Shown here: in pieces, positions 1-31,436 of the stretch | Layout: every line of letters starts with the position of its first letter | Numbering within the stretch: the stretch's first letter is position 1 | Source: Candidatus Pacearchaeota archaeon | GTDB taxonomy: Archaea; Nanobdellota; Nanobdellia; Pacearchaeales; GW2011-AR1 | DNA length: 31,436 nt | NCBI GenBank assembly: GCA_026395775.1 | Contig: JAPLYA010000141.1 | Location: 1-31,436, forward strand | Direction: 5' to 3' | Position numbers and translations under genes: made by a program | The notes under the pieces: model-generated | What the model saw: only the letters and a program-made list of their open reading frames with translations | Database searches by the model: none | What the model was told of the DNA's origin: nothing

Positions 1-3000
1 CCTGCTCCTGAAGCTTATGAAACAGAAACAGATAATGGGAAGGTTGTTGAGGTTTCTGGGCCAGAGTTAGATTATACTGATATATTGACTTATTCTGAAA
101 TTCCTGAAGAATGGAGTATAACAAGCAGTAAACAGATTAGAGTAATCTGGGTTGAAGATAATAATCCTGATTTGAGAAAAGACTGGCAATTTGAAGCTTT
201 TGACTTAAATGAGAATGGAGTGATAGATTATATTGAGTGGAATACTCCTCATTTAAGCAATCAGACTTTTGAGATTATAAAAATAGCAAAAGCTGTAAGA
301 CTGAACAGCAACAGAACATTTGTTGAAGATGTTTATGATAAAGTTAAAGCTAAAGACAATATATGGCAAAATATTCCAGATGGGGAATATCTGAGAGTTA
401 CATTTGAGAAAAATCTTACAAATATAAATGATATTACTATTTATGCGAGGGGTTCGGGAAGTTTAGGGGTTTATGGGCAAGATTCTGACTATCTAATTAC
501 ACAGTTTGATAACATAAATAGTGAAAACTGGTATAAGGTTTATTTGACAAACTTGCAAGGAAGTCAGGATGTTTTTGACTTGAAAGTTTTAGGAAATGTA
601 GATTTTGATTATGTTATTGATCCTTATACTGATACAGGTCAATTAATTCAGGATGTGGATGATTGTGGTATATTGAACACTGCAAATGCTGTTTATACTT
701 TAACAGGCAATGTTAAAGGCAATTCAACTTGCTTTAATATTACTGCTAGCAATATTACTTTGAACTGTCAAGGCTATATGATTAATTTTAGTGCGAATAT
801 AACCGGGGGGGGTGTGGGGGTATTTGTTGATAGTGAGAATTATACAACAATAGAAAATTGCCGAATAGAGGGAATTGGTTTTTCTGTCCTACCATTATAC
901 GCTCAGGCTGTTGTGGTGCATTCAAGTTCAAATACGAGTATAAATAATAATACTATAATTTTTGGGGGAAGCTTTAGCTTTGTTGATAGCTTATTTATAA
1001 ATCCGGCATATGGAGATGTTTATTTTCCTTCTCTTTCGGAATTGAATAATGCGGGAACATTTAATTTTACAAATACTTCTAATTTAGAAAATGCAAATTT
1101 AACTATATTGTGGGATTCTGATGTGTATTCTACACTAAATGTTAGATGGTATCTTGATTTGGTTGTGAATAGTTCAAGTTCTAGACTGGAGAATGTTAAT
1201 GTTTCGCTAAGAGATAGAAATCAAGTGCTGAAATTCTCTTCTTTGACAAATTCGTCTGGGGAGATAGGAAGAAAAATACTAACTGAGTTTGTTCAGACTG
1301 CTTCTTCAACAAAAACTTACTATTCTCTGTATAATTTAACAGCTGGCAAATCTGGCTATACTAGCTATGAGAATCATACGATAAATATGACTAAAAATGT
1401 GAATTTGAATATTGTGTTGAGTTCTGTTGTAGATAATTCCATAGTAACTGATTGTAAAGAATTAAATATAGAGAATCAAATTTATAATTTACAAAATGAT
1501 GTTTCATCATCTGGAGTTTGCTTTAATATCACAGCGAACAATATTACTATGAATTGTAATAATTCACAAATAACTTATGGAACAGGAGGAATTGAGTCAT
1601 ACGCCTTTTATTCTGTAGATGCTTCTAATATAACTATTAAAAATTGCAATATAATTGAAGATGTTAATTCAGCAAATTACAATTATGCAATTTATTTTAT
1701 AAATACTACAAGTTCTTCAATTTATAACAATACCATAACTACAATGTATGATTCTAGTGATGCTATTCATATGACTAAAACAACAATTCAAGCCAACATA
1801 ACTGGAAATAACTTGGAAGTAGATGGTAATGATGTAAATGCTATTTATCTTGCTGGAAATTCAGGAAAGAAAGATTCAACAAACAATACAATATATAAAA
1901 ATGATATTATAGCAACCTATTATCCTGGTTCTGGCAGTGCTGGAATTTATTTTTCTGAAGTATCGAATACTACTGTAGAGTCTAATATAATAAATATGAG
2001 CGCGCCAACTTATGGAGCATATATTTATAACAGTGTCAGCAATTCTTTCTTGTATAATGTGATTTATGGCATGGATTATGTCCAAGGTTTTGAGATAGCA
2101 GGTTCTAATTCAAGATTTAATAAATTTATTGGAAACAATTTTTCTTCATTTGGAATTTCTACAAATGGAATTTATATATCTGCAGACTTAGGAAGCAATT
2201 TAATAGAAAATAATACTATTGTATCTTCTGCAGAAGGAATTTATCTTTTAAATACAAAAGCTAATAGTATTAACCGAAATAATATTACTACTTTAGGAGA
2301 TACCTATGCTTCTGGAATTTATATTGGGTCAAGTGGAGATTCTTCTTTTATAGGAAATATAATCTTAACTAATGGGACAGATGCTCCAGGGATTTTAGAT
2401 AGAGGCGATAACAAAAATATAACCATTCAAGATTGTGTGATTACTACTTTAGGCAATAGTTCTTATGCAATAAGATTTAATGATTTCAGTTCATTTGCAA
2501 CAGGAATAGAAGTAATAGATACAATTCTTAATGCTTCTTTTGAATATATGCAAGAGTTGGATATAAACAGCATAGCTTCTGGAGGAATATGGAATTTTAC
2601 AAATGTAACTTTACCAGATTTGACTAACTTTGAGACTAATTGGGAAGCTGGGGCAATAGGAAACCTTAATTTAAAATGGTGGGTTGAAGTTAATGTTAGT
2701 AATTCTGTAACTTATACTCAAATAGATGGGGCTGGAGTAAATATAACTAATGTGTTTGGTTCAAAACAATATTCTCAGGCTACAAATGCAACTGGAAGAA
2801 CCCCCAAAAGCTCATTAAGAGAATATATGAGAAATGAGACAAATACTTATTATGATAGCTTGTATACATTGGCAGCAGAAAAATCAGGATATTCTGCTTA
2901 TAGCAATTCTAGTATTAATACAACAACGAATATGTGGATAAATGTTTTAATGACAGAAGGAGCATCAGACACAACTTTGCCATTAGTTCAGCTAGTTTAT

Positions 3001-5466
3001 CCTACAAATGTAAGTTACAACATAAATGTTTCAAGTTTGAATTATTCAGCTTCAGACACTAATTTACAAGCTTGCTGGTATTCTGTTACTAGTGGTTCGA
3101 TAAATACAACTGTTGACTGTGGAAGCAATTTAACTGGATTAACATCAACAGAGGGAAGCAATGCTTGGTTGATTGGGGCAAATGATACAAGTGGGAATAG
3201 AAATTCTTCAGCAGTAACTTTCTGGAAAGATACTGTTTTGCCTGTTATTTATATCACTAATCCCAAAAATAAAAGTTATACTGATGCAAATTTATTTTTT
3301 AATTTAACCCTAAGCGAAAATACTTCTGCTTGTTTGTATCAATATGATACTTCAGCAAATGTTTCAATGCAGAGAGTAAATGATACCTCATTCGGAGCAA
3401 GAAAAACACTAATTACCGCCGCGCCCCACACAGTTATATTCACTTGTAATGATTCACTAAATAACTATAATTTAACTTCAATTTCTTTTACTAGAGATAC
3501 AACCCCCCCAATCATCATTATAAACTCTCCATTAAATACAACATACGAATCTGGAAGCAATATTTTAATAAACATAACATTCGGAGATGATGCTCAAGCT
3601 AAGTTAGTTGATTATAATGGGACCAATTATACTTATACAAATATATTTTATGCAAATTTGACTAATGGTACAACAAGGGTTATAGCTTTTGTAAATGATT
3701 CTGCTGGAAATCAAAATACTACTATAAGAAATTTTGTGGTTACAACCTCTGGGATCCAAGAAGGGGGCGGGGATATAGATGGGCCAAGCATAACACTCCA
3801 AGCCCCTGCTGATGGAGCTTCAACAACATCGGCTGCAATAGACTTTCAGTTTGATGTAACTGATGACAGTAATGTTGATAATTGCTCGCTTTTGTTCAGT
3901 GATGTTGCTGTTCAGACAACAAGTTCAATAAGCAAGACAGCAACAAATACAATTTCAAGAAGCTTGAGTGCAGGGAGTTATTCGTGGAAAATTAACTGCA
4001 CAGATGCGATTGGGAACATCAATGGAAGTTCATCAAGAAGCTTGACAATAAGTTCTTCAACTGGTTGTTCTAATTGTGGTGGGGGCGGGGGATGTTCAAG
4101 CGAATGCACTGTTGGAAATTTAAGATGTTCAGGAAGTGTTTTGCAATCTTGTGCTAAGGATTATGATAGTGATTCTTGCTATGAGTGGGGGGGAACTTTG
4201 CAAACTTGTTCTCAAGGTTGCAGCAATGGAGCTTGCATAAATCAAAATTGTACTGAAAGTTGGAAATGTTCTGATTATGGCAAGTGCGAAGTTGGATTAA
4301 TAAAAAGAAACTGCACAGATGATAATAATTGCGGAACTAAATTATACAAACCAGAAGAAACTCAGGTTTGTACAATAGGGCAATTGGTTTTAGAATACAG
4401 CCCTGAAATTTTGGATTTGATATTGCCTCAAGGAAAAGAGCAGAAGTTTTCAGCAATTGCAATTGAACAATCTGAAGCTGGTGAGATTCCAATTATAGCA
4501 AGATGGTATGCTGATAATATAAAGATTCAGGAAGAAGCCGGAATAAATTCTTCTCTTATAAGCTTGTTTAAAGTTTCTGGAAGCAGTAAGGTTAAACTTG
4601 AGGTATTTGATACTTACAATAATCAACAAGTGGTTTGGAATATTCAGTATGTTAATGCTAGTGGTTGCAGAGAAGATTGGGCTTGTGATTGGAGTGCCTG
4701 TGATGAAAATGGTTATTCTTATCCTAGAAGCTGCTATGATAAGAATAATTGCGGGACAAATGCAGATTATCCAAGAATGAAGACGTGTGGTAGGGAGGGG
4801 AGTGATATCTCTTGTAGGCCTACTTGGAAATGTTCTGATTGGGGAGAGTGCCAGGTTTCATATAAAATGAGTGATGTTGTTAAAAATAAAATTGAAACAG
4901 CAGGCGAGCAGAGTAGAACTTGCCAGGATGAAAGCAAATGTTACAGCTCTACAACTGAAAAGAGAAGTTGTAGTTTAACAAGAGCTGTAACTGTTAAAAA
5001 TGTTGAGTGGTGCAATGAAAAATATGTTGAAATCTGCGATGCAGAAACAAAGCAGATTGTTTCTAGGATAAGAGAAACAGGTTTTGACCAAGAATCACTG
5101 AAAAGTGTTGGGTTGATAACAGGAAAAGTAATAAAAGGAGTTGATATTGGTTTGATTGTTGCTAACTTTACAGGTTATTGTGATTACTGTTATGACGATG
5201 TTAAGAATTATGACGAGACTAGTGTAGACTGTGGTGGGCCAAATTGCCCTGTTTGTCAGGAGATTAATCTTGCGAGAGATTTCAGCAATTGGTACAGATG
5301 TTGGTTGTGGATTTTGTTTATAATATTATTGATTGCTTATTTGATTTATTTGTATAAAACAAGCAAGCATGCCAAAGAAAAATATCACAAGAAAGCTAGA
5401 GAATCTTTGATGAAGAAGATAAAGGGTTTTGAGGATAGAGAGATGAGAGAGTGGGGTTTGAAGTAA
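1..5466 (+). CDS. Giant membrane-anchored surface glycoprotein, 5'-truncated by the window (pectin-lyase-like beta-helix repeats, Ig-like domains, Cys-rich WxCSDW repeats, C-terminal TM)
   Basis: Frame is open from base 1 (PAPEAYETETDNGKVVEV...), so the TTG at 85 is not the true start. Repeated CFNITA(S/N)NITL(N)C and 'TI.NC.I' beta-helix units, dense N-x-S/T sequons, GGGGG linker, C-terminal CTESWKCSDY/CRPTWKCSDW repeats, DETSVDCGGPNC motif, hydrophobic WLWILFIILLIAYLIYLY followed by a basic tail. Confidence 0.9.
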   Translation, partial: PAPEAYETETDNGKVVEVSGPELDYTDILTYSEIPEEWSITSSKQIRVIWVEDNNPDLRKDWQFEAFDLNENGVIDYIEWNTPHLSNQTFEIIKIAKAVRLNSNRTFVEDVYDKVKAKDNIWQNIPDGEYLRVTFEKNLTNINDITIYARGSGSLGVYGQDSDYLITQFDNINSENWYKVYLTNLQGSQDVFDLKVLGNVDFDYVIDPYTDTGQLIQDVDDCGILNTANAVYTLTGNVKGNSTCFNITASNITLNCQGYMINFSANITGGGVGVFVDSENYTTIENCRIEGIGFSVLPLYAQAVVVHSSSNTSINNNTIIFGGSFSFVDSLFINPAYGDVYFPSLSELNNAGTFNFTNTSNLENANLTILWDSDVYSTLNVRWYLDLVVNSSSSRLENVNVSLRDRNQVLKFSSLTNSSGEIGRKILTEFVQTASSTKTYYSLYNLTAGKSGYTSYENHTINMTKNVNLNIVLSSVVDNSIVTDCKELNIENQIYNLQNDVSSSGVCFNITANNITMNCNNSQITYGTGGIESYAFYSVDASNITIKNCNIIEDVNSANYNYAIYFINTTSSSIYNNTITTMYDSSDAIHMTKTTIQANITGNNLEVDGNDVNAIYLAGNSGKKDSTNNTIYKNDIIATYYPGSGSAGIYFSEVSNTTVESNIINMSAPTYGAYIYNSVSNSFLYNVIYGMDYVQGFEIAGSNSRFNKFIGNNFSSFGISTNGIYISADLGSNLIENNTIVSSAEGIYLLNTKANSINRNNITTLGDTYASGIYIGSSGDSSFIGNIILTNGTDAPGILDRGDNKNITIQDCVITTLGNSSYAIRFNDFSSFATGIEVIDTILNASFEYMQELDINSIASGGIWNFTNVTLPDLTNFETNWEAGAIGNLNLKWWVEVNVSNSVTYTQIDGAGVNITNVFGSKQYSQATNATGRTPKSSLREYMRNETNTYYDSLYTLAAEKSGYSAYSNSSINTTTNMWINVLMTEGASDTTLPLVQLVYPTNVSYNINVSSLNYSASDTNLQACWYSVTSGSINTTVDCGSNLTGLTSTEGSNAWLIGANDTSGNRNSSAVTFWKDTVLPVIYITNPKNKSYTDANLFFNLTLSENTSACLYQYDTSANVSMQRVNDTSFGARKTLITAAPHTVIFTCNDSLNNYNLTSISFTRDTTPPIIIINSPLNTTYESGSNILINITFGDDAQAKLVDYNGTNYTYTNIFYANLTNGTTRVIAFVNDSAGNQNTTIRNFVVTTSGIQEGGGDIDGPSITLQAPADGASTTSAAIDFQFDVTDDSNVDNCSLLFSDVAVQTTSSISKTATNTISRSLSAGSYSWKINCTDAIGNINGSSSRSLTISSSTGCSNCGGGGGCSSECTVGNLRCSGSVLQSCAKDYDSDSCYEWGGTLQTCSQGCSNGACINQNCTESWKCSDYGKCEVGLIKRNCTDDNNCGTKLYKPEETQVCTIGQLVLEYSPEILDLILPQGKEQKFSAIAIEQSEAGEIPIIARWYADNIKIQEEAGINSSLISLFKVSGSSKVKLEVFDTYNNQQVVWNIQYVNASGCREDWACDWSACDENGYSYPRSCYDKNNCGTNADYPRMKTCGREGSDISCRPTWKCSDWGECQVSYKMSDVVKNKIETAGEQSRTCQDESKCYSSTTEKRSCSLTRAVTVKNVEWCNEKYVEICDAETKQIVSRIRETGFDQESLKSVGLITGKVIKGVDIGLIVANFTGYCDYCYDDVKNYDETSVDCGGPNCPVCQEINLARDFSNWYRCWLWILFIILLIAYLIYLYKTSKHAKEKYHKKARESLMKKIKGFEDREMREWGLK

Positions 5467-5555
5467 AAATTATTCTATGAGGTAATAAATAACTTCATTT
5501 TGTAAACTTTTTAATTGTGTAGGGTTGGTTAATCAAGCCAGACGCAATTTTTCCT

Positions 5556-5571
5556 GCAGCGAATAAGTTTT
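5556..5571 (+). repeat. Intergenic 16-nt motif GCRGCRAATAAGTTTT, copy 1
   Basis: gcagcgaataagtttt; near-identical copies at 20783-20798 and 27088-27103. Confidence 0.65.
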
Positions 5572-5641
5572 TCTTTTACTAGTTAATTATTCATTACCAT
5601 TGCACAAAATAGTTACTTTTTGTGCAACCACAATGAAAACA

Positions 5642-5649
5642 TTTATAAA
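5642..5649 (+). promoter_or_regulatory. Archaeal TATA box upstream of the ATPase (probably leaderless transcript)
   Basis: tttataaa preceded by A-rich sequence, ending 22 nt before ATG 5671; the same geometry recurs at 7591, 10173, 24504 and about 29436. Confidence 0.6.
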
Positions 5650-5670
5650 TCCTATATTTGTTATATTATT

Positions 5671-6939
5671 ATGTTATCAGAAGAACAAATAAAAGAAATA
5701 TTAGTAAAGCAAAGAGAAACAATATTAAATAAAAAATTTGGTATAGAAAGAACTATACTTAAAGAGATTGAATCCAAAATTAAACTTCCCCATGTTGTTG
5801 TTTTGACTGGTCTAAGAAGAAGCGGAAAATCCACGCTTTTAAGACAATTAATTAAAAACCACTACAAAGATGAAGACTTTTATTATATAAACTTTGAAGA
5901 TGAAAGATTGTTTAACTTTCCTGCAAGTGAATTTAACAAGCTTTATGAAGCATTAGTAAGCTTATATGGAAAAAAGAAAACATTCTTTTTAGATGAAATT
6001 CAAAATGTAACAAACTTTGAAACATTTGTTAGAAGATTATATGAAGAAGGTTTTAAATTTTTTATAACCGGTTCAAGTGCAACATTATTAAGTAAAGAAT
6101 TGGGGACAAAACTTACAGGAAGACATGTTGATATTATAGTAAGACCATTTTCTTTTTTAGAGTTTTTAGAACTCAAGGGATTTAAACTTGAGAAAGATAC
6201 TATTTATAAAACAGAATCAAAAGTTGAAATAAAAAAATATTTTGAAGAATATCTGATAACAGGAGGAATGCCAGAATATTTGATTTATAATGACCCCGAA
6301 CTTTTAACAAAAGTTTATGAAGATACTGTTTTAAAAGATATAGCTGTTAGGCATAAGGTAAATAATATAATTGTTCTAAGGAACTTATATTCAATTTTAA
6401 TATCTAATTTTGCTAATAAATTTAGTTTTAATTCATTAAAAAAAGTTACAGACATTAATAGTGTTAACACTATTAAGAAGTTTATACATTATCTTGAAGA
6501 AACTTATTTCGCTAAAACAATAAACAAATTTGATTATTCCCTAAAAAAACAGATAATAAACGATAAGAAATTTTATATAATAGACAATGGATTTGTTGGA
6601 GTTTTATCCAAGAAGCTTACAAAAGATAAAGGATGGCTACTCGAAAATTTAGTATTTAACTCTTTGAACAAAGATAATGATACTTTTTATTATTCTAATG
6701 CGAACGAATGTGATTTTCTATTGGTAAAAAACAAAACCGTAACTAAAGCAATTCAAGTTTGTTATGATTTAAATGGAGACAACAGAGAAAGAGAAATTTC
6801 TGGATTGAAAGAAGCAATGGATAAATTTAAGTTAAACGAAGGATTAATATTAACAAACAGCCAAGAAGAAGAGATTAAAATTGAAGGGAAAAAAATAAGA
6901 ATATTTTCCGTTTGGAAATGGCTTCTTGAAGAAAAATGA
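5671..6939 (+). CDS. AAA+ ATPase with DUF4143-type C-terminus (COG1373-like)
   Basis: Walker [19 protein letters not shown], Walker [49 protein letters not shown] 5671 preferred over TTG 5620 because of TATA spacing. Confidence 0.92.
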
Positions 6940-7427
6940 AAATTTTTATAACTTCTGATACGCATTTTAACCATAAAAATATTATTGAGTATGCCCGTCG
7001 TCCATTTAAAACTATTGAATAGATGAATGAAGAAATCATAAAAAGATGGAACAACAAAGTTGGAAATGGTGGTATTGTTATTCATCTAGGTGATTTTGGT
7101 ATGGGGAGTAAGAACGAATTAATAGAATTAAAAAACAAATTAAATTGAACTATCATACCCTTAAGAGGAAATCGTGATCATAAAACTACACGAGAAGCAG
7201 GATTTTTAGTAGTCAAAGGTAGTTTAGAAATTGAAAATCTAATTTTAAGTCATTCTCCTCTTTCAAAAGAAGAATTACCTAAGGGATTTATTAATGTTCA
7301 CGGGCATATCCATGAAAAAGAAAGCTTTAATGGAGTTAATGTAAGTATAGAAAAAACAAATTATGAACCATTAGAGTTAGAAAAATTAAAAGAAAATATT
7401 AAAGATAGTAAGCTTTCAGAAAACTGA
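6936..7427 (+). pseudogene. Calcineurin-like metallophosphoesterase with two in-frame stops
   Basis: Missed by the ORF track. My translation: [38 protein letters not shown]...HLGDFG...KLN*TIIPLRGNRDH...LSHSPL...NVHGHIH. TAG at 7020-7022, TGA at 7146-7148, GNHD altered to GNRD; ATGA overlap with the ATPase stop. Confidence 0.85.
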
Positions 7428-7548
7428 TTATAAGAAAGTATATCCTTTTTGATATACTTTGTGTAAACGAGCAAGATGAAAGAGCTTTCAATTCCAAGTT
7501 TAAACTTAAGATACTGAATTGAAAACTCTTTGAGTTCACGAAGAGACT

Positions 7549-7585
7549 AAACTTATTTCGCGAGCCGGAGGCGAGCGAGGGGTAG
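7549..7585 (-). repeat. GC-rich REP-like intergenic element
   Basis: Minus strand ctacccctcgctcgcctccggctcgcgaaataagttt; shares gctcgcctc...cggctcg with 26235-26258 and CTACC...AATAAGTTT with 27081-27103. Confidence 0.55.
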
Positions 7586-7619
7586 ATATATTTTTATACT
7601 CTCTAATTTTAGATTTTTC

Positions 7620-10055
7620 ATGGGAAAAAAAGCAATTTTTGCTGCAATTCTAGTCATAATTCTGGTGAGTTTTGTTTATGCTGCTAGTTTTAAATCTCTG
7701 CTTAAATCTTCTGATAATGGTTTATCACTTAAAGATATGAAGAAAAAAGGAATTCTAACTGGAGATTTTTATGATTCTATCCAAGATAGCCCTGATAGGG
7801 CGTTGACTATTATAGTCTCTTTTGATAAAAAACCAAAAGACTACAAAAGTATTATCAAAGACAATGGGGGGAAAATACTTTATGATTATGATATTATTGA
7901 AGGTTTGGCAATAGAGGTTTCTTCTAAAGATATAGAAAAACTTGGCAAAATAAAAGGGCTGAACAGAATTGAGCAAAATCAAATTCATCAGATTTTTCTT
8001 AATGATACTATCCCTTTAATTGGGGCAAATGAGAGTTGGGGTTTGGGGTATGATGGTGAAGGAATCAGGGTTTGTGTTCTTGATACAGGGATTAATTATA
8101 GTCATCCTGCCTTGGGAGGATGTACTCAAAATGATTTTTTAACTGGCAATTGTAAAAAGGTTATTGCTGGTTGGAATTTTGTTGATAATAATAATAATCC
8201 TTATGACGACAATAGTCACGGAACTCATGTTGCCGGGATAATTGCAAGCAATGACACAAGATTAAGGGGAGTTGCTTATAATGCTAGCTTATTGATTGCT
8301 AAAGTTTGTAATGCGCAAGGCGTTTGTGATGGCGCTAAAGAAATTGCTGGAATTCAATGGTGCGTCTCTCAAGGAGCAGAGATTATCAGTATGAGCCTTG
8401 GAAGTATAGAAAATTATACAAATTATTGTGATATGGGGGATTCTTTATATGACACGATTTCCGCTGCAGTAAATGCCGGAATTTTCTTTTCAGTTGCCTC
8501 TGGAAATAATTATAATACCACCGGCATTTCTTCTCCAGCTTGCAATTCAAAAGTTACTAGCGTTGGAGCAACAAAAAAGGACGATACAATTGCAGATTAT
8601 ACAAATAGAGGGAAAATTCTTGATTTGTTAGCCCCCGGTTCAGCAATTAATTCTACGATTAATGGAACTTTTGGATTAAAACAAGGAACATCAATGGCAG
8701 CTCCTCATGTTGCGGGATTAGCTGCTTTAATGTTGCAGAAAATACCCGAACTAACTCCTGCGCAACTTGAATATTTTATGAAACAAACAGGAAAACCAAT
8801 TCCTGATGCTGATTCTGGATTAACTTTCCCTCGAATAAATGCAAGTGCTGCAGTAAGAAATTCTTTTAAGATGGGTACATTGCAACCCTATACAATCACA
8901 GACTATACCGATGTTGGCCAAAATCAAACATCTTATTTTAAAGTTGGCGTTAAATGTGTTGGCGGACCTTGCGGAAATGTTTTTGGATTGTTAAATTGGA
9001 GTTATAATGGAACTAGTTTGATTTATGATACTGGAACCTCAAATTCTTGTTTTAATGAGGTTGATGTGGCATCCGAATTTGCAGTTAGATTTACCCCTCT
9101 AAGCTATCCTTTTACAATAAAAAAAGTTAGATTCTATACCTTTAATACTAACTCTTTCAACTTGCACATAAGAGAGGATAACTCTGGGGGGCCAGGTGCG
9201 GATTTAATTACCCCCCTAGAAGTAACTCCTACTTCAGGTGGATGGGTGGAGAAAAATTTGCCCCAACCAGTAACTATCAGTTCAGGAGATTTTTATGTAT
9301 CTTATGAAGAATTAATTCCTCATAATGGGATATACGTAGACGATTCAACTAATGATGAGCGTTCGTGGTATTCTGATGGTTCTAGTTGGTTTAGACTTTA
9401 TGAGGTTACTAGTAACTATAATCGTCTGATGATTCGAGTAAATGATTATTCCGAGCAAGGAATTGTGCCAGCAACTCCTGGGGCAAAACCTTTCTTTACA
9501 ACATCAAACCAACCACAAACTTGCGAGAATATGAATGATGGAAACACCTGTGATTTGGCTTGGAATGTGAATGCAACAGGGGATTATGGACTCTACAGTC
9601 TTTTTGCTTTATTTAATTCTAGTTATCCGCTTACTCCTGCCTTAAGCAATAAAACAATTATTACTATCGAAACGGAATCAATATCTATCACTCTCGGATT
9701 TAGTTCTATTTCTTTTGGGAATGTTAATCCTGGAGATACAAAAATGATAAGCAGTTATAATGTCACGATTGATGCAACTACAAATGTTAATGTTGATTTA
9801 TACCAAAAAGGCACAAATTTTAGTGTTAATAACCAGAATATAAGCATACAAAATATGAATTGGATTAATGACTCTACAAATCAAGGAGCAGCTTTTACAA
9901 TGAAAGAGGGATATGATAATAAGATTGAAAATATTGCTTCTGGTGGAAAATATCTAAATATGACTTATTGGTTATCTATCCCAGCAGGACAAACAGCGGC
10001 AGATTATGAATCACAAATCACAATCAAAGCTGTGAAGACTGGAACCAGCCCATAG
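7620..10055 (+). CDS. Secreted subtilisin-like S8 serine protease with C-terminal beta-sandwich domains
   Basis: Signal peptide, I9-like propeptide, catalytic triad motifs VLDTG, HGTHVAG, GTSMAAPHVAG; C-terminal ~120 aa resembles the 18382-18864 protein. Confidence 0.93.
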   Translation: MGKKAIFAAILVIILVSFVYAASFKSLLKSSDNGLSLKDMKKKGILTGDFYDSIQDSPDRALTIIVSFDKKPKDYKSIIKDNGGKILYDYDIIEGLAIEVSSKDIEKLGKIKGLNRIEQNQIHQIFLNDTIPLIGANESWGLGYDGEGIRVCVLDTGINYSHPALGGCTQNDFLTGNCKKVIAGWNFVDNNNNPYDDNSHGTHVAGIIASNDTRLRGVAYNASLLIAKVCNAQGVCDGAKEIAGIQWCVSQGAEIISMSLGSIENYTNYCDMGDSLYDTISAAVNAGIFFSVASGNNYNTTGISSPACNSKVTSVGATKKDDTIADYTNRGKILDLLAPGSAINSTINGTFGLKQGTSMAAPHVAGLAALMLQKIPELTPAQLEYFMKQTGKPIPDADSGLTFPRINASAAVRNSFKMGTLQPYTITDYTDVGQNQTSYFKVGVKCVGGPCGNVFGLLNWSYNGTSLIYDTGTSNSCFNEVDVASEFAVRFTPLSYPFTIKKVRFYTFNTNSFNLHIREDNSGGPGADLITPLEVTPTSGGWVEKNLPQPVTISSGDFYVSYEELIPHNGIYVDDSTNDERSWYSDGSSWFRLYEVTSNYNRLMIRVNDYSEQGIVPATPGAKPFFTTSNQPQTCENMNDGNTCDLAWNVNATGDYGLYSLFALFNSSYPLTPALSNKTIITIETESISITLGFSSISFGNVNPGDTKMISSYNVTIDATTNVNVDLYQKGTNFSVNNQNISIQNMNWINDSTNQGAAFTMKEGYDNKIENIASGGKYLNMTYWLSIPAGQTAADYESQITIKAVKTGTSP

Positions 10056-10200
10056 GTTCCTTAGTACATTAAGTGAGCTCAGTAATTAATTATTTCAAAC
10101 CTGAAAAAGAACCGGAATATAGTTTGTGGTGATTAATGAGATGTAACTAGAGAATAACAACAAACAGTTAGATTTTTAAACTTAGAGGAGATATATATTT

Positions 10201-11535
10201 ATGGGGCTCGAACAGACGTATGAGTATTTAGTAGGCGAAAGAATAATAGGGCTCGACCAAGAAGGAAGAGTAGCGCCCTTGCAAAAAGGGGAAAAAGAAA
10301 ACATTGAAAATCTTTCAAATAAAGAACGTGCACTTCGTTTTAACGGATTTGTGATAACTGATGAACGGGGGAACATAGTATTTGAAGATAGAAAAAGATA
10401 TGCACAGCACTTTTTCCCATTGTCTGTTATAGATTATGCAAAAGCAATGTATAATTTTGAGAGACATAAAAAACCAATTCCAATTCTTTCTGTAGACAGT
10501 CATGATGTATTGCAATGTGATTTTAAGTGCCAGGATTGTTTGTCCGCTCATGGAACAAATTTTCCTGTAAAACAATTTCCTAAAGACAATTTTAGGATGG
10601 ATTTAGAAACATATAAACAAATGTTAAAAGAAATTGCAGGCTACTCTGAAAAAAGAGGATTCAGAGGAGTAAGATTTGAACAATCCGGAGAAGGTAATCC
10701 TGATTATTATAAGCATAGACAAGAGATTTTAAGGTATGCCAAAGAATTGGGGATGCAAAGTGTATATGTTAGTGCTGGAAGTAAAATAAACGATCCTCTC
10801 ATGAACTCATTGGTAAAAAATGCTTCCTTTATTAGAATCAGTTTTCCAGGAATTTGGGAAGCATATAAACATTATTCCGGGCAGGGGGAGTTTACATTTA
10901 CAGATGCGATGGATGGGTTAGGCAGGATTGTTGAAGAAAGAGACAGGCAAGGAAGAAGGAGAGACTTAATGATTGGTGCAAGAGCAGCATTACGTGCTGA
11001 ACATAGTGATACTTATTTTAATTTTGCTAATAGACTAAAAGATCTGGGAATTGATTCCTTGTAGATTGTAAAAATACTCGTACCTGAAGGTAGGAAGCCC
11101 TCTGATTTCCCAGTAAGTTCTAGAGATATTCATGATTTGGAAGAAACTGAAACTTTAGACGATGCTAATTTTAATGTAAGTATTCCTCATGGATTAGACT
11201 CCATGGTTTACTCAAGAGAAATAGAAAATCGAGCCAAATTTCCAACACAGTGTTTTAGCGCAAGGTTTCAACCAGTTTTAGCTGGAAGAAGTTTATTTGT
11301 GTGTACTATTAGCGATATAATGTATTCTTACAATTTAAGACTTGGTACTTTTACAAATGAGGATGGAGAATTAGAAAGATTTTTATCTAAAGAGAATTTA
11401 GAAAGAGTTACTGAAGGAATACCTTTTCAATGTAAAAGTTGTTCAAATATATATGATAATGTGCTGTTATTTTCATTACAAAACCTATTTAGGGCAAATC
11501 CTCAAAAATTAAACTTTTATGAGATTATAAAATGA
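10201..11535 (+). pseudogene. Radical SAM enzyme with SPASM/twitch-like C-terminus, split by one in-frame TAG (11062-11064)
   Basis: CxxxCxxC = CDFKCQDC, QSGEGNP, FIRISF. Frame stays open after the TAG (DSL*IVKILVPEGRKP...) into ORF 11137-11535 with CFSARF...FVC...CKSC. Read-through length 444 aa. Confidence 0.8.
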
Positions 11536-12320
11536 AAGAATACAAATTTAATATAAGTATTACTGAAAAATGCAATTTGCGTTGTCCTCATTGTTACACA
11601 AGGAATAAACAGGGTTCTTTAACTATGGGGGAAGTGGATACTATAATTGGAAATTTAGAAGACGGATTAACAAGACTAAAAATAGAAGGGGGAGAACCTT
11701 ATTCTGAAAGAGAACTTTTTTACTACGCTATTCAACAATTTAAGCAGAGATTTCCGGAAGCTGAAATAAGAGCAAATTCAAATGGTGTGGCTTTTTATAA
11801 AGATAAGAGCACCATTATACAAGAAGCTGATAAACTCTATTCCTTGGGAGTTAGAAGATTAAGGATTTCTTTAGATAAATTTCATGAAGATGGTGGAGCT
11901 GATCTTGAGAAAGTAGTATCTATACAAAAAGTCCTGAAAGAAATAGAGCATCCATTAGATGTGAAATATATGTCTTTGACACAAGCATTGGCAATAGGAA
12001 CTGCAGAAGATTTACCGCAAGAACAGAAAGAAATAAGAAATTGTATGAATAATCCAGGATGTTTAGATAATCCTTATTTTTTTACAGACATAAAAGGGAA
12101 TTTATACACTTGTTGCTGGAGGCTAATCCCCCCTATAGGAAATTTACTTCAATCAAGACTTGGGGACTTATACAATAATATGAATGAGATGCAGAGGAAA
12201 CTACTTTCTGGAGAGGTGAGATTTTTAGCAACAGATCCTCATTTATTAAAAGTGGCTGAAGACTTAGGAGAGTGCATGCTTTGCAAGGAGGTTTTTAGAA
12301 GTTGCAGGGAAAATGAATAG
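11532..12320 (+). CDS. Radical SAM enzyme with short Cys-rich (twitch/SPASM-like) C-terminus
   Basis: CNLRCPHC, IEGGEP, NSNG, LRISLDKFH, then CMNNPGC...GNLYTCCW...CMLC; ATGA overlap with the upstream gene. Confidence 0.9.
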   Translation: MKEYKFNISITEKCNLRCPHCYTRNKQGSLTMGEVDTIIGNLEDGLTRLKIEGGEPYSERELFYYAIQQFKQRFPEAEIRANSNGVAFYKDKSTIIQEADKLYSLGVRRLRISLDKFHEDGGADLEKVVSIQKVLKEIEHPLDVKYMSLTQALAIGTAEDLPQEQKEIRNCMNNPGCLDNPYFFTDIKGNLYTCCWRLIPPIGNLLQSRLGDLYNNMNEMQRKLLSGEVRFLATDPHLLKVAEDLGECMLCKEVFRSCRENE

Positions 12321-13000
12321 AAAACTTTTTTTTAAAACTCCTGAAGATAAGCTTAGAGTCTTTCAAAAACCAAGATTAATAATGTTTTCAGAAGGATCTG
12401 AAGTAGAAAGCTGGGCTAATACCCAACCTCTTTACTTTTACCCATTTAGTTGGCAATGATTTAAGATTATTATCTGGTTTACCAAGGAATCAGATTTTGT
12501 CTTGCATTAAATTATATGTTGGAGATGGTTGTGACTATAGAGATATAGCATTGCAAGCTCGAGAGATGGGCTTTGATTTTCTTCATGTTGCCAAAAGGCT
12601 CATAAGTAACCGAGAAAACCCAAGAATATCTGAAGATGAGAGAGACAAAATATTAAAATTATACGAACTTGAATCTAATCAATTTAGAGTTATAACTCCT
12701 TCTTCATTAGAACAAAGGTTTGCAAAACGATTCATAATAACTCCTAGACTGGGAAATGTTTCTTCTTGTGATTTTTCAAAATATAGGTTAGTTTTAAATG
12801 GAGATAATCTTTATCCTTGTTATACTCAGCACATCTTAGCCCTAGATGGAGTTAGGAAAGAGGATACTGTAAATAATCCCGAGCATTGTTTAGATTGTGC
12901 TTGTATTTATGAAAATGATATGCTTAATGATATTGAAACCAAAATGAGAAGATATAAAAATCCTGGTTTTGCTCTAGAATATGTAGAAAATGGAAAATAA
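12313..13000 (+). pseudogene. Probable frameshifted radical-SAM/SPASM-like protein (no CxxxCxxC seen)
   Basis: ATG 12313 overlaps the upstream stop and reads about 48 codons to a stop near 12457. A second frame is open from about 12407 through ORF 12497-13000 (CDFSKYRLVLNGDNLYPCY...CLDCACIYEND), similar in Cys spacing to the C-terminus of 10201-11535. A frameshift between about 12407 and 12459 would join them. Confidence 0.6.
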
Positions 13001-13445
13001 TAAATTTGGACTTGGAGTAATAGTATGCATCTTTAATAGAGACTTCTCTCAGATATTTCTTCTAAAAAGAAACAAAGCGAAAAGAGATCTAAACAAAGCC
13101 GATTGGGGAAATGTTGGAGGAAGAGTGGAATGGGGGGAAAAATTAGTTGACGCTTGTGTAAGAGAAGTAAAAGAAGAAAGTGGAATTGATTTGGACCCAA
13201 AACAACTAAAACTTTTGAATATTAAAGAAATAACAGAAAATCCAATTGCCCCAACAGTTCATTTTTTACAGTTCATCTATGCTGCAAAGATAGATAAAAT
13301 CGAAGAAATACTTTTAAATGAAGAATCAGAAGAATATGGGTGGTTTAATTTAAAAGAGTTACCAGATAAAACTCTTGATCAAAAAGAAGACTTAATTAAA
13401 CTAAGCATTGCTGCGAAAAAGAAGTTCTCGGAAGATGAAAACTGA
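12990..13445 (+). CDS. Nudix hydrolase
   Basis: Nudix box GGRVEWGEKLVDACVREVKEESG. Confidence 0.92.
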   Translation: MENNKFGLGVIVCIFNRDFSQIFLLKRNKAKRDLNKADWGNVGGRVEWGEKLVDACVREVKEESGIDLDPKQLKLLNIKEITENPIAPTVHFLQFIYAAKIDKIEEILLNEESEEYGWFNLKELPDKTLDQKEDLIKLSIAAKKKFSEDEN

Positions 13446-14235
13446 AGATTTAAAAAAAACAGATAATCCCAATTTTGTTCATTCCCCCCTTAGATATCCC
13501 GGTAATCAGATTTATGCTCTTGATACGCTTTTATCACTTATTCCCGAACACAGATACTATGCTGAGCCCTTTTGTGGAGGCGCTTCGACATTTTTTGGAA
13601 AACCAAAAGCAGAAGGTAACTGGCTGAATGATGTAGATAGGGAACTGATAGAAACTTATATCGCTATAAGAGACCAACCAGAAAAACTTTTTGCTGCTTT
13701 AACTGGAGAAGAAATTTCTGAAAAAAGATATAATCATTTTAAAACAGGATTTACGCCAAGAAATGGTTTTGAGACAGCAGTGAGATGGTTTTATTTAAAC
13801 AGAACTTCTCGTTTAGAAACAATGAGCCGGTATTGGGAGTATGATAATAAAATAACCAGTCTACCGGTAGATTGGAGCAATATTATTTTGGGATGTTCCA
13901 AAAAATTGCAAGGTGTAAGGTTAACTTCTGGAGATTTTGGAGATGTCTTAGATAAAGTTCCCGAGGAGGCATTTTTATTTATAGCACCACCCTACTCTAT
14001 ACATCACTCTTCAGCCCAGAACAGATTGCATAAATACCCTTTTGAAAGAGAAGCTCACTTTAGGCTTGCCAATGCATTAAAATTATTAGATGGAAAAGTA
14101 AAATTTTTGGTTGTATATAATGAAAATGAGGAATTAAGAAGTATGTATTCTTGGGGCGAGCATATTGTAATATCTAACTTACCTAACAAATCTCCGCAAA
14201 AAGAAGAGATTGTGATTATGAATTATAAACTCTAA
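13435..14235 (+). CDS. D12/Dam-family adenine methyltransferase-fold protein with altered catalytic motif
   Basis: SPLRYPGNQ (family YPGGK), EPFCGGAS motif I, LNDVD, WFYLNRTS, but motif IV is FIAPPY instead of DPPY. ATG 13435 preferred over TTG 13408. Confidence 0.85.
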   Translation: MKTEDLKKTDNPNFVHSPLRYPGNQIYALDTLLSLIPEHRYYAEPFCGGASTFFGKPKAEGNWLNDVDRELIETYIAIRDQPEKLFAALTGEEISEKRYNHFKTGFTPRNGFETAVRWFYLNRTSRLETMSRYWEYDNKITSLPVDWSNIILGCSKKLQGVRLTSGDFGDVLDKVPEEAFLFIAPPYSIHHSSAQNRLHKYPFEREAHFRLANALKLLDGKVKFLVVYNENEELRSMYSWGEHIVISNLPNKSPQKEEIVIMNYKL

Positions 14236-14246
14236 AACAGAATAAA

Positions 14247-14801
14247 ATGGCAAAAAATAATTTATTTATGGTTGGTAGTGCTAAGGGCGTCGGGAAAACA
14301 AGATTAACATTAGATATATCTTCTGATTTAGGATTAGCAAGAATAGAAACTGGAAAAGTTGTATTTGATTATGTTTTTCAAGGATTACCTTTAGAGGGAT
14401 TAACAGATTATATAACTGGAGAAATTTTATCTCAGAACCGAAATCTTATTTTAGATACCCATTATGCTAGATACTCTGATAAAGAAGAGCCAAATAAACA
14501 ATTTAGAAGAGGGCTTGAGTCGGAAGATTTAGAGAGACTATTAGAAAAATTTAACATATTTCCTTGTCTTGTTGAAGTTCCACTATGCGAGCTTGAGCAA
14601 AGAAGAAAAAATGATCCAAAAAAGAGAGTAATCAATCCTTTTTATATTATGCAAGAAGTTGAATTTAATCGCAAGGGTTACGAACTTTATCTTCGAGAAG
14701 TTAATCAAAAACCATTTGTTTTAATTAATGATTTTTATACCAATGCTAGAAATAACTTATCTAAATGGATAACTGAAAATAATGGAGTTCAAAATGGATG
14801 A
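14247..14801 (+). CDS. P-loop nucleoside-monophosphate kinase, archaeal adenylate-kinase-like
   Basis: N-terminal P-loop GSAKGVGKT, LILDTHY (DTH as in archaeal AdkA), RRKND lid-like segment. Confidence 0.75.
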   Translation: MAKNNLFMVGSAKGVGKTRLTLDISSDLGLARIETGKVVFDYVFQGLPLEGLTDYITGEILSQNRNLILDTHYARYSDKEEPNKQFRRGLESEDLERLLEKFNIFPCLVEVPLCELEQRRKNDPKKRVINPFYIMQEVEFNRKGYELYLREVNQKPFVLINDFYTNARNNLSKWITENNGVQNG

Positions 14802-15246
14802 AAAAAGATTTGGTTTAGGTACTGTTCTTTATGTATTTAGTCAAGATTTATCTAGGGTTTTGCTTCTGAAATTAAATGAACATAAAAGAGTTAAGTTTGG
14901 CGCGGATTGGGGAAATGTTGGAGGAAAAATAAATCTTGGAGAAACATCCTTGGAGAATTGTATAAGGGAATCTGGAGAAGAGATTGGAGTAAGATTTGAA
15001 CCACGAGATTTAAGATTATTATATGTGAAAGAAATTCCCAATTTCTTTAATAAGGTTCATGCAGTACAATTTGTATATGGGGCTGCTTTGGATGAACAAA
15101 CACCCATAATTTTAGGTAAAGAGCTAGAATCTTATCGATGGTTTGATTTGTCTAAATTACCTGAGAGAACATTAGACACTCAAGAGGATTTTTATTATGC
15201 TCTAAGTCAGCTCAGAAATTCATTCAAGGCTTCAGCAAACTTGTAA
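14782..15246 (+). CDS. Nudix hydrolase, paralog of 12990-13445
   Basis: GGKINLGETSLENCIRESGEEIG; shares FGLG, ADWGNVGG and QF(I/V)Y(A/G)A and LP(D/E)(K/R)TLD with the first Nudix. Start could be 14794. Confidence 0.9.
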   Translation: MEFKMDEKRFGLGTVLYVFSQDLSRVLLLKLNEHKRVKFGADWGNVGGKINLGETSLENCIRESGEEIGVRFEPRDLRLLYVKEIPNFFNKVHAVQFVYGAALDEQTPIILGKELESYRWFDLSKLPERTLDTQEDFYYALSQLRNSFKASANL

Positions 15247-15315
15247 GCTTATTATACAATTCACTTATTAGTTAAGTGACCCCTGAACCTCAGCTTCGGT
15301 AAGGTTTTTATGGAA

Positions 15316-15363
15316 TTAACCTTAGGTAACAACGCCCCTAGTAGATATTTAACCTTAGGTTAA
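15316..15363. promoter_or_regulatory. Pair of near-palindromic TTAACCTTAGGT boxes (possible operator)
   Basis: Identical 12-mers at 15316-15327 and 15349-15360, 33 bp apart; the second extends to TTAACCT-T-AGGTTAA. Confidence 0.35.
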
Positions 15364-15477
15364 GGTTCTCCCATTAAAAATCAAGATTTAAAATTTACCC
15401 AGAATAAGTCCACTTAATACACCAGAGAAACTCCTTAGAAATATTTTTATACTAACTCTCTCTGTTCTTAATATCAA

Positions 15478-15590
15478 AAAAACAATGGGGCACCGCACCT
15501 TAAAAGGTGCGGTTTGTAAAGCCCCTTGTTTTTAGGATGCTCAAAAAAATCTGACGTTGTGAGGCAACGTCTACAGCTTAAAAGCTGTAG
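15478..15590 (+). other. Non-coding multi-hairpin element (candidate ncRNA or non-autonomous IS200/IS605-type relic)
   Basis: accgcacct-TAAA-aggtgcggt (15492-15513) nested in ggggc/gcccc and aacaa/ttgtt; gacgttg-tgagg-caacgtc (15553-15571); ctacagct-TAAA-agctgtag (15571-15590). TATA-like tttttata at 15444-15451 and T-tract at 15591-15599. Confidence 0.65.
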
Positions 15591-15712
15591 TTTATTTTTC
15601 TGACATGAAAATGTGGGGGTGTTTGATTTTGTTCTTATTTATCCTATTGAAGCTAAATGTCCTTTGAAGAACTGTTAGAAAGATTTATAAATAGTAACTT
15701 GATAGTAGTAAA

Positions 15713-16273
15713 ATGATGAGATTAAAAGGTTTGGGAAAAATAATTGCAACTGGCTTATTTGGAATTTCTGATTTGGCTGGCTTAGCTGGATGTAGTCGTA
15801 TGATGTCTAGTATTCCAGCTGATGAAGAAGTGGAAAGAAGCGGGAATATTCCGTATCGCAAACTTGGAGCGATGGAGCCCTCCATCAGAGCTATCGAATC
15901 TGGAAAGCATTTAGTAAGGTGTCCTGATAATGAGGAGATGATTATTTTAGCACCATCTAACTCAGCAGTTGATTTTAAAAATGTTTATATTGTCAATGAG
16001 AAAAGAGACAGATTATATTGGTATGTTAAAGATGGAAACTGGCAAGAGGGGATGTCCCTGGAATGGATGCCTATACCGCTGGAAATCCATAGAAGTGTGT
16101 ATTCTTCTAGTAAGAGACTAGATATTCCGTCCTTGAGATTGAAAATAAAAAAACCTTTTTTAAATGAAAAATACCTTCTTTTTATGGAGTATAAAAATGG
16201 GGAAAAACTAATTGAGAGAGAGTATGAGGAGTCGAATGCCAATCCAGCAAATTGCCAGATGAATTGCAAATAA
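15713..16273 (+). CDS. Hypothetical lipoprotein-like protein
   Basis: Basic N-terminus, weakly hydrophobic stretch, LAGC lipobox-like motif; leader nearly identical to that of 16795. Confidence 0.7.
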   Translation: MMRLKGLGKIIATGLFGISDLAGLAGCSRMMSSIPADEEVERSGNIPYRKLGAMEPSIRAIESGKHLVRCPDNEEMIILAPSNSAVDFKNVYIVNEKRDRLYWYVKDGNWQEGMSLEWMPIPLEIHRSVYSSSKRLDIPSLRLKIKKPFLNEKYLLFMEYKNGEKLIEREYEESNANPANCQMNCK

Positions 16274-16275
16274 AA

Positions 16276-16776
16276 ATGAGCAAATTAAAAAATTTAGCTA
16301 AAAATATTCTATCCCTAGCTGGAACTTTAGCCTTATCTGCTTGTGCTAGAGCTCCGGGTGTTGAATATAGGGAAGATGTTCCTGGGATAACAACTGAAAT
16401 AAGAAGAAATTTTCCCATTGAATCAACTTCTCCTTTAGAGAGCAAAACCTTAGAATTTACATTTTATATGGATGAAGCCCATAATATTGAAGATCCCTCT
16501 TTGGAACTCTTAAATGGAAATCAAGCTGATGTGAAAGTTGATTCTTCTGCATACAGAGACCCCTGTACTGTGGAAGTTTTGTCAAAATTTGGAAAAGTGT
16601 TATATAAAAATAATTTTGCCCCTAGTTTTATGATTCTAAGCGATCCTCCAATAATGCAAGATTATTCACAGGTTTCATTAAGGGTTCCTTTCTCAAAAGA
16701 TGCAAGATATGTTGCTGTTTATCATAACGGAAGAAGAAAGGCAAAAGTAAATATACCTAGAATTATTAAGGAATAA
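16276..16776 (+). CDS. Hypothetical lipoprotein-like protein
   Basis: MSKLKNLAKNILSLAGTLALSAC leader (ATG 16276, 2 nt after upstream stop); C-terminal F.P.F.ILSDPP...PFS.DA domain shared with 17041-17850. Confidence 0.75.
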   Translation: MSKLKNLAKNILSLAGTLALSACARAPGVEYREDVPGITTEIRRNFPIESTSPLESKTLEFTFYMDEAHNIEDPSLELLNGNQADVKVDSSAYRDPCTVEVLSKFGKVLYKNNFAPSFMILSDPPIMQDYSQVSLRVPFSKDARYVAVYHNGRRKAKVNIPRIIKE

Positions 16777-16794
16777 TATTTAATAAAGATAAAA

Positions 16795-17037
16795 ATGAAA
16801 AAATTAAAAGGTTTGGGGAAAATAATTACAGTTAGTTTAATTGGAATAACCAGTCTTGTTTCCTTGGGGGACTGCGGTTTTAGTAAGTCCTGGCCTCCGT
16901 TTCCTCAACTTCCACCCGATATTATCTATCAGAAACCAGAGGAAGTAGTTAAAAAAAATGCTGAGACGAAATATATCCGATACTATGATAATCAATTCGA
17001 TTTTGAGTCAAATCGGGAACAAAATAATTTGCAATAA
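16795..17037 (+). CDS. Short lipoprotein-like hypothetical protein
   Basis: MKKLKGLGKII...LGDC; 80 aa, taaaaATG context like neighbours. Confidence 0.6.
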   Translation: MKKLKGLGKIITVSLIGITSLVSLGDCGFSKSWPPFPQLPPDIIYQKPEEVVKKNAETKYIRYYDNQFDFESNREQNNLQ

Positions 17038-17040
17038 AAA

Positions 17041-17850
17041 ATGATTCAAAAAAGAGGGGTGTTTAGTTTGAATTGCTGGAAAATATTAGGTATCCCCATA
17101 TTGTTTATTCTATTGATTAATACTGTTTATGCTGAAAAGATTATTAATACCAAATTAAGTATCGCAAGACTTAATCCCGAAATTCTAAATGATTATGTTC
17201 AAAATTATCCTGTTGGAAAACTTGTTTTTAATGATTTTTCAGTTAATTTTCTTGAAATAAAAATGGAAGATGGTTTCTATGAGCTAAATTCATCTAGCAA
17301 GGAATTATTTGAAGCAAGACTAATGAGCTCTAGAAAAAAACAACTTTATTCTATCTCTTTTTATCCCGACTTCACGATTTTGTCTGATCCCCCAATTGAG
17401 TTAAATGAAACTGTTGTAGAACTTAATTTCCCCTACTCCTTGGATGCAAAATATATAGAAATTTATTATAAAAATATTAAAAAATTAAGTGTCGATATAA
17501 GCAAGCAATTATGTAACAAAAATAAAAAATGTGATGGCAATGAGAATTATCTTTCTTGTCCTGGTGAATGCAAATTTTATTCTAATGATAGTTTATGTCT
17601 TAATGTGAAAGATTGGTTTAATCTCTCTTTAGAATACTGGGGAGATAATTATTGCGACAGAGATTGCTATAATGATGATGACTGCTTTAAGGCGAACTGC
17701 AATGATGGCAAGAAAAATGGAAATGAGACAGGGATTGATTGTGGCAAGGTTTGCTTTAACACTTGCAAATATCCGAATAAGATAATCACTGGAATGTCTG
17801 TTTATGAAGAAAGAGAGGGGTTTTGGGCCAAATTTCGGAATTTTTTTTAA
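17041..17850 (+). CDS. Secreted protein with Cys-rich C-terminal region
   Basis: Signal peptide ending VYA; ILSDPP domain; CNKNKKCDGNENYLSCPGEC, DNYCDRDC, NGNETGIDCG motifs. Confidence 0.8.
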   Translation: MIQKRGVFSLNCWKILGIPILFILLINTVYAEKIINTKLSIARLNPEILNDYVQNYPVGKLVFNDFSVNFLEIKMEDGFYELNSSSKELFEARLMSSRKKQLYSISFYPDFTILSDPPIELNETVVELNFPYSLDAKYIEIYYKNIKKLSVDISKQLCNKNKKCDGNENYLSCPGECKFYSNDSLCLNVKDWFNLSLEYWGDNYCDRDCYNDDDCFKANCNDGKKNGNETGIDCGKVCFNTCKYPNKIITGMSVYEEREGFWAKFRNFF

Positions 17851-17951
17851 TAAGTTTGTTTAGAAGTTTAGATATAAACAACCGATAGATTTATTTATAA
17901 GAATCTTTTATTAAAACAGTGAATCGTAAAGCCCGGGGATGAAGGATAAAA

Positions 17952-18194
17952 ATGATAATACCGCTTGACTTGAATGCATATAACGGAGCATTGAGATTAG
18001 CCCAGATTACAGGTTCGCGTATTGAGCATGGGTTCGAGACTCTTGAGAATTTACAAAAGCAGATAAATAAAGATAGAGAAGAAATTATTAAGCTTGCTGA
18101 ACAAGATCATAATCAGGTTGATAGATATTGGTGCATATACAGACAAGAATCAGCAAGATTTGAAAGATTGGTAAGAGAAAAGTTAAGGGTTTAA
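17952..18194 (+). CDS. Hypothetical protein (helical, 80 aa)
   Basis: ORF with aaaaATG context and charged composition; no family recognised. Confidence 0.55.
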   Translation: MIIPLDLNAYNGALRLAQITGSRIEHGFETLENLQKQINKDREEIIKLAEQDHNQVDRYWCIYRQESARFERLVREKLRV

Positions 18195-18320
18195 TAAAGT
18201 TATAATTATAGAGTAGTGACAAAAAAGAAAGGTTTAAAAAGTGGGGAAATATCACAAATCAGAAAAGCTTTGATAAAATTCAGTGTATAATTGAGGACAA
18301 CAAACCTTAAAAATACTGAA

Positions 18321-18373
18321 TTATAAATCATATTAGCCAATTAAGGCCGGCTTTAATTAAATTTAACAGGAGG
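18321..18373 (+). promoter_or_regulatory. TATA box, 20-bp near-palindrome and Shine-Dalgarno upstream of 18382
   Basis: ttataaat 18321-18328; aattaa-g-gccggc-t-ttaatt 18339-18358 (one mismatched pair); AGGAGG 18368-18373, 8 nt before ATG. Confidence 0.55.
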
Positions 18374-18381
18374 TTAAACAA

Positions 18382-18864
18382 ATGAAAACAAGTTTAGTGA
18401 TTTTGGCAAGTGTTTTGCTAGTTTTAGGTATGGTTGGTATTGCTTATGGTTTATATACGGATACTGTTATAGCTTCTGTTAGTGTTCCTGGGGCATTATC
18501 TATAAACATTCCTTCAGGGGTTCTAGATTTTGGAGATAAAGCAGTAGGAGGGCCATATAATGCAACACAAAATCCTTTAGTAATTTCTGTTACTTCTAAT
18601 GTCAATTATGATTTGACAACCGAAGCAAATAGTGTAGATGAAACCAATTTCGATTCTGATGGCAGCGGGATTCTCGCTATAAATAACTTGAAATGGAGTT
18701 TTGATCAATCCACTTGGGCAGGTTATACCGGAGCTTTTGCGAATCTTAAAGTTGGAGAAGTAGGGAGTCACGACTATGATCTGTATAACCAATTGTCAAT
18801 ACCAGTGGGTACTTTATCTGATAGTTATTCACTTAGTCTGATATACAAAGTAGTACAAAATTAA
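18382..18864 (+). CDS. Secreted single-domain beta-sandwich protein (WxL/spore-coat-U-like; candidate fibre subunit)
   Basis: Signal peptide; LDFG, SNVNYDL, INNLKW, LSIPVG...Y motifs that also align with the S8 protease C-terminus. Family assignment is by pattern recall only. Confidence 0.65.
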   Translation: MKTSLVILASVLLVLGMVGIAYGLYTDTVIASVSVPGALSINIPSGVLDFGDKAVGGPYNATQNPLVISVTSNVNYDLTTEANSVDETNFDSDGSGILAINNLKWSFDQSTWAGYTGAFANLKVGEVGSHDYDLYNQLSIPVGTLSDSYSLSLIYKVVQN

Positions 18865-18866
18865 AA

Positions 18867-19652
18867 ATGAAAACTTATTATTTTTCTTTTTTTTCTATTT
18901 CATTTTTATTGATAGTAGCACTTGCCATTATCACCTCTTCTATATCGTTTGTTAGTGCTTCTTGCAGCCTTGGGGCTAGCCCTCTTGAGATGCAAGCTCA
19001 AGCTTCCCCTGGGCAGACTGTTGATATTTACTGGAATATTTTTAATTTAAGAGGAGATAGAGCCACACATATACTCATTAATCAATCAAAAGGGCCTGCT
19101 TGGAATGTGATATACTTGCCACAAGCTTCAATAAAACAATATGATGTTTCTGGAATAATGACTAATTCGTTTGAAAATTTTGCTGTTGATAAATCTACAA
19201 TTGTTAAAATTAAGCCAGAACCCTTACCTTCTGGGAAGGTTGCCTATATTGTTCATCCAAATTCTTCTGAAGGATACATACTAGTTGATAAACAAATAAA
19301 AATTTCAGTTAAGGTTCCTGATGATGCTGAACTTGGAAAAGCTCAGGATTTTGTATTTGAAGCTGTTGGAAAATGCTTTGGAGAAACGGGCTCTGTTTCT
19401 GCTTCTCTTGCTACTGAACTAAAAGTTAAAATAACCCCGGTATCGGAAACCTATTATGAGAAAGAAGTTTCAAGCTCGAGTTTAGGGCAGAAGATATCAA
19501 GCATATTCTCGCAAACTCAAATCAAGCCGATTTATGCTGTAACAATAGGAATAACCCTTGTTCTGATTATTGTTCTGATTATTCTTTTTGTTCTGATGAA
19601 CAAAAAAAGAAAAAAAGTTGAGAAGAAAATAAAAAAGGGCAAGAGGAAGTAA
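18867..19652 (+). CDS. Membrane-anchored Ig-like protein (DUF916/chaperone-like N-terminus)
   Basis: Signal peptide, LGASPLEM...SPGQTV strand, C-terminal TM IYAVTIGITLVLIIVLIILFVLM and KKRKKVEKKIKKGKRK tail. Confidence 0.7.
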   Translation: MKTYYFSFFSISFLLIVALAIITSSISFVSASCSLGASPLEMQAQASPGQTVDIYWNIFNLRGDRATHILINQSKGPAWNVIYLPQASIKQYDVSGIMTNSFENFAVDKSTIVKIKPEPLPSGKVAYIVHPNSSEGYILVDKQIKISVKVPDDAELGKAQDFVFEAVGKCFGETGSVSASLATELKVKITPVSETYYEKEVSSSSLGQKISSIFSQTQIKPIYAVTIGITLVLIIVLIILFVLMNKKRKKVEKKIKKGKRK

Positions 19653-19653
19653 A

Positions 19654-20718
19654 ATGAATAGCAGATTGATTCTGTATATGGGCATAATTCTAACTCTCGT
19701 GCTTGGGGTTTATGCAGCTGAATCTAGCATGCAGGCAAGTGTTCAGGTTTTAGCACAGGAATGTACAAAGTTCTCAAAATCAATTAATATTCATGATGCA
19801 GATGGAGATTTAATTCAGATTTCGGGCTATGGGGAGATATGTAATTCAAACTGGACTGCTTTTAAAGAGGGAGATAATATTGGAAGAATAAACTCAACTA
19901 GCACAAAATTCAGCCTAACAAATAAAGGGGGCGGGAATGCAAAAACAACTATTTATGGGAATATAGAAACTGTTTCAGGAGCATCTATTACTTTTTCAGG
20001 AGATACGGAATTTATCTCTTCTGTGATTAATACTGGTTACTTGTCTTCGTTTTCAATGAAGAACGATTTCTATGGTGAATTAACCATAAATGCAGATATT
20101 GGAAAAGCAAGTGTTGGGAGTGTTTTTGGAAAGTTTAATACAAATGGAAACTATCTTTCAAGTTTTTCATCAAAGGGAGATTTTTCTGGAAATTTAAATT
20201 CGGATGTTGCTAAGTTTTCTTCAGGGAATGTCATTAACTCGCAGATTAAATCAGCCCCAAGCTTTTCTGCAAAAGGCGATGTAACCTATTCTGCAATAGG
20301 GGATACAGATAAGTTCTCAGCTAACAATGTCATTAACTCGCAGATTAAATCAGCCCCAAGTTTCTCGTTAAAGAGAGATATGGTTAATTCTAATTTGGGT
20401 AGCACAGATAAATTTTCAGTAAAGGGTAAGGTAGAAAACTGTGTAATTGGGGAAATTACAAATAACTTAGCAAGTTTCTCAGCCACAACGTTAAACAATA
20501 GCTATATTTATGCAAATAATCTTGGAAAGTTCTCAGCAACCTATGCCTATAATCTTAACTTGCTGGCAACAACTATATCGAGCTTTAGTGTTAAATCTGT
20601 GCTTGAAGGGAGTAAGGTTTCAAGTTTTAATCAGTTCTATGTAACTGCCCTCGGGATAAAAAAGAAGCTTATAACAAAAACAGAAACAATCGGGACAAAT
20701 TTATTTGAGATTCTTTAG
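19654..20718 (+). CDS. Secreted beta-solenoid repeat protein
   Basis: Signal peptide ending VYA; about 10 repeats of 16-18 aa with (K/S)FS cores; no C-terminal anchor. Confidence 0.8.
   Translation: MNSRLILYMGIILTLVLGVYAAESSMQASVQVLAQECTKFSKSINIHDADGDLIQISGYGEICNSNWTAFKEGDNIGRINSTSTKFSLTNKGGGNAKTTIYGNIETVSGASITFSGDTEFISSVINTGYLSSFSMKNDFYGELTINADIGKASVGSVFGKFNTNGNYLSSFSSKGDFSGNLNSDVAKFSSGNVINSQIKSAPSFSAKGDVTYSAIGDTDKFSANNVINSQIKSAPSFSLKRDMVNSNLGSTDKFSVKGKVENCVIGEITNNLASFSATTLNNSYIYANNLGKFSATYAYNLNLLATTISSFSVKSVLEGSKVSSFNQFYVTALGIKKKLITKTETIGTNLFEIL
20227..20360 (+). repeat. Perfect 35-nt intragenic direct repeat
   Basis: aatgtcattaactcgcagattaaatcagccccaag at 20227-20261 and 20326-20360, 99 nt (33 codons) apart. 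Confidence 0.9.
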
Positions 20719-20782
20719 TTTTGAAAATTGCTAACTCGGTAATTGTGATGAATTTGAAAACTAATGGGCTATGGCTTTTCTA

Positions 20783-20798
20783 GCGGCGAATAAGTTTT
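20783..20798 (+). repeat. Intergenic motif GCRGCRAATAAGTTTT, copy 2
   Basis: gcggcgaataagtttt in the gap between convergent genes; GGTAATTG at 20738-20745. Confidence 0.65.
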
Positions 20799-20812
20799 TT
20801 ACCTTTTAAATA

Positions 20813-21454
20813 TTATTTCTTACTCGCAGTCTGCTCTAGAAAGAATTGAGGTGTGACTTTTGTTATTATGAATCTTGAGCCGACAAGCTCTGATATTACA
20901 GCTGTTAAGATTAAATTACCTACTGCTGCCTTGAACAAACCCGAGATTATTGGGATTCTGGCTTCCTGCGAAAACTGTTGAATAATGCTCTGAATTTCAT
21001 CTGGATTTAAGCTTATTTTTGTCAGAGCAGTCCTGCCCGAGGCTCTTGCTAGAACTAATTTTCCGGGCCCGGGACATTCTATTATTGTAACTCGAGGATC
21101 ATGCAGTAGAAATTCAAGTTTTGCAAGATTGAAGCCTTGAGGCAAGGGATTTGCAGTTGGTTGAACTGGGTTTTGGATTGGGGGTTGCAAGGGGATGGAA
21201 GGTTCGGATCTGATTGAAGAAGGCTTCATTCTGGCTATTGGTCTAATATCGAGTATAGATTTTTGCAATTGGCTAAACTCTGGTTGAGAATTAGTTTCAA
21301 CTTCTGGGAGATTGATTTTTATTGGCTGAACTAGCAGGGGTTGAAATTCTATTCTATTTGTTGTAGGAATTTGCAATATGGAATTTTTTATTAATTCTAA
21401 AGTAAAAGCTCTCAAAAACAGCTTACTTGTGTAGTGTTTGTGCTTTTGTTCCAT
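20813..21454 (-). CDS. Protein resembling the N-terminal domain of VirB11/CpaF/FlaI-type secretion ATPases, lacking the P-loop domain
   Basis: Pro/Gln-rich linker then LEFLLHDPRVTIIECPGPGK...T.ISL.PDEIQSII; no Walker A/B before the stop. Confidence 0.6.
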   Translation of the reverse strand: MEQKHKHYTSKLFLRAFTLELIKNSILQIPTTNRIEFQPLLVQPIKINLPEVETNSQPEFSQLQKSILDIRPIARMKPSSIRSEPSIPLQPPIQNPVQPTANPLPQGFNLAKLEFLLHDPRVTIIECPGPGKLVLARASGRTALTKISLNPDEIQSIIQQFSQEARIPIISGLFKAAVGNLILTAVISELVGSRFIITKVTPQFFLEQTASKK

Positions 21455-21771
21455 TTTTGTTGTTTTGCTTGATTGAGAGGTAATGAATAAGCTTCGCTTT
21501 GTAAACTTTTTAATTGCGATTGGTTTAATACAACTGCTCGCTTACAAGTCAAGTATACTGAAACGAAGTTATCTTTTACCTCTAAATTATTATTTATTTT
21601 TGTTGGCTTTGTAATTGTAAGATTAGCTTGGATAATTGATTTCAAAACTTTGAACCCCCACTGCCCATCAATTGAAATAGTTTCCTTTTTAACTCTCTTA
21701 TATCCCCTGATTCTGGCTAGGCCTTTGTATTGTTTGGAATCTTGGCTGTTGAACTGGCTTAGTCTCTCCAT
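21412..21771 (-). CDS. Doubtful hypothetical ORF
   Basis: 119 aa ORF overlapping both neighbours (43 and 74 nt); no motif recognised. Confidence 0.25.
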   Translation of the reverse strand: MERLSQFNSQDSKQYKGLARIRGYKRVKKETISIDGQWGFKVLKSIIQANLTITKPTKINNNLEVKDNFVSVYLTCKRAVVLNQSQLKSLQSEAYSLPLNQAKQQKWNKSTNTTQVSCF

Positions 21772-22069
21772 AGAGCCTATCTCTCATCTTCTCTTCCATC
21801 AATGTTAAGCCTTTTGCAATTGTCTTGTTCTGATCTAGCAAGGTATTAAGTTTATCTAAAAATTCCTTGTCTTTTTCCAAATCAGTTGCTGGAACTTTTT
21901 CAGCAAAACTTCTTGCTGAAATCTCAAATAAGTTCAACAGTTTAGAAATATGGTCTGATAAGGAGTCAAATTTTACAGCCAGATTTGTCATAACTTTTTG
22001 TAAGTTAACAAAATTTTCAATTAGAGCCTGGTTTAATTTTTCTGTTTTGTCTACCCCTTTTTTCTTCAT
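21698..22069 (-). CDS. Coiled-coil hypothetical protein
   Basis: Heptad-rich LIENFVNLQKVMTNLAVKFDSLSDHISKLLNLFE; AAGGAGG Shine-Dalgarno upstream on the minus strand. Confidence 0.8.
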   Translation of the reverse strand: MKKKGVDKTEKLNQALIENFVNLQKVMTNLAVKFDSLSDHISKLLNLFEISARSFAEKVPATDLEKDKEFLDKLNTLLDQNKTIAKGLTLMEEKMRDRLYGETKPVQQPRFQTIQRPSQNQGI

Positions 22070-22138
22070 GAAAATTCCTCCTTGATAGTCTGAATTTTTA
22101 GGACTGTCAAAAACTTTGTTTTTGAAGTTGCCATCTGA

Positions 22139-22930
22139 TTAAATCTTTCCTTTTACTCTCTCTAGTTCTTTTTTAGCTGCTAGAAACTTTGCTTCTGCAT
22201 CTTTAACTTCGTTTCTTTTATTCTTGATTTTATCTATTTCTACTTGGGCTTCTTTTAACTTAATTTCTGCTTTTTCTAAATCTCTTTCAACATTCTTGTC
22301 CTTTAGATTAATTGATGAATATCCTGAAAACTCTGCTTTTTTTAAGGGATTGCTTTGGATAAATGGAACAGCAACTTTCATTATAAATATAATCAAGATT
22401 CCTATGATTATTATTCCTCCGATAATATAAGCTGCATACATTCCTATTGCTTTAAACGGAATATTTTCTAGAACAGAATTACCTGTTGCTGTTGTATCTG
22501 AAGTAGGGGTAATTGTTTCTTGAACTGGGGTATCATTTGTTTGACTAGGCTGTTCTGTTATGTTTGGAGTAACAGGAGCGGGAGGTTGAACAGGAGCCCT
22601 AATATAATCTATTGTTATTGCATTTCCCGAATAAAAACTAATTGACTTGTATATTGGAGAAGTTTCATTGTAGGAATAGAGCTTGCCATTTTGCCTTGCT
22701 GCAATAGTCAAATATATTGATCCTGAGAAATCTGATTCGTGTATTAAATTAGCTTCATTCCCAGAGTTTGTTATTACTTGATAGGTTTTTAATGGCAAAT
22801 CATCTTGAGTCTTGACAACATTAATAGTTACATTCAAGCCTGATGGAGCTTTAATTAATATAGGAGTAGAAACCGCGAGAACTAGGGGCACGATTAACAG
22901 AATTAATGCCAATAAAAACACTTTTTTCAT
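22139..22930 (-). CDS. Single-pass membrane protein with Pro/Thr-rich stalk and C-terminal coiled coil
   Basis: Signal peptide, PVQPPAPVTPNITEQP linker, TM AAYIIGGIIIIGILIIFIM, Lys/Glu-rich C-terminus. Confidence 0.85.
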   Translation of the reverse strand: MKKVFLLALILLIVPLVLAVSTPILIKAPSGLNVTINVVKTQDDLPLKTYQVITNSGNEANLIHESDFSGSIYLTIAARQNGKLYSYNETSPIYKSISFYSGNAITIDYIRAPVQPPAPVTPNITEQPSQTNDTPVQETITPTSDTTATGNSVLENIPFKAIGMYAAYIIGGIIIIGILIIFIMKVAVPFIQSNPLKKAEFSGYSSINLKDKNVERDLEKAEIKLKEAQVEIDKIKNKRNEVKDAEAKFLAAKKELERVKGKI

Positions 22931-22979
22931 GATTATATAAGAAAAAAGTTATTTAAAAACTTTACTCTTTAATGGTAAA

Positions 22980-23050
22980 TGGGCCCGGAGCGAATCGAAC
23001 GCTCATCCTCTGCTCTGGAGGCAGATAGTCTACCATTAGCCTACGGACCC
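22980..23050 (-). tRNA. tRNA-Trp (anticodon CCA), intronless, CCA end not encoded
   Basis: Minus strand GGGTCCG-TA-GGCTAATGGTAGACT-A-TCTGC-CTCCAGA-GCAGA-GGAT-GAGCG-TTCGATT-CGCTC-CGGGCCC-A: 7-bp acceptor, 5-bp anticodon stem, 5-bp T stem with TTCGA loop; TATA-like tttaaat at 23073-23079. Confidence 0.95.
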
Positions 23051-23245
23051 TAAAATTGCAAGAAATCATAGATTTAAATTACTTTTGTTTTTGTAAATTG
23101 AATTTATAGAGTAGCTATTTATTATTAAAAAATAACCTATTGAGTATAAATGGTAATTGTGTTTAGCTTGGTAATTGAAGTCAAAAATTAAGAACTCCCG
23201 CTACCTGTCAACAGAAACGAAGTTAGAATTTACCTTTTAATGGGT

Positions 23246-23911
23246 CTATAATCTCTTGATTTCTTCAATTTCTTTTATTGAAATAGAGCATCCCTTGAAC
23301 TTGACTGCATACAATAGAGCATCTAGAACCTTGTTATTTTCTAGATGAATAAGCTTGTTTTTATAAGCCAAATAGACTAGTTCAGCTGAACGAATAAATC
23401 TTATTCCTGGAATAGAAAGCTTGTTTAGTTGGATTTTAGTATGCAGCTTGTTCTCAAGAAGTTTCTTTAAGTTCTCTATGTTCTCTATGAACATTCTGGT
23501 TGTTCTTTCATCAATCACAATAACATTTTCTATTCCTTTTTGAGTTGCTAAGGAGCTTAGAGCTAAACAAGCAGCTTCTCCCACATCAATCAAGTGAATA
23601 TACTGGGATTTTGAACTGAAGGAAGAGTTTGTCTGGTTTAGAATTTCTTTTGTTTTCTCTTGGATAAGCGAAGAGCTAATTCCAATTGATTCTGGTAGCT
23701 CTAGAATCTTATCATCCAGCAATTTTTTTATTCTTAATGCTTCAAGTTCAAATTTCTTTATGTTCATTGGTCTGTCTATAACTTCATACTTGACTTCTTG
23801 AGTTATGAGAAACTTGCCTTGGAAGATTTTTTTTAGCTCTGGAAATAATGTGTCAAGACCATTCATTGTTAATGTGATTAGACTTGAAGAGTCAAAGATT
23901 AATGCTTTCAT
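23246..23911 (-). CDS. PIN-domain protein (DUF3368/COG2405-like)
   Basis: LIFDSSSLI, ITQEVKYE, IDVGEAACLAL, VIDERTTR acidic PIN pattern. Confidence 0.75.
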   Translation of the reverse strand: MKALIFDSSSLITLTMNGLDTLFPELKKIFQGKFLITQEVKYEVIDRPMNIKKFELEALRIKKLLDDKILELPESIGISSSLIQEKTKEILNQTNSSFSSKSQYIHLIDVGEAACLALSSLATQKGIENVIVIDERTTRMFIENIENLKKLLENKLHTKIQLNKLSIPGIRFIRSAELVYLAYKNKLIHLENNKVLDALLYAVKFKGCSISIKEIEEIKRL

Positions 23912-24471
23912 TTTGCGAAAATAGATTGGGCTAGTTTAATTCTGTCCTGTACTGGCATGGTAATTGTTATATTTACTTCTGAAACTCCTGTTTGTCCTGT
24001 ATATTCAGCAAGCTCCCAGAGGGATATGCCAAGAAGTTTTGCTGTTTTTTCTAAACTTAATCCGTGTTCGTAGATTTTTGAAGCTTTGTTTATTTCTGCT
24101 TTTCTGAAAACCTCTTCTACATTTTTCTTGAAATCACCTGTTAGCTTTGAGATATCTCTCCTGATTCTTGATAGTTCTTCTCTTAAATTCGGGAAATCTT
24201 TTCTTTCAAGATATAAGATTGAGTAATCTATATGTTTCAGAAAATGCCTGAAAAAAGTGTTCCAGCCAGCATATTCTTGGTATCTTGGCCTTTCAATTAT
24301 CTTACTTAAAGCGTAAATTATTACTGCAACTAGAATGTTGTCTGTATCTTGATATATTGAGGAAGAATGAATTGTTTGATTGCTAAGTTGTTTTAGCTGA
24401 ATGCTATCATTATTTTTCAGAGCAAGTTTTGCCTGCTTGAGAACTTTTAGAACATGTTCTACTTCTTCCAT
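23908..24471 (-). CDS. Helical protein with C-terminal HTH (UPF0175-like tail)
   Basis: GLSLEKTAKLLGISLWELAEY; ATG 24471 preceded by GAGGCGA; ATGA overlap with the PIN gene. Confidence 0.7.
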   Translation of the reverse strand: MEEVEHVLKVLKQAKLALKNNDSIQLKQLSNQTIHSSSIYQDTDNILVAVIIYALSKIIERPRYQEYAGWNTFFRHFLKHIDYSILYLERKDFPNLREELSRIRRDISKLTGDFKKNVEEVFRKAEINKASKIYEHGLSLEKTAKLLGISLWELAEYTGQTGVSEVNITITMPVQDRIKLAQSIFAK

Positions 24472-24534
24472 TTGATCGCCTCTTCTATTCAAGAGAAGGG
24501 CAATATTTAAAAGTTGTGTTCCCTATCTCCCGGT

Positions 24535-24894
24535 ATGAATGTGTTATTAGATACTAGCTTTATACTTGATTGCTTGAGAGAGAAATTTGATTTTACTCTT
24601 GCTGAGGAATATGGAACAATGCTTCTAGCTGAGGAAGTTATTTTAGAATTGGAAAAACTAGCTGCAGGGAGAAATCCTAATTCTGATTTAGCTAGATTAG
24701 CTTTAAAGATAATTGACAAGAATAAATCCAAATTCAAGATGATTGAGCTTGGCAATAAGTATGTTGATGCTGGGATTGTTGCCTATGCCAAGGATAAGAA
24801 TCTTCTTGTTGCTACTATGGATTCAGGGTTGAAAAAGCAGCTTAGGAAGATACTTGTTTTAAGAGCTAGGAAGAAGCTCTGGGTTGAAAACTGA
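24535..24894 (+). CDS. PIN-domain nuclease, Fcf1/Utp24-like (COG1412-like)
   Basis: VLLDTSFI, EEVILEL, YVDAGI, VATMDSGLKK; position ahead of rpoE1 matches the usual archaeal neighbourhood; TATA tatttaaaa at 24504-24512 favours ATG 24535. Confidence 0.85.
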   Translation: MNVLLDTSFILDCLREKFDFTLAEEYGTMLLAEEVILELEKLAAGRNPNSDLARLALKIIDKNKSKFKMIELGNKYVDAGIVAYAKDKNLLVATMDSGLKKQLRKILVLRARKKLWVEN

Positions 24895-25082
24895 TTTCTA
24901 TTGGTAAATTGTAAACTATTTTAGTATACTTGGTAATTGTGATTAGTTAGGGTAATTGTTTTCTAAGCTTTGAACACTTGCTACCTGTCGACTAAAGAGT
25001 TTGTTTTTTAATAATTTATGTCTAAAACTCCGAAGTGTTTTTAAGCCGATAACTTTAAAAATGCTTTTTTGCTACTTTTAGG

Positions 25083-25670
25083 ATGTTCTATTTAGCCGAA
25101 ATTGAAGATTATATTAGAGTAGAACCAAAACTGTTTGGATTGGCCACAATAGACGCAGTCAAGCAGCAACTTGGAGATACTTACAATGATTATGTTAGCA
25201 AGGAGTTAGGCAAGGTTGTTTTTGTTGTTGATGTCATGGAAGTTGGCGAGGGAATTATAATTCCGGGAGATGGGGCTGCTTATTATAAATCTAAGTTCAA
25301 GCTACTTGTTTGGAAGCCTGAATTGCAGGAACTTGTTTACGGAACAGTATCAGAAATAACTAATTTTGGAGCTTTTATGGATATGGGGGCAATGCAGGGA
25401 ATGATGCATATTTCACAAACAATGGAAGATTATGTTTCTTTTTCGAAGTCTGATACTCTAGTTGGCAAGACAGGCAAGAAAAGTTTGAGGAAAGGTGATT
25501 TATGTCTAGCAAGAATAGTCGCTATTAGTTTTAAAGGTGGAGAGCCAAAAATAGGCTTGACAATGAGGCAGCCCGGTTTAGGAAAATTAGACTGGATTCA
25601 GCAAGAGAAGAAAAAATCAGTTAAAGTTGTGAAGGAAGTTAAAGAGAAAAAGGGGAAGAAGGGAAAATGA
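25083..25670 (+). CDS. rpoE1: DNA-directed RNA polymerase subunit E' (Rpo7)
   Basis: MFYLAEIEDYIRVEP, IIPGDGAAYY, PELQELVYG, FGAFMDMG, HISQTMED, KIGLTMRQPGLGK. Confidence 0.97.
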   Translation: MFYLAEIEDYIRVEPKLFGLATIDAVKQQLGDTYNDYVSKELGKVVFVVDVMEVGEGIIIPGDGAAYYKSKFKLLVWKPELQELVYGTVSEITNFGAFMDMGAMQGMMHISQTMEDYVSFSKSDTLVGKTGKKSLRKGDLCLARIVAISFKGGEPKIGLTMRQPGLGKLDWIQQEKKKSVKVVKEVKEKKGKKGK

Positions 25671-26017
25671 TTCAAACTACAGCAATTCTATCTAGTCACG
25701 GTTCTGAAGGCTATGTTGCCTCTTTTAATATAGGGATTCCTGTAAGACTTTATCAAAATCATTGTGACCCCCAGTTAAACGATAAGCATGATTTAACCAC
25801 CACTGAAAAATTAACTTGGCCTGTTTATGATATTTTTGTTTGGTATGGTTGTGGTGAAAGGGCGGTTGTTAAAAATGTACCTCTGCTACATATCGAGGGA
25901 GTTGTTTTTAAAATGAGAAGTAAACTTAAGATGAGCGGGGTTATTGGTGTAAGAGAAGTTGGAATAAACAGAAGTGATGCAGGACTTATTGCTTCTTGTG
26001 GGGTTGGAGTGCATTAA
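25667..26017 (+). CDS. Hypothetical protein inserted between rpoE1 and spt4
   Basis: 116 aa; ATGA overlap with rpoE1 stop and 1-nt gap to spt4. Confidence 0.6.
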   Translation: MIQTTAILSSHGSEGYVASFNIGIPVRLYQNHCDPQLNDKHDLTTTEKLTWPVYDIFVWYGCGERAVVKNVPLLHIEGVVFKMRSKLKMSGVIGVREVGINRSDAGLIASCGVGVH

Positions 26018-26018
26018 C

Positions 26019-26207
26019 ATGACAACTGAAAAAGCTTGCAAACACTGCAATATGATTTATGAAGGAGATAAATGCCCTGGATGTGGAAGTCAGGAATATA
26101 CAGAGGAGATAAAAGGCAAGCTGGTTATAATTGATGAACAGAATTCTGAGATAGCTAAGAATTTGAAAATAGCTAGAAAGGGAACTTATTCTATTAGAAG
26201 CAAGTAG
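26019..26207 (+). CDS. spt4: Transcription elongation factor Spt4 (RpoE'')
   Basis: MTTEKACKHC...CPGCGS...G.LVIID..NSEIAK...G.Y; ATG 26019. Confidence 0.93.
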   Translation: MTTEKACKHCNMIYEGDKCPGCGSQEYTEEIKGKLVIIDEQNSEIAKNLKIARKGTYSIRSK

Positions 26208-26234
26208 ATTTCTATATTTGAGAAATAAACTAAT

Positions 26235-26258
26235 GCTCGCCTCACTTTGTTCGGCTCG
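26235..26258 (+). repeat. REP-like element related to 7549-7585
   Basis: gctcgcctc-actttgtt-cggctcg versus gctcgcctc-cggctcg at 7562-7577 (minus strand). Confidence 0.45.
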
Positions 26259-26458
26259 TGATTTCTAGCTCGATGTTTTCCTCATGCTCAAACATTTCGC
26301 TGATATTTATTGATAAGTCATAAATTATTTTTATATACTTCACATTGAAGCAAATAATTTTTTTAATAAATGATTACAATTTCCAAATGTATCAAGAGTT
26401 TTTCTTTTAACTCTCAATTTATCAACAGATTTATATAGTTGAGGCCCTCCCTTTAATT

Positions 26459-26722
26459 ATGGATATACTACAAGATAATAAAAACCCCCTTTTGGCAAGA
26501 AGAGAACTTAAGTTTATAACTCAGGCTGTGAAGAATCCCAGCTTTCCTGAAACCTTGGATTTGGTTGCTGAAAAATTTAAAGCAGTCAAAGAAAATGTTG
26601 CTGTCCGTGCAATAAGGGGCAAGTTTGGCAGAGATACATTCTTAATTGAGGCTTTGATATATGACAATGTTGAAGCTAGAGAGAAACACGAGCCGAGAAA
26701 GAAAGTTAAGAAAATAGCTTGA
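26459..26722 (+). CDS. rps24e: 30S ribosomal protein S24e
   Basis: NPLLARRELKF, PSF, V...I.GKFG, ALIYDN, E. Confidence 0.92.
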   Translation: MDILQDNKNPLLARRELKFITQAVKNPSFPETLDLVAEKFKAVKENVAVRAIRGKFGRDTFLIEALIYDNVEAREKHEPRKKVKKIA

Positions 26723-26986
26723 TTATACTGCGATTTCTAATCCCCATCTTCTATAAACTTTTAATCCAAAACTTTTGCCTTTTTTCATATGAGATTGGGC
26801 TTCTCTATACAATCCAGCAATTTCATCACTTAAAATTGGTCCTTGCTTTCTATCGCAACCCTTTCTTTTTTCATCCAAGAATATAGCGTCTCTTAAGCAG
26901 ACTTGAGCTGCGAAATATTCATCTTCTCGCCCTTTTATCCTTAACCTTAAATTATTTATAGAGTCAATAATCCCCATATAAGTCAT
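26723..26986 (-). CDS. Hypothetical protein
   Basis: 87 aa ORF convergent with rps24e, stops abut with no gap; no family recognised. Confidence 0.5.
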   Translation of the reverse strand: MTYMGIIDSINNLRLRIKGREDEYFAAQVCLRDAIFLDEKRKGCDRKQGPILSDEIAGLYREAQSHMKKGKSFGLKVYRRWGLEIAV

Positions 26987-27087
26987 ATTACCATTGGATA
27001 TTTAAGATTTTCTATTGATAAATTTTAAACTATTTTATTATCCTTAAAATTGTTTGATTGGTTTGGAAATTGAACACACACTACCTT

Positions 27088-27103
27088 GCGGCAAATAAGT
27101 TTT
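27088..27103 (+). repeat. Intergenic motif GCRGCRAATAAGTTTT, copy 3
   Basis: gcggcaaataagtttt, preceded by tgaacacacactacctt (compare tgaacacttgctacctg at 24971-24987). Confidence 0.65.
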
Positions 27104-27164
27104 CTTATTACCTCTGGATTAATAAAAACCCAAGACTTAAAAACCCAGTAGTTTTAGAATTTTT

Positions 27165-28421
27165 ATGGTTGAAAATACAGATACAGAAAATAAATCTTCT
27201 GTCTCACAAACTTCCAAAACTAACAAACAGGAAGTTTTTGATATAGAGAAACTTGAAAGCTTGAATGTTGGTGTATTTGGGCATATTGACCATGGCAAGA
27301 CTACTCTTGTTTACAAGCTAACTGGCAAGTTTACAGATACACATTCTGAGGAATTGAAAAGAGGAATTACAATTAAACTGGGGTATGCTGATTGTGTGAT
27401 TTATGATGACAATGGCTTAAACATACAAAAAGGAAAGCCTCTGAGATATGTGAGTTTTGTTGATGCCCCTGGACACGAGATGCTTATGGCAACGATGCTA
27501 TCTGGGGCAGCTATAATTGATGTTGCTATTCTGGTTGTTGCTGCAAATGAGGGGATCAAACCCCAAACAAGAGAGCATTTCCAGGCATTACGAGCTAAAA
27601 ACATAAAAAATTTTATTATTGTGCAGAATAAAATTGATCTAGTTAGCAAGGAAAAAGCTCTTGAAAATTATAAAGCAATAAAAGAGCTTGTGAAGGGAAC
27701 TGAGGCGGAAAATTCAAGCATAATTCCTATTTCTGCCCAGCAGGATGTTAATATAGATAAGATTTTTGAGGAGCTTGTTAAAGTGAAAGTTCCGCTTAGA
27801 GACACTAGTTCAAGTCCTATTTTTATTGTTGCAAGAAGTTTTGACATAAATCGACCTGGAACAAAAATAAAAGATTTGAAAGGTGGGGTTTTGGGGGGGG
27901 CATTGAAAAGAGGTAAGCTAAAAATAGGTGATATAATTGAGATTAAGCCTGGAATTTATATTAAAAAAGAAAATCAGTTGATATACAAGACTGTTAAGAC
28001 TAAAATTCTGGGGATATTCAGAGGAAAGTATAGAATTAAGGAAGCTACTCCTGGGGGAAGTTTAGCTTTGGAAACAGAGCTGGATCCTATTTTAACAAAA
28101 TCAGATAATCTTGCTGGTTGCATTGCTGGTTTGGAGAGTAATCTTCCTGAGATAACTAGCAATATCAAAATTAAGTTTAATTTGTTTAAAGAAGTTCTTG
28201 GAATTGAAGATAAGAAGGAAGTTGCAAGTATTAAAATGTCAGAGCCTTTATTGATAAGCATGAATACTTCTATTTCAGTTGGGCAAGTTACCAAGCTAAA
28301 GGCAGAAGAAGCTGAGCTTTTCTTGAAAATACCAATTGTTCCGTTTAAGAGAGATAATGTTGGCATTGCTAGGAACATAGATGGTCATTGGAGATTAATC
28401 GGTTGGGGCGAGGTTTTGTGA
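27165..28421 (+). CDS. eif2g: Translation initiation factor aIF2 gamma subunit
   Basis: GHIDHGKTT, DTHSEELKRGITIKLGYAD, FVDAPGHE, PQTREH, QNKID, ARSFDINRPG, GGVLGG, WRLIGWG. Confidence 0.97.
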   Translation: MVENTDTENKSSVSQTSKTNKQEVFDIEKLESLNVGVFGHIDHGKTTLVYKLTGKFTDTHSEELKRGITIKLGYADCVIYDDNGLNIQKGKPLRYVSFVDAPGHEMLMATMLSGAAIIDVAILVVAANEGIKPQTREHFQALRAKNIKNFIIVQNKIDLVSKEKALENYKAIKELVKGTEAENSSIIPISAQQDVNIDKIFEELVKVKVPLRDTSSSPIFIVARSFDINRPGTKIKDLKGGVLGGALKRGKLKIGDIIEIKPGIYIKKENQLIYKTVKTKILGIFRGKYRIKEATPGGSLALETELDPILTKSDNLAGCIAGLESNLPEITSNIKIKFNLFKEVLGIEDKKEVASIKMSEPLLISMNTSISVGQVTKLKAEEAELFLKIPIVPFKRDNVGIARNIDGHWRLIGWGEVL

Positions 28422-28477
28422 TTCAGTAAAGTTTAAAAATTAAGAAGCACAAGACCGAGTAGAGGTTGTAATTTAAA

Positions 28478-28741
28478 ATGAGAATTAGAAATAGTTTAAT
28501 GAATATTATAGCTTCATTGGGAATATTTATGTCTTCTTTTGGGGCTGCGAGTTTTGTTTCAGGGCCTTATTATGTATCTGTGCCTGTTGTTAGAGATTCT
28601 AATGGTAAGGTGTTAAATAGGAGTCAGCTAAAAGATGGCAACGATAACACAAATTATATTCATTTGATGGCTACTGGGGGGATTATGCTTGGAGCTTTAT
28701 CTAGTAGAAGATTCAGAGAAAATTTCTATTCTCCAGATTAA
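28478..28741 (+). CDS. Small hypothetical membrane protein
   Basis: Two hydrophobic segments; 87 aa. Confidence 0.55.
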   Translation: MRIRNSLMNIIASLGIFMSSFGAASFVSGPYYVSVPVVRDSNGKVLNRSQLKDGNDNTNYIHLMATGGIMLGALSSRRFRENFYSPD

Positions 28742-28935
28742 TTCTTCTTTTTTCTTGAGAAAACATGAACTAGAGCATCATCACATTTATCTTCTGTTGT
28801 TTTCTTGTTCTTAGCATTTATGCAGCTTCTTCTTATTATATCCTCAACTTGCTCTTGTAATGTTAATAAATTCTTTTTAGCTCTTGAATTAAGAATTTTT
28901 TCTTCATCTTTGTCAATTAGAATTGTTAGTCTCAT
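28738..28935 (-). CDS. Small ribbon-helix-helix-like DNA-binding protein
   Basis: MRLTILID.DEEKIL..RAKK..LTL.EQVEDIIRRS: beta-strand then two helices. Confidence 0.6.
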   Translation of the reverse strand: MRLTILIDKDEEKILNSRAKKNLLTLQEQVEDIIRRSCINAKNKKTTEDKCDDALVHVFSRKKKN

Positions 28936-28941
28936 TTGCGA

Positions 28942-29070
28942 TTAGATATACCTTTTGTTGAAATCCTCTATTTTTTCAATGCTGATAAATTTTCCTTTTC
29001 TTATCAACTCTAATTTTTGTAAGTATTCATCCTTAACTTTTCGATTTTTTAATATAGCATTATCTATCAT
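28942..29070 (-). CDS. Possible 42-aa antitoxin-like peptide
   Basis: Below ORF-track cutoff: MIDNAILKNRKVKDEYLQKLELIRKGKFISIEKIEDFNKRYI; overlaps the upstream stop and ends 6 nt before the next ATG. Confidence 0.4.
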   Translation of the reverse strand: MIDNAILKNRKVKDEYLQKLELIRKGKFISIEKIEDFNKRYI

Positions 29071-29354
29071 TTTTTTATGTATACCTTCTGGACTTGGAAA
29101 CTTTTATAAATTCCCTCTAGAATATCTGTGCCTGCATAACCTGCTAGCAAGCTTAGTCTCCAGTCAAAATTGAAAACTAATGCTGTGAATATACCTATTA
29201 CTATTGCTACTAAAGCTGTAATTACCCAGTAGCCCCAGAGAATCTTTCTTCTCAGAGACATTGCTTTCAGCAAGCCTACAACCCCCCTAGTTGCTCATCC
29301 AATCAAACCCAATAAACCAGGAATAACTAACTCAGAATAAATATCAGCCACCAT
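29067..29354 (-). pseudogene. Small multi-pass membrane protein interrupted by one in-frame TGA
   Basis: MVADIYSELVIPGLLGLIG*ATRGVVGLLKAMS...; TGA at 29297-29295; ATG 29354 has a TATA (tttataaa) about 25-33 nt upstream, while the track start at 29273 is an internal TTG. Confidence 0.65.
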
Positions 29355-29464
29355 CTTTCTTGATTTATGCTTGAGAGATTTATAAATCTTGAGTTTATTT
29401 GTTATTAACTTAATAATAACAACAAGACAGAAAAGCTTATAAACCGAGTTTTCTAAGAAAAAGC

Positions 29465-30220
29465 ATGGAAATTCGAGATATAGAAAAAGTTGAAAGGCAG
29501 GGAGGAATTGCTTCTACTATAAAAGTCGAAGATTTTATCCTAGGGTATGCCGAAGCAGTTCGCAGATTTTTAAGGGACAATCAACCAGCTATGGGGAATA
29601 GCTGGGTTAAGGGGGTTGGGGATAGGTTATATAATCTTCAAGGAAAAAATAAGGAAGGGGATGTTCTTGGCTCAAGCACAGATATTGGAGTTGCAATTGC
29701 TACATTTTGTCCAGAAATTCCTTTGATTACTGGGCAGCAATTGCTCGGGATATATAATCAGGCAGGAAACAAAAATCCTTTTGGGAATGTTTATATTGAC
29801 TTTGGTGCTCAGGTTAATGGAACTCCTGAAGTAAACCATGTTCAGGCAAAAGTTCTTTTAGAGGAGTTTAAAGCAAGAGGAATCGAGGTTGGAGAAGGCA
29901 GAGTTCCAAATTTTGCTCAATTAAGATTACATGTCGATAAAGATGCAGGATTAGTTTACAGATTAGCAGAAAATGCATCAGCAGATAATATTGCCGTTGT
30001 TTCTGCATATCTTTTTAAAAACAGAGTTGGAAAAAATGGATTGTTTGGGGCTTTTCTTGGTAGGCCTGATTGGTTTGCTTATGATGGTGACCTCCAGTAT
30101 TCCTGTGACGCTGGTCGGGTGGTTCGTTATGACGCCGAAGGCGTCGCACGCGCTGAACCAACAAAATCTACGCCTGATTTATTCAGTACTCTAGCAGAAG
30201 ATTTTATTAGAAAATTTTAG
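29465..30220 (+). CDS. DGR target (variable) protein, 251 aa, no signal peptide; CLec-like fold inferred
   Basis: Contains VR in frame (LFGAFLGRPDWFAYDGDLQYSCDAGRVV); cttataaa TATA upstream. Fold is inferred from known DGR targets. Confidence 0.9.
   Translation: MEIRDIEKVERQGGIASTIKVEDFILGYAEAVRRFLRDNQPAMGNSWVKGVGDRLYNLQGKNKEGDVLGSSTDIGVAIATFCPEIPLITGQQLLGIYNQAGNKNPFGNVYIDFGAQVNGTPEVNHVQAKVLLEEFKARGIEVGEGRVPNFAQLRLHVDKDAGLVYRLAENASADNIAVVSAYLFKNRVGKNGLFGAFLGRPDWFAYDGDLQYSCDAGRVVRYDAEGVARAEPTKSTPDLFSTLAEDFIRKF
30041..30131 (+). repeat. DGR variable region (VR)
   Basis: 30041-30122 aligns ungapped to 30376-30457 with 12 mismatches, all at TR adenines; a further aa>cg plus 1-nt indel precedes a shared ttatg. 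Confidence 0.95.
30131..30145 (+). promoter_or_regulatory. DGR homing hairpin GACGCC-GAA-GGCGTC
   Basis: Perfect 6-bp GC-rich stem with 3-nt GAA loop directly 3' of VR, inside the coding sequence. Confidence 0.85.
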
Positions 30221-30375
30221 AAGGGTTTTTAAGCAGGTATTTCTTAACAAAATTCCTAACCATTTGGTTAGGCCACACGCCAGTTTATCAAAGCATATTC
30301 AATTTATTTTAAGCTATAAAATTCAGATATTCCTTACGAGGAATTTCGGTGATAGGAAGATAATCTGGCTACAAG

Positions 30376-30467
30376 TTGTTTAGGGCTTATCTTGATAGGC
30401 CTGATTGGTATGCTAATGATGATAACCTCCAGTATTCCAATGACGATGGTCGAATGGCTTAATTATG
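30376..30467 (+). ncRNA. DGR template repeat (TR)
   Basis: Non-coding in the target frame (ends atg gct TAA); 20 adenines in the 82-nt core, 19 in codon positions 1-2. Confidence 0.93.
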
Positions 30468-30484
30468 GTTGGGGTTATTTTCAA

Positions 30485-31420
30485 ATGAATAGTTTATATG
30501 AACAAATTTATAATTTATCTAATTTAATTCTTGCTTGGAGAAAAGCAAGAAAAGGTAAAACCAGAAAAGATTATGTTAAAGAGTTTGAAAAAGACACCCC
30601 AGGCAACTTGCTAAAACTACAAGGTGAACTGAAAAATCAAACTTACTTTCCAAAACCCTTAGTAACTTTTATTTTTCGCGACCCAAAAACCAGAAAAATT
30701 TCAAAAGCAGATTTTAGAGATAGGATTGTTCACCATGCTATTATCAAAATAATTGAACCACTTTTTGATAAATCTTTTATTTATGATTCTTGCGCAAATA
30801 GAATTGGCAAAGGAAATTTATTTGCAATAAAAAGGTTTCAAGAATTTTTAAGAAAAGTTACTCATTCTGGGAGCAGGATAGCTTTTTGCTTGAAAGCCGA
30901 TATAAGACATTATTTTCAAGAAGTGAATCATAGTATTCTAATTGAATTAATAAAAAGAAAAATAAAAGATGAAAAAGTAATCTGGCTTATAAAACAAATA
31001 TTAGAAAATGGGGAAAATATGACTGGTAGAGGCATGCCTTTGGGCAACCTTACAAGCCAATTTTTTGCTAATGTTTATCTTAATGAACTTGATTATTTTA
31101 TCAAGCAAGGGTTGAAAGCTAAATATTACATCAGGTATGTTGATGATTTTGTAATTTTGCACAATTCAAGAGAACAATTAGAAGAGTGGAAAGAGAAAAT
31201 TGATATCTTTTTAAGGGAAAAACTGAGATTAGAATTGCATCCTGAAAAATCCAAAGTTATTCCTTTATCTAAGGGGGTAGATTTTGTTGGTTTTAGGTGT
31301 TTTTATTATTTTAGATTATTAAGGAAAAGAAATATAATAAAAATTTTAACTAAAATCAAAGAGTATAAAGAAGGCAAAACTGTTTCTCTTGAAGAGATAA
31401 AGAGAAAACTTGCAATTTAA
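30485..31420 (+). CDS. DGR reverse transcriptase (311 aa from ATG 30485)
   Basis: KTRKI, FRDRIVHHA, CLKADIRHYF, GMPLGNLTSQFFANVYL, YIRYVDDF, GVDFVGF. The 30392 TTG extension is TR read in another frame. Confidence 0.95.
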   Translation: MNSLYEQIYNLSNLILAWRKARKGKTRKDYVKEFEKDTPGNLLKLQGELKNQTYFPKPLVTFIFRDPKTRKISKADFRDRIVHHAIIKIIEPLFDKSFIYDSCANRIGKGNLFAIKRFQEFLRKVTHSGSRIAFCLKADIRHYFQEVNHSILIELIKRKIKDEKVIWLIKQILENGENMTGRGMPLGNLTSQFFANVYLNELDYFIKQGLKAKYYIRYVDDFVILHNSREQLEEWKEKIDIFLREKLRLELHPEKSKVIPLSKGVDFVGFRCFYYFRLLRKRNIIKILTKIKEYKEGKTVSLEEIKRKLAI

Positions 31421-31436
31421 AATGTATTTTGTCGAG

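Follow-up and report, generated by a model that had tools for sequence, protein, structure and literature searches.

The seven co-oriented genes at positions 10201–15246 of the window (the whole stretch of DNA that was analysed, 31,436 nt) represent a real, rare and undescribed cassette found both in very small symbiotic archaea and in certain gut bacteria. We give about even odds (roughly 0.5) to the reading that this is a mobile cassette for the tailoring of a nucleotide or nucleotide-sugar, and that it is disabled in the window's strain.

Gene organization and distribution

The features of the gene row are as follows.

10170–10181, + strand: TATA-like promoter element AGATTTTTAAAC, ~25 nt 5' of the first ATG
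10201–11535, + strand: R1, radical-SAM gene, 444 codons, with CDFKCQDC triad, FEQSGEGNPD motif and four conserved C-terminal Cys
11532–12320, + strand: rSAM2, radical-SAM enzyme, 262 aa, with CNLRCPHC triad and GGE motif (Pfam Radical_SAM 40.4 bits)
12313–12453, + strand: X, N-terminal 47 codons (MNRKLFFKTPEDK...QPLYFYPFSW), sharing 8 nt with the 3' end of rSAM2
12454, + strand: junction in X, at which 247 nt (~82 codons + 1 nt) of X are absent from the contig
12455–13000, + strand: X, C-terminal part (~residues 133–313), with the conserved Cys motif C...PCY...CLDCACIYEND
12990–13445, + strand: Nudix-a, 151 aa, with intact Nudix box GGRVEWGEKLVDACVREVKEESGI (Pfam 69.7 bits)
13435–14235, + strand: D12 (Dam-fold) protein, with motif I EPFCGGAS kept, IAPPY at motif IV, and YPGNQ replacing YPGSK
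14247–14801, + strand: Y, P-loop kinase (GSAKGVGKT), 184 aa, related to archaeal-type adenylate kinases
14782–15246, + strand: Nudix-b, 154 aa, with box GGKINLGETSLENCIRESGEEIGV (Pfam 49.5 bits)

The preliminary description had reported seven co-oriented genes behind a single TATA element, and both observations hold: the genes, all on the + strand, are joined by overlaps of 4, 8, 11, 11 and 20 nt and a single gap of 11 nt, and the TATA-like element is kept in three related loci, with AGATTTTTAAAC itself present in the window, L018 and L009 and the variant TTTATAAA in L004. Chance does not account for the gene row; locus L018 carries all seven genes, intact and in the order seen in the window. 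Similarity to relatives is restricted to positions 10141–15277 of the window, that to L018 stopping at ~15277, and the flanks are unrelated. All cassette genes have dN/dS values of 0.06–0.29 and are under purifying selection.

Regarding distribution, the core set of R1, rSAM2, X, Nudix and the archaeal-adenylate-kinase-like kinase was found in 11 of the 50 loci surveyed (six archaeal and five bacterial), many of the remaining loci being interrupted by contig ends, and such co-occurrence beyond the window speaks for the preliminary reading. The order R1-rSAM2-X-Nudix-kinase is shared by the DPANN loci L004, L009, L018, L020, L021, and L024, and the five core components are also present in the gut Bacilli loci L027, L028, L032, L033, and L038, whose copies add a guanylate-kinase-like protein, a metallophosphoesterase, DUF402, GT2, and DUF4422. 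The carriers are DPANN genomes of <1 Mb and gut Bacilli. The family is very rare: of 1.84 billion representatives searched, matches at E ≤ 1e-30 amount to 14 clusters. R1 was detected in none of 400 other genomes of the phylum, and neither viral contigs (2.9 million) nor phage records (50,697) gave any match. The cassette appears to be horizontally mobile.

The view that this is not a described system is upheld by searches of published literature and model libraries, in which the gene set was not found, and by a check against defence-system models including those of PADLOC, none of which fitted beyond matches to generic methyltransferase and Nudix models.

Most cassette flanks consist of housekeeping genes (for example RtcB, archease, pilus genes, DEAD helicase), and the L009 cassette is flanked by toxin-antitoxin pairs. 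Fusions of X with an aldo-keto reductase are seen in L037, L040, and L041, class-I methyltransferases occur in L009 and L030, and the neighbours of L040 include KTI12-like and exonuclease-like genes.

Radical-SAM enzymes R1 and rSAM2

The CDFKCQDC and CNLRCPHC motifs noted previously are present in the translations of R1 and rSAM2, respectively. R1 has the radical-SAM cysteines C106/C110/C113, the SGEGNPD motif and a partial TIM barrel fold (AF2 model, pLDDT 90.9). Its best solved structural match, which is also the top match in PDB, Swiss-Prot models and AFDB clusters, is DesII (dTDP-4-amino-4,6-dideoxy-D-glucose ammonia-lyase, 8hzv/8hzy), an enzyme with a nucleotide-linked substrate that aligns with residues 14–441 of the R1 model (Z 23.4, Foldseek E 3e-13); however, identity is 12–14%, the TM-score ~0.55, and R1 has four conserved C-terminal Cys. 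The likeness to DesII is structural only, and no sugar-pathway (desosamine-type) genes are present in the window. Other fold matches include SkfB (Z 22.7), SuiB (21.7), BlsE (21.4), MoaA (19.3), and viperins (~19), as well as anSME and CteB; the peptide maturases SkfB, SuiB, and anSME score nearly as high as DesII, and the substrates of the best solved matches are nucleotide-linked, nucleoside, or peptide. TYW1 is a distant structural match (Z 12.6–12.9), and the R1 profile gave no match to PDB sequences at E ≤ 0.01. Some R1 homologues are labelled wyosine-synthase-like by one source.

While the preliminary description correctly recognized the first gene as a radical-SAM gene, it overlooked a nonsense codon within the 444-codon frame, an in-frame TAG at 11062–11064 that changes Gln288, invariant in 35 of 35 homologues, to a stop. 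This TAG is real and a normal stop codon in this genome, because it is present in contigs of two independent sediment runs/assemblies with 0 differing letters, 76 of the genome's 425 long ORFs end in TAG, and the 23 tRNAs identified include no tRNA-CUA. The cassette pathway is therefore probably off in the window's strain. As the reads were viewed solely as assembled contigs, where rare variants drop out, an intact R1 allele could coexist with the TAG allele.

rSAM2 has C14/C18/C21 and the GGE motif of radical-SAM enzymes, as well as four auxiliary Cys (C171, C194, C248, and C251) that are invariant in an alignment of 21 orthologues. The best PDB matches of its profile are YydG/EpeE (YydG, E 2e-14), GDGT-MAS, MoaA, SkfB, AbmM (E 7e-7), and viperins, in all cases over the N-terminal half only. 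The preliminary description had allowed that the radical-SAM enzymes might belong to a known unrelated family; neither R1 nor rSAM2 was placed in a known cofactor, RiPP or glycan family, which again favours the preliminary reading. An assignment of either protein as a prokaryotic viperin was rejected, R1 scoring 32 bits (positions 2–126 of 281) and rSAM2 28.7 bits with the NF038283 viperin_w_prok model, for which the cut-off is 180 bits.

X, a third radical-SAM-fold core component

The stretch at 12497–13000, previously taken for a SPASM-like relic, is not a relic; an assembly gap had been misread, and the stretch is the C-terminal 60% (~residues 133–313) of X, a conserved protein of 307–340 aa and the third radical-SAM-fold component of the core. 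The N-terminal part shares 88% identity with residues 1–49 of the intact X of L009, and the missing part corresponds to L018 positions 6434–6680, which have no counterpart in the window. Among public sequencing-run contigs none bridges the 12454 junction; one contig reads on in frame from the left of the junction into the missing part (...SWLDYLGKEGIR), and another enters in frame from the missing part on the right (...FVRVRINNPLNDLR). The interruption of X most likely stems from faulty assembly, or else reflects a minor variant.

Intact X was modelled by AF2 with a pLDDT of 90.7. X is a paralogue of the C-terminal half of R1 and has the radical-SAM fold without the CX3CX2C triad; its model matches radical-SAM/SPASM clusters with TM 0.66–0.71, and SkfB, HemN, SuiB, and viperin weakly. 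In this fold, in the absence of CX3CX2C and in its C-terminal Cys ligands X resembles TIGR04347 pseudo-SAM/SPASM and GeoRSP SPASM-domain proteins, and like such cluster-less SPASM partners it is always encoded beside a true radical-SAM paralogue. It differs from these families in having no sequence match to them and in a context of nucleotide enzymes rather than peptides; TIGR04347 is weakly matched by rSAM2, but not by X.

Nudix hydrolases, kinase and Dam-like protein

Regarding the nucleotide enzymes, the earlier assignments of two Nudix genes and a Dam-fold gene were confirmed, and that of an adenylate-kinase-like gene is supported by a profile match. Both Nudix proteins score above the Pfam cut-off of 21.1 bits and have the box GX5EX7REUXEEXGU. 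Nudix-a shares 93% identity with both the second L009 Nudix and the first L018 Nudix, Nudix-b has an orthologue at the matching position of L018 (85% identity), and the two window proteins share 40% identity. No Nudix substrate subfamily was assigned at cut-off with NCBIfam-type models, the best being NudB (44 vs. 103 bits). The Y profile, built from 10 orthologues, matches solved archaeal adenylate kinases (6pjw, E 3.2e-9; 6ln3; 1ki9) over the full length (positions 4–179, E 3e-9 to 2e-8). Y has no Pfam or NCBIfam match at cut-off (Pfam ADK 13.7 vs. 26.8 bits for the L007 orthologue) and is grouped with AAA_17 clusters in Atlas; by sequence it is a likely relative of the archaeal-type adenylate kinase AdkA.

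The Dam-like protein contains a D12 domain (PF02086, 70.1 bits vs. a cut-off of 22) and the SAM-binding motif I (FxGxG), of which EPFCGGAS is invariant in five orthologues, and falls below the cut-off of the Dam subfamily model TIGR00571 (87.3 vs. 114.85 bits). The catalytic motif IV of the D12 class is defined as [SDN]PP[FYW] (PMC10853773), and this was not detected in the window, where the sequence is IAPPY, as in L009, with ITPPY in L018; in an alignment of the window and four cluster orthologues, IDPPY is kept only in the deep branches L013 and L022. As the catalytic Asp is lost in the window's lineage while selection persists (dN/dS 0.12–0.19), the protein more likely binds than methylates. 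It shares the D12 fold and motif I with Dam/D12 N6-adenine methyltransferases and with the inactive DAM domain of DndH (PMC10853773), from which it differs in being altered only at the first residue of motif IV, with motif I intact; unlike the DndH domain it has no nuclease partner, and its deeper relatives retain DPPY. Within the operon the gene is present in five archaeal copies spanning 42–90% R1 identity, and it is absent from most archaeal and all bacterial copies among the 50 loci. The Dam-like gene is an optional archaeal add-on.

Proposed function and alternatives

The proposed pathway would rest on three radical-SAM-fold proteins, a Nudix pyrophosphatase and an archaeal-adenylate-kinase-like NMP kinase: R1 as a DesII-like enzyme and rSAM2 as a small one, each with an auxiliary 4-Cys site, and X as the R1 paralogue that has lost the SAM-cluster cysteines and kept a C-terminal Cys cluster. 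The kinase may phosphorylate a nucleoside mono- or diphosphate to the level that the substrate requires, after which R1, possibly assisted by X, and rSAM2 would modify the sugar moiety (ribose or other) by SAM-radical chemistry; the substrate would be a nucleotide or a nucleotide-linked sugar, a class deduced from fold neighbours and gene neighbours only. The Nudix enzymes could then cleave the pyrophosphate of the product, or remove the product from the normal pool, and the Dam-fold protein would be a probably binding archaeal addition. The role of the cassette as a DNA mark, antiviral, toxin or sugar maker is a matter of pure inference.

A precedent for this logic is the tubercidin pathway, which has a radical-SAM enzyme and the tailoring Nudix hydrolase TubG (PMC6112128); tubercidin TubB/TubG, BlsE (7vob) and AbmM (8wm2) all involve radical-SAM chemistry on a nucleoside or nucleotide followed by Nudix/HD trimming. 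BlsE (Z 21.4) and AbmM (Z 15.5; rSAM2 profile E 7e-7) are among the cassette's matches; however, the cassette enzymes are not orthologous to those of the nucleoside-antibiotic pathways, their hosts are DPANN archaea and gut Bacilli, whereas the antibiotic pathways belong to actinomycete gene clusters, and no transporter or resistance gene was seen in the window. The pairing of a radical-SAM enzyme with a nucleotide phosphohydrolase is also found in oxetanocin OxsB/OxsA.

One alternative, which we regard as unlikely, is an antiviral, viperin-like function in which the radical-SAM enzymes turn a kinase-supplied NTP into a chain-terminating or toxic analogue and the Nudix enzymes shield the host pool. 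The coupling of radical-SAM enzyme and nucleotide kinase mirrors viperin with CMPK2 and kinase-associated pVips, which share with the cassette the fold (Z ~18–19) and a patchy accessory distribution, and both Nudix proteins match the defence candidate PDC-S07. Rarity, mobility, unrelated flanks, the knockout in the window's strain and the toxin-antitoxin pairs around L009 are also consistent with defence, whereas the flanks are mostly housekeeping genes and no defence-system model fits. The pVip matches are weak (PADLOC 34.6 and 38.2 bits; NCBIfam viperin_w_prok 32 and 28.7 bits), with the PADLOC models matched at positions 5–115 and 2–119 of 257 only and the viperin model over a generic N-terminal half (32 vs. 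180 bits). In contrast to viperins, R1 and rSAM2 have an extra 4-Cys site, and the cassette has three radical-SAM-fold proteins, not one, together with one or two Nudix genes. Absence from the viral and phage records has little bearing on a host defence.

It is likewise doubtful that the cassette serves specifically in tailoring a nucleotide-sugar for a surface glycan or glycosylated small molecule, with R1 processing an NDP-sugar in the manner of DesII and a glycosyltransferase then transferring the product. The rank of DesII among the R1 matches points in this direction, as do a GT2 gene immediately 3' in 14 bacterial loci, the presence of a GT2 gene in the archaeal variant L022, DUF4422 in five bacterial loci, the aldo-keto reductase fusions of X and the class-I methyltransferases. 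However, the TM-score to DesII is modest and without a sequence-level match, glycosyltransferases are absent from the window and from its closest relatives, and the genes typical of glycan loci (nucleotidyltransferase, dehydratase, epimerase, flippase or polymerase) were seen in no locus; what the loci have in abundance is NMP kinases and nucleotide phosphohydrolases (Nudix, MazG-like, DUF402, metallophosphoesterase, HD).

Modification of nucleic acids, whereby the cassette would hypermodify a base or sugar of DNA or tRNA, with the Dam-fold protein flipping out or marking the target adenine, appears improbable. It would accommodate the D12 gene inside the operon in five archaeal copies, DPPY in L013 and L022, the KTI12-like and exonuclease-like neighbours in L040 and the wyosine-synthase-like label, but D12 is missing from most copies and has Ala or Thr as catalytic residue in the window's lineage, TYW1 is distant, and the absence of R1 from the 400 other genomes of the phylum poorly fits a translation-linked role.

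RiPP maturation, with R1, rSAM2, and X modifying a small ribosomal peptide beside unrelated nucleotide enzymes, is very improbable despite the peptide maturases among the best matches (SkfB, SuiB, anSME, CteB; YydG by profile), the auxiliary Cys sites in all three proteins and the cluster-less SPASM partners known in peptide systems such as GeoRSP, since no small ORF is conserved within the conserved block or at either of its ends (60 nt 5' of R1 to the last Nudix stop), R1, rSAM2, and X have no Pfam SPASM match (PF13186), and, in two domains of life, the Nudix and kinase genes match the radical-SAM genes in conservation and in tightness of overlap.

Regarding the bacterial versions of the tailoring cassette, their GT2, DUF4422, aldo-keto reductase fusion, and methyltransferases also fit a glycan or small-molecule pathway.

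Organization of the gene cassette

The window is a complete contig (31.4 kb) from a freshwater-sediment genome bin of 0.94 Mb that is 80% complete, and the closest relatives of its gene cluster at 10201-15246 carry the labels Nanoarchaeota or Woesearchaeota. Every long frame in this interval lies on the forward strand, with overlaps of 4, 8, 11, 11 and 20 nt and a single 11-nt gap.

Features of the cassette (genes on the forward strand)
10170-10181: TATA-like element AGATTTTTAAAC, about 25 nt 5' of the first ATG; kept in three related loci, variant in a fourth
10201-11535: R1, first radical-SAM gene
11532-12320: rSAM2, second radical-SAM gene
12313-13000: X, third gene
12990-13445: Nudix-a
13435-14235: D12 (Dam-fold) protein
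14247-14801: Y, P-loop kinase
14782-15246: Nudix-b

Domain searches upheld most of the gene labels in the preliminary description, with a clear radical-SAM assignment for the second gene, a weak one for the first, two Nudix proteins and a D12 methyltransferase domain, while the P-loop protein received no family assignment. The gene row had been observed largely correctly and is not a chance arrangement. The third gene, at first taken for a SPASM-like relic at 12497-13000, is really the C-terminal 60% of the conserved protein X (307-340 aa), a third enzyme-like core component hidden by an assembly artefact. The first 47 codons of X are intact at 12313-12453, and 247 nt of the gene are absent from the window at 12454. 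None of the contigs from the sequencing runs bridges this junction; one run contig, coming from the left, reads on into ...SWLDYLGKEGIR, and a second enters from ...FVRVRINNPLNDLR toward the right side, both in frame and matching the segment of X that the window lacks. We therefore regard the gap as a misassembly, or a minor variant at most, and X as probably intact in the organism; for annotation purposes, the contig misrepresents this gene. Run X2 contained a second contig set of similar depth, about 6% different from the window over 12889-13418 (the Nudix-a region), so one of the two sediment samples also contains a closely related strain or species with the same cassette; its presence may have caused the assembly break at 12454.

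Distribution, conservation and mobility

The cassette is a discrete, co-inherited, selected and mobile unit. Three radical-SAM-fold proteins are constant in it, together with a pyrophosphatase and an NMP-kinase-like protein. Several DPANN archaea (loci L004, L007/L020, L021 and L024) share the order R1, rSAM2, X, Nudix, Y, and the related locus L018 contains the exact seven genes of the window, all intact, with R1 81-88% identical to the window R1. Similarity of the window to L018 or to L009, the closest intact relative, which has an additional class-I methyltransferase and another Nudix, is limited to 10141-15277, and the flanks are unrelated. The dN/dS ratio was 0.06-0.29 for every cassette gene.

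A second archaeal variant (L013, L022, L023) has the order AAA_17 kinase, R1, X, Nudix, D12, a weakly radical-SAM-like protein of 600-633 aa and GT2. Regarding bacteria, bins of gut Bacilli, Mollicutes and Erysipelotrichaceae have R1, rSAM2 and X together with a Nudix, a guanylate-kinase-like protein, a metallophosphoesterase, two DUF402-like proteins, GT2 and DUF4422, and in some Clostridia bins (L037, L040, L041) X carries a fused aldo-keto reductase domain at its C-terminus, giving proteins of 624-642 aa. Downstream of this fusion, three genes encode a KTI12-like P-loop protein, a DUF402 protein and an RNase_T-like exonuclease. In L044-L063, comprising about 20 Clostridia and one alphaproteobacterial bin, R1 is shorter (416-436 aa) and is encoded without X or rSAM2, which is a different use of the R1 enzyme family; here R1 adjoins a conserved opposite-strand block encoding an alpha/beta hydrolase, WG-repeat proteins, a protein of 814-854 aa and a Phage_30_3-like protein.

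Components detected in 50 loci with R1 homologues (lower bounds, because contig ends cut many loci)
X: at least 29 of 50
rSAM2: at least 26 of 50
P-loop kinase: at least 26 of 50
Nudix: at least 15 of 50
GT2: at least 14 of 50, all counted as bacterial
Full five-part core (R1, rSAM2, X, Nudix, kinase): at least 11 of 50 (6 archaeal, 5 bacterial)
D12: at least 4 of 50, all archaeal; the window is a fifth

The R1 family is very rare. Among 185,579 species (one genome each) 48 loci were found, a sample of 400 further genomes from the phylum had no R1 at E<=1e-20, and a profile search of 1.84 billion representatives (clusters at 50% identity) returned 77 proteins at E<=1e-10, of which 14 reached E<=1e-30. 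The R1-related representatives number 614.

Regarding the surroundings, an MNT/HepT-like pair and a PemK/MazE pair (3347-4140, 17614-18149) border the cassette of L009, and these toxin-type pairs suggest a variable genomic island; neither kind of pair adjoins the cassette copy in the window. An S8 protease gene adjoins the cassette both in the window (7620-10055, upstream, 811 aa) and in L009 (16160-17359, downstream, 399 aa), which is probably a coincidence because the two proteases had no detectable similarity in a tblastx comparison.

Folds and families of the encoded proteins

In the confident model of R1 (pLDDT 90.9), an N-terminal domain of about 95 residues precedes a radical-SAM barrel, and the C-terminal domain contains four invariant Cys. 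The closest solved neighbour of R1 is DesII (Foldseek E 3e-13; Z 23.4 over residues 14-441), whose substrate is a TDP-sugar, followed by SkfB, SuiB, BlsE, anSME, MoaA and viperins, and DesII also tops the matches among Swiss-Prot models. The R1 profile gave no sequence-level match to solved proteins, and single-sequence PDB searches with R1, X and Y returned nothing useful.

X, also modelled confidently (pLDDT 90.7), is paralogous to the C-terminal half of R1 and has a radical-SAM/SPASM fold (TM 0.66-0.71 to Atlas clusters; PDB matches to SkfB, HemN, SuiB and viperin were weak). It carries an invariant QPLYFYP motif at the expected site of the Cys triad and keeps the cysteine set C...PCY...CxDCACIYEND. 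Prediction of an R1-X heterodimer scored 0.00, which is evidence neither way. The second radical-SAM protein, rSAM2, combines the Cys triad and GGE with four invariant auxiliary Cys, and its profile matches YydG/EpeE, GDGT-MAS, MoaA, SkfB, AbmM and viperins over the N-terminal half only. The profile of Y aligns end to end with archaeal-type adenylate kinases (E 3e-9 to 1e-6).

In the D12 protein SAM motif I is kept and YPGSK is changed to YPGNQ, and motif IV reads APPY in the window and L009, TPPY in L018 and DPPY in the deeper L013 and L022. The protein is nevertheless under constraint (dN/dS 0.12-0.19), and DndH (PMC10853773) is a published example of a Dam module retained despite catalytic erosion.

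Substrate and possible role

A putative pathway around a non-canonical nucleotide, as proposed in the preliminary description, is the best-supported reading. We infer a nucleotide or nucleotide-linked sugar as substrate because the constant partners in the cassette are nucleotide enzymes, because the variable partners in bacteria are kinases and further nucleotide phosphohydrolases (MazG-like, DUF402, metallophosphoesterase, HD), and because, among the closest solved radical-SAM enzymes, many (DesII, BlsE, MoaA, viperin, AbmM) use substrates of this type. Tubercidin biosynthesis offers a characterised case of a radical-SAM step with a tailoring Nudix after it (PMC6112128). Candidate uses of the product are as an antiviral analogue, a glycan precursor, a nucleic-acid mark or a secreted nucleoside. 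In a fuller scheme, to which we give roughly one chance in seven, two active radical-SAM enzymes and a cluster-less partner of the same fold, with dedicated kinase supply and Nudix policing, would produce a so far unknown kind of nucleotide whose sugar is rearranged or deoxygenated. Under this scheme DPANN archaea and reduced gut Bacilli would use the nucleotide against viruses or hosts, or to mark DNA or RNA in a new way, and the Dam-fold protein would have been re-purposed as the targeting subunit that binds adenine.

Maturation of a RiPP is unlikely, since a conserved peptide gene is lacking and linkage is as tight for the nucleotide genes as for the radical-SAM genes. A check with PADLOC, suggested earlier for a possible defence function, returned only generic type II or orphan methyltransferase matches, PDC-S07 Nudix matches and sub-threshold pVip matches, and membership in a defence system was rejected on these grounds. 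Score and coverage excluded membership in the viperin family, and a phage origin was rejected because no relative was found in IMG/VR contigs or 50,697 phage records.

The cassette is an undescribed variant of the radical-SAM enzyme, kinase and Nudix hydrolase kind, and full-text literature searches gave no description of this gene set. Cassettes combining radical-SAM enzymes, nucleotide kinases and Nudix hydrolases are a source of new antiviral nucleotides and nucleoside drugs, such as viperin products and nucleoside antibiotics. The three-member radical-SAM set is unusual, and the cassette is common to ultra-small archaea and gut bacteria, carriers that cannot be grown, so that the chemistry of the product is reachable only via gene expression. 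The cassette merits expression from an intact relative, for which the archaeal loci L018 and L004 and the Bacilli locus L032 provide templates.

State of R1 in this strain

R1 is a 444-codon frame with one in-frame TAG at 11062-11064. Full-length R1 homologues are all of 438-475 aa and Gln288 is invariant in 35 of them, so that a single CAG-to-TAG change explains the stop. Two sequencing runs on two samples, assembled independently, gave contigs that span 10000-11122 and 10000-11819 with 0 differing letters, and the stop therefore belongs to the dominant population. The codons on either side of it still show constraint (dN/dS 0.11-0.15 against relatives), and the mutation is therefore recent.

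Truncation after residue 287 removes the last barrel strand (the region of invariant Q288 and K291) and the whole auxiliary-cluster domain, and the cassette is thus most likely non-functional in the dominant strain. The remaining six genes still appear intact and no second copy of the cassette was found in this genome; the nonsense allele is real and, as a further point for annotation, makes this strain a natural knockout. The genome encodes an anaerobic ribonucleotide reductase of its own, NrdD, with an adjacent radical-SAM gene taken to be that of the NrdD activase, and a role of the cassette as a substitute ribonucleotide reductase was therefore rejected.

Readthrough of a recoded TAG (pyrrolysine or suppression) was likewise rejected, since TAG is an ordinary stop terminating 76 of 425 long ORFs of this genome as well as the neighbouring upstream protease gene, and a tRNA-CUA was not found among the 23 tRNAs detected with aragorn, a rejection that is not absolute because the genome is 80% complete. 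Among these 23 calls are two tRNA-like sequences with four-base anticodon readings (cgga, ttta), which may be intron-containing or odd-loop tRNAs.

Follow-up and report, generated by a model that had tools for sequence, protein, structure and literature searches.

The cassette at the end of the analysed DNA from Candidatus Pacearchaeota archaeon (a stretch of 31,436 nt, here called the window) is almost certainly a complete, chromosomal diversity-generating retroelement (DGR) of the Nanoarchaeota/DPANN class, for which a mechanism is proposed below. It is a DGR of a known kind, ordinary for DPANN archaea; the class has been on record since 2015–2017, and the type was described by Paul et al. 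in 2015 (PMC4372165). The identification as a DGR in the initial annotation is supported: all the hallmarks that can be tested in a sequence are present, namely the reverse transcriptase (RT), the TR/VR pair, the IMH/IMH* difference, the hairpin and a predicted C-type-lectin fold. The DPANN label is likewise correct, since the relatives of the cassette are found in Pacearchaeota and Woesearchaeota MAGs.

Organization of the cassette and the adenine footprint

All features described here lie on the forward strand. The target gene (29465–30220) encodes a variable protein of 251 aa and carries the VR in its 3′ part (30041–30122, residues 193–220). The TR (30376–30457) begins 155 nt after the target stop, and another 27 nt separate it from the ATG of a complete RT gene (30485–31420, 311 aa), which ends 16 nt before the end of the contig. 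The genes flanking the cassette show no conservation between relatives, and the context therefore offers no functional clue. The RT matches RVT_1 (E 4e-22), has the Bordetella phage DGR RT as its best solved relative (8ub7, E 3.3e-42, residues 3–303), and contains the motif PLGNLTSQ, of the DGR type (I/L/V)GxxxSQ, together with YVDD. In the alignment, the equivalent of R74 of bRT is also kept.

The VR and the TR align without gaps over 82 nt, with 12 mismatches according to both the repeat finder and a separate count. All 12 fall at TR adenines (7 A>G, 4 A>T and 1 A>C), and the chance of 12 mismatches being confined to the 20 adenines among 82 positions is 1.5e-9. The adenine-mutagenesis footprint first noticed by a model was thereby reproduced in its coordinates, length, number of changes and 7/4/1 split. 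The TR adenines sit in AAY, GAY and TAT codons, 13 at codon position 2, six at position 1 and one at position 3; full enumeration revealed that no TR-adenine substitution can reach a stop codon, which bears out the codon logic noted earlier, with 19 of the 20 adenines in positions 1–2.

At its 3′ end the VR carries the IMH, GGTCGGGTGG (~30113–30122), which corresponds to the IMH* GGTCGAATGG in the TR (~30448–30457). The two differences at 30118–30119 (TR AA vs VR GG) recur unchanged in nearly every related cassette, and this GG/AA difference between IMH and IMH* is fixed in more than 30 of them. They are not attributed to random mutagenesis, because they match the fixed difference between IMH (TGGGGT) and IMH* (TGGAAT) known from Nanoarchaeota DGRs (PMC4372165). 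The mutable core (~30047–30111 in the VR) therefore comprises 18 adenines, of which 10 are changed. The initial diversity count of 16 variable codons, 1.1e12 DNA variants and 9.6e10 protein variants was reproduced as arithmetic, but it slightly overestimates the repertoire, the IMH positions having been included. After correction, 15 codons are variable, and they allow 6.9e10 variants in DNA and 3.2e10 in protein.

A GC-rich hairpin or cruciform (30131–30145) was found by folding 8 nt past the VR. This element, GACGCC-GAA-GGCGTC, has a 6-bp GC stem and a GAA loop, lies inside the target ORF and codes for the conserved residues D-A-E-G-V. It persists across loci through compensatory changes in the stem, such as GCGCC/GGCGC, GTGCC/GGCAC, CTGGC/GCCAG, GTGGC/GCCAC, GCTGC/GCAGC and AACGCC/GGCGTT. 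Hairpins with a GRA tri-loop within the target gene are known for Nanoarchaeota DGRs (PMC4372165), and the GC hairpin described here is presumed to be the target-recognition element for retrohoming.

The same footprint recurs among relatives. An own TR/VR pair is present in 8 of 10 orthologous loci, in each of the paralogous cassettes on contigs C37 and C141, and in 24 of 29 further loci with the RT-16 RNA discussed below, with ~100% of the mismatches at adenines in all three groups. Searched against the genome, the TR matched itself and the neighbouring VR and nothing else; therefore, there are no remote VRs in this 80%-complete assembly.

Target protein and its probable location

The structure-prediction check suggested in the initial annotation yielded a stand-alone C-type-lectin fold for the target, with a pLDDT of 90. 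In this predicted fold the VR forms distal strands and loops and the IMH codes for the last core strand, as in DGR variable proteins of the Mtd/TvpA/AvpA type. The sequence is divergent: the 251-aa target has no match in Pfam, a Foldseek search of the PDB with the model gave nothing significant, and a profile of the target family found only chance matches among PDB sequences, AvpA not being among them. In the AFDB clusters there were two uncharacterised look-alikes, which provide no functional lead. The target family has one copy in the genome.

The target has no signal peptide, as had been stated from the sequence. A hydrophobic segment is absent, the maximum Kyte-Doolittle 19-residue mean being 1.18, whereas the secreted protein targeted by the other DGR of this genome reaches 2.9, and none of the 24 RT-16-linked targets examined possesses such a segment. 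On these sequence features, it is a reasonable inference that the target acts intracellularly. The usual view, however, is that DPANN DGRs tune surface proteins for interaction with the host (PMC8632793), and most cellular DGR targets bear a signal peptide or a transmembrane segment (PMC8144416). The variable protein might accordingly operate outside the cell or at its surface, in the attachment of an episymbiont to its host, after leaving by an unconventional route or by docking its C-terminal helix to a partner. A flexible linker follows the VR (residues 230–238, pLDDT 44) and leads to a conserved amphipathic C-terminal helix, in which L239, L243, F247 and F251 are invariant or nearly so, and the two together could serve as a tether. 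An external location is nevertheless rather unlikely. The lack of a hydrophobic segment is shared by the target and all 24 of the linked targets, the N-terminus belongs to the predicted fold, with a first strand at residues 14–18, and no neighbouring conserved gene fit to be an exporter or anchor was found among relatives. Furthermore, a membrane segment is evident at the N-terminus of the protein targeted by the Avd-type DGR of the same genome, and the contrast between leaderless and exported targets therefore looks real. An intracellular protein, which would offer its variable face to a presumed ligand in the cytoplasm, is the more probable reading, even though a missing signal peptide is no proof of a cytoplasmic location.

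Evidence on current activity

In other members of the family, alleles that are nearly identical differ for the most part within the VR: at an identity of 90% or more within a cluster, variation affects 49 of the 196 columns in VR blocks, compared with 75 of 1822 outside them. For the cassette itself, the VR consensus is identical in Logan contigs of two freshwater-sediment samples, both from one study, and contigs of this kind mask rare variants. A second Logan contig, of 85% identity, was rejected as a VR variant and assigned to a separate lineage, because its differences begin well upstream of the VR. The shared consensus would fit a recently silenced or fossil DGR, whose footprint records past homing and whose VR has stopped diversifying in this population. 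VRs are also static in several allele clusters of the family (1, 2 and 9), and decay has reached some relatives, in which the RT is lost (L007), the cassette is truncated (L011), the target is orphaned (L005 and L006) or most TR adenines have disappeared (L010). Silencing is, however, a doubtful explanation for this locus, where the RT ORF is full length, retains its catalytic motifs and shows no repeat-induced frameshift, the TR retains all 20 adenines in their AAY, GAY and TAT codons, and the IMH, the hairpin, the promoter and the RNA helices are all conserved; minor variants, moreover, would stay hidden in the two contigs.

Template RNA: promoter, RT-16 domain and closing helix

A structured RNA lies between the target gene and the TR of this apparently intact DGR. 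It was identified by its covariance model as RT-16 (Rfam RF03019, 30255–30377), in a full-length match over model positions 1–158 that scores 73.4 bits (E 4e-11; gathering score 50). The RNA runs at its 3′ end into the first bases of the TR. In all eight target-family loci with a TR, RT-16 ends 0–4 nt ahead of it, and the same adjacency holds in 24 of the 29 further RT-16 loci, with three of the five exceptions being cut by contig ends. RT-16 forms the 5′ part of the DGR template RNA, a structured domain.

Upstream of this domain there is an archaeal TATA box, TTTTTAAG (30226–30233), located 22–29 nt from the 5′ edge of the template RNA. A TTTTTAAR-like box occurs at an equal distance in essentially all cassettes (n = 33 compared), and transcription of the template RNA is predicted from the position of the box to start at ~30252–30257.

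The 5′ end of this RNA (30254–30263) can pair with the segment AUGGUUGGGG (30465–30474), situated 7 nt past the TR, in a closing helix of 10 bp, two of them G-U, which encloses both RT-16 and the TR. A U-rich tract follows the 3′ strand, and the ATG of the RT lies 10 nt beyond that strand. The minimum-free-energy fold of 30250–30484 contains this helix, and covariation is seen in its counterpart in at least 24 of 33 cassettes. The helix scores 9.9 when formed with its own partner, against 7.45 for mismatched ones; none of 5000 permutations came up to the observed mean, a figure that overstates independence because the loci compared are related. The 5′ strand has an alternative partner in the local P1 strand (30266–30272). 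Of the two pairings, the closing helix is the stronger in 23 of 25 loci; it competes with the Rfam P1 hairpin, and either conformer may be functional. A small local hairpin after the TR, recognised by eye, was discarded in favour of the long-range helix, whose 3′ strand accounts better for this segment.

Independence from Avd

Avd is found in ~70% of DGRs. It is not universal among them (PMC8632793), and in the present cassette there is no ORF between target and RT, nor room for one. The sole bAvd of the genome (88 bits) is on contig C42, in a separate canonical DGR; therefore, help in trans is possible for this organism. Among 151 related genomes, bAvd was found in 6 and RT-16 in 47, and in 43 of these 47 RT-16-positive genomes PF22296 was undetected at E ≤ 1e-3. 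The RT-16-positive genomes without Avd include one that is 100% complete and one in a single contig, and several are 95–100% complete.

The RT of BPP-1 is inactive without Avd, according to two reports (PMC7826257; PMC8632793), and RT-16-type cassettes might likewise depend on a helper of the Avd kind, which would act in trans, as the Avd of C42 could do here, or be too divergent for Pfam models, Avd being a small helical bundle that is easily overlooked. Such a dependence is improbable in view of the 43 genomes without a PF22296 match, the 95–100% complete ones included, the ease with which the clade's own Avds are found (68–108 bits) and the lack of any small conserved ORF accompanying the cassettes. 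RT and RNA would probably act without Avd.

Far less probable still, to the point of being dismissed, is that RT and RT-16 are the remnant of a retron or group II intron next to an incidental repeat: Weinberg et al. 2017 guessed (PMC5737381) that many RT-associated motifs derive from retrons, and the closing helix does resemble the retron a1/a2 helix, but the group II, retron and Drt models all fall far under their cut-offs for this RT (group II 157 bits vs 300; retron 46 bits vs 235), and among solved structures the BPP-1 DGR RT leads all other matches by 20 orders of magnitude. More than 30 cassettes, moreover, bear the adenine-only footprint independently of one another, and Rfam yields no group II intron RNA in this cassette, which likewise has no intron RNA domains and no maturase or endonuclease parts.

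Proposed mechanism and implications

In the mechanism proposed, the dedicated promoter (TATA box at 30226) would yield a discrete RNA of ~220 nt, in which a short 3′ segment follows the RT-16 domain and the 82-nt TR. The 5′ end of this RNA would then pair with the segment after the TR, and the resulting helix, by enclosing RT-16 and TR, would set the IMH* at the 3′ end of the TR beside the structured domain, in the manner of a retron a1/a2 helix. The adjacent RT would copy the TR into cDNA with misincorporation opposite adenines, and the cDNA would replace the VR, its homing being guided by the IMH (GG against AA in the TR) and the downstream GAA-loop GC hairpin. The outcome would be up to ~3e10 variants, differing at 15 residues of the binding face of a small, soluble protein with a C-type-lectin fold and no export signal.

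From these elements a broader proposal is put forward tentatively, at somewhat less than even confidence: RT-16 and the retron-like closing helix would replace both Avd and the 3′ Sp RNA, giving a self-priming DGR of two components, RT and RNA. This would characterize a widespread DPANN class whose targets form a set of small cytoplasmic lectin-fold binders, an intracellular repertoire of variable receptors in genomes of less than 1 Mb.

The cassette has several implications. A role can be assigned to the orphan Rfam family RT-16, that of a 5′ domain in DGR template RNAs. With its conserved promoter, its closing helix and no Avd, the cassette would define a minimal RT-plus-RNA system, which could be simpler to reconstitute, or to use as a tool for targeted mutagenesis, than the three-part system of Bordetella. 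In addition, the small, soluble and leaderless targets, a feature of all those examined in the class, are at odds with the common assumption that DPANN DGRs act on surface proteins, and raise the question of what purpose a cytoplasmic hypervariable binder would serve.

Comparison with known systems

The retron ncRNA (msr-msd, a1/a2) provides an architectural parallel to the template RNA, since there too a helix between the 5′ end and the post-template segment encloses a structured domain and the template, and brings the 3′ end of the template beside the structured part. The likeness is architectural only: the RT of the cassette belongs to the DGR clade and its product would serve homing, whereas branched msDNA and a 2′-OH priming guanosine belong to the retron side of the comparison. 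RT-16 itself entered the literature as an orphan motif "near RT genes", with only RT-10 linked to a DGR (PMC5737381); here, RT-16 is contiguous with the TR in more than 30 cassettes.

With the DGR of BPP-1 (mtd-avd-TR-brt; RNP structure 8ub7) the cassette shares a homologous RT, the adenine footprint, the IMH/IMH* pair, a hairpin 3′ of the VR, a target with the CLec fold and a template that needs RNA flanks on either side. However, BPP-1 requires Avd, which the cassette does not have. The large structured RNA of BPP-1 (Sp, Rfam RT-10) lies 3′ of the TR, whereas that of the cassette lies 5′ of it, and only ~27 nt remain between the TR and the start of the RT. The targets also differ, being a phage tail fibre tip in BPP-1 and a cellular leaderless protein here.

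The target has a counterpart in AvpA (PMC4372165, PMC5006420), likewise a single-domain CLec-fold protein of ~250 aa with an internal VR of ~27 aa followed by a C-terminal tail. The target family differs in that its sequence could not be matched to AvpA or any other chain of solved structure, and in having no Pfam model. The RT-16 domain, the promoter and the closing helix are unmentioned in the papers on Nanoarchaeota DGRs that were consulted (PMC4372165, PMC5006420). Small ORFs lying between RT and target were put forward by Paul et al. 2015 as candidates for Avd; the cassette contains none of these. In its general plan, the cassette agrees with the DUSEL4 Nanoarchaeota DGRs (PMC4372165), with which it shares the order target(VR)-TR-RT, the GG in the IMH against AA in the IMH* and the GRA tri-loop GC hairpin inside the target gene, and its theoretical repertoire falls within the 1e10–1e12 of Nanoarchaeota/DPANN DGRs.

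Adenine footprint and reverse transcriptase

The cassette consists of a target gene (29465–30220), the structured RNA RT-16 and a reverse transcriptase (RT) gene (30485–31420), all on the forward strand. A repeat finder returned a single 82-nt direct repeat with 85% identity, comprising the variable repeat (VR, 30041–30122) within the target and the template repeat (TR, 30376–30457). By our own count the copies differ at 12 positions, and 12/12 mismatches fall on adenines of the downstream copy (7 A to G, 4 A to T and 1 A to C), with 62/62 non-adenine positions identical; the probability that 12/12 mismatches fall on the 20 adenines by chance is 1.5e-9. These adenines occupy codon position 2 in 13 cases, position 1 in 6 and position 3 in 1, and enumeration of all substitutions reached no stop codon through any TR adenine. 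The initial annotation had given the same repeat coordinates and length, 12 of 20 changed adenines, 62 conserved positions, 19 adenines in codon positions 1–2 and no possible stop, all of which was reproduced. Its estimate of 16 variable residues, about 1e12 DNA and about 1e11 protein variants is arithmetically sound when all 20 adenines are counted (16 variable codons, 1.1e12 DNA and 9.6e10 protein variants), but it includes a fixed pair. The final two differences (AA in TR, GG in VR; 30118–30119) are the same in almost all cassettes set against the window (8 orthologs, 2 paralogs from this genome and another 24), and they correspond to the IMH (TGGGGT) and IMH* (TGGAAT) pair described for diversity-generating retroelements (DGRs) of Nanoarchaeota (Paul et al., 2015, PMC4372165). 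GG/AA is thus the IMH/IMH* homing boundary, outside the diversified set; the G-R-V encoded at IMH is invariant in the target-family alignment. The mutable core thus comprises 18 adenines, 10 of them changed, with 15 variable codons and 6.9e10 DNA and 3.2e10 protein variants.

A GC hairpin (30131–30145, + strand), with a 6-bp GC stem and a GAA loop, lies 8 nt past the VR within the target ORF, where it encodes D-A-E-G-V. It is retained in related cassettes with changes on both sides of the stem, which argues for selection on its structure. Nanoarchaeota DGRs have matching GRA tri-loop hairpins (Paul et al., 2015, PMC4372165), and the element also matches the target-recognition hairpin of Bordetella phage BPP-1 (PMC3240598).

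The RT gene starts at the ATG at 30485 and encodes 311 aa; it is complete, stopping 16 nt short of the end of the contig, which is covered whole and belongs to a 0.94-Mb genome, 80% complete. A longer ORF from 30392 was rejected, being open merely because the TR is free of stops. The product matches RVT_1 (Pfam), carries PLGNLTSQ, YVDD and the equivalent of R74 of the BPP-1 RT, and has the Bordetella phage DGR RT as its closest solved structure (8ub7, E 3.3e-42, residues 3–303). Group II, retron and Drt types were dismissed, as the scores lie far under the cut-offs of those models. With the footprint, a DGR-type RT, IMH/IMH* and the hairpin all found, the first reading of the element as a DGR stands, and it belongs to a class of DGR already described in 2015–2017.

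Target protein, variation and decay

The 251-aa target gave no Pfam or NCBIfam match. Its 58 homologs are of ~250 aa, and the named ones come from Nanoarchaeota, Pacearchaeota or Woesearchaeota MAGs, in agreement with the DPANN setting initially proposed. Their alignment shows a conserved scaffold, with variation limited to a GLF-x-A-x-L-xxxx-W-x-A-xxxx-L-xx-S-xxx block, followed by an invariant GRVVRYDAEGV. The target resembles AvpA (PMC5006420) in its size, single domain, short internal VR and C-terminal tail. It has no hydrophobic segment, with a maximum 19-residue hydropathy of 1.18 against 2.9 in the secreted target of the other DGR of the genome (contig C42), and its first predicted strand begins at residue 14, leaving no room for a signal peptide, which bears out the absence claimed at the outset. 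Residues 228–251 (30146–30217), after the VR and the hairpin, comprise a linker predicted with low confidence and a conserved amphipathic helix at the C-terminus, in which L239, L243, F247 and F251 show little or no variation; this helix might serve for docking or membrane association. Tails of other RT-16-linked targets fall into two classes, short (3–19 aa) and long (42–61 aa).

Within allele clusters of at least 90% identity, 49 of 196 columns vary in the VR block versus 75 of 1822 outside it, and the alleles of some clusters have differences almost confined to the VR. Judged from this excess, the target family is diversified in nature. The locus itself was found in two freshwater-sediment runs of one study, both with the VR consensus of the window, in assembled contigs where minor variants are invisible; a third contig (85% identity), considered as a VR variant, belongs to another lineage.

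Several relatives depart from the complete arrangement. In the ortholog at L010:4569-5012, TR equals VR through the whole centre and holds only 14 adenines, as if VR sequence had overwritten the template, which would leave the system frozen. Two loci (L005, L006) have orphan targets with neither TR nor RT within 4 kb, L007 retains target, RT-16 and TR with the RT missing, and in L011 both target and RT are truncated. Among RT genes of the RT-16 class, 7/26 are split into two ORFs (L025, L031, L036, L037, L039, L046, L051), all at a poly-G tract (G6–G11) or an (AG)n repeat (8–12 units), at a constant site just upstream of GMPLGNLTSQ in genomes that are otherwise rich in AT; shorter tracts occur there in four RTs that stay in frame (L003, L035, L038, L042). 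This pattern resembles on/off switching of the RT by strand slippage, or possibly assembly error at the repeats; the RT of the window has neither tract at that site.

RT-16 and the template RNA

RT-16 (Rfam RF03019; 30255–30377, + strand) scores 73 bits against a gathering score of 50, and its 3′ end lies on the first TR bases. Its original description left it an orphan motif found near RT genes, RT-10 alone being linked to a DGR (PMC5737381), and a full-text literature search for "RT-16 RNA" gave only an unrelated match. RT-16 ends at the TR 5′ edge in 8/8 orthologous loci possessing a TR, and is absent from 3/3 loci without one and from the Avd-type cassette. It is present in 47/151 related genomes, with a maximum of 4 copies per genome; in 26/29 sampled loci it is followed by a DGR RT, and the TR begins 0–4 nt past it in 24/29 (three of the five exceptions being cut by contig ends), with the VR 300–450 nt upstream and mismatches at adenines only. 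In all, the link to RT-16, the lack of Avd and the split RTs were checked over about 40 cassettes.

A TATA box of TTTTTAAR type (30226–30233, + strand) is kept in essentially all cassettes, 22–29 nt upstream of the RT-16 5′ edge, and a U-rich tract follows the 3′ element of the template RNA. In two loci of the same genus (L028, L052) RT-16 and TR are followed by an RT gene on the opposite strand, so there the template RNA must be transcribed separately. Together with the TR adjacency, these features suggest that RT-16 and TR form a self-contained RNA gene.

Accessory protein and other DGRs of the genome

The cassette has no space for an accessory gene, with 155 nt from target stop to TR and 27 nt from TR to RT start. 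The single bAvd of the genome (88 bits) belongs to another DGR, of canonical layout, on contig C42 (L013:429-3148), composed of a target, a 118-aa bAvd, a TR and a 334-aa RT, 45% identical to that of the window, with no RT-16. Its 342-aa target combines a membrane segment at the N-terminus with a CLec domain of FGE-sulfatase type, and 12/15 TR/VR mismatches fall at adenines. Among the 151 relatives bAvd was detected in 6 versus 47 for RT-16, and it was undetected in 43 RT-16-positive genomes, including some 95–100% complete. Given these genomes and the lack of room in the cassette, the RT-16 class most likely works without Avd; use of a divergent Avd-like helper is conceivable.

The genome holds three RT-16-type cassettes (that of the window, C53, and those on C37 and C141) beside the Avd-type one, each with its own small leaderless target lacking a Pfam match. 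The targets on C37 (L022:5142-7215; ~249 aa) and C141/C76 (L016, L023; ~209 aa) are unrelated to that of the window, and the RTs are 72–77% identical to its RT. Contig C76 probably continues C141, joining within the RT gene where both end; the C141 TR has a 26-nt AT-rich insert missing from its VR. In relatives, 24 RT-16-linked targets measure 207–306 aa, bar one truncated ORF, and a hydrophobic segment was found in 0/24, in contrast with most cellular DGR targets, reported to have a signal peptide or membrane segment (PMC8144416).

A predicted long-range helix closing the template RNA

The first bases of the RNA (30254–30263) are complementary to 30465–30474, both on the + strand, giving a predicted 10-bp helix with two G-U pairs, whose 3′ strand sits 5–15 nt past the TR. 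Equivalent pairing occurs in at least 24/33 cassettes with many different sequences, such as CCUAACC/GGUUAGG, GUCUUAGGG/CCCUAAGAC, UGCCCAGA/UCUGGGCA and UCCAAGAG/CUCUUGGA, and versions of 17 and 14 bp also occur. The helix score is 9.9 with own partners versus 7.45 with mismatched ones, and 0/5000 permutations reached the observed mean, a result indicative only because the loci are related. The 5′ strand is also used by the local P1 hairpin of the Rfam model; the distal helix is the stronger in 23/25 loci and is present in the minimum-free-energy fold of 30250–30484. It encloses RT-16 and TR and brings the TR 3′ end, where cDNA synthesis must start, beside the structured domain. In this geometry it resembles the a1/a2 helix of retrons, and internal priming is a feature of both BPP-1 and retrons.
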